Assembly: GCA_964372905.1 (NCBI GenBank)
Contig: CAYJQY010000002.1
Coordinates: 38,796-102,795, forward strand
DNA: 64,000 bases
From: an uncultured Candidatus Saccharibacteria bacterium
GTDB lineage: Bacteria > Patescibacteriota > Doudnabacteria > UBA920
Direction of reading: 5' to 3'
Shown: one piece after another, positions 1-64,000 of the stretch
Layout: each line of letters starts with the position of its first letter
How positions within the stretch are numbered: the stretch's first letter is position 1
The notes under the pieces: model-generated
What the model was told of the DNA's origin: nothing
Databases searched by the model: none
Seen by the model: only the letters and a program-made list of their open reading frames with translations
Position numbers and translations under genes: made by a program

Positions 1-1
1 C

Positions 2-523
2 CGGATTATTTGGGAGCGCCGGCAGTTTATCAATTTTTTAAACCAGCATGTGGCCGAAATTTATACGGCGATTTCCGGTTTTCACCGGCCCGTGGAAGTA
101 TTTTATCAAGGATCGGCCGGCGGGAGCGCCGCGGAAATTGCCGAACATCTGAAGGCGGCGCTGGGGCAGTATCGGGCCAAAGAACTGGCCTCGGGCACTA
201 GTTTGGTTGGCCCGCACCGCGATGATTTTTTCCTGCAAAGCGACGGCGTATATTTGTCCCCGTTTTCCTCCCGCGGCGAGCTGCGCAGCCAGATTTTGGC
301 TCTCAAGATTCTGGAGCTGGAATATTTAAGCCGGGACGGAGAAAAGCCGATCCTGCTGTTGGACGATGTCTTGTCCGAATTGGATGAAACCCGCCGCACT
401 TTTTTGCTTAAGTACTTAAGCGGTAAGTTTCAGACGTTAATTACCACAACCTCCCCGCTGGAAATGAGCGGCCAGCACGTTACTTTGACTCCCTCGGTTC
501 AGGAAGAGGGTTTTGGCCTTTAA
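2..523 (+). CDS. recF: DNA replication and repair protein RecF, C-terminal part; 5' end lies outside the window
   Basis: The frame is open from position 2. It contains the RecF signature LVGPHRDDF and the Walker B-like LLLDDVLSELD. The internal GTG at 50 is only the first listed start. Confidence 0.8.
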   Translation, partial: RIIWERRQFINFLNQHVAEIYTAISGFHRPVEVFYQGSAGGSAAEIAEHLKAALGQYRAKELASGTSLVGPHRDDFFLQSDGVYLSPFSSRGELRSQILALKILELEYLSRDGEKPILLLDDVLSELDETRRTFLLKYLSGKFQTLITTTSPLEMSGQHVTLTPSVQEEGFGL

Positions 524-643
524 TAAGGGAGAAAAACCCGGGAGGAGATTATCCACAGCGCCGCTACCTTAGTAGCGGCGTTTTTGTTATCCTTAAGGCG
601 AAATTGTGGCTAAAGTAATTATCCATCTTTCCCCGGAGAGGGG

Positions 644-1045
644 GTGAAATTAGTGAATCCTAAACAATTTTTGACCATTGGCGGTATAGTTTTAGTCGTG
701 GTTGGCATCTTGGGCTTTATCAACGTTCTGGGGCCGACTGCCGATACCAGCATCTTCGGCGAGACCTGGTGGTTTGATAACGGAGAAAATTGGGCCCATC
801 TTATTATCGGTGTTGTCGGACTCATTGCCGCTTACACTCTTCCTGCCGCCTCGCAAAAAACCTTGGTGCTGGTGCTTGGAATAATTGGCGTGCTTGTTGG
901 ACTATATAGTTTATTCATATCGGGCAACTTCTTGGGCGCGAATTTGGAAAACCCTGCTGACACTCTCTTGCACCTCGTTGTCGGTGCGTGGGCGCTTTAT
1001 GCCTCTATGCGCAAGGGCGGAGCTATGACCCCGGTAGCGATGTAG
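644..1045 (+). CDS. Small hydrophobic membrane protein of unknown function
   Basis: 133-aa ORF with a GTG start and 3-4 predicted TM helices (GGIVLVVVGILGF and GVVGLIAAY). GGAGAGGGGG lies upstream as a possible RBS. Confidence 0.5.
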   Translation: MKLVNPKQFLTIGGIVLVVVGILGFINVLGPTADTSIFGETWWFDNGENWAHLIIGVVGLIAAYTLPAASQKTLVLVLGIIGVLVGLYSLFISGNFLGANLENPADTLLHLVVGAWALYASMRKGGAMTPVAM

Positions 1046-1071
1046 TTTGAGTAATTGCACTGTTTGAAAAT

Positions 1072-1107
1072 CCCCCGGTTTTGCGCCGGGGGTTTTAATA
1101 TTTTTTT
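1072..1107. terminator. Rho-independent terminator, probably bidirectional, between convergent genes
   Basis: Hairpin CCCCCGG-TTTTGCG-CCGGGGG followed by TTTTAATATTTTTTT. It lies between the end of the + gene at 1045 and the end of the - gene at 1119. Confidence 0.6.
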
Positions 1108-1118
1108 ATGCGGTTTAA

Positions 1119-2201
1119 TCAGAGAAATTTTTTAAAACCGGGCCGCTGTTTTAAGTTCTTTACCAATTGTTTAAGCTCTTCCGCCTCATTTTTATTCGCC
1201 ACCAGGACGGCCTGCGGCGTTACCACCACAATAATGTTATTCAGACCAAGAGTGGCCACAAATTGTTTGTCATGGTAATTATAGACCATGCTCCCTTGCG
1301 AGCGGTGGTCAAGGTGCAGACCGCGGCTGACATTTTCGCGCGGCTTCGATTGCATGTCTTTCACGATTTTCCAGCTGCCGATATCGGCCCACTCGAAACC
1401 AGCGGCAATCACGGCGTGATCCCCGCGAAGTTTTTCGATGAGATTGGCCTCGATGTCCTGCTGCGGCATAAGCCGGTACCAGCGGTTAATGACCGCCTGT
1501 TGCCGCCGCGTGCCCAGCGCCGGTTTGATTTTCATCAATAAATTATAAATTTTCGGTAAATGTTTTTGGTAGAGGGATAATAGCGTGCGCGCATTCCACA
1601 TAAATATCCCGGTGTTCCAGAGGTAGTTACCTTTGTCCAGGAAGCGTTGGGCTACGGCAATATTCGGTTTTTCTTTGAATGACTTCACCTGATAAAGAGC
1701 CAAGCCTTGGCGGTTGGAAATTTTACGGCCTTGCTGGATGTAGCCCATGCCCGCGTGCGGGAAAGTCGGCTTAACCCCGATTTGCAGAGTGGCTTCGGGA
1801 TGCTGCTCGAGATAGCGCTCGGCGCGCCGCAAAGTTGTTAAGTATTTTGAAACCGGATTGATGTAATGGTCGCTCCACGCCGCCACGAAGACCGAGTTGG
1901 GGCGGTAGTGTTCCATAATCAGCGCGGCCAAACCAATGGCCGGCCCGCGGTCGCGCACAAGCGGCTCAATCGAAAAATTGTGCTCGGGGATTTTTGGGAG
2001 CTGCTTCTTTATCATCGGAGCGTAAGCTTGGGTCGTGGCCACAAAAATTTCTGACGGCTTGGCCCAGCCGGAAAAACGCCCATAGGTATTTTGCAGGAGC
2101 GTTTTTTTGCCGATCAGTTTAAGAAGCTGTTTTGGCCGCGACTGCCGGCTGGCCGGCCACAGCCGGGTGCCGGTGCCACCCGCGACTACGAGTACGTTCA
2201 T
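1119..2201 (-). CDS. manC: Mannose-1-phosphate guanylyltransferase / sugar-phosphate nucleotidyltransferase (ManC-like)
   Basis: N-terminal VVAGGTGTRLWP nucleotidyltransferase motif. 360 aa, with overall GDP-mannose pyrophosphorylase-like organisation. Confidence 0.7.
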   Translation of the reverse strand: MNVLVVAGGTGTRLWPASRQSRPKQLLKLIGKKTLLQNTYGRFSGWAKPSEIFVATTQAYAPMIKKQLPKIPEHNFSIEPLVRDRGPAIGLAALIMEHYRPNSVFVAAWSDHYINPVSKYLTTLRRAERYLEQHPEATLQIGVKPTFPHAGMGYIQQGRKISNRQGLALYQVKSFKEKPNIAVAQRFLDKGNYLWNTGIFMWNARTLLSLYQKHLPKIYNLLMKIKPALGTRRQQAVINRWYRLMPQQDIEANLIEKLRGDHAVIAAGFEWADIGSWKIVKDMQSKPRENVSRGLHLDHRSQGSMVYNYHDKQFVATLGLNNIIVVVTPQAVLVANKNEAEELKQLVKNLKQRPGFKKFL

Positions 2202-2821
2202 GGGTTTGGTTGCGCTGGGGGCGGGACCTGTTGGGAGGAGGGTGGGGTTGGTTGCTCCGTCTGAGCAACGGGAGCGCGGCCAACTTGCCGCAACCCCTGG
2301 CCCGGCCCAGCCCGCTGTTCGTAAAGATCCAAAATCAGTTTTTCCAGTTGGCCGGGGTGAGGCACGTTTTCAAAATCAAAACGCTCGGTGGCGCCGGCGG
2401 TTTGAATCAGGACAAAACCAAAGTCGAACAGAGTGCCCAGCACCCCTTTAGTGTGACTGGTTACGTCTTCAATTTTGTCGATGTGCAATTCTGACACTGC
2501 GTGGCTAAATATTCCGTCTTGATCCACATCAACAATTCTTAAATTGGTAATGATGTGGATATTAAGATAGTATAAAATGAAAATTAAAAATAGGCTGAGC
2601 AACAGAAAAATCAGATAAACTTCGGTAAAAATTTTGGTGATGATTCCGAGTTGGCCTTCAAATAACACCGGAGCCGAGGCCGGCGCAAAAAGGTAAAATA
2701 ATATAGGGATGAGTAAAAAAATAAGCCAAATTAATAGCTTTAGCGCCAGCAAGACCCAATGCTCGCGCACCACAATATAGATCTTTTCTTCCGGCATTTG
2801 GCTGGGAAAAAGTCTGCGCAT
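2198..2821 (-). CDS. Membrane protein with bacterial PH (YdbT/bPH_2-like) domain and a Pro/Gln-rich C-terminal tail
   Basis: Two TM helices followed by a bPH-like region (NLRIVDVDQDGIFSHAVSELHIDKIED). It overlaps the manC start by 4 bp. Confidence 0.5.
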   Translation of the reverse strand: MRRLFPSQMPEEKIYIVVREHWVLLALKLLIWLIFLLIPILFYLFAPASAPVLFEGQLGIITKIFTEVYLIFLLLSLFLIFILYYLNIHIITNLRIVDVDQDGIFSHAVSELHIDKIEDVTSHTKGVLGTLFDFGFVLIQTAGATERFDFENVPHPGQLEKLILDLYEQRAGPGQGLRQVGRAPVAQTEQPTPPSSQQVPPPAQPNP

Positions 2822-2832
2822 GTTGGGGTCGC

Positions 2833-3039
2833 TTAAAGGGTTTGGAGAGAATTATAAGAGGAGAAAAGCAAGACAAGAAAAATTACAATATAGAGAGCGC
2901 TGGTAATAAGCGCAAGGCCTTGAGTTTTGCCATAGCGGATAAAAATATAAATCCCAAAAGCGCTTAATACGGCGAGCGGGATTAATAAAATATAATAAAT
3001 TATTGTGACTACGATGCGGGTAAGTTCTGTGCTGTCCAT
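2833..3039 (-). CDS. Small two-TM membrane protein, hypothetical
   Basis: 68-aa hydrophobic ORF packed between ruvB and the PH-domain gene on the same strand. Confidence 0.4.
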   Translation of the reverse strand: MDSTELTRIVVTIIYYILLIPLAVLSAFGIYIFIRYGKTQGLALITSALYIVIFLVLLFSSYNSLQTL

Positions 3040-3044
3040 ATGGG

Positions 3045-4085
3045 CTACAACATGGTTGATTGGCTTGCTCTTGTCGGCGGAATTTTGCCGAGGTGGCGGT
3101 AAGTCAATTCCGTGGCCTGCCGCCCTTTCGGTGTTCGCGCGAGCAGGCCGAGGCGGATGAGAAATGGTTCATAGACATCATTGATGGTATCCATTTCTTC
3201 TCCGGTGGCCGCGGCCAGCGTATTCAATCCCACCGGCCCGCCGCTGAATTTGTCCACGAGAATTTCCAGCATCTGGCGGTCATGCTTATCCAGTCCGAAC
3301 GTGTCGATGCCGAGCTGCTGCAGCGCCTCAACGGCCAATGGCATGCTAATTGTAGCATGGCGTCCAACCTGGGCAAAGTCGCGCACGCGTTTGAGCAGCC
3401 GGTTGGCAATGCGCGGCGTGAACCGGCTGCGCTTGGCCAATTCCAGGCCGGCTTGATCATCGATTTTAATTTTAAGCAGGTTGGCCGAGCGTTTGACAAT
3501 GCGCTGCAATTCTTCGGGTTCATAGTAGTCAAGATGATAAGTGATGCCGAAGCGGTCGCGTAGCGGGGCGGACAGGAGACCCACGCGCGTGGTCGCGCCA
3601 ATCAAGGTGAACTTGGGCAGGTCCATGCGGATGCCGCGCGCACCCGGCCCCTTGCCCAAAATAATGTCGAGCACCCCGTCTTCCATGGCCGGATACAAGA
3701 CTTCTTCCACCACTTTATTGAGCCGGTGCATCTCATCTATAAATAAGATGTCGCCTTCGTTCAAATTAGTGAGGAGCGAGGCCAAATCTCCAGCCCGCTC
3801 AATGGCCGGCCCGGAAGTGGTGCGTACGTTGGCGCCCATCTCGCGGCCAATGATGAGGGCCAAAGTGGTTTTGCCCAAACCCGGCGGCCCGTACAAAAGA
3901 ATGTGCTCCAGCAATTCCTTGCGGCCGCGCGCCGCTTTCATGACAATGGCTAAATTCGCCTTCAAGGATTCCTGTCCCACAAATTCCTCAAGTTCAGTGG
4001 GACGCAAAGTCTTGTCCAGAATGATTTCATCCTGGCTGTCCGGCTCGGCGGCAAGCGCAGCGGCTTTTGTAGTTTTGATAGCCAT
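3045..4085 (-). CDS. ruvB: Holliday junction branch migration ATPase RuvB
   Basis: Walker [14 protein letters not shown] and Walker [11 protein letters not shown]. The RuvB-type C-terminal winged helix is present. 346 aa. Confidence 0.95.
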
Positions 4086-4123
4086 GGATTAGATATATGA
4101 TATTTTCCGGCCTAGGCATAATG

Positions 4124-5590
4124 TTAAAATTTAATCCGCTCCAAAAACTTCGCCAGCGTGGCAATCATTACGCCTGTGGCGCCATCCGGGTCCGAGGCCG
4201 TGCCGGCAATATCAAGATGGATCCATGGCGTATTATCTTCGATAAATTCTTTGATGAACAGCGCGCCGATTGTGGCGTCCACCCGTTGCTTACCGATGTT
4301 GGCCATATCGGCGATTTTGCTTTTCAGGTCCTCGGCATATTTAGGGAACAAGGGCATAAAGTGAATGGGCTCCCCGGCCTGCCGGCTGGCGGCCAAAAGC
4401 TGCTGGTTGAATTTTTCGCTGTTGCCGAAGGCGCCGGTGATTTTATTGCCCAGCGCCACGATGATTGCTCCGGTCAGAGTGGCTAAATCAATAATCAATT
4501 GAGGATGATAATTGCGCTGGACATAAGTTAAAGCATCGCTAAGGACTATCCGGCCCTCGGCATCGGTGTTTATCACCTCTACAGTTTTTCCTGAATAAGT
4601 TTTGACCACATCGCCCGGCTTAATAGCCTTGCCCGAGGGTAAATTTTCCGTGGCGGCAATGGCGCCAATGATGCGGAACGGCAATTTGAGCCGGCTGGCA
4701 ATTTGCACCAGAGCTAAAACCGTGGCACCGCCGGCCATATCGAATTTCATTTCATGCATGTCTTTTGACGGCTTGATCGAAATGCCGCCACTGTCAAAGG
4801 TAACGCCTTTGCCTACCAGCCCCACAGATTTTTTGCCGGCCGATTTTTTGCCCTTGGGATGGTAATCGAGCACAATGAGTTGAGCCTCTTCATCCGATCC
4901 GCGCGACACGCCTAAGATTCCGCCCATACCGAGTTTCTCCATGTCTTTTTCGCCAAGGATTTTAACGCCAAAGCCATGCTGCCTGCCCTGTGTTTGCGCC
5001 ACGCCGGCCAGGAATTTGGGTGTCATGACATTAGCCGGGTGGTTGGCCAGATTGCGAACCAGCCACACCGCCTCGCCCACGATTTGCGCCTTGGCCACTT
5101 CGCGTTTTAAGTCGCTGTCGGAAAACAAAATCAGCTCGTCCAGTTTGTTTTTTTCGTCGTCTTCAACTTTCGAGCGGTGTTCATGAAATTCGTAGAGTAG
5201 CCGGTACAAGACGACAATCAGCCAGCTGGCCACGAATTTTTCGCTGCCCGGCGAAAGGACCATGCCGGTGGTTTTTGCTTTGCGCAACACCCCGGCCAGG
5301 TTTTTGAAAGTTTCTTCCAATTCGGTTTGCGCGGGCTTGTCCCCGCCCATCTCGACCAGAGCCACGCGCCGTGCCGGCACGCCTTCGCTCAAGCCGGGAT
5401 AAAAAATGACGTAGGAACCCGGCTTGGCTTTAAGGTCATCAAGTTCCAGATGGTGTTTTAGCATGACGAGATTCAGATTTTTAAGCCGGGCCAGGGATTT
5501 GGGCAGGCGTTTGCGCACCACGGGAATGATGAGCAGATCAAGGATTTTGGTTTTCGGCAGGGCCGCGGTTTTTTGAATGGAGATATTCAT
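4124..5590 (-). CDS. pepA: Leucyl aminopeptidase (M17 family)
   Basis: M17 signature NTDAEGRIVLSDALTY and the conserved metal-binding region VGKGVTFDSGG. Confidence 0.9.
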   Translation of the reverse strand: MNISIQKTAALPKTKILDLLIIPVVRKRLPKSLARLKNLNLVMLKHHLELDDLKAKPGSYVIFYPGLSEGVPARRVALVEMGGDKPAQTELEETFKNLAGVLRKAKTTGMVLSPGSEKFVASWLIVVLYRLLYEFHEHRSKVEDDEKNKLDELILFSDSDLKREVAKAQIVGEAVWLVRNLANHPANVMTPKFLAGVAQTQGRQHGFGVKILGEKDMEKLGMGGILGVSRGSDEEAQLIVLDYHPKGKKSAGKKSVGLVGKGVTFDSGGISIKPSKDMHEMKFDMAGGATVLALVQIASRLKLPFRIIGAIAATENLPSGKAIKPGDVVKTYSGKTVEVINTDAEGRIVLSDALTYVQRNYHPQLIIDLATLTGAIIVALGNKITGAFGNSEKFNQQLLAASRQAGEPIHFMPLFPKYAEDLKSKIADMANIGKQRVDATIGALFIKEFIEDNTPWIHLDIAGTASDPDGATGVMIATLAKFLERIKF

Positions 5591-5612
5591 AGATGGTAAT
5601 TAATAATAGTTT

Positions 5613-6851
5613 TTAAGTTGAAGGGGTGGGCGCCACGGGCGGCGTTGTCGGCGCAGGCGGTGTCGGAGGAGTTTCCGGCTTATGGAAGAGCGCCGGCGAA
5701 CGATAAGTGGATTGGAATGAATCCTTCCGCCTTTCGCCGTTGGCCAGAGTTACGGTGCGGTTCCAGTAGGCCTTCATCGAACCGTCGACTTTGCGGTCAT
5801 ATTGGACCGGCTTTTCGACAACAATTTCCCGGCCGTCTTTGGTGCCGTAAAAATCAAACACCAACATGGCCTCGTCCTTTATGTAAGGCCAGACTAGAAT
5901 CGTGCTGGGAGTGTCGTTTCTGAATTTCAGGTCAATGCCGCCGCAATAGGTGGTGGCATCGCTGCCCTGCGGCGCATAATACTGGACGGCATAGGAATGA
6001 TTCCTACGCTGGGTCACAGGCAAACCGGAATTAATAACAGCCCGAAACAGGGTTGATGAAACTTGGCACAAGCCGCCGCCGTATTCAGGCGTGGTGCCGG
6101 TGGCTAAAATAACCAGCTCGGGCAAATAGCCGCCGGATTTATCCACCGGACAAATGTTTTTATTGAAACTGAACTCTTCTCCGGGTTTAATTATGGTTCC
6201 CTTGAGTTTTTCTATCCCGGCTTTAATGTTGTGAATGCGATTTCTCGGACTGCCCTTAAAATTTGATTCGCCTCGGCCGATTAGTTCCTTAATCCCGAGA
6301 TTGTTGAGCGCGCCGAGCGTGGTTTTCGGCGGCGTGGAGCGCACGGCCAGCGCGGCCGTGATGCTCTTGGCTTTCAGCGCCGCCAAAATATTGAGCGCGG
6401 TCTGGCGGGCGTCGAGGACTTGGCCCGGCATGGGCGGCTGGAAAGTTACGGCCCGGGAGCCCACAATTTTCAGAGCAGGTTCCTGGGGCGTGGCCGCGAG
6501 GTTAGACGCCAGCGCAGACGCCCAGTCATAGACGCGCTCCGGATCGTGATAATAAACAACTTGCTCTGGCGTTTGAGCCGGGCTGCTGCCTGCTAAGTAA
6601 ATTTGTTTCAGCTGCTCCAGAGTTGGCGTGGTCTGTTCGATGATGCTGCGGGCGGGCAAATTGACGCGTTTGGCCCAAGATTGCGCCAGTGCGCTGTCAA
6701 GCGTAAAGCGCGAAGTGTTATTTTCTATAACCAAATCAGCGGCGGCGGCTCGGGCCGAACCGTGATTCAAGCCAAAGCCGGCAATCATTGCACACGCGAC
6801 GATTGATCCGGTCAGAAGATATTTTTGATAGTATTGATTAGTTTTTATCAT
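5613..6851 (-). CDS. VanW family protein with N-terminal signal/TM and a Pro/Thr-rich C-terminal tail
   Basis: VanW core GEEFSFN...GGGLCQVSSTLFRAV...TYCGGIDLKFRND. An N-terminal hydrophobic segment is present, and the C-terminus is PETPPTPPAPTTPPVAPTPST. Confidence 0.7.
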   Translation of the reverse strand: MIKTNQYYQKYLLTGSIVACAMIAGFGLNHGSARAAAADLVIENNTSRFTLDSALAQSWAKRVNLPARSIIEQTTPTLEQLKQIYLAGSSPAQTPEQVVYYHDPERVYDWASALASNLAATPQEPALKIVGSRAVTFQPPMPGQVLDARQTALNILAALKAKSITAALAVRSTPPKTTLGALNNLGIKELIGRGESNFKGSPRNRIHNIKAGIEKLKGTIIKPGEEFSFNKNICPVDKSGGYLPELVILATGTTPEYGGGLCQVSSTLFRAVINSGLPVTQRRNHSYAVQYYAPQGSDATTYCGGIDLKFRNDTPSTILVWPYIKDEAMLVFDFYGTKDGREIVVEKPVQYDRKVDGSMKAYWNRTVTLANGERRKDSFQSTYRSPALFHKPETPPTPPAPTTPPVAPTPST

Positions 6852-7281
6852 AACTAAAATATATGTAGGAGGTACAGGCCGGGAGCTTGGATCGGATTTT
6901 ATTGGCCCATTCGATTACGGTTACGGTGTCGGGCTTGCCCCATAGTTCAGTTAGGCCCAAGGTTTCCACCTCGCGCCAGCCGTGGGTGCGGTAGAGGTCG
7001 AGATGATATAAAGTTATGCGTTTGGGCGGTTTAGCTCTGGTTTTGCTTCCGGCTTTGGTTTTTTCAGGGAGCCGGGCAGAAAATTTTTGCAACAAGATAA
7101 ACGTAGGACTGGCAATCCGGCGCCGAACGCCCAGGGCCCGACCCAGCGCTTGAGTAAAGGTGGTTTTGCCCGCGCCGAGCGGCCCTGTGAGAGCTAAAAT
7201 TTCGCCGCCGCGCAAGATTTGAGCCATGGATCGGCCAGCGGCCGCCGCTCCGGACAGCTTCACTTTTATAAGCTTGCACAT
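6838..7281 (-). CDS. tsaE: tRNA threonylcarbamoyladenosine biosynthesis protein TsaE
   Basis: P-loop GPLGAGKTTFTQ plus the YjeE-type motifs SPTFIL and LYHLDLYR. Confidence 0.85.
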   Translation of the reverse strand: MCKLIKVKLSGAAAAGRSMAQILRGGEILALTGPLGAGKTTFTQALGRALGVRRRIASPTFILLQKFSARLPEKTKAGSKTRAKPPKRITLYHLDLYRTHGWREVETLGLTELWGKPDTVTVIEWANKIRSKLPACTSYIYFSYDKN

Positions 7282-7341
7282 AGTATATTCTAGCGGGATT
7301 GACCGATTAAGTAAACTTCGCTATAGTATGAAATCACGTTT

Positions 7342-8592
7342 ATGGAACTTTCAATTACCCAACAATTTTTTGATTCGATAAAAAAGGCCAAGTCCATCAT
7401 TATCGCCCTGCCCCAGCATTTTAGTGTTGATGCGGTTACCAGTGGTTTGGGTTTGAGCATGTTTTTGCGGCAGCTTGGGAAGCAGGCGGTTTTGGCCGGC
7501 AGCGGCCAGGTGCCTTCAGTGCGCTGGGACTTTTTGCCCGAACCCCCCGTCATCATTCCTGAATTATCCAGCGGCAAACAGTTGGTAGTTACAGTTGACA
7601 CCCGCGACCGTACACTCGACGAGTTGAGCTATCAGACCGACGCGGACAAGTTTGAAATTTTTCTCAAGGCCAAGCAGGGCAGTTTTGTACCCGAGGATGT
7701 GACCGTTGCCAATCGCAATGGGCAGTATGATCTGATTATCACTCTCGGGGCGGCTTCTTTGGACGATCTCGGCGCGCTGTATCAGAACCACGCCGAGTTA
7801 TTTTTTGGTTTACCCAAGATCAATATTGATATAAAGCCGGATAATGAATATTTTGGTACGATCAATTTGGTTGATGTGACTGTCAGCTCCTTGGCCGAAT
7901 TTCTGGCGGTCACGTTAGGCGCGAATGAATTGGGCCAGGAGATTGGCGGAGATGTGGCCACCTGTTTTTTGGCCGGCATCATCGCCAAAACGCACAGTTT
8001 TCAGCAGCCGCAGACTACGCCGCAGACTTTGACGGTCGCGGCCGATCTCATTCAGCGCGGCGCCCGGCAGCAGGATATTATTGTCAGCTTGTATAAGACC
8101 AAAGATTTTTCTTTATTGAAACTGTGGGGTCGCGCCTTGGCGCGTTTGCAAACCGACGAAGCCCACTCTCTGCTTTATACGATTTTAAGTTCTGATGACT
8201 TCGCCCGGGCCCAGAGCGGCCCGGAGCAGCTGACGGCCGTGCTGCGCGAGTTCATCGACAACGTCAGCGGCTATCAAGTTTTGGCGGTAATGGGGGAGAT
8301 AGGCGACGGTCAGTCCGGAGGTACGGCTGCCGGCGCGGCAGGTTCCGGCGGCGGAGCCGCTGGGGCTGGGGTTGATGTTGGCGCGCCCGACAAAGGCGTA
8401 CGCATTCTTATTGCCGCACCCCCGCACATTTCTTTGAGCCGCTTGGCCCAGGAACTCTCGGGAGGGCAGCAGCCTCAGCCGGCCCAATCCCTGCGTGGCG
8501 CGCATCAGTTCGTGTCAGTTGACCTGCCCGGGACCACGTTGGCCGAGGCCGGAGCCGCCTTGCTTAAGGCAATGGTTCAGAGCGCGACGTAG
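7342..8592 (+). CDS. DHH/DHHA1-family phosphoesterase-like protein (NrnA-like) with degenerate catalytic motifs
   Basis: NrnA-like N-terminal layout (IIIALPQHFSVDAVTSGLGL), but the DHH triad position reads DIKPDNEY. The DHHA1 GGGH motif is replaced by a Gly/Ala-rich insert GSGGGAAGAG. Confidence 0.5.
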   Translation: MELSITQQFFDSIKKAKSIIIALPQHFSVDAVTSGLGLSMFLRQLGKQAVLAGSGQVPSVRWDFLPEPPVIIPELSSGKQLVVTVDTRDRTLDELSYQTDADKFEIFLKAKQGSFVPEDVTVANRNGQYDLIITLGAASLDDLGALYQNHAELFFGLPKINIDIKPDNEYFGTINLVDVTVSSLAEFLAVTLGANELGQEIGGDVATCFLAGIIAKTHSFQQPQTTPQTLTVAADLIQRGARQQDIIVSLYKTKDFSLLKLWGRALARLQTDEAHSLLYTILSSDDFARAQSGPEQLTAVLREFIDNVSGYQVLAVMGEIGDGQSGGTAAGAAGSGGGAAGAGVDVGAPDKGVRILIAAPPHISLSRLAQELSGGQQPQPAQSLRGAHQFVSVDLPGTTLAEAGAALLKAMVQSAT

Positions 8593-8744
8593 CCAAAAGC
8601 AACAATTTCATCTATTTTGTTATCTGTCTGCCTGCTGGTATACTATTATTATAGAATGGCCCGCATCTCACGATATTATAGAGCGGCACTGTAATTATAG
8701 AGCGGCACAACAGTATTTAAAAGAAACCAAAAAGAGCTTATAAA

Positions 8745-10394
8745 ATGAATAAAAGTTTTTTGGCGACATCGCCGGCAGACCTTCACCGCGCGCTGGAGGA
8801 AGAAAAAGAGCACATCCGCGAGCAGGAAATCGGCAAACAGGCCAACCTGCTTCATTTGCCCTATATCAACCTTCGCGGCTTTCCCATCGATTTAACCGTC
8901 CTCGGACTTTTTACAGAGCAGGAAGCGCGGCAATTTCAGGCCGTGCCTTTTTTTCGCGAGCATCACGACCTGCGGATTGCCGCGGTCGAGCCGGGCAACG
9001 CGCTGCTTAAAGAAAAAATCAAAGAACTCCAGCAAAAATATACAGTTACTTTGCACCTAATTTCGCCGGCCAGTCTGGAGCACGCCTTGCACCTTTACGC
9101 CAAAGTTTTAGTGCTCAAGCCCGAGCACGAAAGCGCGGTTAAAATCAGTAAGCCTATCAATCCCGATGAGTTTTTTGCCAAAATGAACTCCGGGCAGGCG
9201 CAGGAAGCAATGACTACGAGTGAACTTATTAACAATATTTACGCTTCGGCTGTTGCGCTCGCGGCTTCGGACATCCACCTTGAGCCGGAAGAAAATTTTG
9301 TGAAATTGCGTTTTCGCCTCGATGGAGTTCTCCAGGATATGCTCCATATTTCCAAAAAACTTCAGCGCACCCTAACCGCAAGAATAAAAATTTTATCTAA
9401 ACTCAAACTCAACGTGGAAAATATGCCGCAGGATGGGCGCATGACTTTTTTCGTCCAGAATGAACCGGTCGATGTCCGCGTTTCGACCTTGCCGTCGGCT
9501 TATGGCGAGGGCATTGTCTTGCGGCTGTTGGGAATCGGCGCCATAAACCTCAAACTTAATGAACTGGGCTTGCGCGGCAAGGCCTACGAACACATCGAAC
9601 ACATTCTTGGCCAGCCCAACGGCATGGTTATTACTACCGGCCCCACGGGCAGCGGCAAGACCACCACGCTCTACGCTTTTTTGAACGAACTTAACAAACC
9701 CGGCGTGAAAGTTATTACTCTCGAGGACCCGGTGGAATATAAGCTGGAAGGAATTTCACAAACGCCAATAGATCATAACGTGGATTTCAACTTCGCCAAA
9801 GGCCTGCGCGCCATTCTGCGCCAGGACCCTGATATCGTCATGGTCGGGGAGATCCGCGATCAGGAAACTGCGGAAACGGCCCTGCAGGCTTCTCTGACCG
9901 GCCACCTCGTGCTTTCGACCTTGCACACGAATGACGCGGCCGGCGCAATCCCGCGCCTAATTTCCATGGGCGTTAAGCCTTTCGTGATTGCCCCGGCCCT
10001 CAATGCCGTAATTGCCCAGCGCCTGGTGCGCAAGCTGTGTCCGGACTGCAAAGAAGCCGCTAAACTTCCGGCGGCTTTACTGGCGCGCGTAGAAGATGTG
10101 CTCAAGCAAATTCCCGTCGGCGCTGGAGCCGCCGTTCCCGGACAGCTGCAGTTTTATCGTTCCCGCGGCTGTAGCCAATGCCACAACCTCGGCTACCGCG
10201 GCCGCATCGGCGTTTACGAAGTCCTGCCCGTGACCGATGAGGTTAGGGAACTGATTTTAAAGGAATCATCCGGAGTCCAGTTGAAGCAATTGGCAATCAA
10301 GGAAGGCATGGCCACTATGGTGCAGGACGGTTTACTCAAGGCGCTGGAAGGCATTACCGACGTGGAGGAAGTTTTTCGGGTGACGGGGGAATAA
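8745..10394 (+). CDS. pilB: Type II/IV secretion system ATPase (PilB/GspE family)
   Basis: Walker A GPTGSGKTT, the ITLEDPVEY Asp box, the His box and a C-terminal Cys4 (CPDC...CSQC) zinc motif. Confidence 0.9.
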   Translation: MNKSFLATSPADLHRALEEEKEHIREQEIGKQANLLHLPYINLRGFPIDLTVLGLFTEQEARQFQAVPFFREHHDLRIAAVEPGNALLKEKIKELQQKYTVTLHLISPASLEHALHLYAKVLVLKPEHESAVKISKPINPDEFFAKMNSGQAQEAMTTSELINNIYASAVALAASDIHLEPEENFVKLRFRLDGVLQDMLHISKKLQRTLTARIKILSKLKLNVENMPQDGRMTFFVQNEPVDVRVSTLPSAYGEGIVLRLLGIGAINLKLNELGLRGKAYEHIEHILGQPNGMVITTGPTGSGKTTTLYAFLNELNKPGVKVITLEDPVEYKLEGISQTPIDHNVDFNFAKGLRAILRQDPDIVMVGEIRDQETAETALQASLTGHLVLSTLHTNDAAGAIPRLISMGVKPFVIAPALNAVIAQRLVRKLCPDCKEAAKLPAALLARVEDVLKQIPVGAGAAVPGQLQFYRSRGCSQCHNLGYRGRIGVYEVLPVTDEVRELILKESSGVQLKQLAIKEGMATMVQDGLLKALEGITDVEEVFRVTGE

Positions 10395-10583
10395 TGGTTT
10401 GTTATACTTTTATTAACTATTTTCTTATGATCATTTGCCTTTTGCCTAAGCAAACTATTTCAGTTGCCGAGCCGGTTCGCTCAAGCGGAGAAAACCAGCA
10501 ACCTAGTTTTCGCGGCCAAGGCAAATCATCTTACAACAGCCAGTTTTCAATCGTCAACGAAAATTAAAATAAAATTTTGATTT

Positions 10584-11285
10584 ATGAAAGTTAAAGATTT
10601 GATGACAACCAAGATCATTTCTGTCACGCTTGAGACTCCCATTCACGAAGTCGCGGAAATTTTAGAAAAATTTCATTTTACCGGGGTGCCGGTGGCAGAC
10701 GGCAAAAAAGTCGCCGGACTTATCGCTGAACGTGATTTCATTACCAGTGACTCGAATTTATACCTGCCGACATACATTAAATTGCTGACCGATCTGGATT
10801 TTGTTTCGGGCGATAAAAAACGGCTCCCGCCCCAGGCCCAGAAAATCATCAATGCCAAGGCCCGTGATATCATGAACAAAAAGGTCATCACGGTTTCGCC
10901 GGACGCATCGCTGGAAGAACTGGCCCAGCTCTTTGCCACCAAACGGGTCAACCCAATTCCGGTAACTGACAAGCAAGGCAACATGGTCGGGATTATCTCC
11001 CGGAGCGATCTGATCAAATTGTTTTCGAAAACCAATTTAAAAGACCAAGGCATTGTCGACCATCCCCATCGTGTCATTGACGAAAATGTTGAGGAGGTGC
11101 ATGAGCAATTCCAATCTCATTTTTCTTTGGTCACCAAGGCCCGGGCCAATGTCTGGCTGGTGGTGGCCATTGTCTTGTTCGTTATCGGATTTATTATCGG
11201 GATTGTTTATGTGGTGGACCCAAATTATTTTCTCGGCAGTACCCAGGATGAATATCAACTTTATGATCAGGGGAGTGATTATTGA
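10584..11285 (+). CDS. CBS-pair domain protein with a C-terminal TM anchor preceded by the shared TKARANVWL motif
   Basis: Two CBS repeats at the N-terminus. The C-terminus reads HFSLVTKARANVWLVVAIVLFVIGFIIGIVYVV, which has the same motif+TM as the N-termini of the next three genes. Confidence 0.7.
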   Translation: MKVKDLMTTKIISVTLETPIHEVAEILEKFHFTGVPVADGKKVAGLIAERDFITSDSNLYLPTYIKLLTDLDFVSGDKKRLPPQAQKIINAKARDIMNKKVITVSPDASLEELAQLFATKRVNPIPVTDKQGNMVGIISRSDLIKLFSKTNLKDQGIVDHPHRVIDENVEEVHEQFQSHFSLVTKARANVWLVVAIVLFVIGFIIGIVYVVDPNYFLGSTQDEYQLYDQGSDY

Positions 11286-11347
11286 GGTAAAGCGTCGCCA
11301 GTTTTTTTGCCAATTTTTACGGTAACTGCTCACTGCTTTTGCCGCGC

Positions 11348-11376
11348 TTGCCAAAATCTTTATTTTGTGCTATAAT
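11348..11376 (+). promoter_or_regulatory. Sigma70-type promoter
   Basis: TTGCCA-17 nt-TATAAT about 50 nt upstream of the ORF starting at 11427. Confidence 0.5.
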
Positions 11377-11426
11377 TATATAAAGATTAAATAAAAAGCA
11401 GCTAAATAAAAAACTAAAATTACTAT

Positions 11427-12953
11427 ATGAAAAAGGATCATTGGTTTTCATCATCTTCATCTTCACGGCCGCTGGCAAGCGCGGCTAAACTGTTCCGGCG
11501 CATTGCCCACCGCAGAGCCAACATCTGGTCGGTGACTATTTTAGTCATGTTTCTTATAGTGGTATACATTATGATTCAGCTGGTGGGGCTGACCAATAGC
11601 CAAGTTTCTTCGCCGGTGGCCGATGCCAGCATAAAGGACTACTATAACGCTCGAATCGAGAAACTGACGCAGCGCGACCGGTGGGGTTTATTAGCCAGTC
11701 TGCTTTCCCCCACGACTCCACAAAGTCCCCCGGCCGCAGTGGTTACCGACCCTTCCGGTTCGGGGATTCTCCAAAATCCTCCGGTCGGGCAAGCTACAGA
11801 CCCGTCCGTTGTAAATATCGTAGTGGACGACCCGTCTATTTTTACCAAGCAGGATCAGGGACCGAGCGCACCACTTATTAGGCCCTTTGACAAGTTCGGC
11901 AATGTTCCCGCAGTCTGGCTCTGGGCTATTCAGGGTAAGAGTCACGCGGCATTTTTTTACCCAAATACAGGGAGAGATTATGACCAGTTAAACGCTCGGG
12001 TTCAGAACTGTCAGCAGGCGCTTAGCACTATCACAAATAATCCCCCTATTCTTAACTGCCCGCGTGATATAGTAAATGCTCTTCCTATAAGGATGCTATA
12101 TATTGTTGATTGGGGTGATGGCAAACAGACGACTGATTATGGGAATCTCTCTAGCGAGAATGGTATAACGGCTGGCGAGGCTTCTATACCGAGAGACAGT
12201 CACAGTTATGCCAATCCTGGTGTATATTCCGTAACCGCCAAGGCTTGTTATGGCAGATTCCCGATGCCTACTGGTCCAGGAGTGAACATTAGAAACCCCG
12301 GCAGTTTCCAACCTGGTCCTTTGGATGGCCGCTGTAGCGCGGAAAGCCATTGGCAAATGAGAGTGGTTACGCAAGCCGATGGTATAGACCCTGTTTCACA
12401 TGCCACGACGGCTACTCCAAAGTTGGCTGGTCCGCAGCTGATCGCAAAACTTGCCCCAAACCAACCTAATGAGAAAAGTAGCACTCGCGTTGGTGGCTAT
12501 CCTACTTACAAAATAGGCAATAATATTCCTTTGGGTATTCTTAGAGTCATCAATGTAGGCGAAACCCCAGAAACAATAAGAAGTATTTTGATAGAACCAA
12601 GCGGCATCAGTAGTATCCCCCAGGTACGAGTCAAACTAAACGGTGAAATTATCGGGGATACCATGCAAAAGATCATAGTCCTTACAAAGCCAGTATCGTT
12701 ATCTGTGGGTCAATCGGTTGACCTTCAGTTTTTTGGCGATGCCAATATTAATGAAAACTTCGCAAGTGCTGGTCCTTCTAGTAGTCGTTATGGTCGCGGA
12801 GATGATATCTTTCAATCCTTTGGCATTAGTGGGCTGAATGTTAATAGTTTAAGCGATATGAAGCTGTCAGGTGCCGGCTCCCCCAATCTAAATCTCGGCA
12901 ATTTCGAGCTTGATAATAACGGTGACACTCCCGGCAGCATTCAGACTAATTGA
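11427..12953 (+). CDS. Membrane-anchored surface protein with PKD-like domain (RANIW motif plus TM at N-terminus, Pro-rich linker)
   Basis: N-terminus LFRRIAHRRANIWSVTILVMFLIVVYIM. PKD-like motif YIVDWGDGKQ...HSYANPGVYSVTAKA. Confidence 0.6.
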   Translation: MKKDHWFSSSSSSRPLASAAKLFRRIAHRRANIWSVTILVMFLIVVYIMIQLVGLTNSQVSSPVADASIKDYYNARIEKLTQRDRWGLLASLLSPTTPQSPPAAVVTDPSGSGILQNPPVGQATDPSVVNIVVDDPSIFTKQDQGPSAPLIRPFDKFGNVPAVWLWAIQGKSHAAFFYPNTGRDYDQLNARVQNCQQALSTITNNPPILNCPRDIVNALPIRMLYIVDWGDGKQTTDYGNLSSENGITAGEASIPRDSHSYANPGVYSVTAKACYGRFPMPTGPGVNIRNPGSFQPGPLDGRCSAESHWQMRVVTQADGIDPVSHATTATPKLAGPQLIAKLAPNQPNEKSSTRVGGYPTYKIGNNIPLGILRVINVGETPETIRSILIEPSGISSIPQVRVKLNGEIIGDTMQKIIVLTKPVSLSVGQSVDLQFFGDANINENFASAGPSSSRYGRGDDIFQSFGISGLNVNSLSDMKLSGAGSPNLNLGNFELDNNGDTPGSIQTN

Positions 12954-13024
12954 TGATAAAAGAATTGGGTACACGCCATGCTTAGTTCACGCCGGAGCAA
13001 ACATTTGAGCAGAGCCGATTAAAT

Positions 13025-14125
13025 ATGAAATTTCATACCGCCAAGATCTTCACCCGCTTCGCGGCGTTGCGCAAGCGCAAGGCCAATATCTGGCTTACTT
13101 CTACAATCGTTTTGGCTATCGCGGCAGTTTATGTTTTGGTGATGGCGGCCGCACTCTTAGGTTCGCCGGACAAAAGTTCGCCGTACAACCAAAGTGAAGC
13201 CAAACAACTTGGGATAAGGTACAATAATCGGTTTAAAAAGTTGACTTTAGGATCGCTTTTGTCGCCTCATATCACACTGCCTGCTCCTGTCGAGACTATT
13301 CCATCTTCGGTTGCCCCGCCCGACCCAACCATCCCGCCAAGCCCGCCCGTTCCATCCGACCCGACCCCGGCAACCCAGACTTCTTTGCCGGCCCTAAACG
13401 CGCCGAAAACCGGGGACCAGTGGCCCCAGGGTTCCATCCAAACCATCAGCTGGAACAAAGAGGATTTTAAAAACGGCATTTATTTGCGCCTGCTCAAGGG
13501 CGGCCAACTTTATCCCGGAAATGCGGCTAGCGTGGCCGGGAAATTTGAATTGGGTCATATGGAAGGCTCCAGGTATGTACCGGCCCATGCGCAGTCATTC
13601 GGCAACCAGGGCGTATTTGAATGGGTTGTGCCCGATGTGCCGGCCGGCAATGATTACGCGGTTCAGGCCATTGACGGCGGGGGCGTTGCGGTGGCGCAGA
13701 GCGGCGCGTTTAGCGTTACTGCCCCGTCCCAGGCATTTCAAATCATCGCGCCTTCGGCCGGCGAGCGCCTGGCATTCGGGATCGATTATGCGATTAAGTG
13801 GAAGGCGTTGGTTTCGTTGGCGGGTCCCATTGACATTGCCATCTATCAGAAAGCAAACGACTTCAGCGGCCCGAACTCAAACGGCCTCGGCGGCCTGTCT
13901 TACATTGCCAAACGCATCCCCCAAGATTGGCTTTATATAGTCAACGGAGTAGTCAACTGGACCTGGAGCGTAAGCGCTTCTAATAATCTCTCCACGGCGG
14001 GCGGCATCGGCGGTCTCATAACTTCTGATGATGCCACGCGCGTGATCATTACGGCGTCCGACCATTCCGCCAGCGGGCAAAGCGCGCCGTTCGCCGTGGG
14101 CCTGGCCGGCAGCGCAGGCTATTAA
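13025..14125 (+). CDS. Membrane-anchored surface protein, paralogue of the preceding gene (KANIWL motif plus TM, Pro-rich linker)
   Basis: N-terminus FAALRKRKANIWLTSTIVLAIAAVYVLV. It shares YNxRxxKLT....LLSP after the TM with 11427..12953. Two W..G.I.W-type beta-rich repeats. Confidence 0.55.
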   Translation: MKFHTAKIFTRFAALRKRKANIWLTSTIVLAIAAVYVLVMAAALLGSPDKSSPYNQSEAKQLGIRYNNRFKKLTLGSLLSPHITLPAPVETIPSSVAPPDPTIPPSPPVPSDPTPATQTSLPALNAPKTGDQWPQGSIQTISWNKEDFKNGIYLRLLKGGQLYPGNAASVAGKFELGHMEGSRYVPAHAQSFGNQGVFEWVVPDVPAGNDYAVQAIDGGGVAVAQSGAFSVTAPSQAFQIIAPSAGERLAFGIDYAIKWKALVSLAGPIDIAIYQKANDFSGPNSNGLGGLSYIAKRIPQDWLYIVNGVVNWTWSVSASNNLSTAGGIGGLITSDDATRVIITASDHSASGQSAPFAVGLAGSAGY

Positions 14126-14272
14126 AATCCCGCCGGCACGGCTTATTCAATCCTCATCCGGGGGAATTCGCGCTGTTTTACTTCCGTCGGTTACAAGGGC
14201 TATAATGATAATGTGAGTTGATTTTAAAATGAGATCCGTGAATCATTTCTTTATATATAGTTAACCAAAATT

Positions 14273-15304
14273 ATGCCAACAGTTCAACCTTCACAGCGGC
14301 CGATAGATGAGAGTGTGGAGATAGTCCAGCACGCGCTGAAATCGCGTTTTGCTTATGTGACCAAAGCGCGGGCGAATGTTTGGCTGACCGCGGGCATTAC
14401 CATGTTTGTTGCCGGTCTTGGAGGAAGCATACTTTTGACGGCTTATCAAAATGCATTAGTTAATATTCCGGCCGCGGCGCTTGACGGCGCATTTTTAACT
14501 GCCGGTCCGAGTATTGAAGGGCCTACCCAAGTCACGCAAGGCCAGGACAATGGTTTTGTGTTTGATGCCCCGGGCGCGGGCGCAACGGCTATCCGTTATG
14601 CGATTGATTGGGGCGATGGCAGTCCTGTGGCAGATACGGTTTCTACTGCCGCGAGCAAGCTCAATCTCACTCATAGCTACGCTCAAATCGGCAAGTTTAC
14701 CATAACGGGCAAAGCCGCATTCGCTTCCAGCGAGCAGTTTTCGGCACCCGCGACGCATGCCATAATTGTAACTGATCTGCGCGGCCTGTCTGCGCCGGCG
14801 GATTTAGTGGCGCTGGCGCTGGATGCGTCCAGTCCGGCTTCCCGCCGCGTTGCGGCCGGGCAGACCGACGCGGTTTTTGCGGCCATCAAAGCCGCGGCTT
14901 CGGAACAATCGGACATAACCCTAAAATCTTTGTTGATTTCTGTTAAGACCGTAGCTTCCGCCAATGCGGCCGGTTCCGGCGCGACTATTTTTAATGCGGC
15001 CGGCTCCAATGTAGTTGCCCCGCAAGCTAATTTTAGCCAGATAAAAATTTATTCGGGCGATACTTTACTGGGTAGCGCCTCGGTTGATGCTTTGTCGGGC
15101 CAAGTCCGCATAAGTCTTGGCGCTGGCATTACCATTCCCGCGGGAAGCGCCACGGTTTTATTAATTAAAGCTGATGTGCGGCCGGATGCGGCAGGCGGCG
15201 AATCTGTCCTTGGCGTTGCCGGCCTAACCACCCAGCCTGACACCGCGGTTTCAGCTTTGCCCGTGTATGGGAACACCATGACCATAGCGGCTGGCGCTCA
15301 ATGA
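14273..15304 (+). CDS. Membrane-anchored surface protein with PKD-like domain (TKARANVWL motif plus TM)
   Basis: N-terminus VEIVQHALKSRFAYVTKARANVWLTAGITMFVAGLGG, nearly identical to the CBS protein C-terminal motif. PKD-like YAIDWGDGSP...HSYAQIGKFTITGKA. Confidence 0.6.
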   Translation: MPTVQPSQRPIDESVEIVQHALKSRFAYVTKARANVWLTAGITMFVAGLGGSILLTAYQNALVNIPAAALDGAFLTAGPSIEGPTQVTQGQDNGFVFDAPGAGATAIRYAIDWGDGSPVADTVSTAASKLNLTHSYAQIGKFTITGKAAFASSEQFSAPATHAIIVTDLRGLSAPADLVALALDASSPASRRVAAGQTDAVFAAIKAAASEQSDITLKSLLISVKTVASANAAGSGATIFNAAGSNVVAPQANFSQIKIYSGDTLLGSASVDALSGQVRISLGAGITIPAGSATVLLIKADVRPDAAGGESVLGVAGLTTQPDTAVSALPVYGNTMTIAAGAQ

Positions 15305-15335
15305 TGTTGGCGCACTAACATCAGCACTTTTACAG
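15305..15335 (+). terminator. Possible terminator hairpin after the surface-protein cluster
   Basis: TGATGTT-GGCGCACT-AACATCA inverted repeat directly after the stop, followed by GCACTTTT. The U-tract is weak. Confidence 0.3.
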
Positions 15336-15579
15336 TCTTGCCCATAGTCATTGTTGTAGTCATAAGCGTATCGCAAAAAAATAACAAAATCGCCCGTGAG
15401 GCGTTTTTTTGGACAGTTTACAGTCTAGTTTACAACTTTTAATAATGATGCCGAAATAAAGTTGTAAACCAGACTCATTCTATATGGATACAAGCGTATC
15501 GAGTAATTTTTCGTGAATAGGGGGTATAGTAACTTTTATTAAGATTGGAATGTATGTGCAGTTGTATTAAACTTTAGGT

Positions 15580-16152
15580 ATGAGCGCCGAAAAATCCAAT
15601 ATCTTCATCTTCCACGGCACCGCCGGCCATCCGAGCGAGAATTGGTTTCCGTGGGCCAAGGCGGAATTTGAAAAGCGGGGGTACATTGTAATCGTGCCGC
15701 AGTTTCCCACGCCCGAGGGGCAGTCCCTGGTAGCCTGGATGGCAGTGCTCGAGCCGTACCGGCCGCAGATCAACGCGGACACCATTTTAATCGGCCACAG
15801 TCTGGGCGGTTTGTTTTTGCTGCGCGTGCTGGAGCAGCTGCCGGCACCGGTAGCGGCCAGCGTGTTCGTGGGCACGCCCGTCGGCATCGAACCCATCAAA
15901 AATTTCTCAAGCGACGCGGCGTTCAGCCCCGGCTTTACCTTTGATTGGCCGACCATAGTGGCCCATGCCGGCCGGACTACGGTCTTCCATTCCGATAATG
16001 ATCCGTACGTATCCTTGGGCAACGGACAGGCGCTGGCCAAGGAGCTGGGCGTGGCCTTGAGCTTGATCCCCGGCGCCGGGCACTTTAACGCCCAGGCGGG
16101 GTATGTGAAGTTTCCGGGGTTGTTGGAATCTGTAGAAAAAATGTTAGAATAA
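15580..16152 (+). CDS. Alpha/beta hydrolase of the RBBP9/YdeN serine-hydrolase family
   Basis: FIFHGTAGHPSENW and the nucleophile elbow LIGHSLGG. 190 aa. Confidence 0.65.
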   Translation: MSAEKSNIFIFHGTAGHPSENWFPWAKAEFEKRGYIVIVPQFPTPEGQSLVAWMAVLEPYRPQINADTILIGHSLGGLFLLRVLEQLPAPVAASVFVGTPVGIEPIKNFSSDAAFSPGFTFDWPTIVAHAGRTTVFHSDNDPYVSLGNGQALAKELGVALSLIPGAGHFNAQAGYVKFPGLLESVEKMLE

Positions 16153-16272
16153 GGTATAAATTAAGCTTTATCATACAAAATGAACCATTTAGAGTACGGA
16201 AAAAATGTTGAATACATCACACGAGACGATACTTAAAACAGGCTACAATATATAGGTAATTGTAGTCTTTTT

Positions 16273-19200
16273 ATGCCCAAAACCGCCGCTTCCACCCCCC
16301 ACCTCCGCTACATGCTCGTTGATGGCAACGCGCTCATTCATCGCGGCTATCATGCCATTCCCGGCCTGGCCACCAAGGCCGGCGAGCCAACAGGCGCGGT
16401 TTACGGCTTTACCACGATTTTACTGCGTGCCATAAAGGATTTGAAGCCCACTCACATTGCCTGCGCCTTTGATTTGGAGGGGCCGACTTTCCGCCATGAG
16501 CAATACAAGGAGTACAAGGCCACGCGCCTGAAAGCGGCCCAGGAACTCTACGACCAGATCCCGCGCGTGCACGATGTGGCGCGCGCTCTCAACATTCCTA
16601 TTTTTGAGGAACAGGGTTTTGAGGCCGATGATGTGCTCGGCACCCTGGCCAAGAAAATTTACAAAAAATACCATCCCCGGCCTTCCTTGGTTACAAGGGC
16701 GGATGAAAAGGGAGATGATAAAGTCGTCGCGGACATAGCAGAGATTATGATTGTCACCGGCGATTTGGACACGCTCCAGCTGGTTAATCATTCCATAAAA
16801 GTTTATACCTTGCGCAAAGGCATTACGGATATTGCCGTGTACGACGCCGCGGCCGTGCGCGAGCGCTACGGTTTGACGCCCGAGCAGATGATTGATTTTA
16901 AGGCCTTGCGCGGCGACCCCTCGGATAACATCAAGGGCGTGAAGGGGATCGGTGAGAAGGGCGCAGCGGATTTGATAAAAGAATTTGGAAGTTTAGATAA
17001 ATTATATGAGGCCATAAAGTCAGGAAAAGCTGAAGGAAAGATAAAGCCGCGGACCCTGGAACTGCTCAAAGCCGGGGAGGATGATGCGCGGCTATCTTAT
17101 GAACTTTCGGTGATTAAGTGTGATTTGGATATTGATGCTGATATTGCACCATACGAATTTACCGAAAAGAATTTGAACCAGACCGTGAAACTGTTTCAGG
17201 AATTGGAATTTCATAGTTTGATAAATAAGCTGCCGAAAAATTATTTAGGCCTGGCCGGGCCCAAGGACGCCGCATCATCAAAAAAATCTAAAGGAAAGAT
17301 AAAAGCGGGGAAGGACCTAGCGGAAGAAGTTGAATTTGCTGAAGCGCCAGCCGAAGTGCCGGAAGCGGCCAAGCCCGCACATCATCACAAAAAAGGCGGC
17401 GAAAAATATGAATTGGTGGATGACGAGGCCAAACTCGAAGACCTTATTAAAAAATTAGATAAAGCCGATGAATTTGCCGTAGACACGGAAACCACCGGGC
17501 TCGATGCCATCCGCGCGCAGCTCGTGGGCGTCTCCGTCAGCGCTACCCCGCGCCGCGCCTTCTACATTCCGGCCGCGCTCGTGGAAAATAGCGCCGCGCT
17601 AAAACGGCTCCTTGAATCCGCGCGCCACAAAAAAATCGGCCACAACATAAAATACGATTTACTCGTCTTGCAGAACGCCGGAATTAGCCTGGGCGGCGCG
17701 CACTTTGACACCATGCTGGCCTCGTATTTGTTGAACGCCGGCACGCGTCAGCACAACTTGGATACGCTGGCGTTCAACGAACTCGGTTATCAAATGCAGC
17801 CCATTGATGAGCTCATCGGCAAGGGCAAAAAGCAGATTACCATGGATTTGGTTGACCCGGCTAAAGTGTCATGGTACGCCTGCGAGGACGCGGACATGGC
17901 CTTGCAATTAAAACACCGTTTTGAGCCGGAACTCAAAAAGCACGAGTTGGACAAAATTTTTTATGAGATAGAAATGCCGCTCATGCCGGTCTTGGCTGGT
18001 ATGGAGCGCGCCGGCATCAAGCTTGATTCGGACTTGCTCAAAGAGCTCGGCCGCGCCGTAGAAAAGCGCCTGCACGCCATTGAGCGCGACATTTACAAAC
18101 ACGCGGGCAAGGAATTCAACATCAATTCGCCCATTCAGCTGCGTGAGATTTTGTTCCGCGACCTCGGCCTGATTTCCGTAGACAACAAGAAAACCAAGAC
18201 GGGAGTGTCTACCGCGGCCGCGGAATTGGAAAAGATGATCGGCCAGCATCCCATAATTGAGAAGATTTTGGAATATCGGGAGTTGAGCAAACTTCAGTCC
18301 ACTTATATTTTGGCTTTACCCGAACTGGTCAACCCCGACACTGGTCGCATCCACACTAGTTATAATCAGACTGTGGCTGCGACCGGGCGGCTGTCCTCCA
18401 GCGATCCGAATTTGCAGAACATTCCCATTCGCGGGGAGAGGATTGGCGCGGAGATCCGCAAGGCCTTTGTGGCCGAGCGCGGTTATGAGCTGCTGTCGCT
18501 GGATTATTCGCAGATTGAACTGCGCATTGTGGCGCACCTTTCGCAGGATAAAAATATGATGCGCATTTTCAAGAACGATGAAGACATTCATACTAACACG
18601 GCCATGGAAGTTTTCGGCGTAGGAGCCGAACAAGTCACGGGCGATATGCGCCGCGACGCGAAAACGATTAACTTCGGAATTTTATATGGATTGTCGGCCT
18701 TCGGGCTGTCCAGTCGCATTGGCCAGATTGAGCGGCATTCGGCGCGCGAATTTATCGGCAAATATTTTGCTGCCTACCCGGGCATGAAAAAATATATTGA
18801 TGAGATCAAAGAGGCCGTGCACCGCGACGGTTTTGTACGCAACGAACTCGGCCGCCTCCGCCGCTTCCCGGAAATCAAGGCCAGCAACTTCCAAGTCCGC
18901 GCCGCGGCCGAGCGCCAGGCCGTGAACTTTCCCATCCAGTCCCTGGCCGCCGATGTCATCAAAGTCGCCATGATTAATATCATTAAAGAACTGAACGGCC
19001 AGTCGGAAACGTCCAGCGCTTCCGTTAAAGGGGTTGTTGGCCGCGCCGATCCTCATGATACCCAAGGCCATGCTGTCAGTAAAGACGCCAGTGCCAGTAG
19101 CGCCGTCCATAATATCCAACGCGATGCCGCCCGCTCCGAAATTACCATGCTGCTCCAAGTTCACGACGAACTGGTTTTTGAGGTCAAAACCAGCCGCGTA

Positions 19201-19320
19201 GAGCACTACGCCAAAAAACTCAAGCCGCTCATGGAAAATGCCATCAAACTTTCCGTACCCGTGGGCGTGGAAGCCAAAGCCGGCAAAAATTGGGGGGAGA
19301 TGCATCGCATCGACGCCTAA
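16273..19320 (+). CDS. polA: DNA polymerase I (5'-3' exonuclease, 3'-5' exonuclease and polymerase domains)
   Basis: N-terminal 5' nuclease (LVDGNALIHRGYHA), polymerase motifs (LSLDYSQIELRI, QVHDELVFE). There is an approximately 45-aa Ser/Ala-rich insert before motif C and a Lys/His-rich linker (PAHHHKKGGEKYE). Confidence 0.95.
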   Translation: MPKTAASTPHLRYMLVDGNALIHRGYHAIPGLATKAGEPTGAVYGFTTILLRAIKDLKPTHIACAFDLEGPTFRHEQYKEYKATRLKAAQELYDQIPRVHDVARALNIPIFEEQGFEADDVLGTLAKKIYKKYHPRPSLVTRADEKGDDKVVADIAEIMIVTGDLDTLQLVNHSIKVYTLRKGITDIAVYDAAAVRERYGLTPEQMIDFKALRGDPSDNIKGVKGIGEKGAADLIKEFGSLDKLYEAIKSGKAEGKIKPRTLELLKAGEDDARLSYELSVIKCDLDIDADIAPYEFTEKNLNQTVKLFQELEFHSLINKLPKNYLGLAGPKDAASSKKSKGKIKAGKDLAEEVEFAEAPAEVPEAAKPAHHHKKGGEKYELVDDEAKLEDLIKKLDKADEFAVDTETTGLDAIRAQLVGVSVSATPRRAFYIPAALVENSAALKRLLESARHKKIGHNIKYDLLVLQNAGISLGGAHFDTMLASYLLNAGTRQHNLDTLAFNELGYQMQPIDELIGKGKKQITMDLVDPAKVSWYACEDADMALQLKHRFEPELKKHELDKIFYEIEMPLMPVLAGMERAGIKLDSDLLKELGRAVEKRLHAIERDIYKHAGKEFNINSPIQLREILFRDLGLISVDNKKTKTGVSTAAAELEKMIGQHPIIEKILEYRELSKLQSTYILALPELVNPDTGRIHTSYNQTVAATGRLSSSDPNLQNIPIRGERIGAEIRKAFVAERGYELLSLDYSQIELRIVAHLSQDKNMMRIFKNDEDIHTNTAMEVFGVGAEQVTGDMRRDAKTINFGILYGLSAFGLSSRIGQIERHSAREFIGKYFAAYPGMKKYIDEIKEAVHRDGFVRNELGRLRRFPEIKASNFQVRAAAERQAVNFPIQSLAADVIKVAMINIIKELNGQSETSSASVKGVVGRADPHDTQGHAVSKDASASSAVHNIQRDAARSEITMLLQVHDELVFEVKTSRVEHYAKKLKPLMENAIKLSVPVGVEAKAGKNWGEMHRIDA

Positions 19321-19604
19321 GTTATCTCCATTCTTCATAAAGATTTTAACTTCTGTTTAAAATGTCTTGACTGACATTGTGTTATAGTGGATTTATTCGG
19401 TTATTGAATGTTGTGGATATTGCAATGCGCAATTTTTATACATACTACGAAATTCAGTCGTTGCATATTTCGCAACAGTTAATGCGTTTCGCGATTTAAA
19501 AAATTTATTCTTCAATAAGCTAATAATGGTATTTCCAGTATTGGTTTGGACAAGACTAAAATTGAACTATTCGGAAATTATGAATAGTTGAAAGGAGCTT
19601 ATTT

Positions 19605-20621
19605 ATGGCAGAAATTTCTAAAAATCAACCAAAAGGTGAAATTGTAATTTATAACGATTCGCAAGGCCCGGCTATTGAAGTTAAGATGGAGAACGAAACT
19701 GTTTGGCTTTCTAGCGCACAAATGGCCGAGTTGTTTCAAAAAGACATAAAAACTGTTGCAGAACACATTCGTCATATTTATAGGGAAAATGAATTAGATA
19801 AAGGCAAAACTACTCTTAAACAAGCCAATGCTGGTATTTCCAGCATTGGCTCAAATAAGCCAACTATTTACTATAATCTCGACGTCATTATCTCCGTCGG
19901 CTACCGCGTAAAATCCAAGCGTGGCACCCAATTCCGCATCTGGGCCACGCAGAGGCTGCGGAATTATATCCTGCAGGGCTATCTTATTAATGAGCAGCGC
20001 TTGAAAGAGCGGCAAGACATTAAGTTCAAAGAGCTTGATGGTGCCATTAAATTATTGCGCAGCGCTGTGGAAAATCGCCGACTTGAGGGTTATGAAAAAG
20101 AATTATTCAACATCATTACCGAGTACGCCAGCACGTGGGTTTTGCTCAATCGCTACGATGCCGGCACGCTGGCGCTGAAAAAAACCACCAAGGTCATGCC
20201 GTATAGTTTGGAATATGACAGCATCAAAAAGTCCATTGCACGCTTCAAGACGAGATTAATAAAAGATAAACAGGCCAGCGAGTTGTTCGGCAAAGAAGTT
20301 GAGTCAAAGTTGAAAGCGATTTTAGGAAATATTGAACAAACTTTTGCCGGCAAGCCGCTTTACGCCAGCTTGGAAGAGAAAGGCGCGCACTTATTGTACT
20401 TCGTCATCAAAGACCATCCGTTTGCCGACGGCAACAAACGCATCGGTTCGCTATTATTTTTGCTTTATCTGGTGGAGAACAATCGCGTCTACAATAAGCG
20501 CGGCGAGCGGCTAATTAATGATAATACTTTAACCGCGCTTGCATTGCTCATCGCCGAAAGTAAACCGGATAATAAAGAAGTGATGGTGGCTTTGGTAGCT
20601 AATTTAATTGCAAAAAAATGA
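19605..20621 (+). CDS. RhuM-family N-terminal domain fused to Fic/Doc-family domain (Doc-type motif HPFADGNKR)
   Basis: N-terminus resembles RhuM (TVWLSSAQMAELF...ISVGYRVKSKRGTQFRIWATQ). The C-terminus has the Fic/Doc core HPFADGNKRIGS, with NKR as in Doc toxins. An AT-rich 285-bp region lies upstream. Confidence 0.75.
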   Translation: MAEISKNQPKGEIVIYNDSQGPAIEVKMENETVWLSSAQMAELFQKDIKTVAEHIRHIYRENELDKGKTTLKQANAGISSIGSNKPTIYYNLDVIISVGYRVKSKRGTQFRIWATQRLRNYILQGYLINEQRLKERQDIKFKELDGAIKLLRSAVENRRLEGYEKELFNIITEYASTWVLLNRYDAGTLALKKTTKVMPYSLEYDSIKKSIARFKTRLIKDKQASELFGKEVESKLKAILGNIEQTFAGKPLYASLEEKGAHLLYFVIKDHPFADGNKRIGSLLFLLYLVENNRVYNKRGERLINDNTLTALALLIAESKPDNKEVMVALVANLIAKK

Positions 20622-20962
20622 CAAATTTTTTTAAACCCACTCGCGGACGAATGAAGTGGTTTGGGTTGATATTCATTATTGCCGTATTGGTCGGCTGGCT
20701 GACCGCGCAGCGCATTTTGGATTGTTTATTTTCTTTCGGCTGCGATTCTACGAGCATAATCGGCGTGCTGGCATTTATTGTATTTTGGCCGGCTATTGTT
20801 ATGATAAATCTGGCCGAGAGTTTGCCCAGCGGTCTGGCCAACTCCCTTGGTTACGCCTGGCTCGTTGTGCCCGTGGCCGCAGAGTTTATATATTTGTATG
20901 TAATTGCTTGTTTGGCCGACAAGTTTTTTAAAAGGGTCGGCAATGCAGGTGTTAATAAGTAA
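20618..20962 (+). CDS. Small multi-TM membrane protein overlapping the Fic/Doc gene stop (ATGA)
   Basis: 114 aa with 3-4 TM helices. The 4-bp start/stop overlap suggests translational coupling with 19605..20621. Confidence 0.45.
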   Translation: MTNFFKPTRGRMKWFGLIFIIAVLVGWLTAQRILDCLFSFGCDSTSIIGVLAFIVFWPAIVMINLAESLPSGLANSLGYAWLVVPVAAEFIYLYVIACLADKFFKRVGNAGVNK

Positions 20963-20969
20963 ATACAAA

Positions 20970-21003
20970 AAGAACCCCTTTCATTTAAGGGAATTCTTTT
21001 TTA
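20970..21003. terminator. Bidirectional rho-independent terminator between the islet and rpsT
   Basis: CCCTT-TCATTT-AAGGG hairpin with a T-run on the + side (AATTCTTTTTT) and an A-run on the other. It sits between the convergent ends at 20962 and 21018. Confidence 0.5.
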
Positions 21004-21017
21004 ACTTTAATCTGCCG

Positions 21018-21284
21018 TTATTTCTTCAGCTTGCCGATGCGCCTGGCCATGCGCGACTTTTTGCGCGAGGCTGTATTTTTATGAAGCACGCCCTTTTTGA
21101 CGGCCTTGTCCAATGCAGCCATGGCGAGCCGCAGGGCTTCAACGGCTTCCGTGGCCTGGCCGGATTCAATGAATTTCTTCACCTGTTTGGCCGCGTTCTT
21201 TACCTTGGCTTTGGTTTTGGCATTGATGAGATGGCGGCGGCGCGACTGGCGCATGGCCTTGGCCGCGGATTTGGTGTTGGGCAT
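21018..21284 (-). CDS. rpsT: 30S ribosomal protein S20
   Basis: 88-aa basic protein (MPNTKSAAKAMRQSRRR...KKGVLHKNTASRKKSR) typical of S20. Confidence 0.9.
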   Translation of the reverse strand: MPNTKSAAKAMRQSRRRHLINAKTKAKVKNAAKQVKKFIESGQATEAVEALRLAMAALDKAVKKGVLHKNTASRKKSRMARRIGKLKK

Positions 21285-21298
21285 TTAATCAAATTAAA

Positions 21299-21790
21299 TT
21301 ATTTATAGTAACTCTTGATCTGGAACAATATCCACAATCCTATGATGCCGCCAATAATTCCGCCGATGGAGAAGTAAACAATGTTGCTGACGAATGAGAG
21401 CAGCGCGGCGTAGTAGAGCAAGCGCCAGCCGCCGTAACTGTGCTTGAATAGTCCAGGCAGGGCGAACAGCTCCAGCAGGAGCGAGGCGCCGAACACTATC
21501 ATGCTGATGGTATAACCTAACCTTCCGGCGATGCCGCCGAACATCATGGCACCGGGGATAAAGACGCTGCCGATTCCCAGCACCACCAGAACGGCCGGTA
21601 CTGACAGAATAAAGATAATTAGGATCCAGGGAATGGCGGTCACCAGGCGCTGGCGCCAGACCGCGGGAATCTGCGGCGCTTTGCGGCCGAGATATTCATC
21701 GAGAAAATGCTCGAGCTGGGCTAGGGGGTTGCCGGATTTGCGGCCGCCAAGGCCCTCCTGCGGCTGATGTGAAGAATGTTGTTCTTCCAT
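21299..21790 (-). CDS. Hypothetical membrane protein
   Basis: 163 aa with a hydrophilic N-terminus and then 4 TM helices. No recognisable motif. Confidence 0.4.
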   Translation of the reverse strand: MEEQHSSHQPQEGLGGRKSGNPLAQLEHFLDEYLGRKAPQIPAVWRQRLVTAIPWILIIFILSVPAVLVVLGIGSVFIPGAMMFGGIAGRLGYTISMIVFGASLLLELFALPGLFKHSYGGWRLLYYAALLSFVSNIVYFSIGGIIGGIIGLWILFQIKSYYK

Positions 21791-21898
21791 ATTTTTTTGT
21801 TACATTTAGGTTCATGGGCACGGCGGTGACCGTACTTAAATTATTGTAGCATTAATTGCAGTAAAGTGACAATAAAAAAAGTTACTCAAGGGGCTTTT

Positions 21899-23977
21899 TT
21901 AAGCTTTCTTAAGCTTTGAGATTTTTTTTATCTCGCTAATCTTGTCCCTTAATTGTCCCGCCAGCTCAAATTCCAGGTTTTTGGCGGCCAAATCCATTTG
22001 TTCATCCAATTCGTCCAGATAGTATTTGAGTTCCTGCTTGTCCATTTTGGAGATGTTAACGGCGCGCGGCGCTTCACCGCTCGGCAGGGCTTCGCCCCCG
22101 GTCCCGCCGCCGATTTTGCCGCCGGCCAGGCGCGATTCCATGATTTTTTTCTGGATTGATGCCGGCGTGATGCTGTGCGCAGTGTTGTAATTTCTCTGAA
22201 TTGTCCGGCGGCGCGTGGTTTCTTCCCTGGCCGCTTTCATTGAGCGAGTGATGCGGTCGGCATACATAATGACATGGCCGTTAATGTGGCGTGCGGCGCG
22301 GCCCATGATCTGCATGAACGAGGTTTCGCTGCGCAGGAAACCTTCTTTGTCTGCGTCTAAAATGGCGACCAAAGAAACTTCGGGCAAGTCCAGTCCTTCA
22401 CGGAGCAAGTTAATACCGATGACTACATCGTAAACGCCGAGCCGCAAATCGCGCAAAATTTCCAGGCGGTCAAAGGTTTCCACTTCCGAGTGCAGATATT
22501 GGGCTTTGACGCCGGCCTCCTGAACATACTCGGCGAGCTCCTCGGCCATGCGTTTGGATAGCGTGGTGACTATGACGCGTTCGTGGCGGCCCACGCGCTC
22601 GCGAATCTGTTCCAGCAAATGGTCAACCTGATTTTTGATGGGCTGAATTTCAATGGTGGGGTCAAGCAGGCCGGTGGGGCGGTTAATCTGCTCAACTACG
22701 GTAATTTTTTTGAGATCCTGCAAAGATGGCGATTTCCGAGATTTTTTCAGTTTGAGATTTTCATTTTCCAATAAACTTTTTTTCAATTCATACGGACCGG
22801 GTGTGGCAGATACAAAAACCACCTGGTTGATTTTTTTCTCAAACTCCGCAAATTTTAAGGGACGATTGTCCAGCGCGCTGGGCAAGCGGAAGCCGTAATC
22901 AACCAAAGTGGTTTTGCGTGAGCGATCGCCTTCGTACATGGCGCCGATTTGCGGCACGGTCTGGTGCGATTCATCAATAAATAATAAAAAATCATCCGGG
23001 AAATAATCAATTAGAGTTGAAGGCGGCTGACCGGCGATGCGGCCGTCCAAATGCCGCGAATAATTTTCAATGCCGGCCACGAAGCCCGTGTTAGTGAGCA
23101 TTTCTAAGTCAAAATTCGTGCGCTGCTCAATGCGCGCGGCTTCCAAGACCTTGCCTTGGCGCTTGAATTCTTTGATTCGTTGTGCCAATTCCTCGCGAAT
23201 GTTATCTATGGCCGCCTGGATTTTCTCTTCCGGCGTCACAAAATGCTTGGCCGGGAAAATTGTGATTGCATCAAGTTCATCCAACTCCTCTCCGGTCAGC
23301 AAATCCATGCGGATAATTTTTTCCACGGCATCACCAAAAAAATCCAGCCGGATTTTCGTGTCTTCCGAGGCCAAGACGATTTCCATGGTGTCGCCTTGGA
23401 CGCGGTAAGTGCCGCGCTTGAGGTCGTAGTCATTCCTGTGGAATTGCATGTCCGTGAGGCGGCGCAATAAACTGTCGCGCTTCAGAGTTTGCCCGAGTTT
23501 TATCTCCAGAGACAACTGCAAATAATCCGCCGGATTGCCCAAACCGTAAATGCACGACACCGAAGCCACAATCAAAACATCTTTGCGCGTAAGTAGTGAC
23601 TGCGTGGCCGCGTTGCGCAGGCGGTCTATTTCTTCATTGATGGCCGTGTCTTTTTCTATGTAGGTGTCGGTGCGGGGGATGTAGGCCTCGGGCTGATAGT
23701 AATCGTAGTAAGATACGAAATAATGAATGGCGTTGTGGGGGAACAATTCCTGGAATTCGCTGGCCAGTTGCGCGGCCAAAGTTTTGTTGTGGCACATAAC
23801 CAGCGTTGGTTTCTGGATTTGGGCCACGACATTAGCCATGGTGAAAGTCTTTCCGGATCCAGTAGTGCCTAAAAGCGTCTGGAAACGGTACCCGGATTCC
23901 AGAGATTTTATGAGCCCGGCAATGGCCTGGGGCTGATCGCCGGCGGGCTGGTAGTTGGTAACAAGTTTAAATTCCAT
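21899..23977 (-). CDS. uvrB: Excinuclease ABC subunit B
   Basis: MEFKLVTNYQPAGDQPQAI...GTTGSGKTFTMA at the start chosen, helicase motifs and a C-terminal UVR region. The listed ORF extends 59 codons further upstream, which is unlikely to be real. Confidence 0.92.
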   Translation of the reverse strand: MEFKLVTNYQPAGDQPQAIAGLIKSLESGYRFQTLLGTTGSGKTFTMANVVAQIQKPTLVMCHNKTLAAQLASEFQELFPHNAIHYFVSYYDYYQPEAYIPRTDTYIEKDTAINEEIDRLRNAATQSLLTRKDVLIVASVSCIYGLGNPADYLQLSLEIKLGQTLKRDSLLRRLTDMQFHRNDYDLKRGTYRVQGDTMEIVLASEDTKIRLDFFGDAVEKIIRMDLLTGEELDELDAITIFPAKHFVTPEEKIQAAIDNIREELAQRIKEFKRQGKVLEAARIEQRTNFDLEMLTNTGFVAGIENYSRHLDGRIAGQPPSTLIDYFPDDFLLFIDESHQTVPQIGAMYEGDRSRKTTLVDYGFRLPSALDNRPLKFAEFEKKINQVVFVSATPGPYELKKSLLENENLKLKKSRKSPSLQDLKKITVVEQINRPTGLLDPTIEIQPIKNQVDHLLEQIRERVGRHERVIVTTLSKRMAEELAEYVQEAGVKAQYLHSEVETFDRLEILRDLRLGVYDVVIGINLLREGLDLPEVSLVAILDADKEGFLRSETSFMQIMGRAARHINGHVIMYADRITRSMKAAREETTRRRTIQRNYNTAHSITPASIQKKIMESRLAGGKIGGGTGGEALPSGEAPRAVNISKMDKQELKYYLDELDEQMDLAAKNLEFELAGQLRDKISEIKKISKLKKA

Positions 23978-24073
23978 TATTGTCAGTAAAATTAGATATA
24001 TGATGATTATATCCGCTTGCCTGTTTGTTGTCGAAAACATTTTTTGCTGCTTCATTTCTGATATAATACCCAT

Positions 24074-25036
24074 ATGCTCAATGTCATTGAGGTAACGGAT
24101 TTGCGGAAAACATATAAACTGCCCCGGCGGGCCAGAAAAAACGGCCAAAGCCAACTCGAAGCCGTAAAAAGCATTTCTTTTGCCGTGCGCCAGGGTGAAA
24201 TTTTCGGCATTCTGGGCCCCAACGGCGCCGGCAAAACCACCACGCTAGAAATTTTGGAAGGGCTGAAGCAGCCGTCGGCAGGAAGTTTGAAAGTCTTGGG
24301 TTTGGACGCGGTAGCAGAGACATCCCAAATCAAAAAACGCATTGGCGTCCAGCTACAGTCCAGCGAATATCTCGCCAATATTACTTTGGCTGAATTGCTG
24401 GAGCTGTTCGCCTCGCTCTACGGTAAACAGGCAGATGTTAGCCGCTTGTTAGGATTTGTCGGTCTGCAGGACAAGCGGCACGAACAAGTGAAAAATCTGT
24501 CCGGCGGCCAGAAACAGCGGTTCACCCTGGCAACTTCGCTCGTGAATGAGCCGGAAATTCTGTTTCTGGATGAGCCAACTACGGGGCTGGACCCGCGCGG
24601 GCGCCGCGAGGTCTGGAAACTGGTCCGGGATATTAACGCGCGCGGCATCACCATTGTTATGACCACGCATTACATGGAAGAGGCTGAATATCTTTGTAAC
24701 CGGGTGGCCATTATGGACGAAGGAAAAATTTTGGAGATTGATGATCCGCGTACACTTATAGATAATTTATCGCACACAACCCAAGTGTCTTTTTTCACGG
24801 ACGCCGCGGTAGACGCTAATGTTTGGCAAGCTATCCCGGAAGTTGAAAAAGTTTACAGCAACTACCCCAAAGTCATTCTGGAAATTACCAGCCTGGATTC
24901 CATTTCGCGCATTGTTAATCTGCTGCGCCAGCGGCAGATTCCCTTCAGCGGTTTCACCGTTAAGACCGCGGCGTTGGAAGATGTTTATTTAGATTTAACC
25001 GGCCGCGAATTCGGCCAGGACGATAATATGTTATAA
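24074..25036 (+). CDS. ABC transporter ATP-binding protein (ABC-2/drug-export type)
   Basis: Walker A GPNGAGKTT, signature LSGGQKQR and Walker B ILFLDEPT. It is divergent from uvrB. Confidence 0.85.
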   Translation: MLNVIEVTDLRKTYKLPRRARKNGQSQLEAVKSISFAVRQGEIFGILGPNGAGKTTTLEILEGLKQPSAGSLKVLGLDAVAETSQIKKRIGVQLQSSEYLANITLAELLELFASLYGKQADVSRLLGFVGLQDKRHEQVKNLSGGQKQRFTLATSLVNEPEILFLDEPTTGLDPRGRREVWKLVRDINARGITIVMTTHYMEEAEYLCNRVAIMDEGKILEIDDPRTLIDNLSHTTQVSFFTDAAVDANVWQAIPEVEKVYSNYPKVILEITSLDSISRIVNLLRQRQIPFSGFTVKTAALEDVYLDLTGREFGQDDNML

Positions 25037-25140
25037 GTTGCCTCGCCGGTTGCCCGCAAGTAGCAGAGTTGCGCATATGTCTCTCGGTGCAAATGCTGCT
25101 TGCGTGGCAAGCCGGCTCGGCAATTCACAATCTCTACGAT

Positions 25141-25881
25141 ATGTCCTTCTGGCAACTGTTCAAAACTAATTTACGCGTAATCTACCGCAATCGCAGCGGC
25201 ATTTTTTGGACGCTCGTGATGCCTGCGTTCATTTACATTGCTTTGTCCATCTTGCCCATCGGCAGCTTTCTTGGCGGGCAGTTGAAATATTCCAATTATG
25301 TTCTTCCGGGTATTGTGGCCATGACCGTGATGCAGGGCGGCATTTACGGCCTGGCTTACTGGATGGTGGATTTGAAGACGCGCGGCGTGCTCAAGCGCTT
25401 CATGGTCACGCCCATCAACAAAACCGAATTGATTTTGAGCCTGGTGGCGGCGCGCATTGTGGTTATGTTCATTCAAGTGCTGATTTTAACCTTGCTCGGC
25501 GTACTGGCATTTAATGCTACATTCGCTGGCAATATTCTTGCGCCGCTGGTTTTGGTCCTGCTCGGGGGCTCGGTATTTTTGCTGCTCGGCCTGCTCATTT
25601 CCAGTTTTGCCGATACTTACGATGCAGCCGCGCCGATTACCGCCGCGATCGGCCTGCCGCTGACCTTCCTGGGCAATATTTTTTATCCGGTTGAATTATT
25701 GTCTCATGGGCTGCAGCAGTTTGCCAAAATTCTGCCCATCACTTATTTGGCCGACGGCCTGCGCGCGGTGTATCTTCAGCCGTTTAGTTTTGCTTTAATC
25801 GCCAAGGATGCGGCGATTTTGGCGGCCTGGGGATTAGTTATTTTGGCGATAACAATTTGGCGATTTCGTTTGAAGGAATAG
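25141..25881 (+). CDS. ABC-2 type transporter permease
   Basis: Six TM helices. ATG at 25141 is preferred over the upstream TTG at 25069. It follows the ATPase gene. Confidence 0.7.
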   Translation: MSFWQLFKTNLRVIYRNRSGIFWTLVMPAFIYIALSILPIGSFLGGQLKYSNYVLPGIVAMTVMQGGIYGLAYWMVDLKTRGVLKRFMVTPINKTELILSLVAARIVVMFIQVLILTLLGVLAFNATFAGNILAPLVLVLLGGSVFLLLGLLISSFADTYDAAAPITAAIGLPLTFLGNIFYPVELLSHGLQQFAKILPITYLADGLRAVYLQPFSFALIAKDAAILAAWGLVILAITIWRFRLKE

Positions 25882-26164
25882 CTTTGATCGGAATTTTCCA
25901 GGCGAGACCAAGAGCTTGGGCGATGCTTATGCCTACCCGGATGCCGTTGAACGAACCGGGGCCAACGGCAACGGCTATTTTTGTGATGACATTCGGTTTG
26001 ATTTTTTGCCCGCGCAAAAATTTGTCCAGCAAGGCCACGGTTTGATGATTGCCGCCAGCCGTAAGTTTATATTTTTTTGAAATTAAACGGCCTTTTAGTT
26101 TACCCTCATTTTTTAGAGAGAATTTAACCGAATTGAATTGGCTGGTATCGATGTAAAGAATCAT
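25838..26164 (-). CDS. tsaB: Short TsaB-like protein (YeaZ/inactive Kae1 homologue, N-terminal domain only)
   Basis: MILYIDTSQ...IAVAVGPGSFNGIRVGISIAQALG. Only about 109 aa, and the 3' end overlaps the convergent permease gene. Confidence 0.6.
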   Translation of the reverse strand: MILYIDTSQFNSVKFSLKNEGKLKGRLISKKYKLTAGGNHQTVALLDKFLRGQKIKPNVITKIAVAVGPGSFNGIRVGISIAQALGLAWKIPIKAIPSNEIAKLLSPK

Positions 26165-26192
26165 GGGTGAAAGAATTATTACTGTGCAAAGT

Positions 26193-27581
26193 TTAGTGGG
26201 GGCTTGAAAGATTAGCGAGCGCTTCCCTCGCCACAGCCCGATCATCCCAGTCAATCATCTTACCGCGGGCCAAAACCATTTTTTGCTCTGCGCCTTTGCC
26301 GGTAATTAAAATCAAATCATTGGACTGGGCTATCTGCGCGGCCTGGGTAATGGCTTTTTTTCGATCCAGTTCGATAAAAAGATTTTGGTTGATTACTTTA
26401 CCTTGCTGCCGCGCGCCCGCCGCCATCAGTTCCGCCAACGCGCCCGGATCATCATCATAAGGATCATCAGTGGTAATGAGAATGATGTCGGCATGTTTGG
26501 CAACGAGTGCCCCGAGTTGAGCTTTGTGGCCGATGTCGCGCCCGCCGCCAGTGGGGCCGAGCACGTGAATAATGCGCTTGCGCGGCCAGCGGCGAACAGT
26601 TTCATAAAGCTGGACCATACCCGTGGGCTCGTGGGCGTAATCAACCACGATGCTAAATGGCTGTCTTTGAATAACTTCGACCCGGCCCGGCACAACTGCG
26701 ACTTGCTCGAGCGCGTACCGGCATTGCTGCAGAGAAATACCAAGCGCTTCGGCAGCGGCAATGGCGGCTAAAGAATTATAGACGTCGAACTGGCCTTTGA
26801 GTTGGATTTTGAACTCCGAACCGCGCAGACCAAAATTTGCCCCTTCCGGAGAATATTTAATGTCCGTTGCCGCAAAGTTGGCGTCGGTGCGTTTCACGCC
26901 AAAACTGACGTGCTGATCGGCTTTGAAGTTGAGAAAATACTGCCCATATTGGTCGTCGAGATTGGCCACGATGGTTTTTTTCAAATCAGGATTGATGGCC
27001 AGCTTGGCCGGCGTAAGCGGGTGCCGGGACAGCGTCTTGAAAAGTTTAGCCTTGGCTGCTTGATAGTTTTCAAAATTTTCGTGCGCGTCCAAATGCTCGG
27101 GTGAGAGATTGGTAAAAACCGCAACGTCAAAATTGATGCCGGCATGGCGATTCTGCCATAGTCCTTCGCTGGTCATCTCTAAAACAGCGTGCCGTACGCC
27201 GCTGCGTACCATGGCGGCTAGCCATTTTTGTAGCAGCCACTCCGATACCGTACTCATTTTGTAAGGGTTGAGCTGCGCTTCTTGGACCGTTCCCGGCCCT
27301 AGTTTGAAGTTGGCCGTGCTGGCAAATCCGGTAGGGCGCCCTGCCTGTTCTAAAATCGCGGCGATGAGATTGGTGGCCGTGGTTTTGCCTTTGGTGCCGG
27401 TAACGCCAATGACGATGAGTTTGTTGCTGGGATTTCCGTAATACGCGGCTGCCAACCGGGCCAGCAAACCGTGATAATATGGCCGAATGAACCGGAGCCA
27501 TTCCTCCGGTAAAAGTTTTTTGATAAGCCGCCGCATGGGTTTATTATATAGAGCGTCGCTTATTTGTCGATAGTTCGGCAA
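26193..27581 (-). CDS. murE: Mur ligase, MurE-like (UDP-MurNAc-L-Ala-D-Glu:diamino acid ligase) lacking the DNPR motif
   Basis: P-loop GVTGTKGKTT and the MurE-like VPGRVEVIQRQPFSIVVDYAHEP. The C-terminal ITTDDPYDDDP replaces DNPR. An alternative start lies at 27536. Confidence 0.6.
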   Translation of the reverse strand: MPNYRQISDALYNKPMRRLIKKLLPEEWLRFIRPYYHGLLARLAAAYYGNPSNKLIVIGVTGTKGKTTATNLIAAILEQAGRPTGFASTANFKLGPGTVQEAQLNPYKMSTVSEWLLQKWLAAMVRSGVRHAVLEMTSEGLWQNRHAGINFDVAVFTNLSPEHLDAHENFENYQAAKAKLFKTLSRHPLTPAKLAINPDLKKTIVANLDDQYGQYFLNFKADQHVSFGVKRTDANFAATDIKYSPEGANFGLRGSEFKIQLKGQFDVYNSLAAIAAAEALGISLQQCRYALEQVAVVPGRVEVIQRQPFSIVVDYAHEPTGMVQLYETVRRWPRKRIIHVLGPTGGGRDIGHKAQLGALVAKHADIILITTDDPYDDDPGALAELMAAGARQQGKVINQNLFIELDRKKAITQAAQIAQSNDLILITGKGAEQKMVLARGKMIDWDDRAVAREALANLSSPH

Positions 27582-27612
27582 TCTCGTATACTTTATTCAG
27601 AGTGAACTTGCC

Positions 27613-27951
27613 ATGGAAAACTATCAACTCAACTTGCTGACTTTTCCGGCGTGGTGGTACACGCGCGGCCTGTGCACGGTCTGGACCTGGGCCAAGAACC
27701 GCGCGCGCTACGATCTGCGCGCTACCGGCCTGGCGCTGTTCAGCCGTCATTTGGCCGAGCCGCTGTTCGGCGATTACACCCGCTCGGGCCGTTTGGTGGG
27801 TTTCTTTTTGCGCCTGGCCATTATCATTTATAAAGTTTTGATGTTGGCCATCCGCGTTATTTTGATTGGCGCGGTTTTGCTCTTTTATTTAGTTGCCATT
27901 CCATTGGTTATTATCATGATCATTAATCAGCTGTTCATAGTGTTCGGCTAG
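27613..27951 (+). CDS. Small membrane protein, hypothetical
   Basis: 112 aa with a hydrophobic C-terminal half (LAIIIYKVLMLAIRVILIGAVLLFYLVAIPLVIIMII). Confidence 0.4.
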   Translation: MENYQLNLLTFPAWWYTRGLCTVWTWAKNRARYDLRATGLALFSRHLAEPLFGDYTRSGRLVGFFLRLAIIIYKVLMLAIRVILIGAVLLFYLVAIPLVIIMIINQLFIVFG

Positions 27952-27974
27952 GCCGTCACGTCAAATTTTTATAT

Positions 27975-30578
27975 ATGGCCGACCAGTCTTTCCAACCAGC
28001 TTTCCCAGTGACTTTCTCCGGCACGTTTGACGCGGCGCGCATAACAAAACGCCGCGCTCAAGACAAGCGCCGGCGCCTCAGCAAACATTTTTTGGAATTT
28101 TTTGGCGCCATTGGGATTATTGCTTTGGCGGCCAGCGCTTTTATTTCCTGGGTCGACGGCAATTTTTCCAGCTTTTTAACGGAGCGGCATTTTATCAATC
28201 TGATTTTTTGGCTGTCTTTAGCCACCGATTTGTATCTTTGGGCTGTGCTGCAGGAGGAACAGGTCCGTGAGCAGGAGCGCGATTTGCTTCGGTCGGGGAA
28301 TATTCAGCGTTGGTCTAAGGTGGCCGCGTCCATCGACATGTACGATTTGTTTACGCCATCGGCGCAGGATAGTTGGGATGGTAGTTTGGAGGAGGCGCAC
28401 CAGCATGGCCGCCAGCAGCCGGTGGCGGCTGATTTGCTGTTATCCTTATTGAGCCATGGCGATGTAAGATGGCTGTTGCTGCGATTCGGAATTGATGTCC
28501 GGGAATTTGGCGGACTGGTTGCGGCGGTGTCCAGCGCCGAGCCATCTTCTCTCCCCGGCGACGCCGGCACCGAGCTGGCGCGGGTTCCCAACGCCGCGCT
28601 TCAGAAAGCGCTCAAGCTCCACAACCGTGCCATAGATCCGCTCATGTTGCTCTGCGGTCTGGTGTCGATTTTGCCGCCCCAGCACCCCATCCTCGCCATT
28701 TTTTATCGCCTCGATGTGACGTTTGAACGAATTGAAACCGTGGCCGCGTGGATTTTTCATATCGAGCAGTTCGCCGAAGATTACAAAATTTTCCGCAAAC
28801 TTTCACGGTTCCGGCGCGACAGCGAAATCAATGTAGGCATGACTTCGGTACCCACGCCCTATCTCGATCAATTTAGCGATGATTTAACCTGGGCGGCCAA
28901 GCACGGCCTCCTGCCTATGACGCTGGGCCGCGAGGATGATCTCGATAAAATTTTTCATTTGCTGTCGGAAGGCCGTCAGCGCTTGCTCATTAAAGGCGCG
29001 GTGGGTACGGGCCGAACTACGGTCATAAACGAGTTGGCCTATAAAATGGTGACGGAAGAGGTGCCCAAGCTGCTGCAGGACAAGCGCCTGATCAAGCTGG
29101 AATTGGCCGCGATTTTGGGCACGCGCCTACCGGCCGAGCAGGTGCTCATGGAAGCTTTGCAAGAGGCCGAGCACTCCGGCAATATCGTTTTAGTGATCGA
29201 AGATATTCACCAGCTTAGGCAGACCTCCAGCTCGCGCGGCTTGTCCTTGTTGGAATTGCTGGTCAATCATTTGGAGCAGAGCCCGCTGGCTATCATCGCC
29301 ACCACGACCCTTGAAGATTATCAAAACGCGTTGCAGCGAACCGGCAACTTTGATTCGACTTTCACTGGTTATGAATTGAGCGACCTGACCGAGCAGCAAA
29401 TTATTTTAGCTTCTTGTTTGCGTGTCAGTCTTTTAGAACAAAAAACCGGTACGTTTTTTACGTATCCGGCTATTGCCGAAGCGGTCAAGTTATCGAGCCA
29501 GTACAGCCGGGGTGTGGGCCAGCCAGAGAAGACTATTGAGGTTTTGACTGAAGCCGCCCAGCGCAGCAAGGATTTGCCTGAAGAGCAGCGCTTGGTTACC
29601 CAGGAAACAATTCAGGGAGTGGTGAGCGAGCAGACCCACGTGCCGCAGGGGCAGTTTAGCCAGCAGGAAGCCGATAAGCTTTTGAATTTGGAAGTGATGA
29701 TTGGCGAGCAGGTGATTGGGCAAAGCGCGGCCGTGAAAGCCGTGGCCGAGGCGTTGCGGCGCGCGCGCAGCGGACTGGCTTCGGCTAGCCGGCCTCTGGC
29801 TTCGTTCCTCTTTGTGGGTCCGACCGGGGTTGGCAAAACCGAACTGGCCAAAACTTTGGCGCGGGTTTATTTCGGCGACGAACGGTTTCTGCTGCGTTTG
29901 GATATGTCGGAGTACCAGGACGGCGACGGTTTGGAAAAATTGCTTGGCCTGCCGGGCAGCGCGAATTTAACGCCGTTCGTCAATCATCTAAAAAATTATC
30001 CGTTCTGCTTATTTTTGCTTGATGAATTTGAAAAATGCTCGGGTGAGGTTTTGAATTTGTTTTTGCAGGTTTTGGAAGATGGGCGACTCACCACAACCGC
30101 CGGCGAGACTTTGGACCTAACCCATACGATTATAATAGCCACGTCCAATGCCGGAACTCCCGATATCCAAGCGGGGCTGCAGCGCGGCGATGCTTTAGAA
30201 AAAATTAAGGAAAAATTGTTCAGCGAAATTTTAAGCCAACATTTTAAGCCGGAATTGCTGAATCGGTTTGACGGGGTGATTCTGTTTACGCCATTGTCCC
30301 CGGCCGAGGTGGAGCAGGTTACGCGGCTACAGTTGGCGGATTTGGCGCAGAAACTAACGGAAAAGGGAATTGATTTGCAATTTACCGACGCGCTGGTCAG
30401 CGACGTGGCCACTAAAGCTTATGACCCGTCGCTCGGCGCCCGGCCCATTCGGCGCTATATTCAGGATCACGTCGAGAACATGGTGGCGAATTTGCTGTTG
30501 AGCCAGCCGCCGGTGCGGGGTACCGTCGTGACCATGGATATTCAAAATGGAGAAGTAATAGTTAAACTAGCTATGTAG
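27975..30578 (+). CDS. Membrane-anchored ClpC/ClpB-like double AAA+ ATPase with degenerate first nucleotide-binding domain
   Basis: Two N-terminal TM segments, then Clp_N-like repeats. D1 has Walker A GAVGTGRTT and Walker B VIEDIH, both degenerate. D2 is intact: GPTGVGKTELAKTLA, LLDEFEKC, ATSNAG. Confidence 0.75.
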   Translation: MADQSFQPAFPVTFSGTFDAARITKRRAQDKRRRLSKHFLEFFGAIGIIALAASAFISWVDGNFSSFLTERHFINLIFWLSLATDLYLWAVLQEEQVREQERDLLRSGNIQRWSKVAASIDMYDLFTPSAQDSWDGSLEEAHQHGRQQPVAADLLLSLLSHGDVRWLLLRFGIDVREFGGLVAAVSSAEPSSLPGDAGTELARVPNAALQKALKLHNRAIDPLMLLCGLVSILPPQHPILAIFYRLDVTFERIETVAAWIFHIEQFAEDYKIFRKLSRFRRDSEINVGMTSVPTPYLDQFSDDLTWAAKHGLLPMTLGREDDLDKIFHLLSEGRQRLLIKGAVGTGRTTVINELAYKMVTEEVPKLLQDKRLIKLELAAILGTRLPAEQVLMEALQEAEHSGNIVLVIEDIHQLRQTSSSRGLSLLELLVNHLEQSPLAIIATTTLEDYQNALQRTGNFDSTFTGYELSDLTEQQIILASCLRVSLLEQKTGTFFTYPAIAEAVKLSSQYSRGVGQPEKTIEVLTEAAQRSKDLPEEQRLVTQETIQGVVSEQTHVPQGQFSQQEADKLLNLEVMIGEQVIGQSAAVKAVAEALRRARSGLASASRPLASFLFVGPTGVGKTELAKTLARVYFGDERFLLRLDMSEYQDGDGLEKLLGLPGSANLTPFVNHLKNYPFCLFLLDEFEKCSGEVLNLFLQVLEDGRLTTTAGETLDLTHTIIIATSNAGTPDIQAGLQRGDALEKIKEKLFSEILSQHFKPELLNRFDGVILFTPLSPAEVEQVTRLQLADLAQKLTEKGIDLQFTDALVSDVATKAYDPSLGARPIRRYIQDHVENMVANLLLSQPPVRGTVVTMDIQNGEVIVKLAM

Positions 30579-30973
30579 ATATAAAAATGGCGGCAGGTAT
30601 TGCAAGTTCTCGGTCCTGCCGCCGCCAACGTTTGTCTAGGTGGTACTTCAATAGTCCGGCCCCTCAATCAGTTTCCGCATTCGTCTCCACAGCGGTAACT
30701 TGTAGACACTTTTTGGTTCATCGAAGCTTTCCACCAGGCCGAGTGCGTAGGCATCGCTGCCGGGCCTGCCTTTCAGTTCAAGCATGACAGCAACCTCCGG
30801 TTCCTGTGCGTCATCGCGCGGTTCTTGCATATGAACACCTCCTTAAGGTATTTTTTAGTATACTATAGAATTTCGGATTTAAAAAACCATCCACCTGGAC
30901 GGTTTGCTAGATATTTTACTCCAATGACAGTTTTACCGGCGGTTTTTTGGTTAAGCTGCTTATGAAATTATTC

Positions 30974-31600
30974 CTATTCCAAAGAAATTTTAACACTCGG
31001 CTTTTTTATCTTTTTCAACCTGCGATCCTTTTTCTTTAGGATTTCCAGGAGCCGTTTTACCAGCCGCGCCGGGTCAGTATCAAAAATAATATCTTTGTGG
31101 CCGCGCTTGGACACTTTCAAAATGTGTTGGATTTCGTCCGAGGTGCCGCCCGTACCCAGCAAAATGCCGATCGGCTTTTTATCTTCAAAAGCGATAGTGA
31201 ATTCGTTCAATGTGCCGACCCGGCCGCAGATTTCTATAACTGCGTCAGCCGCCCTGGTCAACAGCAAATTGCGCCCGGAGTAGTCGAAGCCGGTGTAAAT
31301 AATTAGGTCGAGATTTTCCGTGGGCAAGCGGTAGGTGTTGAGATGTTCGCGCTTGGTTGAGGCCGGTGACAGGCCGATGGACAAGCCATTGGCTTTTTTG
31401 GCGCCGCGCACCGCCGCTTCGGGAATGCCAATGGTGGCGCCGGTTAAAAGCACCGCGCCCTGTTTGGCTACTTGGTAGCCGACTTCGTAAGCTTTTTTAA
31501 ACGCGCCGGGCGAACAGTTATCGAATGCGGACCCCGACACGCAAATTTTATACTGGGGCTTGCCGATAAAACAGACTTTGTATTTGGGACTTTTGGTCAT
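30974..31600 (-). CDS. LOG/TIGR00725-family Rossmann-fold protein (lysine-decarboxylase-like)
   Basis: LLTGATIGIPEAAVRGA and CGRVGTLNE, which is LOG PGGxGTxxE-like. 208 aa with a basic C-terminal tail. Confidence 0.55.
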   Translation of the reverse strand: MTKSPKYKVCFIGKPQYKICVSGSAFDNCSPGAFKKAYEVGYQVAKQGAVLLTGATIGIPEAAVRGAKKANGLSIGLSPASTKREHLNTYRLPTENLDLIIYTGFDYSGRNLLLTRAADAVIEICGRVGTLNEFTIAFEDKKPIGILLGTGGTSDEIQHILKVSKRGHKDIIFDTDPARLVKRLLEILKKKDRRLKKIKKPSVKISLE

Positions 31601-31668
31601 GATATTGGGTTGTTGATAAAAATTACTGTCAGGCGGTGTGGGAGTTTAGTTAATTCGCAACGGGAATC

Positions 31669-32694
31669 CTAACGGAGACCCAATCGATTCGCGGCCCGGA
31701 GCAATCTGTAAACATTATACCATAATGGTTTTAAGACGATGTCGCTGGGCGGGGGATAGTCAATGGCGGTGCCGCCAAAACTTTCTTTGAAGCGGACAAA
31801 ACCGGGCTTGGACCCGGCTGAAGTTTCAGTCCCCCAAAAGTCATAGTAACTTAATCCATGCTTAGCCGCGTCATTTATTGCTTGCCAGTGGAGCAGGTAG
31901 GGCGCCATGACATTGCGGTTTTCCTGGCTGGAGCCGCCAAAAAGGTAGGTGCGAGTCGGCCCGAAATCAATCATAACCGCGGCGCCCAGAATCTCGCCGC
32001 GCCACAAGGCTTTAGAGACCGAAAGTTTTAATCCGCGATGGGGCTGTAAGGCGAAAAAATCAATTAATTTTTGATAATAATCGCGCCCATGGGTCCGAAA
32101 ATTTTGTCTTTTGGCCGTATGAATAATTAGATCCAGCGCCTCTTTTAAGTTCAGGCCGTGGCCCGGGCTGGCCACGAAAGTCGGCTCCACGGTAACGCCG
32201 TGCCGCAGGGCTACCTTGATGTTGTAGCGCGTTTTGGGGTGCATGGCCGCCAGAAGATATGCTTCGCTCTGGCGCAAATCCAGAAGCAAAGTCCTGCCGG
32301 GTTGAATGCGCGGCGTGGGCCGTTGTTTGTAGCCGGCAAGGTTAGCCGGAAAATATTGTTTGGGCTCCAAACGAATAAAAAACGCGCCGGGGTGCTTTTG
32401 AGCAAGATTATCGAGAAAAAATTTTAGAAGCGATAAATCGCTTCCCGCGGCCAGCGGCCCGTAGGGAAGATATAAATAGTATTGGTTCGAACCTGCGAGT
32501 TTCATTTCAACGGCCTGGCCCGCCAAGATAATTTTATTTTCCCCATTTTCAACAGCATAGCGGTGGACTCGATGCCCCAGCTGTTCCTGCCAGTCGCCCC
32601 AATCCCAGCTTTGCAAAAAACTGCCGCTCGGATGCGCGGTAATAAAATTGTTGTAGCGATTTTTTTCCTGATCTGGAAGTATGGCCAGTTTCAT
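31669..32694 (-). CDS. FemAB-family aminoacyltransferase (peptidoglycan interpeptide bridge formation, FemX-like)
   Basis: N-terminal HPSGSFLQSWDWGDWQ, characteristic of the FemABX family. 341 aa. Confidence 0.6.
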   Translation of the reverse strand: MKLAILPDQEKNRYNNFITAHPSGSFLQSWDWGDWQEQLGHRVHRYAVENGENKIILAGQAVEMKLAGSNQYYLYLPYGPLAAGSDLSLLKFFLDNLAQKHPGAFFIRLEPKQYFPANLAGYKQRPTPRIQPGRTLLLDLRQSEAYLLAAMHPKTRYNIKVALRHGVTVEPTFVASPGHGLNLKEALDLIIHTAKRQNFRTHGRDYYQKLIDFFALQPHRGLKLSVSKALWRGEILGAAVMIDFGPTRTYLFGGSSQENRNVMAPYLLHWQAINDAAKHGLSYYDFWGTETSAGSKPGFVRFKESFGGTAIDYPPPSDIVLKPLWYNVYRLLRAANRLGLR

Positions 32695-32703
32695 CGCCAG
32701 AAA

Positions 32704-33261
32704 CTATTTGCTTAAGAGTTTTAACGCTTGTTTCAGCTGATCTCCGGCTGACTCCGTGCGGTCAATCGCGCCAATGACATTGCGGACTTCGCGGTGGGAG
32801 TAGCCCAGGTTGATGAGCGCGTCGTAAATATCGCTGCTGCCCGCGCCGGTTCCGGTGAAACCGACGCCGATGATTTTATTTTTAAGTTCCAAAATAATTC
32901 GTTCGGCGGTTTTTTTGCCTACGCCGGCGATGCGCGTGAAGATTTCGCTGTCCTGATTGACAATGGCCTGCTCCAGCAATTCAATCTTAGCCGCGGAAAT
33001 AATGTTCAATGCCACTTTGGGGCCGACTCCCGACACGGTCAGCAAAAGTTCAAAAAATTGTAAAGACGGGAAGTCGGGCAGGCCGAACAGGGTTTGCGCG
33101 TCGTCGCTGACTTTGAGATAGGTGTAGAGTTCGACTTCCTGGCCGAGTTTGGCCTCGAGCACCGGCGGCGTAACCAGGACCTTATAGCCAAGACCGCTGT
33201 TTTCCATGAGCAGAAAATTCGTGCCTTTTTGCAAAATTTTCCCTTTTAGGTAAGCGATCAT
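32704..33261 (-). CDS. ruvA: Holliday junction DNA helicase RuvA
   Basis: MIAYLKGKI...GLGYKVLV OB-fold start, HhH motifs (VSGVGPKVALNII, IAGVGKKTAERII) and a C-terminal domain. Confidence 0.9.
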   Translation of the reverse strand: MIAYLKGKILQKGTNFLLMENSGLGYKVLVTPPVLEAKLGQEVELYTYLKVSDDAQTLFGLPDFPSLQFFELLLTVSGVGPKVALNIISAAKIELLEQAIVNQDSEIFTRIAGVGKKTAERIILELKNKIIGVGFTGTGAGSSDIYDALINLGYSHREVRNVIGAIDRTESAGDQLKQALKLLSK

Positions 33262-33290
33262 ATCAAAAGTATATCATGTTATAAGGCTTG

Positions 33291-34124
33291 CTAGTCGGGC
33301 AAAGAAATATTGTGGTTAGGGAGAAGTGGCAGTACGCGTTCGACGAGCCCGTCGTGGCGCTGTCCGTTGCTGCCCAATAGGCCGTGGTGATGGGTAACGT
33401 CAGGCAGATTGTAGCGCAAAGTGTGGCCGTAGAGATCGGTGAGTCTGCCGCCGGCTTCGGAAATGATGATATCAGCCGCGCATGTGTCCCACTCCGAGGC
33501 GTGGCGCGTAGCGTTAAGATAGATATCGGCTTGGCCTTCGGCCAATCGTACGGCTTTAACTCCAACGCTGTTGGTACGTTTCACTTCTTTGGCGCCGAGA
33601 TCATATGCCAGCTGGTAGGTTAGTTCCTGTTCGCGGGCGCGGCCGACAATGGCGGTCATGTTGTGAAGTTCGCGTTCCTCCGAAACATGGATTGGTTCCA
33701 GCTCTCCATTGTTGGTGGAGCGAAACGCGCCCCGGCCAAGTTCGGCGCAGTAGAGCGCGCGCGCGGTTGGCAAGTAGATGGCGCCGAGAACTGGCTTGCC
33801 GTTACGAATCAATCCAATAAGTATGGAAAAATCACCGGTGCCTCTGATGAAATCGCGCGTGCCGTCCAGCGGATCGACAATCCAAACATATTCAGCCGTT
33901 AGCCGTTCAGGATTATCCGCGGTTTCTTCGGATAAAATTGGATAATTAAACTGCTCGCCGAGAAAGGTTCTAATTAAATGTTCAGATGCCATATCGGCGG
34001 CGGTAACCGGCGTATGGTTAGTTTTCTCGCGTACGGCTTGCGGCCGGCCATAAAATTTCATGACCTCATCGCCCGCTCGCCTGGCTAATTTATTCACGGT
34101 ATATAGTGTTTCGCCAATCTGCAT
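33291..34124 (-). CDS. Inositol monophosphatase / 3'(2'),5'-bisphosphate nucleotidase family protein
   Basis: Motifs WIVDPLDGTRDF and WDTCAADIIISEAGG. Confidence 0.85.
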   Translation of the reverse strand: MQIGETLYTVNKLARRAGDEVMKFYGRPQAVREKTNHTPVTAADMASEHLIRTFLGEQFNYPILSEETADNPERLTAEYVWIVDPLDGTRDFIRGTGDFSILIGLIRNGKPVLGAIYLPTARALYCAELGRGAFRSTNNGELEPIHVSEERELHNMTAIVGRAREQELTYQLAYDLGAKEVKRTNSVGVKAVRLAEGQADIYLNATRHASEWDTCAADIIISEAGGRLTDLYGHTLRYNLPDVTHHHGLLGSNGQRHDGLVERVLPLLPNHNISLPD

Positions 34125-34146
34125 AGATTGATGGTATCATATACTT

Positions 34147-34836
34147 ATGCTTAATGAAACGCGTAATGAAATTTACCCAGCCCTTGCCGCGATTTTTGAT
34201 ATGAACGGTGTTGTAATTGATGATTTGGAATATCATCTGCGATCTTGGCAGGTGCTGGCTAAAAATCATGGCGCAACTTTAACCAGAAAAGATTTTTTCC
34301 AGGACTTAAATGGCCGGACCGCCCCTGATACCATACCCAGGATTTTTAACCGACCCGTGAGCCAGGCGGAAGTGTTGCTATTTTCCAAGGAAAAGGAGCG
34401 CTTATACAGACAGCTCTACGGGCCGCACAGAAAGTTACTGTCAGGACTGCGGCAATTACTGGTTTCATTCCAGCGTCTGAAGATACCTTGCGCAGTGGCC
34501 ACTTCCGCGCCGCCGGAAAATGTAGGCTTTATTTTGGATTATTTAAAAATTCGGAAATATTTTACAGTCGTGGTTGATGAGCGCGGAGTCAAAAAAGGTA
34601 AACCGGATCCGGAAATTTTTTTGAAGGCGGCGCGTCAGCTAGGTGTGGAACGGAATCGATGCGTAGTTTTTGAGGATGCTTTACTTGGCGTCAAGGCGGG
34701 CAAACGGGCCGGAATGAAAGTCGTGGGGGTAACCACCACCCATCCCCGAAGGGAACTGGGCCAGGCCGATCTTATTGTTAAGGATTTTAGATCTTTAACT
34801 GCCGAAAAAATGTTAAAATTATTTTTTGGGGCTTGA
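34147..34836 (+). CDS. HAD-superfamily hydrolase (beta-phosphoglucomutase-like)
   Basis: Motif I AAIFDMNGVVID (DxN variant). Motif III/IV KKGKPDPEIF...VFEDALLGVKAG. Confidence 0.7.
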   Translation: MLNETRNEIYPALAAIFDMNGVVIDDLEYHLRSWQVLAKNHGATLTRKDFFQDLNGRTAPDTIPRIFNRPVSQAEVLLFSKEKERLYRQLYGPHRKLLSGLRQLLVSFQRLKIPCAVATSAPPENVGFILDYLKIRKYFTVVVDERGVKKGKPDPEIFLKAARQLGVERNRCVVFEDALLGVKAGKRAGMKVVGVTTTHPRRELGQADLIVKDFRSLTAEKMLKLFFGA

Positions 34837-34860
34837 CAAACTTTTTTTGACGTTTATAAT
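34833..34860 (+). promoter_or_regulatory. Consensus sigma70 promoter heading a roughly 360-nt rpoB leader
   Basis: TTGACA-16 nt-TATAAT. A second TTGACG-17-TACAAT lies about 14 bp downstream. Tandem ATAGAGCTACTTTA repeats lie in the leader at 34993-35022. Confidence 0.6.
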
Positions 34861-35218
34861 TAGAAAGTGTACAATGACATAAGAAAATAGGGCATAAATA
34901 TAACCTTTTTTTACGTTTGGTCAAAAAAGGAAGTTTTTTTTGCACGGTCAGCGTTCAAGAAAAGATCAAGCGGAGCTGAAATCTTTCTAAAAATAGAGCT
35001 ACTTTAATATAGAGCTACTTTAGGTGTTTACAAGGGCCTGTGCCGGCCTCAAGGGTGGTTAACCTTGGTACCTAAAATGGCTTTATTTAAGCCACAAACT
35101 GTCAAAAATTGTTAGCAAACAATCCATAGTTAACTAGTTTGTCTTTGCATTTGCTTGCCCGACGCGCTTTACGAAGCGTCCAGACATGGGCGGCTCAAAC
35201 GCAAACCGGAAAGGAAAC

Positions 35219-38200
35219 ATGGCAAAACCTAAGGTCGCCTCGGGACAGGCCGCTATGGCCGTCCGTGAGGACAAGTTTACCCCGCGCAAGTTTTTTACAA
35301 AGCTCAAGGAGATTGGCCAGCTGCCCAACCTCATCGAAGTCCAGCTGAATTCCTATAGATGGTTTTTTGACCACGGCCTGAAAGAGTTGCTGGAGGAAAT
35401 CAATCCGATCCGCGATTTTACCGGCAAGAATTTGGAACTATATTTCGGGGAGCATTTTTTTGATAAGCCCAAGTACGACGAGAATACTTCGCGCGAGCGC
35501 AATACAACGTACGAAGCGCCTCTTTACGTCAGCGCCAAGCTGGTTAACAAAGTCACGGGCAAGTCTAAAACCCAGGATGTGTACTTCGGCGACTTCCCGC
35601 TCATGACGCCGCGTGGCACTTTTGTTATTAACGGCGTGGAGCGGGTGGTTGTGAGCCAGCTCATCAAGTCGCCGGGCGTGTTCTTTACGGCGGAGAATTT
35701 CCGCGGCAAGAATTTGTACGGCGCGAAAATTGTACCTAATCGCGGCGCGTGGCTTGAACTCGACACGGACAGTGCCGGCGTCATTGGCGTGAAAATTGAC
35801 CGCAAGCGCAGAATTCCGGTTACCGCCCTCCTGCGCGTGTTCGGTTTGTCCAAAAATGAGGACATCATCGCCGCCTTTAAAGATATCGATACCGACCCGG
35901 AAATCAAGCACATTCAAGCTACGCTCGAAAAAGACCCCAGCACCAATGCCGATGAAGGCTTCAAGGAAGTTTATAAAAGAATCCGCCCTGGAGATTTGGC
36001 CACCGTGGACAATGCGCGCTCGCTTATCACCGCAATGTTCTTTAATTTTGAGCGCTATGATCTTTCGGAAGTCGGCCGCTACAAATTTAACCAGCGTCTG
36101 AATTTACCCAAAGACAACGACAGCCGGATTTTAACTTTGGATGATGTGGTGGCCGCGGCGAGAGAAATTATTCGTCTTAATAACACCCAGCTGCCTTCGG
36201 ACGATATTGACCACTTGGCCAACCGCCGCGTGCGCGCGGTCGGGGAATTGATCCAGGCCCGTTACCGGGTGGGCTTGGCCCGCATGGCCCGCATTGCCAA
36301 AGACCGTATGAGTTTGGCAGATTTGGACACCGTCACCCCGGCCCAGTTGATTCATGTGCGTCCCATTGTGGCGGCCATGCAGGAATTTTTCTCGTCCTCC
36401 CAGCTGTCCCAGTTTATGGATCAGACTAATCCTTTGGCTGAACTTGAGCACAAGCGGCGCCTGTCGGCCATGGGCCCTGGCGGACTTTCGCGCGAACGCG
36501 CCGGCTTTGAAGTGCGCGATGTGCACCGCAGTCACTACGGCCGCTTGTGCCCCATCACCACGCCGGAAGGCCCGAACATTGGCTTGGTGGCTCACTTGGC
36601 GACTTACGCCCGCATCAATAACTTTGGTTTTATCGAAACGCCCTATCGCCTGGTAAAAAAGTTTGCCAAAAATGACGGCAAGGACGCGGTCGACGAAATC
36701 AATTTTGAGGATATTAAAGACGGGGGCAAGTTAGTTCTGCCGGCAGGCGAAAAAATCACTTCGCAGAAAGCCGCCGAGCTGAAAAAGATCTCCGGCTTGG
36801 AAAAAATCCGGGTAAAATCGCGTTTGACTAATAGCATTCACTATCTCGATGCTTATGAGGAGGAAAAACTGACCATTGGCCAGGCCAATATTGCCGTGGA
36901 TGAGCAGGGCTACTTCATGGAAGCGCGCTCTTCTGTCCGCGTTCACGGCGTGCCGGCCATCGCCGATACCAACGAACTGGATTATATTGATGTTTCATCC
37001 AAGCAGATTATTTCGGTTACCACTTCCTTGATTCCTTTTTTGGAGCATGATGACGCTAACCGCGCGCTCATGGGTTCGAACATGCAGCGCCAGGCCGTGA
37101 GCTGCATTGTGCCGCACGCGCCGATTGTCGGCACCGGCATGGAAGCCAAAGCCGCGCGCGATTCCGGACAGATCGTGGTTGCCGAAGAAGACGGCACGGT
37201 CAGCAGTGTGGTCGGCAATAAGATTGTGGTTACCAATAGTTCCGGCAAAAAGAAAGAATATTCATTGCTGAAATTTTTGCGCACCAACAGCGGCACGGCT
37301 ATCAACCAGATTGCCCGGGTGAGCAAAGGCCAAAAGGTCGGGGCGGGGGATATTTTGGCCGACGGCACTTCCACTGACCACGGCGAACTGGCTTTGGGAC
37401 AAAACGTACTGGTGGCTTTTATGTCCTGGGAAGGCGGCAATTACGAGGACGCTATTTTGCTGTCCAGCCGTCTAGTCCAGAAAGATTCTTTTACATCGGT
37501 CCATATTGAAGATTTTAAGCTCGATGTGCGCGACACCAAGCTTGGTTCAGAGGTGGTGACCCGCGATATTCCTAACGTCGGCGAAGAAAAACTTAAAGAT
37601 CTCGATGAAAACGGTGTCATTCGCATCGGCGCGCAGGTAAAAGCCGGCGACATCCTGGTCGGCAAAATTACGCCGAAAGGCGAAACCGACCTGACCGCCG
37701 AAGAAAAACTTTTACGGGTTATTTTCGGCGAGAAGTCTCGCGACGTCAAAGACACTTCTTTGACCCTGCCCCACGGCGAATATGGCAAGGTTGTGAATAT
37801 CCGCGAATTTTCCCGCGAAGCCGGGGACAAACTGCAGTCCGGCGTTATTCGTTCCATCCAGGTTTCGGTTGCGGTATTGCGCAAAATCCAGGTCGGCGAT
37901 AAAATGGCCGGCCGCCACGGCAACAAGGGCGTCATCTCCAAAATCATTCCCGTGGAAGACATGCCCTATATGGCCGATGGCATGCCCGTGGACATTATTT
38001 TGAACCCCTTGGGCGTGGTCAGCCGCATGAACCTCGGACAAATTTTGGAAACCCACCTCGGCATTGCCGCCAGCAGGCTTGGTTATAAAGTCGCTTCGCC
38101 AGTACTCGACGGAATCAGCGAGCAGCAGATTAAGGAAGAACTCAAAAAGGCCGGCATTCCCCAGGACGGCAAGGTCCGACTTTATGACGGCAAGACCGGC

Positions 38201-38710
38201 GAATCCTTCGATGAAAAAGTCACGGTCGGCGTGGCCTATATGTTAAAGCTGCACCATTTGGTTGATGATAAGATGCACGCGCGCTCCACCGGACCGTACT
38301 CTTTAATTACCCAGCAGCCTTTGGGTGGCAAGGCCCAGTTCGGCGGCCAGCGCTTCGGCGAAATGGAAGTCTGGGCTTTGGAAGGCTACGGCGCGGCGCA
38401 CACTTTGCAGGAAATGCTCACCATAAAATCGGACGACGTGGTCGGCCGCAGCAAAACTTACGAGGCCATTGTTAAAGGTGAGCCGATTAAGAAGCCCAAC
38501 ATTCCGGAAAGTTTCCGCGTGCTGGTGAAAGAATTACAGAGCTTATGTCTGGATGTGGAATTGATCGGCACGCACGGCACAATCAGCGCCTCGCAGGAAA
38601 TCGGCGTGGACCAGTTTTCAGATCGCCCGACCCAGATGGCCGCCGTTCCCGCGGCGCCGTCGCTGTTCGATGAGCCGGCTAAGAAGAAAGAAAAGAAACC
38701 GAAAAAATAA
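35219..38710 (+). CDS. rpoB: DNA-directed RNA polymerase subunit beta
   Basis: Start at MAKPKVASGQ after GGAAAGGAAAC. Conserved RpoB blocks are present throughout, including GDKMAGRHGNKGV and the rifampicin region. Confidence 0.97.
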   Translation: MAKPKVASGQAAMAVREDKFTPRKFFTKLKEIGQLPNLIEVQLNSYRWFFDHGLKELLEEINPIRDFTGKNLELYFGEHFFDKPKYDENTSRERNTTYEAPLYVSAKLVNKVTGKSKTQDVYFGDFPLMTPRGTFVINGVERVVVSQLIKSPGVFFTAENFRGKNLYGAKIVPNRGAWLELDTDSAGVIGVKIDRKRRIPVTALLRVFGLSKNEDIIAAFKDIDTDPEIKHIQATLEKDPSTNADEGFKEVYKRIRPGDLATVDNARSLITAMFFNFERYDLSEVGRYKFNQRLNLPKDNDSRILTLDDVVAAAREIIRLNNTQLPSDDIDHLANRRVRAVGELIQARYRVGLARMARIAKDRMSLADLDTVTPAQLIHVRPIVAAMQEFFSSSQLSQFMDQTNPLAELEHKRRLSAMGPGGLSRERAGFEVRDVHRSHYGRLCPITTPEGPNIGLVAHLATYARINNFGFIETPYRLVKKFAKNDGKDAVDEINFEDIKDGGKLVLPAGEKITSQKAAELKKISGLEKIRVKSRLTNSIHYLDAYEEEKLTIGQANIAVDEQGYFMEARSSVRVHGVPAIADTNELDYIDVSSKQIISVTTSLIPFLEHDDANRALMGSNMQRQAVSCIVPHAPIVGTGMEAKAARDSGQIVVAEEDGTVSSVVGNKIVVTNSSGKKKEYSLLKFLRTNSGTAINQIARVSKGQKVGAGDILADGTSTDHGELALGQNVLVAFMSWEGGNYEDAILLSSRLVQKDSFTSVHIEDFKLDVRDTKLGSEVVTRDIPNVGEEKLKDLDENGVIRIGAQVKAGDILVGKITPKGETDLTAEEKLLRVIFGEKSRDVKDTSLTLPHGEYGKVVNIREFSREAGDKLQSGVIRSIQVSVAVLRKIQVGDKMAGRHGNKGVISKIIPVEDMPYMADGMPVDIILNPLGVVSRMNLGQILETHLGIAASRLGYKVASPVLDGISEQQIKEELKKAGIPQDGKVRLYDGKTGESFDEKVTVGVAYMLKLHHLVDDKMHARSTGPYSLITQQPLGGKAQFGGQRFGEMEVWALEGYGAAHTLQEMLTIKSDDVVGRSKTYEAIVKGEPIKKPNIPESFRVLVKELQSLCLDVELIGTHGTISASQEIGVDQFSDRPTQMAAVPAAPSLFDEPAKKKEKKPKK

Positions 38711-38722
38711 TGTTATTTCGGA

Positions 38723-38812
38723 CGGCTCGGGATACTTTTTCTCCTAGCTGCGGAACTCGCCGCTAACGCGGCTCAAACAGTCCTCGCGTAGTCGAAAAAG
38801 ATCCGCTCGCCG
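38723..38812. repeat. 90-bp intergenic repeat element, copy A (rpoB-rpoC spacer)
   Basis: About 97% identical to 53749..53837. Both copies contain a GCCGC-loop-GCGGC hairpin whose loop differs (TAAC vs TTC). Confidence 0.8.
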
Positions 38813-38856
38813 TCCTCGATAGTTTTCATCTTTCATTAGTATTTTTAGTAAACATA

Positions 38857-41800
38857 ATGTTCACCCAAACCGACGAATTCAAGGGTGTAAAAATCAAACT
38901 GGCCAGCCCCAGCATGATTTTGTCGTGGTCGCACGGCGAAGTCATCAAGCCGGAAACCATCAACTACCGCACCCAGCGCCCGGAAAAGGACGGCCTGTTC
39001 GATGAGAAAATTTTCGGCCCTATTAAGGACTGGGAATGTTATTGCGGCAAGTACAAGCGCATCCGTTACAAGAACATTGTCTGCGACAAATGCGGCGTGG
39101 AAGTCACCAAGAGCAGCGTGCGCCGCGAACGCATGGGTCACATCAAGCTGGCCGTGCCCGTGGCCCACATCTGGTTTTTGCGCGGCGTGCCTTCCCGCCT
39201 TGGCCTCATGCTTGATTTGGGCGTGCAAGAACTGGAAAAGCTGGTCTATTTTGCGGCTTACATTATTACTCATGTGGACGAAGCCGTGCGCGCCGCGACT
39301 TTAGAACAAATTGAGCAGGAATTTAAGGCCAAGAAAAAGGAAATTGAGTCGCGCTACGATATGCTCATCGCCAAGACCCGCACGCAGATGCAGAAAGAAG
39401 GCGGAAAAAAAGACGCTCCTGTTTTGGCCGCGGAAATTGACGCGGAAATTACCCGTCTTAAGGATATTTGGTCCAAGGAGGTAGACAATTTGGAAGACAT
39501 TCGCGATCAGGCCAAAAGCGAACTCAAGGGCATAAAGAGAATGCAGATTATTTCCGAGCTGGAGTACCGGGATTTGTCTTTGAAATACGGTCCGGTTTTC
39601 CGGGCGGGAATCGGCGCGGAGGCCCTGCAGGGTTTGCTGGAAAACATCAATTTGGAAGAATTGGCCGCGGAACTGGAAGGACAGTTGAAAAATTTGGAAG
39701 GCCAGGCCGCCAAAAAGACCCTGCGCCGTCTCAAGCTGATGAAATCTTTGATCAATGCCGGCCTGCGTCCGGAGTGGATGCTGATTACCATGTTGCCGGT
39801 AATTCCGCCGGACCTGCGTCCAATGGTTCAGTTGGACGGCGGCCGGTTTGCCGCCTCGGATTTGAATGATTTGTATCGCCGCGTCATCAACCGCAATAAT
39901 CGTTTAAAAAAATTATTGGAGATAAAATCTCCGGAAGTCATTACCCGCAACGAGAAGCGCATGCTTCAGGAAGCCGTAGACGCGTTAATAGACAACTCGG
40001 TGCGTCATGGCAAGGAAGTTACGGCTTCCACCGGCCAGAAGCGCAAACTGCGAAGCTTGGCCGACATGTTGAAAGGCAAGCAGGGCCGGTTCCGCCAGAA
40101 TTTGCTGGGCAAGCGCGTGGACTATTCCGGCCGCAGCGTTATTGTGGTCGGCCCGCATCTGAAATTGCACCAGTGCGGCCTGCCCAAGCAGATGGCCTTG
40201 GAACTGTTCAAGCCGTTTGTGATTTCCAAGTTGATTGCGCGCGAGTATGCCCACAATGTGCGCAGCGCCAATCGTTTAATTGAGCAGGCCCGTACAGAGG
40301 TTTATGATATTTTGGAGGAAGTTACGAAGGACCACTATGTATTATTGAACCGCGCGCCGACTTTGCACCGCCTCGGCTTCCAGGCCTTCCAACCGGTCTT
40401 AATAGAAGGCAAGGCCATTCAGCTTCATCCCATGGTCTGCGCCGCGTTTAACGCCGATTTTGACGGCGACCAAATGGCCGTACACGTGCCGCTGACTGAC
40501 TTGGCCCAGAAAGAGGCTCGCGAGATCATGGTATCCGCGCACAATTTGCTTAAGCCGGCTTCAGGCGATCCGGTTATGACTCCGGATAAAGACGTTGTTG
40601 TCGGCTGCTACTACATAACTAAATTCCGCGCTGGCGTGAAAGGCGAGGGTAAAATCTTTTCCACTCCGGGAGAGGCCATTTTGGCTTACAATAACAAATT
40701 TGTTCACATTCAAGCCAAAATCAAAGTCAATTTATCTGAATTGGGTTTGACCGAAACCTCTGTCGGACGACTCATCTTCAATAAAATCGTGCCCAAAGAA
40801 TTGGGTTTCCGCAATGAGGTGTTCGACAAGAAAAAACTTCAGGTCCTGGTCAGCGAGGCCTATAAAAATTTGGGCAATGACCGCACGGCCGAACTGATTG
40901 ATGAAATCAAGCGCACCGGATTTTACTATATGAAAAAATCCGGCCTGTCCTGGGGTATGGATGATTTGCGCGTGCCGGAAAGCAAGTATGAAATGCTTAA
41001 GCAGGCTGACGGTGAAGTCCAGCAGACTTATGAGCAATACCGTGAAGGTTTGTTGACTGAAGATGAACGCAAAAACCGCGTAGTGGAAATTTGGGCTGAT
41101 ATTTCGGAAAAAATCGCTAAAAGCGTGACTCAAACCGTGGATGAACACAGCAGCGTGAATTACATGGTGTCGTCCGGCGCCCGCGGTTCTTTTTCCCAAA
41201 TCACCCAGATGTCCGGCATGAAAGGCTTGGTGGTCAATCCGGCCGGCGACGTTATTGAATTGCCGGTGCGCGGGAGCTTTAAGGAAGGCTTGGGTGTTCT
41301 GGAATATTTCATTTCCACTCACGGTTCCCGGAAAGGAATGTCAGATACGGCCTTGCGTACGGCCGATGCCGGTTATTTAACTCGCCGTTTGGTGGACGTC
41401 GCCCAGGATGTTGTTATTAATGCTGAGGACTGCGGCACAGAAGAATATAATATCATCACCCGCGCTGAATCCGAAGCCATGAACAAGTCCTTTGAGCGCC
41501 GCTTGTTCGGCCGCGTGGCCGCGGAAAATATTAAAGGACCCAAGGGAAAAATTTTGGTTAAGCGCAATGAAGGGATTGATTCAGAAGTGGCCAAGGAGAT
41601 TGATAGGTCCGACCTTGCCGAAGTCAAATGCCGCAGCGTTCTGAAATGCAAATTGCCGCGCGGCATCTGCCGTCTGTGCTATGGTTATGATCTTGGCTTT
41701 AATACAATGGTTGAGAGGGGAGCCGCCGTGGGTATTGTGGCCGCGCAAGCCATTGGCGAACCGGGTACCCAGCTGACCATGCGTACGTTCCACACCGGAG

Positions 41801-42816
41801 GTTCGGCTTCAGTCAAAGATATTACCCAAGGCTTGCCGCGGGTGGAAGAATTATTTGAAGTCCGCGAGCCCAAAGGCCAGGCCACAGTGGCGGAAATTGA
41901 CGGCAAGGCCCATATTAGCACTTCCAGCGCCAAAGAGCAGGTAGTAACTATTGAGGGCGCCGGAGTCGAATTAGACGCTTATGAATTGCCGGAAAATACG
42001 CCATCATCAATTAAAGATGCCGCGCACGTTGAAACCGGCGACACTCTGTATATTGACCGTGAAGGCAAACATATTAAGGCCAAGAACGCCGGTATTGCGC
42101 GGGTGGAAAACAACAAGATCAAAGTGGTTCATGAGAACGACGACCTCAAAGAATACATCATCCCTTCGGCCTATTCTTTATTGGTTAAAGAAGGCGAGTT
42201 GGTTATCAAAGGCCAGCCGCTGACTGAAGGCAATTTGAACCCGGTGCAGATTATGGAATTGCGCGGCGTCCAGGAAGCGCAGAAATATATCGTCAAAGAA
42301 GTCCAGGCCATCTACATGTCGCAAGGGCAGAATATTCACGACAAACACGTGGAAGTGATTGTGCGGCAGATGTTTTCCAAGGTACGCATTACCAATCCGG
42401 GCGACAGCGACTTTATTACCGGCGATATGATGGATAAAGCCAAATTAGCCGAGATAAATGAGCGGTTGGCAGCGGAAGGCCGCACCCCGGCGAAGTTTGA
42501 CCAGCTGCTTATGGGCATCACTAAAGTTTCGCTGAATACCGAGTCATTTTTGGCTGCGGCGAGCTTCCAAGAGACCACGCGCGTGTTAATTGAAGCGGCC
42601 GTGACTGGCAAGACTGACTGGCTGCGCGGGCTGAAGGAAAACGTGATTATCGGCAAGCTCATTCCGGCCGGCACGGGGTTTAACGCTGATGTTAATGCCG
42701 ATGTGGTCAAGGAAGGGGAGCAGGAGCAGCAGCTGCCGCTTTCTGTTGATGCTTCTGACGAGGCTCCGGTTGTGGCCGAACCACAGCCGGCGGAAGATTC
42801 TGTAGCTGCTGAATAG
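38857..42816 (+). CDS. rpoC: DNA-directed RNA polymerase subunit beta'
   Basis: Zn finger CYCGKYKRI...CDKCGVEV and the catalytic NADFDGD. 1319 aa. Confidence 0.97.
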   Translation: MFTQTDEFKGVKIKLASPSMILSWSHGEVIKPETINYRTQRPEKDGLFDEKIFGPIKDWECYCGKYKRIRYKNIVCDKCGVEVTKSSVRRERMGHIKLAVPVAHIWFLRGVPSRLGLMLDLGVQELEKLVYFAAYIITHVDEAVRAATLEQIEQEFKAKKKEIESRYDMLIAKTRTQMQKEGGKKDAPVLAAEIDAEITRLKDIWSKEVDNLEDIRDQAKSELKGIKRMQIISELEYRDLSLKYGPVFRAGIGAEALQGLLENINLEELAAELEGQLKNLEGQAAKKTLRRLKLMKSLINAGLRPEWMLITMLPVIPPDLRPMVQLDGGRFAASDLNDLYRRVINRNNRLKKLLEIKSPEVITRNEKRMLQEAVDALIDNSVRHGKEVTASTGQKRKLRSLADMLKGKQGRFRQNLLGKRVDYSGRSVIVVGPHLKLHQCGLPKQMALELFKPFVISKLIAREYAHNVRSANRLIEQARTEVYDILEEVTKDHYVLLNRAPTLHRLGFQAFQPVLIEGKAIQLHPMVCAAFNADFDGDQMAVHVPLTDLAQKEAREIMVSAHNLLKPASGDPVMTPDKDVVVGCYYITKFRAGVKGEGKIFSTPGEAILAYNNKFVHIQAKIKVNLSELGLTETSVGRLIFNKIVPKELGFRNEVFDKKKLQVLVSEAYKNLGNDRTAELIDEIKRTGFYYMKKSGLSWGMDDLRVPESKYEMLKQADGEVQQTYEQYREGLLTEDERKNRVVEIWADISEKIAKSVTQTVDEHSSVNYMVSSGARGSFSQITQMSGMKGLVVNPAGDVIELPVRGSFKEGLGVLEYFISTHGSRKGMSDTALRTADAGYLTRRLVDVAQDVVINAEDCGTEEYNIITRAESEAMNKSFERRLFGRVAAENIKGPKGKILVKRNEGIDSEVAKEIDRSDLAEVKCRSVLKCKLPRGICRLCYGYDLGFNTMVERGAAVGIVAAQAIGEPGTQLTMRTFHTGGSASVKDITQGLPRVEELFEVREPKGQATVAEIDGKAHISTSSAKEQVVTIEGAGVELDAYELPENTPSSIKDAAHVETGDTLYIDREGKHIKAKNAGIARVENNKIKVVHENDDLKEYIIPSAYSLLVKEGELVIKGQPLTEGNLNPVQIMELRGVQEAQKYIVKEVQAIYMSQGQNIHDKHVEVIVRQMFSKVRITNPGDSDFITGDMMDKAKLAEINERLAAEGRTPAKFDQLLMGITKVSLNTESFLAAASFQETTRVLIEAAVTGKTDWLRGLKENVIIGKLIPAGTGFNADVNADVVKEGEQEQQLPLSVDASDEAPVVAEPQPAEDSVAAE

Positions 42817-42835
42817 TTTTAAAAGGCAGCCATTT

Positions 42836-44089
42836 TTATTCTGCTTTTATTATGTCTGACTCCGGCTTTTCCCGTCTGGCCAGGTAAACAAAGGGCAGGG
42901 CAGCCAGTTGAAAACAGGCGGCGAAAAAGTACGATGTAGAATAGTTCCAAACATCCGCGGCTTTGCCCAGGAGCGGCTGGATGACAATTCCGCCGCTGGA
43001 ACCCATGAACGAATCGAACGAAAGTACGGTAGCTCGTTGTTCGGAAGGAATCAGTCCGTTAAGGTAAGCTTGGCGGATGGGCATCAGCGCGGCAAAAGCC
43101 AAGCCCCACAGGAAAATCAATCCAATGACCACAAAAAAGTTATGGGTCAGCGAAACTAAAATTAAAGTTACCCCGGTCAAAAAAATTCCAATGGAAAGCG
43201 CGGTCGTTCGCCGGGTAAAAAATTTATTGAGATAAGACGCGGCAAATCCTCCACAAACTTGGGCCAGAGCGACCAGCGCCGCCACCAGACCCGCGATGCC
43301 GTAAGCAGTTTTATTGCCATAAAGCTGGAGCAAAAAAGGCTGTAAGGCATAAAAAACATAAAAGCTGACTCCCGTGGTAAATGGAGCGGCGAGCATGATC
43401 CATCTTACCGCGGGTTTTTTCAGCCCATGGTCAATGGAGTTGACAAAAATTTTCTTCATTTCTTTTATAGGCTGCTCGTTCTTTTTTGGACTAAAGCCCA
43501 GATCCTTCATCAAAAAAAATGCCACGGCAAAATTTATCAGCAAAACCGCGGCCCGCAAAATATATGGAACTCCGAGGTTGGTAAATTGCGCAATCAGCCC
43601 TCCGGAAAAAGAACCCACGAGCATCGCCGTTCCGCCCACCATTTGCCCTTTGGCAAAAACTTTTTCCAGACTGCCTTGAAAATTTGTCGCGTGCAAGGCG
43701 TCAACCAGCCAAGCTTCCAGGGCCCCGGAAAAGAAAGTAAAGCCCAAGCCAAGCAGCATGGAAGATCCTGCCCAACCCCAGAATGGCCCGTGAATCTTCC
43801 ACATCAAGAGATATAATAGCGTGGATAGAGTAAGAGTGATGGTTCCCAAAAGGTAAGATGCCCTTCGACCCCATGTGTCAGCCACGATTCCAGTGGGCAC
43901 TTCAAAAATCACCTGGCCAGCGGTGAAAAAAGCATTGGCCGCAAAGGCCTGGAAATTTGTCAGGCCGGCATCCAGCAAAAAAATAGTGTTAATGCCCCAA
44001 ATAAAAGACGCGGCTAAAGTATTGCCGAGAATTAAATAAAGATATATTGTCTGAATGCTTTGCGGTTTTCGTATCAGCTTTTGCAGCAT
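42836..44089 (-). CDS. MFS-family transporter
   Basis: 12 predicted TM helices and the MFS motif between TM2 and TM3 (GIVADTWGRR). 417 aa. Confidence 0.8.
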   Translation of the reverse strand: MLQKLIRKPQSIQTIYLYLILGNTLAASFIWGINTIFLLDAGLTNFQAFAANAFFTAGQVIFEVPTGIVADTWGRRASYLLGTITLTLSTLLYLLMWKIHGPFWGWAGSSMLLGLGFTFFSGALEAWLVDALHATNFQGSLEKVFAKGQMVGGTAMLVGSFSGGLIAQFTNLGVPYILRAAVLLINFAVAFFLMKDLGFSPKKNEQPIKEMKKIFVNSIDHGLKKPAVRWIMLAAPFTTGVSFYVFYALQPFLLQLYGNKTAYGIAGLVAALVALAQVCGGFAASYLNKFFTRRTTALSIGIFLTGVTLILVSLTHNFFVVIGLIFLWGLAFAALMPIRQAYLNGLIPSEQRATVLSFDSFMGSSGGIVIQPLLGKAADVWNYSTSYFFAACFQLAALPFVYLARREKPESDIIKAE

Positions 44090-44190
44090 GATTTTACTAT
44101 TATATCACCCCTTGCATAGCCTCCATAGCGCGGCCCGCGAATTAGTGCTATACTAGGGCCGGAAACATTAATGATGGTTTATCCTCATAT

Positions 44191-44397
44191 ATGGATCAAA
44201 CTGTTATGGGGCCAAAGTGCCCTTGCCCCCACCATAAAGTAGTGCCGGGACTCGTGGTGCTCTTTGGTTTGTTGTTCTTACTGCACGCCTATGGCACTTT
44301 CAGCAACCAGTTCGTTATGGTCGCCTGGCCGGTCTTGGTTATCGTGGCCGGTTTGATGAAAATGTCCACCGGCATGTGCAAGTGCTGCAATCGGTAG
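44191..44397 (+). CDS. Small Cys-rich membrane protein (CPCPHH N-terminus, CKCCNR C-terminus)
   Basis: 68 aa with two TM helices flanked by Cys clusters. Followed by a hairpin plus T8 run at about 44416-44449. Confidence 0.4.
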   Translation: MDQTVMGPKCPCPHHKVVPGLVVLFGLLFLLHAYGTFSNQFVMVAWPVLVIVAGLMKMSTGMCKCCNR

Positions 44398-44514
44398 CAA
44401 TTGAAGTTAAAGATAAAACGCCGCTCCTGTCTTGGGGCGGTGTTTTTTTCGGTAAAGCCACTATTTTAACCAATTGATACCTGTAACCTTATTTTATCAA
44501 AAACCAGTATATTG

Positions 44515-47088
44515 TCAAGCTTCCGGCCATGGAGTAATCATCAAAAGCTTTTTTTGATCAAGCATGCCCCAAATTTCTTCAGTCACAAAGGGCATGAAAG
44601 GATGGAGAAGGCGCAGAACACCCTTCAATACGTATTGCAGCCTCTTTTGGGTAAGTTCACTCGTTTCAGGATTTTGCAACAACGCTTTCGACTCTTCTAT
44701 GTGTACATCAGCGAATCTGTGCCAGGTGAATTGGTATATACTTTGGGCTGCTTCATGCAGCCGAAGATTTTCCAAGTGTTCAGTCATATTCTTATTAATC
44801 TGATGTAGTTCAATAATGGCTGTAAAATCAGAATCTGAAAGCAATTGCAGGTCTGTTTCCGGATAAATTTGATCAGAATTGGAGATGATAAAGCGCGCGA
44901 TGTTCCAGAGCTTGTTGGCAAAATGCTTCATGCCGCGGATTTTATCTTCGGACAGGGGAATATCGTTGCCCGCGGCCGTAGAGAAAATTAAGGCGAAGCG
45001 CAGGGCATCGGTGCCGTAGGTATCTATGACGCCGAGCGGATCAACGACATTGCCTTTGGATTTGCTCATTTTTTGGCGATCTTTGTCGCGCACCAGGCCG
45101 TGCAAATACACGGTGCTGAACGGGGCCTTGCCGGTTTTGTAAAAGCCGAACATGATCATGCGCGCCACCCAGAAGAACAAAATGTCCCAGCCGGTTTCCA
45201 TGACCGAAGTAGGGTAGTAGGTGTCCAGGTCTTTTGGCCCGCCGGTCGCCAACAAAGCCGCGTAGGGCCACTGGCCCGAGGAGAACCAGGTGTCAAAGGT
45301 GTCGGGATCTTTTTCTAAATTTTTGCCCCCACATTTGGGGCATTGTTTGGGCGGTTTTTCAGCGATAATAATTTCGCCGCAGCCCGAAGCTGCTTTATTT
45401 ATTTGAGCGAATTCATATTCGTAAACAACAACCGGCGTTGTTTCATCTATAGTTTGTTCGGGATGATGACGCTTGAACGCGGCAATTAGCTGGCCACGCT
45501 TGTCATAGACAGCGCCATGGGCGGGGTCGTTAAGCGGTAACTGTCCCACAGTAGTATGTAATACTTTAGTAATTAAACCATAACCAAAAATTTGTTTGGT
45601 TTGGGTGTTCTCAAACACTATCCTGCTCCCGACTTGAAAATTGTGATCGCGCGTACGATAAGTTTTGGTTTTGCCTGAAAGAACCTGCGGAACGACGCTT
45701 TCATGAAAACCCATTTTCAGGACAGTCCTGTCTGTTGAACTTCCGCAGTACCAGGCCGGAATGGAAATACCCCACCAGATTTGGCGCGAAATGGGCCAGT
45801 CAACAATGTTGTTCATCCAGTTAAAATAAATTTTTTCAAAGTGTCTGGGAATGATTTTTACTGCGCTGTTTTTTACCGCGGCAACGGCCTGGTCGCGCAG
45901 GCTCTGCTGTTTGTTTGTGCCGCCCGGGCCGGCAGATTTTTTAGCCCCGCCATATTCTTTGGTCATGTTCACATACCATTGCGGAATGATTTGCGGTTCA
46001 ATGGGCGTTTTGCATTTGTAGCACACGGACACATTGTGCTTATAATGTGCGTTGGTTTTGTTTTCATCAAGCAAATCCTTGCCGCGCAGCTTCTCCACTA
46101 TTAAAGGCCGCGCCTTTTTGATGTGCTGGCCCGCGAACTCGCCGGCAATGGGCAAGAGTTTCCCGGTTTTATCTATAATTTGTTCCATGTCCAAATTATG
46201 CCGCTGGGCAATTTCAAAGTCAGCCGCGTCGTGCCACGGCGTAATGGTCATCACGCCTGTGCCGAATTCCATATCAATGGAGTCATCTTTGACCACGGTG
46301 GCAGTGATGGGGCCGTTGATCCATTCCAGATCAATTTTTTGCCCGTCTTTGTACTTGGCGTAGCGCTTGTCCTTGGGATGCATGACCACGAATTTGTCGC
46401 CGAACTTGGTTTCCGGCCGGGCCGTGGCAATAGTGAACGGGCCATATTTTAGATAATACAAAATATCCTCGCGCTCCTCGTATTTGGTTTCCAAATCGGA
46501 CAAAGCCGTCTGGTGCTTGGGGCACCAGTTGCAAATTCTATTGCCGCGGTAAATCAAGCCATCATCATACATCTGCTTGAAAGTTTCATAAACAATTTTG
46601 ATGATGCGCCCGTCCAGCGTAAAAATGTTGCGCGACCAGTCGCAGGAAGCGCCCAGGCGCTTGATGCCGTCCTCGGACAGATGCTTATTATCCTGCACAA
46701 AATCCCAGATTTCTTTATAGAAGTCCTCGCGACTCATTGTGAAGCGGCTGCGGCCTTCTTTCTCCAGTTTTTTTTCGAACACGACCTGGGTTTCAAAGCC
46801 CGCGTGGTCCGTGCTGGGCAGCCACAGGGCGCGGCGGCCGCGCATGCGCTGGTAGCGGGTGAGAATATCCTCAATGGTCAAAAACAGCGCGTGGCCGGCG
46901 TGGAGCGGCGCGTTGGCATTGGGCGGCGGCATGATAATAGTGTACGGTTCGCGCTTTTTGCGCTCATCCGCGCCCGGCAGCTTTTTGTAGGCTTTATCGT
47001 CCGGATTAAAATACCCTGAATTCAGCCATTTTTTATAGATGGCTGATTCAACCTTGGAGGCATCGTAGGTTTTTTCGAGTTCGGGCAT
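44515..47088 (-). CDS. valS: Valine--tRNA ligase
   Basis: Class I HIGH region MPPPNANAPLHAGHAL (ValRS-type PPPN), KMSKS, and a Zn-ribbon insertion CPKCGGK. 857 aa. Confidence 0.85.
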   Translation of the reverse strand: MPELEKTYDASKVESAIYKKWLNSGYFNPDDKAYKKLPGADERKKREPYTIIMPPPNANAPLHAGHALFLTIEDILTRYQRMRGRRALWLPSTDHAGFETQVVFEKKLEKEGRSRFTMSREDFYKEIWDFVQDNKHLSEDGIKRLGASCDWSRNIFTLDGRIIKIVYETFKQMYDDGLIYRGNRICNWCPKHQTALSDLETKYEEREDILYYLKYGPFTIATARPETKFGDKFVVMHPKDKRYAKYKDGQKIDLEWINGPITATVVKDDSIDMEFGTGVMTITPWHDAADFEIAQRHNLDMEQIIDKTGKLLPIAGEFAGQHIKKARPLIVEKLRGKDLLDENKTNAHYKHNVSVCYKCKTPIEPQIIPQWYVNMTKEYGGAKKSAGPGGTNKQQSLRDQAVAAVKNSAVKIIPRHFEKIYFNWMNNIVDWPISRQIWWGISIPAWYCGSSTDRTVLKMGFHESVVPQVLSGKTKTYRTRDHNFQVGSRIVFENTQTKQIFGYGLITKVLHTTVGQLPLNDPAHGAVYDKRGQLIAAFKRHHPEQTIDETTPVVVYEYEFAQINKAASGCGEIIIAEKPPKQCPKCGGKNLEKDPDTFDTWFSSGQWPYAALLATGGPKDLDTYYPTSVMETGWDILFFWVARMIMFGFYKTGKAPFSTVYLHGLVRDKDRQKMSKSKGNVVDPLGVIDTYGTDALRFALIFSTAAGNDIPLSEDKIRGMKHFANKLWNIARFIISNSDQIYPETDLQLLSDSDFTAIIELHQINKNMTEHLENLRLHEAAQSIYQFTWHRFADVHIEESKALLQNPETSELTQKRLQYVLKGVLRLLHPFMPFVTEEIWGMLDQKKLLMITPWPEA

Positions 47089-47090
47089 AC

Positions 47091-47915
47091 TTATTCGCTG
47101 GAAATTATCAGTTTTATCTGCTCAAGCAGATTTTTTAGATACTTTAGTTGATTTTGGCGTACCAATTGTTCCTGGCCCTCTTTAATTAATACTTTTGAAA
47201 TAATCTCTCCTTCCGGCTTATCCCCGCGCGTCAGCACTACATCGGTTGCTTTAGCTTCGTCGGTGGGCTCTGCGGGATCAAAAAATTTCATACCATACTG
47301 CTCAATTCCTAATTTACCCCCAGGGTTATAGAGTGCTTGCCATCGCTCCGATTGTTGAGTACGGTCAGGTTCTTTAAGCCGCTTCAAATATCTTGAAGAA
47401 TCATCCATAATTTCCCAAACCATTATTTGATTGAACTTATTTGCCAGAAGCTGCAGTGTACGCAGAAAAACAATATCAATAGGTGTGGCGTATTTTCTAT
47501 TCCGGATTCCTGTAATAATATTTCCTTCAATCTCTGTATAGCCATCTGGTTTTTTCTCGAAAGTTGCTATGCGGTCTCCAAAAATCTCCCCATCTTTATT
47601 TTGCCCTACTATTAGCAAGTATGGTTGAGGGCTAAAATTCGCAAAAATTGGCGTGACCACCACAGGCTCTTGCAGTGAGGTAGCAATATGGTAATGAGGT
47701 CCGATTTGCAGAATTTCAGGATTTCTCTCGCAGACTTCACTGAACATTTCATGGATGTCTGATAATGCGGGCCGGCAGCGATATTCTGGTAATAGCTGAG
47801 GATTAGCCGTCACTCTACGATAGTGAGGCGGTGGTTGGTCTGACGATGCTAAAATTTCAGGACTAGGTATTAATGAATCAGCATCTGATTTGATTGTTTC
47901 AGGTCCGTTTTCCAT
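47091..47915 (-). CDS. Hypothetical protein, low GC, co-transcribed immediately upstream of valS
   Basis: ATG at 47915 (MENGPETIKS). The stop lies 3 bp before the valS start. No recognisable domain. Composition is clearly more AT-rich than its neighbours. Confidence 0.5.
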   Translation of the reverse strand: MENGPETIKSDADSLIPSPEILASSDQPPPHYRRVTANPQLLPEYRCRPALSDIHEMFSEVCERNPEILQIGPHYHIATSLQEPVVVTPIFANFSPQPYLLIVGQNKDGEIFGDRIATFEKKPDGYTEIEGNIITGIRNRKYATPIDIVFLRTLQLLANKFNQIMVWEIMDDSSRYLKRLKEPDRTQQSERWQALYNPGGKLGIEQYGMKFFDPAEPTDEAKATDVVLTRGDKPEGEIISKVLIKEGQEQLVRQNQLKYLKNLLEQIKLIISSE

Positions 47916-47924
47916 GGGGTTTTG

Positions 47925-48207
47925 AAAAATAAAAATAAAAAACACCTAAATCGGTGCTCAAGAGTCCCGCATCCGCCAATCGGCGGAAAAGAGGGACGGT
48001 ACCATCTTGATTTCCATCCGGCTGCGCGGGGCGGCCGGAGAATGGACGCTTGCTTTTGCCGCTGTAACGGGCGGCCCCGGCGGGGTCTACTGGCTACTTG
48101 CAACCGCCTCGAGCGGAGTCAAGGGGTAATAAGCAGTATTCTTCCCGCGCCTTGTTCCGATTTTCGCAGAACGCTCTGGTGACGGCCAGAGCCAAGGCTG
48201 GCTCCCA
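47925..48207 (-). promoter_or_regulatory. T-box riboswitch leader (transcription attenuation) controlling hypothetical gene + valS
   Basis: Minus-strand RNA carries AGUA boxes and F-box CCGUUA (+48065-48070). The T-box AAUCAAGAUGGUACCGUCC (+47994-48013) forms an antiterminator: CAAGA/UCUUG helix, UGGUACC bulge, GUCCC/GGGAC helix. A mutually exclusive terminator GAGCACC-GAUUUA-GGUGUUU with a U-run follows (+47925-47960). Confidence 0.6.
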
Positions 48208-48213
48208 GGTTAG

Positions 48214-48242
48214 ATTATAACACGGCTGTAATTATTTGTAAA
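48214..48242 (-). promoter_or_regulatory. Sigma70 promoter of the T-box leader
   Basis: Minus strand TTTACA-17 nt-TATAAT. The predicted TSS is near +48207. Confidence 0.6.
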
Positions 48243-48254
48243 TTAGTTTTTAGT

Positions 48255-48292
48255 GCTTGATCTTTCCGACTGCTTGCTGGTCGGAGGATCAT
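48255..48292. repeat. ~40-bp repeat element, copy 1 (GCTTGATCTTTCCGAC-N-GCTTGCTGG...)
   Basis: Shares 16 + 9 identical bases with 51449..51487. It lies just upstream of the -35 of the minus-strand T-box promoter. Confidence 0.6.
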
Positions 48293-48613
48293 TTACCCGG
48301 CCAGTTCTTTTGCATTATCAGCCGCTGTCCTCGGGCTGGAGGGTGCGGCTTCTTCATCCGCCCTATTTGCATGAAGAGATTGAGCGTGATCAGCTTCGGC
48401 CCTGTTTATTATTGACTGACGAACATCTGGATCTTCATACTCCCCATCAGGCTTGTTGCCTGGCCCGATTGAGAATTTCGGAGATTTATCGGCAACAGTT
48501 GTCTTGGTCGCATCTCTTTGATTTTTTCCTGATGTTCCCGAGACTTGGAATTCTCCACTTTTCCCTGAAGGCTCTTCCGAAATTTTAAACTCCCTACCTC
48601 TTCTTTCTCTCAT
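48293..48613 (-). CDS. Possible small acidic low-complexity protein translationally coupled to tsaD (ATGA overlap)
   Basis: The ATG at 48613 overlaps the tsaD TGA. 106 aa, hydrophilic (MRERRGREFKISEEPSGK...). It competes with a + strand ORF at 48253..48588 whose TTG start lies in the repeat. Confidence 0.3.
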   Translation of the reverse strand: MRERRGREFKISEEPSGKSGEFQVSGTSGKNQRDATKTTVADKSPKFSIGPGNKPDGEYEDPDVRQSIINRAEADHAQSLHANRADEEAAPSSPRTAADNAKELAG

Positions 48614-49785
48614 ACATTTACATTTAATTCCCAACCTGAATTAGCCCGGACTTTATTAAAGTATACAGGTTTAAATTTGCCGCGCAAGCGGAAACAGGCG
48701 GCTAGGGCGATCATGGCGGCGTTGTCGGTGCAGAGTTTCAGTGACGGGACCAAAAATTGGAGATGATGCTGGCGCGCGGCGCTTGCCAAATCGCGCCGCA
48801 GTTTTTTATTGGCGGCCACTCCGCCGGACAGCGAAACAGTCTTGGCTTTGCATTCTTTGGCGGCGCGTAAGGTTTTGGCGACCAAAGTGTCAATAACAGC
48901 CTGCTGGAATGACGCGGCGATATCGGCTTTTTGCCGGACGGAAATTTTTTTGTTAGCAGCGCGCTTGCCGGCACCATGTTTGCCATTGCCGCGGATTTGA
49001 TCTCGCATATAATACAGCACCGCCGTCTTCAATCCGGAAAAAGAAAAATCGTAATTTTTAGAGTTGATCATTGGCCGCGGAAATTGGATTGATGGTTTGC
49101 CACACAGAGCCAGCTTGCTGATCTCCGGCCCGCCGGGATAGGGCAGCCCCAGCAGCCGGGCAACTTTGTCAAACGCTTCGCCAGCCGCATCATCTAAAGT
49201 TTGTCCGAGCACTTCAAAATTTTGGTAGTCGTGCATCAATATCAGCATAGTGTGGCCGCCGCTGGCCAGAAGGGCTACGAGAGGAAATTTTACGTTGAAT
49301 GGCTGGCGCAGACTGCCAAAAATCGAATATAAATGCCCAGCCATGTGATTGACCGGGATCATAGTTTTTTTGTTGGCCATGGCCAAAGTTTTGGCGAATT
49401 CAACTCCGACGATAAGCGAAACAATGAGGCCCGGGCCTGCGGTCACGGCAATGTGGTCAAGCTCGGCCAATTTCACGCCCGCCCGCTTGAGCGTTTCGCG
49501 GGTAACCGGTGCCATAGCGGCAACATGCGCCCGTGCCGCGACTTCCGGAATCACCCCGCCGCTTTTTTTGTGGAGCAAAATCTGCGAGCGCACCACGGAG
49601 GATAAGATTTGGAAATTAGGATGAATGCCCGCGCCGCCGCGGAGGGCTACGCGACCGCCGCGGCGCAAATCAGCGCGCACATCCCCGCGCAACACCGCGG
49701 CCGCGGTTTCATCGCAACTGGATTCAATTGCTAAAATGGTTATATTTTTTTGACCAGCCGTGACTTTTGCCATGCTGTTATTCAA
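48610..49785 (-). CDS. tsaD: tRNA N6-adenosine threonylcarbamoyltransferase TsaD (Kae1/YgjD)
   Basis: ILAIESSCDETAAAV and metal-binding HMAGH. An approximately 20-aa Arg/Gly-rich insertion (DVRADLRRGGRVALRGGAGIHPNF) follows the N-terminal motif. Confidence 0.9.
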   Translation of the reverse strand: MNNSMAKVTAGQKNITILAIESSCDETAAAVLRGDVRADLRRGGRVALRGGAGIHPNFQILSSVVRSQILLHKKSGGVIPEVAARAHVAAMAPVTRETLKRAGVKLAELDHIAVTAGPGLIVSLIVGVEFAKTLAMANKKTMIPVNHMAGHLYSIFGSLRQPFNVKFPLVALLASGGHTMLILMHDYQNFEVLGQTLDDAAGEAFDKVARLLGLPYPGGPEISKLALCGKPSIQFPRPMINSKNYDFSFSGLKTAVLYYMRDQIRGNGKHGAGKRAANKKISVRQKADIAASFQQAVIDTLVAKTLRAAKECKAKTVSLSGGVAANKKLRRDLASAARQHHLQFLVPSLKLCTDNAAMIALAACFRLRGKFKPVYFNKVRANSGWELNVNV

Positions 49786-49803
49786 CCCGCGTGGCTATCG
49801 GCA

Positions 49804-50100
49804 TCATGAGATGTCCCCTTCGGCAAGTACCATCGTGATACCACTAGTGCAAGCAGGCTGATAATAATGCTGGCAATCCAAATTGGGTGGAGGAAGGAAA
49901 GCATCTACCGGAGCGCCTTGTTCCAGGGTCTTGACCACTTCTTGGGTCAGTTCAATCTGCGGGTCATTGGCCGATTGCCGGTAGATTTGCTGAACCGTAA
50001 CGTAAATGGTGCCGAAGATTATAGTTAAAATGGCCGCGCTAAGCAGCCAGATCAAACTTGATTTTAACGCGGTGCCGAGGTTGTGGTGCATTATTATCAA
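49804..50100 (-). CDS. Small membrane protein, hypothetical
   Basis: 98 aa with one N-terminal TM (SSLIWLLSAAILTIIFGTIYV). Directly upstream of tsaD on the same strand. Confidence 0.4.
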   Translation of the reverse strand: MIIMHHNLGTALKSSLIWLLSAAILTIIFGTIYVTVQQIYRQSANDPQIELTQEVVKTLEQGAPVDAFLPPPNLDCQHYYQPACTSGITMVLAEGDIS

Positions 50101-50163
50101 ATTTAATAACTGTCTTGTTTAATTGTATAGCAAGTTTTTCAACGGGACAAACATTGCAGCCGC

Positions 50164-51207
50164 TTAGGGATTGAGCGCGCTGTATTGACCGCGAGATTGC
50201 ACGATGCTTTTGATTTGCAGGCCTTGATCAAAGTTATTGGCGGTAACCATATCACTGGCCTTAATGCCCCAAGAGTTCATATCTGACAAGTTTGAAAAGC
50301 ATCGCCTGCCCGGAGTACCTTGTGCCCTAAAAACGCTTTCAATGATGCAAATGGTTCCGCGGTCATTAATTACCGTGCCGCTGGAATGAGCCATCTGGCT
50401 AGTATTGATTGGCGTTAGTGTTGTCAAAAATGAGGTGTCGCCATCAAGCACATCGGCAAACGAATATCCCAGCCCCAAAAATACTTCGGCAGAAGTGAAT
50501 CCGACCCGATAGCCGTCGCTAATAATGTAGACGGTTCCGTGATCCTTAATAAGCGAGCCGTCGCGGGGAGGGATAAAGGCAACGCCGCCTGTTCCAGCGG
50601 ATCCTATCGGCAAAGCCAGATCGTATGAATTAGCCGGGACTACTCCGGCCCAGGTATTGTAGCCGTAGGACAGAAATGCTCCGGCAGACGTGTATGGCTG
50701 GCGTGCACCAAGGATGATCCGGTAAATCGTGCCGCCGGAAGTTAAAATATTAGTGCCGTCAGGATGGGCTTGGTTACCGGGCAAGGGTGTTCCGGCCGGA
50801 GCGACGGTTAAGGTAATCGGGAACACAAGCGCTGCGCCTGCAAAATTACCGCGAATGTATATCGCGGTGGTGTATGTGCCAACGGCCAGGTTGGTTACGT
50901 CAGCGCTGGCGCCAATGCCGCTTGGCGAACCAGGATACGCCGGTAATGTATCCGTTGCGTATCCGGTATTGAGCCAATGCGGTTGGTTCGGCACATCAAT
51001 CGTATAATAGATGATGCTATCCGTGTCGTTGGTAAATGTGACAGACTGGGGTGAGGGCAAACCGCCGCCTTGAGCATAGAAAAAATTAAACGAACTTTGC
51101 GATACTGAAAAAGGAGAAGATGAAGCAGCTGCGAGTGCTATTCCCGCCGAACCGATGAGATAAGCCAACAGGAACAGGGCCAGAATCGGTAGGAATAATT
51201 TTTTCAT
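50164..51207 (-). CDS. Secreted protein with signal peptide and three internal ~30-aa repeats
   Basis: Signal peptide MKKLFLPILALFLLAYLIGSAGIALA. Repeats of the form GGTIYRIILGARQPYTSAGAFLSYGY, HGTVYIISDGYRVGFTSAEVFLGLGY and RGTICIIESVFRAQG. Confidence 0.55.
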   Translation of the reverse strand: MKKLFLPILALFLLAYLIGSAGIALAAASSSPFSVSQSSFNFFYAQGGGLPSPQSVTFTNDTDSIIYYTIDVPNQPHWLNTGYATDTLPAYPGSPSGIGASADVTNLAVGTYTTAIYIRGNFAGAALVFPITLTVAPAGTPLPGNQAHPDGTNILTSGGTIYRIILGARQPYTSAGAFLSYGYNTWAGVVPANSYDLALPIGSAGTGGVAFIPPRDGSLIKDHGTVYIISDGYRVGFTSAEVFLGLGYSFADVLDGDTSFLTTLTPINTSQMAHSSGTVINDRGTICIIESVFRAQGTPGRRCFSNLSDMNSWGIKASDMVTANNFDQGLQIKSIVQSRGQYSALNP

Positions 51208-51258
51208 AATCGGAAGTTAATGGTTATTAACACTATACCATGTTTATCAAATTTTTGC

Positions 51259-51333
51259 TGGTAGCCCATGGGGGAATCGAACCCCCGTTACCTGGCTGAA
51301 AACCAGATGTCCTAACCACTAGACGAATGGGCC
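51259..51333 (-). tRNA. tRNA-Glu (anticodon UUC), CCA encoded
   Basis: Manual fold: acceptor GGCCCAT/ATGGGCT (G1-U72), D-arm GTCT/GGAC with loop AGTGGTTA, anticodon stem TCTGG/CCAGG with loop TTTTCAG (UUC), T-arm GGGGG-TTCGATT-CCCCC, discriminator A, then CCA. Confidence 0.85.
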
Positions 51334-51448
51334 GCGGGGTCGCGTTTACGCGTATCATCGCCGCTAATGATCCAAAAATTTTGGCGGCAAAACTATCTAA
51401 CTTTATCACAGCTGGCAGGTTTTTTCAATCCCGGGCTTTAGATATAGC

Positions 51449-51487
51449 GCTTGATCTTTCCGACCAGCTTGCTGGCTGTGGAGATTC
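51449..51487. repeat. ~40-bp repeat element, copy 2
   Basis: GCTTGATCTTTCCGACCAGCTTGCTGGCTGTGGAGATTC. It lies between divergent promoters: livK on the + strand, and a TTGAAA-17-TAAAGT candidate upstream of tRNA-Glu on the - strand. Confidence 0.6.
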
Positions 51488-51541
51488 GTTTAACTCCTAT
51501 TGAAGCCCCCTCATCGACCATAAAAGCCACAAAAAGTCAAT

Positions 51542-51570
51542 TTGACAGCCGACCCTTTTTGGCTTATATA
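51542..51570 (+). promoter_or_regulatory. Sigma70-type promoter of the liv cluster
   Basis: TTGACA-17 nt-TATATA about 40 nt upstream of the livK-like ATG at 51607. Confidence 0.5.
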
Positions 51571-51606
51571 TCTTATATATGGAGCAAAAGTATTAACCTA
51601 AAAATT

Positions 51607-52776
51607 ATGGACAAAACAACAAGGACAGTCGTGTGGGTCGTCATAGCCCTGGTGGTAATCGGCTTGGTTTACGCTATGGCCAAGCGGTCGGACAACCAGC
51701 AGGCGTCGAACGGCGATAAAATGGTGGCGGGGGAAACGTATAAAGTTGGTTTTTCATTTCCCTTGACTGGCGATGCTGCTTCGTACGGTGAACCGGCCCG
51801 CAATGTAGTGCAGTTAGCTATCGATGAAATTAATGACATTGGGGGAGTGAACGGCAAAAAACTGGAAGCGATTTTTGAAGATGATAAGTGCAATGGCAAG
51901 GATGCCGCCAATGCCGCTCAAAAATTAGTTAATGTTGATCGCGTACAAGTAATCATCGGCAGTATGTGTAGTAGCGCTAGTTTGGCCGAAGTACCAATAG
52001 TTACTGCAGGAAAAATTGTTATGTTTTCACCAGGTTCAACTAATCCGGGATTAACCGGCATCAGCAAATATTTTTTCCGCAATATTCCCAGTGATGCAAG
52101 CCAGGGAGCCGTTGACGCAGAGTTTGTCTATAAGAGAGGACTACGCAAGGCGGCCTTTATCGTAGAATCCAAAGATTACCCCTTGGGTATCTATAAGGCA
52201 TTTTCCGAGCGTTTCCAACAGCTCGGAGGCACGACCCTGAAAGAAGAATTCCCGACTGACGCTACCGATTTCCGTACGCAGTTAACAAAGTTGCGCAGCC
52301 AGAATCCAGACTTGTTATTTATTGACCCGCAGGCGCCAGCGAGTGCGGAACGAATCTTAAAGCAGTTGAAAGATTTGGGATGGAAAGTTCAGTTGATGAT
52401 TAATGAAGCTACCGCTGGTGATCAAAAGACGATTGCTGATAATAAAGATATGTTGGAGGGTGCTTACGGGGCTGAATTTGTACTTGATCAAAGCAATTCT
52501 AAATTACAGCACTTACTTGAATCCTACAAAAAAAGGTATGGCGGTGAACTGCCATTTCAGAGTTATGGGTCAACCGAATATGATGCTGTGTACCTGATTC
52601 GTGATGGCATAGCGGCAGTTGGATATGATGGGGAAAAGTTAGCCGACTGGTCTCGTACTGTTAAAGATTGGGATGGAGCATCTGGCAAGACAACTATTAA
52701 GTCAGATGGTGACCGCGAGAGTGGTTACTCTTCGGAAATCGTGAAAGATGGCAAGATGACAGTTTATAAAGAGTAG
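51607..52776 (+). CDS. livK: Branched-chain amino acid ABC transporter substrate-binding protein (LivK/LivJ family)
   Basis: N-terminal TM/signal anchor MDKTTRTVVWVVIALVVIGLVYA. Peripla_BP_6-like KVGFSFPLTGDAASYG. The upstream part of the listed ORF, from a TTG inside the repeat, was rejected. Confidence 0.8.
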   Translation: MDKTTRTVVWVVIALVVIGLVYAMAKRSDNQQASNGDKMVAGETYKVGFSFPLTGDAASYGEPARNVVQLAIDEINDIGGVNGKKLEAIFEDDKCNGKDAANAAQKLVNVDRVQVIIGSMCSSASLAEVPIVTAGKIVMFSPGSTNPGLTGISKYFFRNIPSDASQGAVDAEFVYKRGLRKAAFIVESKDYPLGIYKAFSERFQQLGGTTLKEEFPTDATDFRTQLTKLRSQNPDLLFIDPQAPASAERILKQLKDLGWKVQLMINEATAGDQKTIADNKDMLEGAYGAEFVLDQSNSKLQHLLESYKKRYGGELPFQSYGSTEYDAVYLIRDGIAAVGYDGEKLADWSRTVKDWDGASGKTTIKSDGDRESGYSSEIVKDGKMTVYKE

Positions 52777-52860
52777 CCGCGCTTTGTAGCCGCGCTCTTC
52801 TAAAAGAGGGCGGTTTTGATATATAAGCCAAAATTGGCTATACTGGAGCCATAAAGTCTC

Positions 52861-53727
52861 ATGTCCATCCTCCCGCAGCTGATTGCCAACAGCGTTATTG
52901 CCGGCGCCATCTATGCCCTCATCGCGCTCGGTTTTAATTTGGTCTACTCGACGACCAAGTTTTTTAATTTGACGCACGGCGTAATGGCCGCGGTCGGCGG
53001 CTACGCCGTGTTTTATCTGGCGGCTACTTTGGGTTGGAACATTCATGTCAGCGTCATAGTCGGCGCTTTGGCCGCGGGTGCGCTCGGCTACGTTTTAGAC
53101 CGGCTGGTCTACCGTCCGCTGCGCCGGCGCAAGGCTTCGCGCCTGGTTTTGCTCGTTGCCTCGCTGGGCGCGTTCACCGTAATCCAGGCCACGCTGGCTA
53201 TTATTTTTACCAGCCAGTTTCAGACTTTGTCGCAGTACGCGCCCATTCAAAAAATTTACGAAATCGGCGGCGCGGCCATTACCGGCGTGCAGCTTCTGAT
53301 TTTATTTTCCTCTCTGGCCATTATGTTGATCCTGACGCTTGTCCTTAAATTTACGTTGTTCGGGACCGCGGTCAAAGCCATTGCCGATGATGAGGAAGTC
53401 GCCAAAATTGTCGGCATTGATACCGATAAAATTATCGGCCGCGTGTTTTTTATTGGTTCGGCCATTGCCGGGCTGGTGGGAATTTACGTGGGCTTTGACA
53501 CGGGCATTGAACCAACCATGGGCCTGCGCCTTCTGCTGTCCGGCGTCATCGCTTCCATTATCGGGGGTGTGGGCAATGTTTACGCCGGCGTGGTTGGCGC
53601 GTTCGTGCTGGGCTTCGCGGAAAACTTCGGCATCTGGAAAATTTCCGGCGAATGGAAAGACGCCATCGCTTTCGGCCTGCTGATTTTATTTTTAATTTTC
53701 CGGCCGCAGGGAATTTTTAAAAGATGA
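52861..53727 (+). CDS. livH: Branched-chain amino acid ABC transporter permease LivH
   Basis: 288 aa with 8 TM helices. LivH-type N-terminus MSILPQLIANSVIAGAIYALIALGFNLVY. Confidence 0.85.
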   Translation: MSILPQLIANSVIAGAIYALIALGFNLVYSTTKFFNLTHGVMAAVGGYAVFYLAATLGWNIHVSVIVGALAAGALGYVLDRLVYRPLRRRKASRLVLLVASLGAFTVIQATLAIIFTSQFQTLSQYAPIQKIYEIGGAAITGVQLLILFSSLAIMLILTLVLKFTLFGTAVKAIADDEEVAKIVGIDTDKIIGRVFFIGSAIAGLVGIYVGFDTGIEPTMGLRLLLSGVIASIIGGVGNVYAGVVGAFVLGFAENFGIWKISGEWKDAIAFGLLILFLIFRPQGIFKR

Positions 53728-53748
53728 AACTTAGATTATTTTGATGGG

Positions 53749-53837
53749 CGGCTCGGGATACTTTTTCTCCTGGCTGCGGAACTCGCCGCTTCGCGGCTCA
53801 AACAGTCCTCGCGTAGTCGAAAAAGATCCGCTCGCCG
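53749..53837. repeat. 90-bp intergenic repeat element, copy B (livH-livM spacer)
   Basis: See copy A. It had been wrongly translated as the first 39 codons of the listed 53741 ORF. It has an in-frame stop in copy A and a frameshifting indel between copies, so it is non-coding. Confidence 0.8.
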
Positions 53838-53857
53838 CCTTAAGCAATAGCAAATTT

Positions 53858-54724
53858 ATGGAATATTTAACTCATCTCGCAATCCTGGTTTCCATCTACG
53901 CCATTTTGGCCATGAGCTTGAATTTGGTTGTGGGATATACCGGCTTGCTGGCTTCAGGCCACGCGGCGTTTTACGGGATTGGCGCATACGTAACCGCGTT
54001 GCTCCTCACCCGTGTCGGCATGAATTTTTTCCCCGCCTTGGGTTTAGCCATACTTATTTCCGCCGGCGCTGGTCTGGCCATTGGCCTGGTTTTAAGCCGT
54101 TTCAAAGCCGACTTTTATGTCCTGGCCTCGCTCGGCTTTAATGCCATTGTCTTTAGCATCATGCTCAATTGGCAAGATCTCACCCGTGGCCCGTTGGGCA
54201 TTCCCGGCATTCCGCGGCCCCAGCTGGCGGGCTTGGATTTTTCATCAAACCAAAATTTTCTGCTGCTGTCTGTTGTGCTGGCCGTGGTAGTGTATGTGCT
54301 GGCGCGACTCATTGCCAATTCTTCTTTCGGCCGCGTGCTCAAAGCCATTCGGGAAGATGAAACCGTAGCTGGCGTGTTTGGCTATCACACTATGCATTAT
54401 AAATTGATAATATTCGTCATCGCCGCTGGCCTCGCCGCCATTGCCGGCGCGCTGTTCGCCTCGTATATTACCTTTATTGATCCTACCACGTTCAACATCG
54501 CCGAATCAATTTTCCTCTTGGCCATAATTATTCTCGGTGGCCTGGCCAATTTAAATGGAGCGATTCTTGGCGCGCTGTTTTTAACCCTGCTGCCCGAACT
54601 CCTGCGCTTCGTGGGCTTTCCCTCGGATGTGGCCGCGCAAATGCGCCAGGTCGTCTATGGTTTGCTGCTGATTATTTTGATGCTGTACCGGCCCCAGGGC
54701 CTGATGGGGGAGTATAAGCTATAA
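53858..54724 (+). CDS. livM: Branched-chain amino acid ABC transporter permease LivM
   Basis: Start at MEYLTHLAILVS. LivM-type TM layout. 289 aa. Confidence 0.85.
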   Translation: MEYLTHLAILVSIYAILAMSLNLVVGYTGLLASGHAAFYGIGAYVTALLLTRVGMNFFPALGLAILISAGAGLAIGLVLSRFKADFYVLASLGFNAIVFSIMLNWQDLTRGPLGIPGIPRPQLAGLDFSSNQNFLLLSVVLAVVVYVLARLIANSSFGRVLKAIREDETVAGVFGYHTMHYKLIIFVIAAGLAAIAGALFASYITFIDPTTFNIAESIFLLAIIILGGLANLNGAILGALFLTLLPELLRFVGFPSDVAAQMRQVVYGLLLIILMLYRPQGLMGEYKL

Positions 54725-54741
54725 TAAGTAAGAATGACAAA

Positions 54742-55866
54742 ATGCATCACATGACAAAATTTGCAAAAATTTTCTTGGTTTTGATAATTTTCGCCGTCGT
54801 CGTGGGCTTAGTCTATAAGAATTCTCAAAAACAGAATTTGTCAAACAAAAACCCCACTCTAAAAATTGGCGGGATAATATTTTTGACTGGGCCTTATAGC
54901 GCACAAGGGGAGGAAATTAACCGCGGAGCTTTAATTGCAGTGGAAGAGGCTAAGCAAGCTGACATGGATGTGGAATATATACCTGAAGACGACGCATTTA
55001 CTAATACTGGAATGGTTAATGCAGCAAATAAGGTTTTGAAGCTCGACAGAGTAGACGCTGCTTTTGTGCCCACAGTAACTGAAGTTAAACCGATTTATTC
55101 ACTTTTCAATGCTGCAAAAATACCTCTGCTCGCGGTTTGGGACAGCAATAATCTCATTAAGGGCGCGGGAGATTATGTCTTTACTATTGGGTTCAACACT
55201 GAAGTCAACGCAGAGAAGATAGCCAATTATGCCTATGACAATTTGAAGGTCAGAAGAATTGCGGTCATCTCACAAATTGAAGATTGGTCGGAAATTATTT
55301 CCAGCACATTTGTTGACAAATTTAGTCAGCGAGGAGGACAAGCCGTACTTAGAGAAAAATTTCAATTGGAACAGAACGATTTTAGGACAGTTATAACCAA
55401 GGCGAAAAATTTAGGGGTGGATGCCGTCTACTTTCCTTTAAATGCTCCGGCAAACGGGCAATTTTTAAAGCAGGCCGACCAACTGGGCTTAAAAACCACT
55501 TTTTTGACCGGAGACGGCTTCATTGAAGAAGAAATCCAAGTTGCGGGTATGGCAGCAGAAAATGTTTATTTGACCCACCAGCAAAATGACAATATCGGAC
55601 CCTTAGTTGAAAAATATAGAGCAAGATACGGCAAAGATCCTTACGCCGAGGGTTTTGTAGCTTTCGGATATGATGCCATTAATACCTTGGTTGCGGCAAA
55701 AAAGATTGCTCTGCAAAAGAACATTAATCTGCGAGATGCGTTGACCCAAGTGGATATTCAAGGAGCCGGTAGTCACATTAATATGAAGGGAAATAGGTAT
55801 TCTGACCGAGTAGAAAAAATTAATCAGATAGTTAATGGTAAATATCAGCTTATTGAAAGACCATGA
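54742..55866 (+). CDS. Second ABC transporter substrate-binding protein (Peripla_BP_6 family)
   Basis: N-terminal anchor FAKIFLVLIIFAVVVGLVY, then KIGGIIFLTGPYSAQGEE. A paralogue of livK embedded in the same operon. Confidence 0.7.
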   Translation: MHHMTKFAKIFLVLIIFAVVVGLVYKNSQKQNLSNKNPTLKIGGIIFLTGPYSAQGEEINRGALIAVEEAKQADMDVEYIPEDDAFTNTGMVNAANKVLKLDRVDAAFVPTVTEVKPIYSLFNAAKIPLLAVWDSNNLIKGAGDYVFTIGFNTEVNAEKIANYAYDNLKVRRIAVISQIEDWSEIISSTFVDKFSQRGGQAVLREKFQLEQNDFRTVITKAKNLGVDAVYFPLNAPANGQFLKQADQLGLKTTFLTGDGFIEEEIQVAGMAAENVYLTHQQNDNIGPLVEKYRARYGKDPYAEGFVAFGYDAINTLVAAKKIALQKNINLRDALTQVDIQGAGSHINMKGNRYSDRVEKINQIVNGKYQLIERP

Positions 55867-56594
55867 AAATTCTGGAAACAAAAAACCTGATAAAAAAATT
55901 TGACGGCGTTCACGCCGTGAATCATCTTTCTCTTAGCTTCGAGCAGGGAAAAATTACGGCCATTGTCGGCCCTAACGGCAGCGGAAAAACCACGCTCACC
56001 AACGTGTTGTCCGGGGTTCTGCCCATAGACGGCGGCGCAGTTGTAATCCAAGGCGTTCACTTATCTAAAATTGTCCTGCATCAGGCGTCCGCTTACGGCC
56101 TGACGCGGACGTTCCAAGAAGTGCGGCTGTTCAACCAAATGACCGTGCTCGATAATATTCTGGTGGTGTTGACCGCGCGCAACGTTTTGGCTGCGCTGTT
56201 TGAGCCCAGCAAGCCCTTATATCATCAGCAAGCCGAAATCGTTCTCAAGCGCGTGGGCTTGTGGGACAAGCGCCGCGCTCTGGCCGGCAATCTCTCTTAC
56301 GGCCAGCGCAAGCTGTTGGAAATTGCGCGGGCCGTGGCCATGGACGCGGAAATTTATTTGTTCGATGAACCGTTCGCCGGTCTGTTTCCCGAAATGGTCA
56401 AGCAGATGGTGGAAATTTTGCAGCGGCTCAAGCTGTTGGGCAAGACCGTTATTTTGATCGAACATAATATGGATCTCATCCGTAAACTTTCCGATTATGT
56501 TTTTGTGATGGACAGCGGCCAGCTTTTGGCCGAAGGCCGGCCCGGCGAGGTGCTGGCGCGCAAGGAAGTTATTGAAGCGTATTTGGGGGAATAG
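55863..56594 (+). CDS. livG: Branched-chain amino acid ABC transporter ATP-binding protein LivG
   Basis: Walker A GPNGSGKTT, signature LSYGQRKLLEIARA and Walker B IYLFDEP. The start overlaps the previous stop (ATGA). Confidence 0.85.
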   Translation: MKILETKNLIKKFDGVHAVNHLSLSFEQGKITAIVGPNGSGKTTLTNVLSGVLPIDGGAVVIQGVHLSKIVLHQASAYGLTRTFQEVRLFNQMTVLDNILVVLTARNVLAALFEPSKPLYHQQAEIVLKRVGLWDKRRALAGNLSYGQRKLLEIARAVAMDAEIYLFDEPFAGLFPEMVKQMVEILQRLKLLGKTVILIEHNMDLIRKLSDYVFVMDSGQLLAEGRPGEVLARKEVIEAYLGE

Positions 56595-56678
56595 ATTAAA
56601 TAGAGCTAATTGGTACAATCAAAAAAATAAAAAAATTTTTCTGCAAAAAATCAATCATCAGATCTAGTCCAAATTTTT

Positions 56679-57413
56679 ATGACAACTTCCCCGGACCAAA
56701 AAATTGTGCAGTTGAACAATATTTCCGTGCATTACGACGGCGTCAAAGCAGTTGATGATGTGACGCTGGCGCTGGCTCGCGGCGAGGTCGTGGCTCTCAT
56801 GGGCCCTAATGGCGCCGGAAAGTCCACGATCTTAAAAGCCATTTTTGGCCTGACGCCCATTGACCGCGGCCAAATTTTCTTGCATGGCCAGCTAGTTACG
56901 CCGGTGCCGCACCAAGTCGTGCAGCAGGGCGTGTCGTTCGTGCCGCAGGGCCGCCGCGTGTTCACGCATCTGACTATTGATGAAAATCTGGATATGGGGG
57001 GCTTTGCGGTCAAAGATAAGCGCGCGCTGGCCCAGGCCAAACGCGAGATGCTGGAATTGTTTCCTGATTTGAAGCAAAAGCGCCGCGCCAAATCCGGAAC
57101 CTTGTCCGGCGGCCAGCAGCAAATGCTGGCTTTGGCGCGCGGCCTCATGACCCGGCCGCAAGTGCTGCTGCTCGATGAGCCGTCTTTAGGACTGGCGCCG
57201 AAAATCGTTAAAGAAATTTTTGTTAAGATTAGGGAGATCAATGAAATGTACGGCACAGCTATGATTATTGTCGAGCATAACATCAAATCGCTGCTGGAAA
57301 TTGTCAGCCGCGCCTACGTGCTCGACAAAGGAAAAATTCTCGCCGAAGGCGATGCCCAGAAGCTCAGCCACAGCGAAATCCTGGAAAAAATCTTCCTCGG
57401 AAAATTGGAATGA
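56679..57413 (+). CDS. livF: Branched-chain amino acid ABC transporter ATP-binding protein LivF
   Basis: Walker A GPNGAGKST, LSGGQQQMLALARGL, LLLDEPSLGLAP and a LivF-type C-terminus. Confidence 0.85.
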   Translation: MTTSPDQKIVQLNNISVHYDGVKAVDDVTLALARGEVVALMGPNGAGKSTILKAIFGLTPIDRGQIFLHGQLVTPVPHQVVQQGVSFVPQGRRVFTHLTIDENLDMGGFAVKDKRALAQAKREMLELFPDLKQKRRAKSGTLSGGQQQMLALARGLMTRPQVLLLDEPSLGLAPKIVKEIFVKIREINEMYGTAMIIVEHNIKSLLEIVSRAYVLDKGKILAEGDAQKLSHSEILEKIFLGKLE

Positions 57414-57514
57414 AGTTTTCCTAATACAATTATTGCTGCGCTTGTTCCATTCCCGCTGCGTGCGCTATAATAGATAAGTTAGCGCGTTTTTAGCTTTTGA
57501 TACCAACATCAAGC

Positions 57515-58273
57515 ATGTCAATTGACGGGATCGAACGAAAATATAAAATTATTGTAAAGACCATAAATTCTCACGCCCAGCGGCATCTGCCCCAGTTGCG
57601 CGCACCTTTGCGCTTGCCCGCGCCTCCCCGCGTGCGCCTGTTCAAGCCCATGCTCGCGGCCACTGTGCTGGTGATTGTGCTCATCGCGTCGTGGAGCGGC
57701 CTAACCGTGATGGCCAATCGTACGTTGTTGAGCGACGGTCGCCCCGATATCGATCTCACCAATTTTCCTGTTCCCGCCTCAAATGAGCTCATCGGCCCCA
57801 TTCCTCTCACTACCAATGAGCCGGACATGCGGGTGGTCGCGGAAACTTTTTTAAAGCTCCTGGCGCAGTATCGGGAAAATCATGTTAGCGTGGATGGCCT
57901 GGCAGAACGGATTGAGCAGTTGCGGCCTTATCTTGCCAGCAAAGGCTCCCCTTTGGCTCAAGACGACCAAGCCCTGCAAGCGCTGGCCTTGGCCAACAAC
58001 ACGCGCATGATCCTGGCCATCTCTTTTGTCGAAAGTAATTTTTGCCGCCGGCACCTTGCTTTTAATTGCAGCGGTATCGGCGGCGCGACTTACTTCCGCC
58101 ATTACAGAGGTTTTCAGAACTGGGTTTTGGATTTTGACCGCCTGCTCGACCGCCGCTACGGCGGACTCGACGTCGAAGAAATGAATTGCTATTACGTCCA
58201 GCCCTGCAACGCCCGCTGGGTCAATGGAGTTTATCAGATCCTGACCGAACTTAAAGCCCGCGGCATAAGTTAA
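57515..58273 (+). CDS. Membrane-anchored hypothetical protein, possibly glucosaminidase-like peptidoglycan hydrolase domain
   Basis: One TM (MLAATVLVIVLIASW). The C-terminal region ILAISFVESNFCRRHLAFNCSGIGG resembles the glucosaminidase/FlgJ-type core. The start is ambiguous (TTG 57497 or ATG 57515). Confidence 0.35.
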   Translation: MSIDGIERKYKIIVKTINSHAQRHLPQLRAPLRLPAPPRVRLFKPMLAATVLVIVLIASWSGLTVMANRTLLSDGRPDIDLTNFPVPASNELIGPIPLTTNEPDMRVVAETFLKLLAQYRENHVSVDGLAERIEQLRPYLASKGSPLAQDDQALQALALANNTRMILAISFVESNFCRRHLAFNCSGIGGATYFRHYRGFQNWVLDFDRLLDRRYGGLDVEEMNCYYVQPCNARWVNGVYQILTELKARGIS

Positions 58274-58344
58274 TCAAGTATTATCTAAAAATCAGCTGCT
58301 CCGTCCATTTGGTTAGGGGTGTTTTAAGTTTGATAGGCTGCAAT

Positions 58345-58403
58345 TTGACAAGCTGACAACATCCGGATTATACTGGTTTTATACACCCCCCACCCCGGGG
58401 TAT
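58345..58403 (+). promoter_or_regulatory. Promoter plus CsoR-type operator palindrome
   Basis: TTGACA-18 nt-TATACT, followed immediately by ATACACCCCCCACCCCGGGGTAT (58381-58403). This is a GC-tract inverted repeat of the type bound by CsoR/RcnR-family repressors. Confidence 0.55.
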
Positions 58404-58448
58404 GAATTTACAGCGATGAAAGAGAGATGAAAGAGAAGTGAAAGAGCG

Positions 58449-58724
58449 ATGAAAATCACCCAAACTCACAAGCAGACCATAATAAATCGCCTCCACTACA
58501 CTGAAGGCCATGTTAGGGCTGTGGCCAAAATGGTGGCAAACGATGCATATTGTATGGATATAATTAACCAAAGCCACGCCGTCATCGAAGCGTTAAAAAA
58601 AATTAATCAGATGATTTTGTCCGGCTATTTGGGCGAGTGCGCCTGGGACGCGGTCAACAGCAAAAATTTCGCCAAGCGCAAAAAAGCCATCCATGAGCTG
58701 GTAACTTTGTATAGTAAAAAATAA
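58449..58724 (+). CDS. CsoR/RcnR-family metal- or thiol-sensing transcriptional repressor
   Basis: 91 aa with DUF156-type helices. The sensing positions are Tyr34-Cys35, Tyr60 (not His) and Cys64. Confidence 0.75.
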   Translation: MKITQTHKQTIINRLHYTEGHVRAVAKMVANDAYCMDIINQSHAVIEALKKINQMILSGYLGECAWDAVNSKNFAKRKKAIHELVTLYSKK

Positions 58725-58771
58725 TTTGTGATGATAGTCGCCGGGCCGGATTGCCGCGCAATTTGAACATT

Positions 58772-59707
58772 ATGAACGATAAAATTTATAATACCATAAT
58801 AATAGGCTCCGGCCCGGCCGGACTGACCGCGGCGCTTTACGCGGCCCGCGCCGAACTGGCGCCTCTAGTAATCGCCGGGCTGACTCCGGGCGGCCAGCTC
58901 ATGCTAACCTCGGACGTGGAAAATTATCCCGGCTTTCCCGAAGGCATTCTGGGGCCCGAGCTCATGGACAAGATGATCAAGCAGATCGAGCGGTTCGGCG
59001 CGGAAATCATCAATGAAAATGTTACGGCCGTGGATTTTTCCCAGCGGCCGTTTTCCGTGCGCACGGACAAAGCCGAATTCAAAACCAAAACCGTGATCAT
59101 CGCCACCGGCGCCGAGGCCAACTGGCTCAATCTGCCCAATGAACAGCGCTTGCGCGGTCACGGCGTATCGGCCTGCGCGAGTTGCGACGGATTTTTTTTC
59201 AAGGGCAAGGCCGTGGTGGTTATCGGCGGGGGAGACAGCGCCATGGAGGAAGCCACGTTCCTCACCAAATTCGCCAAGACGGTTACCATATTGCACCGCC
59301 GCGCCGAATTTCGCGCTTCTAAAATTATGTTAAAGCGCGCCCAGGACAATCCGAAAATTAAGTTTATGACCAATGTGGAGGTAGTGGATGTGCTCGGCCA
59401 GGATTCTGTCGCGGGTGTGCGCATTAAGCACAGTGATACCGGAGCGGAAGAGGAAATTGCGGCGCAGGGATATTTTGCCGCCATCGGCCATACGCCATCC
59501 ACGAAGATTTTTCAAAATTCGGGATTGGAATTAGACCAAAAAGGCTACCTTGTGGTTAAGGCCCATACCCATACCAACATTGAGGGCGTTTTCGTGGCCG
59601 GCGATGTCAACGACCACCGCTACCGCCAGGCCGTAACCGCTGCGGGTATGGGCTGTATGGCTGCCATGGATGCGGAAAAATATCTGACGGAGGGCGAGGC
59701 AAAATAG
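58772..59707 (+). CDS. trxB: Thioredoxin-disulfide reductase
   Basis: FAD site IIIGSGPAGLTAALYAAR, redox-active CASCDG and NADPH site VIGGGDSAMEEA. Start at MNDKIYN. Confidence 0.9.
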   Translation: MNDKIYNTIIIGSGPAGLTAALYAARAELAPLVIAGLTPGGQLMLTSDVENYPGFPEGILGPELMDKMIKQIERFGAEIINENVTAVDFSQRPFSVRTDKAEFKTKTVIIATGAEANWLNLPNEQRLRGHGVSACASCDGFFFKGKAVVVIGGGDSAMEEATFLTKFAKTVTILHRRAEFRASKIMLKRAQDNPKIKFMTNVEVVDVLGQDSVAGVRIKHSDTGAEEEIAAQGYFAAIGHTPSTKIFQNSGLELDQKGYLVVKAHTHTNIEGVFVAGDVNDHRYRQAVTAAGMGCMAAMDAEKYLTEGEAK

Positions 59708-59733
59708 TATGGCGCGGTTATAATATTTAGTCA

Positions 59734-60207
59734 ATGGCAATAATAATTTCCGGGCGCGTTTTGCGCGGCCGGCGGTATGGGGAAAAGTTGGGCTTCCCTA
59801 CAGCCAATCTTGATCGGCGCCAGTTTGCAAGATTAAAAGTCAAACCAAAACTTGGCGTATATGCCGGCGTCGTACAAATTGCACAAATAAAAAATTCTTT
59901 AAAAAAATATAAAACCGGCAGCTATAAAACCGGCAGCTATAAAGCCGGGATTGTTATTGGCCCAATGGACCGCCTCGGCCTGCCAAAACTGGAAGCGCAT
60001 CTCATTGGCTTTAGCGGCAGTCTTTACGGGCGCCATTTAACCATTCGGTTAACCAATTACCTCCGGCCGTTTCGGAAATATTCCGGCGAATCGGCCCTCA
60101 AGGCCCAGATCAAGAAAGATATAAGCAAAGTTAAAAGACTTGTTGTTTTGACTCGGCGATTAACATCTTCTTTAAAAATGAGCCGGGAAGCCGCAATAAA
60201 TAATTAA
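59734..60207 (+). CDS. Riboflavin kinase domain protein (monofunctional RibF C-terminal-domain-like) with tandem KTGSY insert
   Basis: GRVLRGRRYGEKLGFPTANL, GVYAGVV, EAHLIGFSGSLYGRHLTIRL. An in-frame tandem 15-bp DNA repeat at 59912-59941 encodes KTGSYKTGSYKAG. Confidence 0.6.
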   Translation: MAIIISGRVLRGRRYGEKLGFPTANLDRRQFARLKVKPKLGVYAGVVQIAQIKNSLKKYKTGSYKTGSYKAGIVIGPMDRLGLPKLEAHLIGFSGSLYGRHLTIRLTNYLRPFRKYSGESALKAQIKKDISKVKRLVVLTRRLTSSLKMSREAAINN

Positions 60208-60228
60208 TTAGAAAATTATAAAGAAAAT

Positions 60229-61158
60229 ATGAAGCTACAAAAATACGGCACCTATCTCATTTTTCTCGCGGCCATGCTCTGGGCCACGGACGCGCCATTC
60301 CGGGTACATCTTACCCAGAATCTACCCAGTAGCCTTATCGTTCTCATAGAACATTTCATAGATGTTTTGTTTATCATTCCTTTTGCCGGCCTTATCATTC
60401 GCGATGCCAAAAAGCTTTCCGGTAAGGGCTGGCTGGCCGTTTTAGTTATTGCGGTCGGCGGCTCCGCTTTGGCCAGTTTTGCCTTCACCAAAGCGTTTAC
60501 ATTTGTAAATCCATCAATTGCGATTTTACTGCAAAAACTTCAGCCTCTGATTGCCATTTCGTTGGCCGCGGGCCTACTCAAAGAGCGGTTCAACAAAAAT
60601 TTTTGGCTCTGGACTACGGTGGCTTTGTTCGGAGCCTATTTGATTTCCTTTTCCGGTTTGGCGCCGCGCTTATTCATCGGCGAGCAGTTTAATCCTAATG
60701 TTGTTGGCGTTGGGCTCGCGCTACTCGCCGCCGTATTCTGGGGCGCGTCCACGGTCATGGGCAAACTGGCCTTGCGCGAAGTCGGTTTTAAGGCCATGAC
60801 CGGCTTGCGCTTCGGCCTGGCTTTCATCTTTTTATTAATCTGGAACGCGTCCAGCGGCACCTTGGGCCGCATCACTTCAATTAGTTCTAAAGATTTGCTG
60901 TTCTTGTTGATCATTGCCGTAACCTCGGGCGTGGTGTCGCTGTTCATCTACTATAAAGGATTGCAGTACACCAAAGCCTCCGTGGCTACGCTGGCCGAAT
61001 TGGGTTTTCCGCTGGCCGCCGTGGTCGTGAACTATTTCTTTCTTGATGCCGTTTTGACCCCCATTCAACTGGCCGGCATGGCCATTTTGCTCTTTTCAAT
61101 TTTTCAATTAAATCGCGTCAACAGCCGGGAAATAGCCCCGGCCCCAGCATCACCATAA
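60229..61158 (+). CDS. EamA/DMT-family transporter
   Basis: 10 TM helices in two EamA-like halves. 309 aa. Confidence 0.75.
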   Translation: MKLQKYGTYLIFLAAMLWATDAPFRVHLTQNLPSSLIVLIEHFIDVLFIIPFAGLIIRDAKKLSGKGWLAVLVIAVGGSALASFAFTKAFTFVNPSIAILLQKLQPLIAISLAAGLLKERFNKNFWLWTTVALFGAYLISFSGLAPRLFIGEQFNPNVVGVGLALLAAVFWGASTVMGKLALREVGFKAMTGLRFGLAFIFLLIWNASSGTLGRITSISSKDLLFLLIIAVTSGVVSLFIYYKGLQYTKASVATLAELGFPLAAVVVNYFFLDAVLTPIQLAGMAILLFSIFQLNRVNSREIAPAPASP

Positions 61159-61176
61159 ATAATTTAACAAAAATTT

Positions 61177-62460
61177 ATGGTAATCAATCCATTTGAAACA
61201 GCCAAGCACCAGCTTGATGAGGCGGCCAAAGCCGCTAAGCTCGATCCGGATATGGTCGAGCGGCTCAAAAACCCGGACCGCTACGTGGAGGTCAACATCC
61301 CGGTCATCATGGATAATGGTGAGCAGAAAATTTTTACCGGGTTCCGCAGCCAGCACAACAACGCGCGCGGGCCGTACAAAGGCGGCATCCGTTATCACCA
61401 GCAGGTCAGTTTGGACGAAGTGCGCGCTCTTTCGTTTTGGATGACGTTCAAAAACGCCGTGGTTGATGTGCCGTTTGGGGGCAGCAAGGGCGGGATCATT
61501 TTTAATCCCAAGGAAGTTTCGGAAGGCGAACTGGAAAAAATTTCCCGCGGCTATGTTCAAAAATTGTATCGGCTGTTCGGTCCGGAATTTGACGTGCCCG
61601 CGCCAGATGTGAACACTGGCGGCCGGATCATGTCCTGGATGCTGGATGAATATGAAAAGTTGATTGGCGCCAAAGCGCCGGCGACTTTTACCGGCAAGCC
61701 GGTGGACAACGGCGGCAGCGAGGGCCGCACCGAAGCCACGGGTTTTGGCGGCGCTTACGTTTTGCGCGAAGTCCTGAAAGATAAAATTGTTGACATTGCA
61801 GACGACCGGGCTGGCACAACAGGCAATTCCGACGGCACAGGCCATGGAAATCCTGCCCCCACCGTGGCCATCCAGGGCTTCGGCAACGTCGCCACCTATT
61901 TTGCCCAGTCCGCAAGCGATTTAGGATTGAAAATCGTGGCCATGTCCGACAGCAAAGGCGGCATTTATAATTCTGAAGGTTTAGACATTCCTAAACTCAA
62001 GGAGCATAAAAAATCCACGGGTGCGCTCAAAGATTTTCCCGGCGCAAAAAACATCTCCAATGAAGAATTATTGAAGCTCGATGTTCACATTTTGGTTCCG
62101 GCCGCGCTCGAAAATGTGCTTACCGGCGATAACGCAGACAAAATCAAAGCCCAACTCATTGTTGAAATGGCCAATGGCCCCACCAGCACAGAAGCCGACG
62201 AAATCTTTGCCAAAAAGCGGATTGTGGTTGTCCCGGATATTCTCGCTAATAGCGGCGGCGTCTGTACCAGCTATTTTGAATGGTACCAGAATATGCACAA
62301 TGAGCACTGGTCTAAGGGCGATGTGCTCAAAAAACTCGATGCGCAAATGGTGCGCGCTTGGCAGGGCGTGCGCGACATGCAAAAAAAATATAACACCACG
62401 TTCCGCAACGCAGCGTATATTGTGGCCGCCGAGCGCATTATTGCGGCGATGAAGGAGTAG
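61177..62460 (+). CDS. gdhA: Glutamate dehydrogenase (NAD(P)-dependent)
   Basis: Catalytic KGGIRYH and GGSKGGI, plus a Rossmann GFGNVATYFA. 427 aa. Confidence 0.9.
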   Translation: MVINPFETAKHQLDEAAKAAKLDPDMVERLKNPDRYVEVNIPVIMDNGEQKIFTGFRSQHNNARGPYKGGIRYHQQVSLDEVRALSFWMTFKNAVVDVPFGGSKGGIIFNPKEVSEGELEKISRGYVQKLYRLFGPEFDVPAPDVNTGGRIMSWMLDEYEKLIGAKAPATFTGKPVDNGGSEGRTEATGFGGAYVLREVLKDKIVDIADDRAGTTGNSDGTGHGNPAPTVAIQGFGNVATYFAQSASDLGLKIVAMSDSKGGIYNSEGLDIPKLKEHKKSTGALKDFPGAKNISNEELLKLDVHILVPAALENVLTGDNADKIKAQLIVEMANGPTSTEADEIFAKKRIVVVPDILANSGGVCTSYFEWYQNMHNEHWSKGDVLKKLDAQMVRAWQGVRDMQKKYNTTFRNAAYIVAAERIIAAMKE

Positions 62461-63202
62461 CAGGGCACAAATCCCAAATTAGTTTAAACCAGGTCCGGTA
62501 AGTTTCGGCCAGTTCTGGGTTGATCATGACGAAAATCGTGCCGTCATCGCCAAAATTGCCGACGTCAACGCTGGTGAAAGTCACCACGTAGTCGCCAAAA
62601 ATATCAGTCACGCCGGGTGTGGAATATTTTTTCGGTAAAATTTTATACTCGCCGCCGACATTCTTAAACGCTTGCGGCAGGCGCTCCTTGACCCGGTAAT
62701 CGTAAAGCGTATAGTAGCGGTGTTTTTTTTGCTTCATGGCGGCCTGAAAATCATTGAGATACTGCTTCTCGACCCACGGGGTAAACCACAAGCCTTTGGC
62801 GCCGAGAAAGTAGGTGTCCTCGGCTACGCGGGCCATGTCTCGCAAATAATTTTTGTAGCCTTCCTTTCCTTTATAGATGTAAGCCGCCTCTTCCAAGGGT
62901 TTGCGGCTATAGAGCTTGCGCAAATCGGGCATTATGCCCGACAATTTTCGTTCTTTTTCCTGAAGCACTTCGGCCAGCTTGTCGGGGGCGACTGCCCTAA
63001 ATTGGTGTTCGCCCTTTTGGAAAATGCGGAATACCAAACCTTTTTCCACGAGACGATTAAGCGCGTCGTAAACGTTGCGGCGATGAACTTTAGCTTTCAG
63101 CGATATTTCTGCCACGCCGATCTCGCTGCTGGTCAAAAGCGTTTCGTAGATCTTGGCCTCGCTGGGGGACAGGCCGAGGTCTTCAAAAATTTCCCCGTAC
63201 AT
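62438..63202 (-). CDS. TrmB-family transcriptional regulator
   Basis: N-terminal wHTH LGLSPSEAKIYETLL...VAEIS...RRNVYDALNRLVEKGLV. ATG at 63202 is preferred. Its 3' end converges on and overlaps gdhA. Confidence 0.6.
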   Translation of the reverse strand: MYGEIFEDLGLSPSEAKIYETLLTSSEIGVAEISLKAKVHRRNVYDALNRLVEKGLVFRIFQKGEHQFRAVAPDKLAEVLQEKERKLSGIMPDLRKLYSRKPLEEAAYIYKGKEGYKNYLRDMARVAEDTYFLGAKGLWFTPWVEKQYLNDFQAAMKQKKHRYYTLYDYRVKERLPQAFKNVGGEYKILPKKYSTPGVTDIFGDYVVTFTSVDVGNFGDDGTIFVMINPELAETYRTWFKLIWDLCPATPSSPQ

Positions 63203-63342
63203 AAGAGATAATTTGCTTAATAAGTTTAATGGTGATAATAAGCACCATAAGGTGCTATTGGCCACTCACATTTAATATTCTATACTTTCTGGCCTTTCTC
63301 GTCAAGCGGGAGGGCTAAATTTAAAGTCTATAAGGAGGCTGT

Positions 63343-64000
63343 ATGGCGCAAAAAAATCACGAACTGGCGCTTGCGGCCCCCGAGGCCGTAAAGCGTTGCG
63401 TCCGGCGTCTGCAGGACCTGGACGTCTGGCACAATTTAAGCCGCAACGCGCCAGCCACAGGGTGCCGCGACGCGGCTCACCGGAGGGTCCGGCTGGGCCA
63501 CCAGGGCATACCGCTCTGGGATGAGCTCAAGTCATACCTTGGCCAGTATCTGAATGAAGGCGGCGAGTGGCGGATTTTTTTGGCCCACTGCCGCGGCGAC
63601 CGGGAACTGGACGAAGTAAAACTTCGTCAGGCGCTGGGAACGGAACACGTCCAACGGCTGTCGGCCGAAGCGGTTGAACATCTGGGCGTGGCCTATGGAT
63701 TGATCAATCCCTTGTTCGGCGCCGGGGAGGTTGTCCAGATTTTCGATAATGAACTTCGGCAACCCATTGGGGTTCCCGGCACGGTCATGACCAATGCCGG
63801 CCATGCAACTTGGGCCATGGAGTTGCATCCGGCGGAACTCGTTTTGAAACTACCCGGTGCCTGCTGGGCCGACATCGTCGGTCCTGGTCAAGAAAACGAG
63901 GACGCTCGCTGGGGCGTACGCGCGCCGAAACGGATTGGCATTCTGACCGGCAATCCAGGGGATTCCGGTAGTGAGTTGATGTCAAATATCTACCATCACG
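63343..64000 (+). CDS. YbaK/ProX-like aminoacyl-tRNA deacylase domain protein; 3' end outside the window
   Basis: Strong SD TAAGGAGG 7 nt before the ATG. The frame is open to the window end. LGVAYGLINPLFGAG...TVMTNAGHATWAMELHPAEL resembles the YbaK-type editing domain. It is not in the supplied ORF table because no stop lies within the window. Confidence 0.4.
   Translation, partial: MAQKNHELALAAPEAVKRCVRRLQDLDVWHNLSRNAPATGCRDAAHRRVRLGHQGIPLWDELKSYLGQYLNEGGEWRIFLAHCRGDRELDEVKLRQALGTEHVQRLSAEAVEHLGVAYGLINPLFGAGEVVQIFDNELRQPIGVPGTVMTNAGHATWAMELHPAELVLKLPGACWADIVGPGQENEDARWGVRAPKRIGILTGNPGDSGSELMSNIYHH

Follow-up and report, generated by a model that had tools for sequence, protein, structure and literature searches.

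The locus analysed here lies in a 64 kb stretch of Patescibacteria DNA (the window) and consists of a gene for a small CsoR/RcnR-family repressor, a promoter and a G/C-tract inverted repeat upstream of it, and a short leader that is largely made up of an 11-bp tandem repeat. Downstream of the csoR-like gene follow trxB, a gene for a flavokinase-domain protein, a gene for an EamA-family transporter and gdh. The coordinates of the features are collected in Table 1. For comparison a set of ~65 related Patescibacteria loci was used, and operator sites were counted over 68 homologue loci and looked for elsewhere in 592 kb of sequence.

Table 1. Features of the csoR-like/trxB locus (positions in the window).
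Feature	Position	Strand	Remarks
-35 hexamer TTGACA	58345..58350	+	With the -10 box matches 11/12 consensus positions
-10 hexamer TATACT	58369..58374	+	Homologous TATAnT box found in relatives
Putative type-2 CsoR-family operator ATACACCCCCCACCCCGGGGTAT	58381..58403	.	15-nt core 58386-58400; overlaps the predicted transcription start
Mini-ORF 0, MNLQR*	58402..58419	+	Starts in the operator flank (GGGGTATGA); TGA overlaps ATG 58416
11-bp tandem repeat, four copies of the start region -5..+6 (CAGCGATGAAA, GAGAGATGAAA, GAGAAGTGAAA, GAGCGATGAAA)	58411..58454	+	Tandem Repeats Finder
Mini-ORF 1, MKER*	58416..58430	+	Translation checked
Mini-ORF 2, MKEK*	58427..58441	+	Translation checked; aligned position in L087 is ACG
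Mini-ORF 3, VKER*	58438..58452	+	Translation checked; TGA overlaps csoR-like ATG 58449; GTG is CTG in L087
CsoR/RcnR-family repressor gene, 91 aa	58449..58724	+	PF02583; fingerprint x-C35-Y60-C64
trxB, thioredoxin-disulfide reductase	58772..59707	+	TIGR01292, 403.8 bits vs cut-off 343
Riboflavin-kinase (Flavokinase)-domain ORF, 157 aa	59734..60207	+	PF01687, E = 3.5e-25
EamA-family membrane transporter, 309 aa	60229..61158	+	PF00892, E = 1.1e-38; synteny in relatives

The promoter TTGACA-18-TATACT had been picked out in an earlier note on this DNA, and with its 11/12 match it is the top promoter-like site across positions 57400-61300. The TTGACA hexamer shows no variation when the nearest relatives are aligned and is present in most homologue loci. 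The two hexamers are 18 nt apart in the window and 17 nt apart in close relatives (e.g., L047 and L087). Transcription is predicted to start around position 58381, ~7 nt 3′ of the -10 box. The promoter scan listed no second promoter within the leader; TTTATA-17-TATGAA, the sole candidate for such an internal promoter, has a -10 box without the final T and was rejected.

The inverted repeat at the predicted transcription start is the sole ACCCC-N7-GGGGT site in the 64 kb window. Of the 68 Patescibacteria homologue loci, 59 have an equivalent site, A-C6-N3-G6-TA, in the interval from the -10 box to the start codon, 4 more have it farther upstream of the csoR-like gene, and no copy was found away from the csoR-like upstream region in the 592 kb. 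The core comprises 15 nt in 54 of these 59 loci. In the homologues the operator begins 2-11 nt past the -10 box, with 9 nt as the commonest distance; in the window this distance is 11 nt. The site, in the window as well as in the relatives, fits the published type-2 CsoR operator (PMC3902906), in agreement with the earlier proposal that the G/C-tract palindrome is an operator of the CsoR/RcnR type, and the repressor is predicted to bind to this C-tract/G-tract inverted repeat. The operator of the window is the most deviant copy, with 4 G in the G-tract compared to at least 5 in all others and an imperfect right arm (consensus AGACCCCCCATAGGGGGGTAT, window's site ACACCCCCCACCCCGGGGTAT). Given this weakened operator, repression in the window may differ from that in the relatives. 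Both the operator and the 11-bp repeat motif are unique in the window, where no regulon was found for either of them.

The order of the downstream genes as first read from the open reading frames, i.e., trxB, a riboflavin-kinase-like gene and an EamA gene, with no copZA, agrees with the profile matches, and a motif search of the window revealed neither the DKTGT motif of P-type ATPases nor the GMTCxxC motif of HMA domains. In nearly every Patescibacteria locus with enough downstream sequence trxB adjoins the csoR-like gene on its 3′ side, and in some of these loci only a few nucleotides separate the csoR-like stop codon from trxB. No terminator-like site is present on the + strand between the two genes, and trxB is probably co-transcribed with the repressor gene. 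The flavokinase ORF is an optional cassette, which in the relatives is nearly always paired with the EamA gene; that the EamA protein may import flavin is only a guess from this pairing. The conserved promoter, the operator at the predicted transcription start and the adjoining trxB gene together support an autoregulated csoR-like/trxB operon.

The repressor matches PF02583 over residues 8-87 of 91 (E = 1.8e-20; 73.5 bits against a cut-off of 22.8). Position 58449 is its only in-frame start, with an in-frame TGA at 58428. The protein can be aligned without gaps to four proteins of known structure, the CsoR proteins of M. tuberculosis, Geobacillus and S. lividans (PDB entries 2hh7, 4m1p and 4adz) and InrS (5fmn). 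In these alignments residues C35, Y60 and C64 occupy the X, Y and Z positions of the fingerprint, with C35 and C64 equivalent to C36 and C65 of the M. tuberculosis protein and Tyr60 equivalent to its His61, while Y34 and E83 align with the second-shell residues Y35 and E81. The alignments thereby bear out the sensor residues named from the sequence at the outset (Y34-C35, Y60 and C64, with Tyr for His). In a family alignment of 37 sequences C35, C64, Y34 and E83 are invariant. Position 60 is a tyrosine in 99 of 120 clade members, in 98 cases together with Glu63, and a histidine in 20 (17%). In the His60 relatives the Cu-CsoR signature is complete, with x-C-H-C as well as the Tyr and the Glu, and the gene neighbourhood is the same. 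Tyr60/Glu63 and His60/hydrophobic63 form a pair of natural variants within the clade.

The repressor shares several properties with the Cu(I)-sensing CsoR proteins of M. tuberculosis, B. subtilis and S. lividans: the PF02583 domain, a length of ~90 residues, gapless alignment, the cysteines at X and Z and the second-shell Tyr and Glu (Y34 and E83). Its operator resembles theirs as well: at the promoter of the gene itself, a C-tract and a G-tract are separated by 3 nt and flanked by TA-rich sequence, which is also the layout of the Streptomyces consensus ATATACCCCTNAGGGGTATAT (PMC3902906). The gene is likewise the first of its operon, for which autoregulation is proposed here. In contrast, the copper ligand His61 is replaced by Tyr in 99/120 members of the clade, including the protein of the window, the target is trxB and not copZ or copA, and the G/C tracts (6+6) are longer than in the Streptomyces consensus sites. 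The resemblance to CstR of S. aureus, E. faecalis and S. pneumoniae concerns the x-C-x-C fingerprint, with two cysteines and no His at Y (PMC8643695), and the expected mode of action, which would be thiol-based with a non-metal signal. The fingerprint applies to the window protein but not to the 17% of the clade with His60, and Y is occupied by Tyr or His instead of Asn. Moreover, the solved SpCstR structure is matched less well (E = 5.8e-7) than the Cu-CsoRs (~1e-9), and trxB is found in place of the sulfurtransferase, persulfide dioxygenase and SQR genes. Genes for the detoxification of sulfide or persulfide are missing from the window operon and from the ~65 related loci; their constant neighbour is trxB. 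The Ni/Co sensors RcnR and InrS have His at W and Y, whereas the window protein begins with MKITQTH, no N-terminal His is conserved in the family alignment, and the Y residue is Tyr. FrmR is distinguished by Pro2 beside Cys35; here residue 2 is Lys, the clade does not conserve a Pro at this position, and the score against the NCBIfam FrmR model is 23.7 bits, against a cut-off of 133.

The earlier note had argued for a non-copper effector, possibly of the CstR-like thiol or persulfide type. The first part of this proposal is favoured by Tyr60, by the linkage to trxB and by the missing P-type ATPase and HMA motifs in the window, but it is weakened by the His60 residue in 20/120 relatives. The likeness to CstR holds at the level of the fingerprint and does not extend to the sulfide-detoxification genes, which are absent. 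On the residues and neighbouring genes, a thiol or redox effector appears more likely than copper. Because 20/120 relatives carry His60 in the same neighbourhood, the fingerprint alone is not decisive for the effector, and copper may still be sensed in the clade.

Control of thioredoxin reductase by thiol switches is known from other bacteria, such as RsrA/SigR and trxBA in Streptomyces, Spx and trxB in Bacillus, and the OxyR regulon. The logic proposed here is the same, in that an oxidisable Cys pair would turn on trxB and the product pathway would re-reduce the regulator. These regulators belong to unrelated protein families, however, whereas the regulator at the present locus would be a CsoR-family protein. 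According to a review (PMC11672702) no oxidant-specific CsoR-family sensor has been characterised, and no earlier description of the CsoR-trxB link or of the clade was found in the searchable literature. The clade is a concrete candidate for such a sensor and comes with a ready-made operator sequence, while the natural variants Tyr60/Glu63 and His60/hydrophobic63 offer a pair for comparison. Almost nothing is known about gene regulation in Patescibacteria. The predicted module, in which a repressor of the CsoR family (Cys/Tyr/Cys site) is combined with a sharply delimited C6-N3-G6 operator at the predicted transcription start and with trxB as constant target, is well conserved among them.

The leader of the window differs from this conserved arrangement by its tandem repeat. 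The repeat unit consists of 5 nt, ATG and AAA, and the ATGAAA start context is common in the relatives. Tandem Repeats Finder reports the array at 58415-58454 with a period of 11, 3.6 copies, 82% matches and a score of 59, which makes it the second strongest tandem repeat of the window; the self-match at lag 11 is 0.63, compared to 0.2-0.44 at other lags. As first described from the sequence, the repeat gives rise to three overlapping mini-ORFs, of which the last hands over to the csoR-like gene, and their positions and translations were verified. A further mini-ORF, MNLQR, was missed in the first reading and is not part of the repeat. Including it, four consecutive 4-nt stop/start overlaps are formed (58416-58419, 58427-58430, 58438-58441 and 58449-58452). 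The window contains a single match to RTGA-N7-RTGA-N7-RTGA-N7-ATGA, and 100 shuffles gave none. However, tandem repetition of an 11-nt unit that begins with RTGA necessarily produces the chain of 4-codon ORFs, and therefore the chain provides no independent evidence of function. All three upstream starts have been kept and MNLQR lies in register with them, observations that run against a neutral reading and that selection for a ribosome relay could explain.

Comparison with the relatives shows that the repeat is confined to a single strain, in which it is identical in three assemblies (the window, L001 and L002); neither the repeat nor the mini-ORF cascade is present in any of the ~65 other loci. 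The leaders of L047, L088 and L093 (76-79% identity) are 12-15 nt long and have no repeat. In L087, the closest relative with 86% amino acid identity, the leader is of nearly the same length (49 nt vs 48 nt in the window) but shows no 11-nt periodicity, and ACG and CTG replace the ATG at 58427 and the GTG at 58438, respectively. The purine-rich 3′ 20 nt of the leader are nevertheless 85% identical between the window and L087, as compared to 59% for the third codon positions of the gene. Some of the purine-rich leader is therefore old and may be constrained, a feature not expected under a purely neutral model. Among 125 homologues no intermediates between 86% and 100% identity were found. The earlier note had proposed to compare the repeat number across related genomes; only this one strain carries the repeat. 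A phase-variable contingency locus was considered as well and rejected; the units are only 82% alike, and the three independent assemblies agree in the number of copies as well as in their sequence.

The folding energy of the leader (MFE -11.3 kcal/mol, z = -0.69) is no better than that of shuffled sequences. A gathering scan of the window with Rfam and a permissive scan of 58250-58800 returned only snoRNA matches at chance level, and no Rfam family matched the leader. Neither the alternative RNA structures nor the known leader family by which a leader peptide can be recognised were found, and conservation of the uORFs in orthologous leaders is limited to the same strain. The suggestion that the cascade acts as a regulatory leader is thus not upheld: it is absent from all other loci, L087 has ACG and CTG in place of start codons, and the leader is unstructured and without an Rfam match. 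Duplication of the start region, which had been offered as the alternative, fits better.

The best explanation for the locus, to which we assign a probability of roughly 0.6, is an autoregulated csoR-like/trxB operon with a redox-type repressor, in which the repeat goes back to a duplication of the start region that is specific to this lineage. A sigma-70-type promoter (58345-58374) would fire approximately at the left edge of the operator (58381-58403), and the 91-residue repressor, when bound to the inverted repeat, would block its own gene and trxB, and probably the flavokinase and EamA genes as well. The sensing site, situated between subunits, would be formed by the Cys35/Cys64′ pair, with Tyr60 at the position where copper sensors have His, and therefore thiol oxidation (to a disulfide, or by peroxide or persulfide) would be the most likely signal, and not Cu(I). 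Derepression would raise the level of thioredoxin reductase, after which the thioredoxin system would reset the sensor. The four copies of the start region would have arisen in the lineage of the window or in a recent ancestor, inside a leader which in the next relatives measures 12-15 nt. Each copy opens a 4-codon ORF with a TGA that overlaps the next start, the cascade being a geometric by-product.

The genome hardly uses Shine-Dalgarno sequences (the core is found in 2/36 genes, and upstream regions are A/T-rich). Together with the unstructured, A/G-rich leader this makes use of the upstream starts probable. Ribosomes could then re-initiate stepwise at the ATGA/GTGA overlaps until the real ATG is reached, which would make the duplication tolerable instead of harmful. 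Termination-reinitiation is established for ATGA overlaps, and no overlap type is commoner among prokaryotic gene pairs (PMC6728339). The mini-ORFs have the same overlap, since each TGA shares TG with the next start in ATGA or GTGA. In contrast to the known cases, which couple two real genes, the present chain lies in a 5′ leader and consists of four unconserved ORFs of 4-5 codons with predicted translation. Translation of the mini-ORFs and re-initiation are inferred, and the repeat may have been tolerated since each mini-ORF ends in an ATGA/GTGA overlap. As a whole the repeat is more probably an accident of evolution than a device for regulation.

Part of the leader could alternatively function as a purine-rich translation enhancer or standby site, in which the repeated GAAAGAG tract, and not the mini-ORFs, would be the active part, keeping the leader single-stranded and recruiting the 30S subunit ahead of the true start via S1 or weak anti-SD pairing. 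This would account for the 85% identity of the purine-rich stretch near the start between the window and L087, in which the start codons themselves are not conserved, and is consistent with the unstructured leader and with GAAAGGA directly after the operator in many relatives. However, the identity concerns only 20 positions in one genome pair, the genes of this genome display no preference for Shine-Dalgarno or purine tracts, and the relatives at 76-79% identity manage with their short leaders without the tract. An enhancer of this kind is therefore considered unlikely.

More doubtful is a ribosome relay or throttle, in which ribosomes would enter at any upstream AUG or GUG and be passed on at the AUGA/GUGA overlaps, tuning the ratio of repressor to TrxB from one mRNA, perhaps conditionally. 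If true, it would represent a leader type that relies on chained minimal ORFs and needs neither an arrest peptide nor RNA structure. None of the four stop/start overlaps is broken, that of the non-repeat MNLQR included, and the lone substitution at a start position (ATG to GTG) preserves a start codon. In a genome without Shine-Dalgarno use, ribosomes should be able to start at the upstream AUGs of an open, A-rich leader, and coupling at ATGA is an established mechanism (PMC6728339). On the other hand, the array is not conserved, being absent from the ~65 homologous loci, L087 has non-start codons at the aligned positions, and the chain is automatic from the repeat geometry. With ~4 substitutions between the copies there is no power to show selection, and the mini-ORF peptides have no distinctive sequence. 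A single 4-codon uORF that ends on the main start is present in L006, L047 and L069, i.e., in three of ~16 leaders with an ATG in the operator flank, which by a rough, uncomputed estimate is near chance; conserved uORF coupling was rejected as an explanation for these cases. Finally, it is very improbable that the repeat is a DNA-level element, with four direct repeats at 11-bp spacing binding a second regulator (e.g., a winged-helix response regulator) or bending the DNA as phased A-tracts, because, even though the period is near one helical turn, TGAAAGAG-N3 recurs four times and the repeats at ~+30 to +75 from the predicted start are in a roadblock position, the motif occurs nowhere else in the window so that no regulon is visible, no relative conserves it, the A-runs are only 3 nt long, and the unit is exactly the start region of the gene itself, a sign of duplication and not of an acquired binding site.

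Short tandem repeats are not peculiar to the leader of the window. The leaders of the homologues contain many short repeats, mostly of 7 bp, and arrays of at least 3 copies occur in them at 1.1 per kb, compared to 0.68 per kb in other intergenic DNA of the same loci. This density is not clearly above that of the other intergenic DNA, and tandem repeats were rejected as a leader-specific feature of the csoR-like gene. The genome of the window has no repeats of 7-bp period; in the homologue genomes they are present in many spacers. At present the 11-bp repeat is a single-lineage curiosity. It also illustrates, cleanly and in nature, how chained, overlapping mini-ORFs come about when a start site is duplicated, and given a suitable test system it could serve to probe termination-reinitiation and the choice of start sites in a bacterium without Shine-Dalgarno sequences.

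The 91-residue csoR-like product matches the PF02583 profile (E = 1.8e-20), and its alignments to InrS and to CsoRs of known structure are gapless. In these alignments Cys35, Tyr60 and Cys64 correspond to Cys36, His61 and Cys65 of M. tuberculosis CsoR, which bears out the earlier note's assignment of a tyrosine to the histidine position of copper-sensing CsoRs. Since the N-terminus lacks a conserved His, Cys or Pro, the W-X-Y-Z fingerprint reads x-C-Y-C. Cys35, Cys64, Tyr34 and Glu83 are invariant in an alignment of 37 sequences of the clade, the latter two being the counterparts of the second-shell residues Tyr35 and Glu81 of M. tuberculosis CsoR. Positions 60 and 63 co-vary among 120 homologous proteins: Tyr60 is paired with Glu63 in 98, and His60 with Val, Ile, Ser or Ala at position 63 in 19. 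Only three are mixed, one with His60 and Glu63 and the last two with Tyr/Val and Glu/Val.

In the published classification, x-C-H-C proteins are Cu(I) sensors with copA/copZ as neighbours, and x-C-x-C proteins are persulfide sensors next to sulfide-detoxification genes (PMC8643695). The csoR-like protein differs from the Cu(I) sensors and shares its fingerprint with the persulfide sensors, but the neighbourhood of neither class is present. A CstR-like assignment, as formerly proposed, thus holds for the fingerprint and fails for the gene context. No P-type ATPase or metallochaperone motif was found across the window. As the earlier note had it, the genes on the 3' side are not copZA but a thioredoxin-disulfide reductase (trxB; TIGR01292, above cut-off), an ORF with a riboflavin-kinase domain and an EamA transporter; on the plus strand, a terminator scan detected no terminator-like site separating the repressor gene from trxB. 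The trxB gene directly follows the csoR-like gene in nearly all Patescibacteria loci that extend far enough, sometimes a few nucleotides past the stop codon, and it is absent beside the more distant homologues of other phyla (at most 49% identity). From the x-C-x-C fingerprint, the lack of either published neighbourhood and the constant partner trxB, we infer that the protein senses thiol oxidation. Judged from residues and synteny, thiol oxidation would induce trxB as a response, and the thioredoxin system would re-reduce the sensor as feedback. A non-copper effector is thereby favoured for the window's protein, while within the clade copper may be an effector, as a minority of homologues bears His60. 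According to a 2024 review, no H2O2-specific sensor of the CsoR family has been characterised (PMC11672702), and the searchable literature yielded no papers in which CsoR proteins are tied to either trxB or Patescibacteria. This candidate redox-sensing CsoR clade is the main point of interest of the locus.

The flavokinase-domain and EamA genes (59734-61158) are usually co-present or co-absent between trxB and gdh across relatives, which suggests a functional link; possibly they serve flavin uptake and phosphorylation for the flavoenzyme thioredoxin reductase. Within the riboflavin-kinase-domain ORF lies the strongest tandem repeat of the window, a 15-bp in-frame unit (59908-59948; 2.7 copies, 96% matches) encoding YKTGS-YKTGS-YKAG.

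The TTGACA-18-TATACT promoter was found where it had been placed before, and is the top-ranked promoter-like site of 57400-61300. The palindrome that follows is the sole ACCCC-N7-GGGGT site of the 64-kb window, in which no second operator copy was detected. Both the promoter and a C-tract/G-tract inverted repeat directly 3' of the -10 box are kept among Patescibacteria homologue loci. A C5-8/N2-5/G5-9 site lies within 160 nt of the start codon in 59 of 68 loci, with a core of exactly 15 nt in 54 of these 59 (most commonly C6-N3-G6), the left flank being A and the right flank TA; four more loci carry it 200-330 nt 5' of the gene. Away from csoR-like upstream regions, no operator-type site occurs in 592 kb. 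The architecture is that published for type-2 CsoR operators (PMC3902906) and, together with a position of about +4 to +20 relative to the expected transcription start, fits a repressor that would block its own promoter, in agreement with the operator proposed previously. These comparisons support the csoR-like/trxB pair as a clade-wide module, to which the operator and non-copper readings can be extended. The window's operator is the most deviant of all compared, since its right arm has C in place of two inner G's, and the window's promoter spacer is 18 nt versus 17 nt in near relatives, L047 and L087 among them.

In most other homologue loci, including L047 (~600-660), L087 (~490-545) and L093 (~745-795), the csoR-like -35 box is palindromic (TTGACA-NN-TGTCAA) and an opposite-strand TATACT box lies 17 nt from it, which makes a symmetrical divergent promoter pair with a common -35 region. 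An upstream minus-strand ORF of 89-91 residues is present in L087, L093 and L094; L090 has a similar 89-residue ORF at a greater upstream distance, which is GIY-YIG. In the window the -35 palindrome is lost (TTGACAAGCTGACAA), and so is the divergent gene. Upstream of the window's promoter, a 258-residue ORF (57497-58273) without Pfam or NCBIfam match is kept as a neighbour on that side in many related loci, at 30-58% identity.

Features of the csoR-like locus and of repeats in homologue loci (L numbers)
Feature	Position	Strand	Remark
-35 box TTGACA	58345-58350	+	18-nt spacer to -10 box
-10 box TATACT	58369-58374	+	11/12 consensus matches for the -35/-10 pair
G/C-tract palindrome ATACACCCCCCACCCCGGGGTAT	58381-58403		begins seven bases past -10 box
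Mini-ORF MNLQR-stop	58402-58419		start in operator flank; TGA overlaps first repeat ATG
Full repeat copies CAGCGATGAAA, GAGAGATGAAA, GAGAAGTGAAA, GAGCGATGAAA	58411-58454		-5 to +6 start-codon register
Repressor residues 60-63	58626-58637	+	co-varying pair 60/63
Heptanucleotide-repeat loci	L013, L014, L016, L018, L019, L023, L039, L059, L061, L062		many intergenic positions
~95-nt element	L012 3865-3965; L021 2951-3045; L066 1460-1558; L050 170-273; L018 6864-6967	minus in L050	

The 11-bp tandem repeat in front of the gene is real: Tandem Repeats Finder reports it at 58415-58454 (3.6 copies, 82% matches, score 59), second among the tandem repeats of the window, and its fourfold RTGA-N7 pattern has a single occurrence in the window and none in 100 shuffles. 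Translation yields the three mini-ORFs described earlier (MKER, MKEK and VKER, each followed by a stop) and a fourth, MNLQR, that had been missed. All four end in an ATGA or GTGA overlap and are chained to 58449, the sole possible csoR-like start because of an in-frame TGA at 58428. The chain is not an independent observation, since any tandem 11-nt unit starting with RTGA yields overlapping 4-codon ORFs. No other copies of the motif were found in the window. The unit is the same as the context of the csoR-like start, and ATGAAA starts are common in relatives, which suggests that the start region was duplicated in tandem.

Of the 125 homologues returned by a protein search, almost all come from MAGs of Patescibacteria that bear the label Doudnabacteria, 'Saccharibacteria' or Patescibacteria group; about 90 loci were fetched for comparison. 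The exact protein occurs on two further assemblies (ERR4904391 and ERR3478686), with leaders base-for-base identical to the window's; among the loci compared, the array is restricted to this strain. In Patescibacteria loci the operator-to-start distance is typically 12-25 nt, and most leaders contain no upstream ATG; those of the next relatives (76-79% identity) are short (L047, tatggcaaaacc; L088, taggaccagaaaact; L093, tagttctcaccatt). The closest relative, L087 (86% protein, 80% coding DNA and 59% third-codon-position identity), has a leader of 49 nt versus 48 nt in the window, but no 11-nt periodicity (lag-11 self-match 0.33 versus 0.63). Its 20 start-adjacent nucleotides are 85% identical to the second and third repeat units, yet ACG and CTG replace ATG 58427 and GTG 58438, so that the shared feature is a purine-rich tract and not the start codons. 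From these two genomes, the array may be either ancestral and decayed in L087 or built later in the window lineage.

The leader is A/G-rich, does not fold beyond shuffles (z = -0.69) and matches no Rfam family. A 4-mer Shine-Dalgarno core at -20 to -4 is present in two of 36 window genes, below the random 17-mer rate, and the regions upstream of these 36 starts are 71% A+T in a genome of 50% GC; start choice must therefore depend on leaders that are open and rich in A. TATAAT-like boxes within 45 nt of the ATG in ten of the 36 genes, and within 10 nt in five, suggest short leaders or none. With a transcription start near 58381, use of the upstream AUG/GUG codons would be likely.

The mini-ORF chain is best read, with a probability of about 0.6, as a by-product of start-region multiplication specific to this lineage, the alternative that the earlier note had itself allowed. 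Some function is favoured by the integrity of all starts and overlaps, including those of the non-repeat MNLQR ORF, and by a 3' leader whose similarity to L087 exceeds that of neutral sites. A purine-tract translation enhancer is the second choice, though unlikely. A selected relay, in which ribosomes would be handed along the mini-ORFs by termination-reinitiation to 58449, is improbable, although the overlap geometry is known to support that process (PMC6728339) and ribosomes could pass stepwise to the true start. Selection for the array is opposed by its absence from every other lineage, the loss of start codons in the sister lineage L087 and the geometric origin of the chain, and the copies differ by about four substitutions, too few for a constraint test; the regulatory cascade originally proposed is not upheld. 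A DNA-level site is very improbable. Under lineage-specific multiplication, the duplication would be tolerated because the overlaps could hand ribosomes on to 58449.

Tandem repeats of 7 bp occur in many homologue leaders. Such heptanucleotide repeats, of varied sequence and 3-17 copies, are common in the intergenic DNA of a subset of genomes, several csoR-like leaders included, and were rejected as a leader property because intergenic DNA of the same genomes has a similar density; a tandem repeat scan found none in the window genome. Several homologue loci also carry a conserved element of ~95 nt that folds as a long hairpin-like structure, with four base pairs preserved by two-sided changes between L012 and L021. 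It has no match in Rfam, lies within the csoR-like leader in L012 and L021 and in other intergenic spots elsewhere, and resembles either a dispersed repeat with secondary structure (MITE/REP-like) or an unknown RNA motif.
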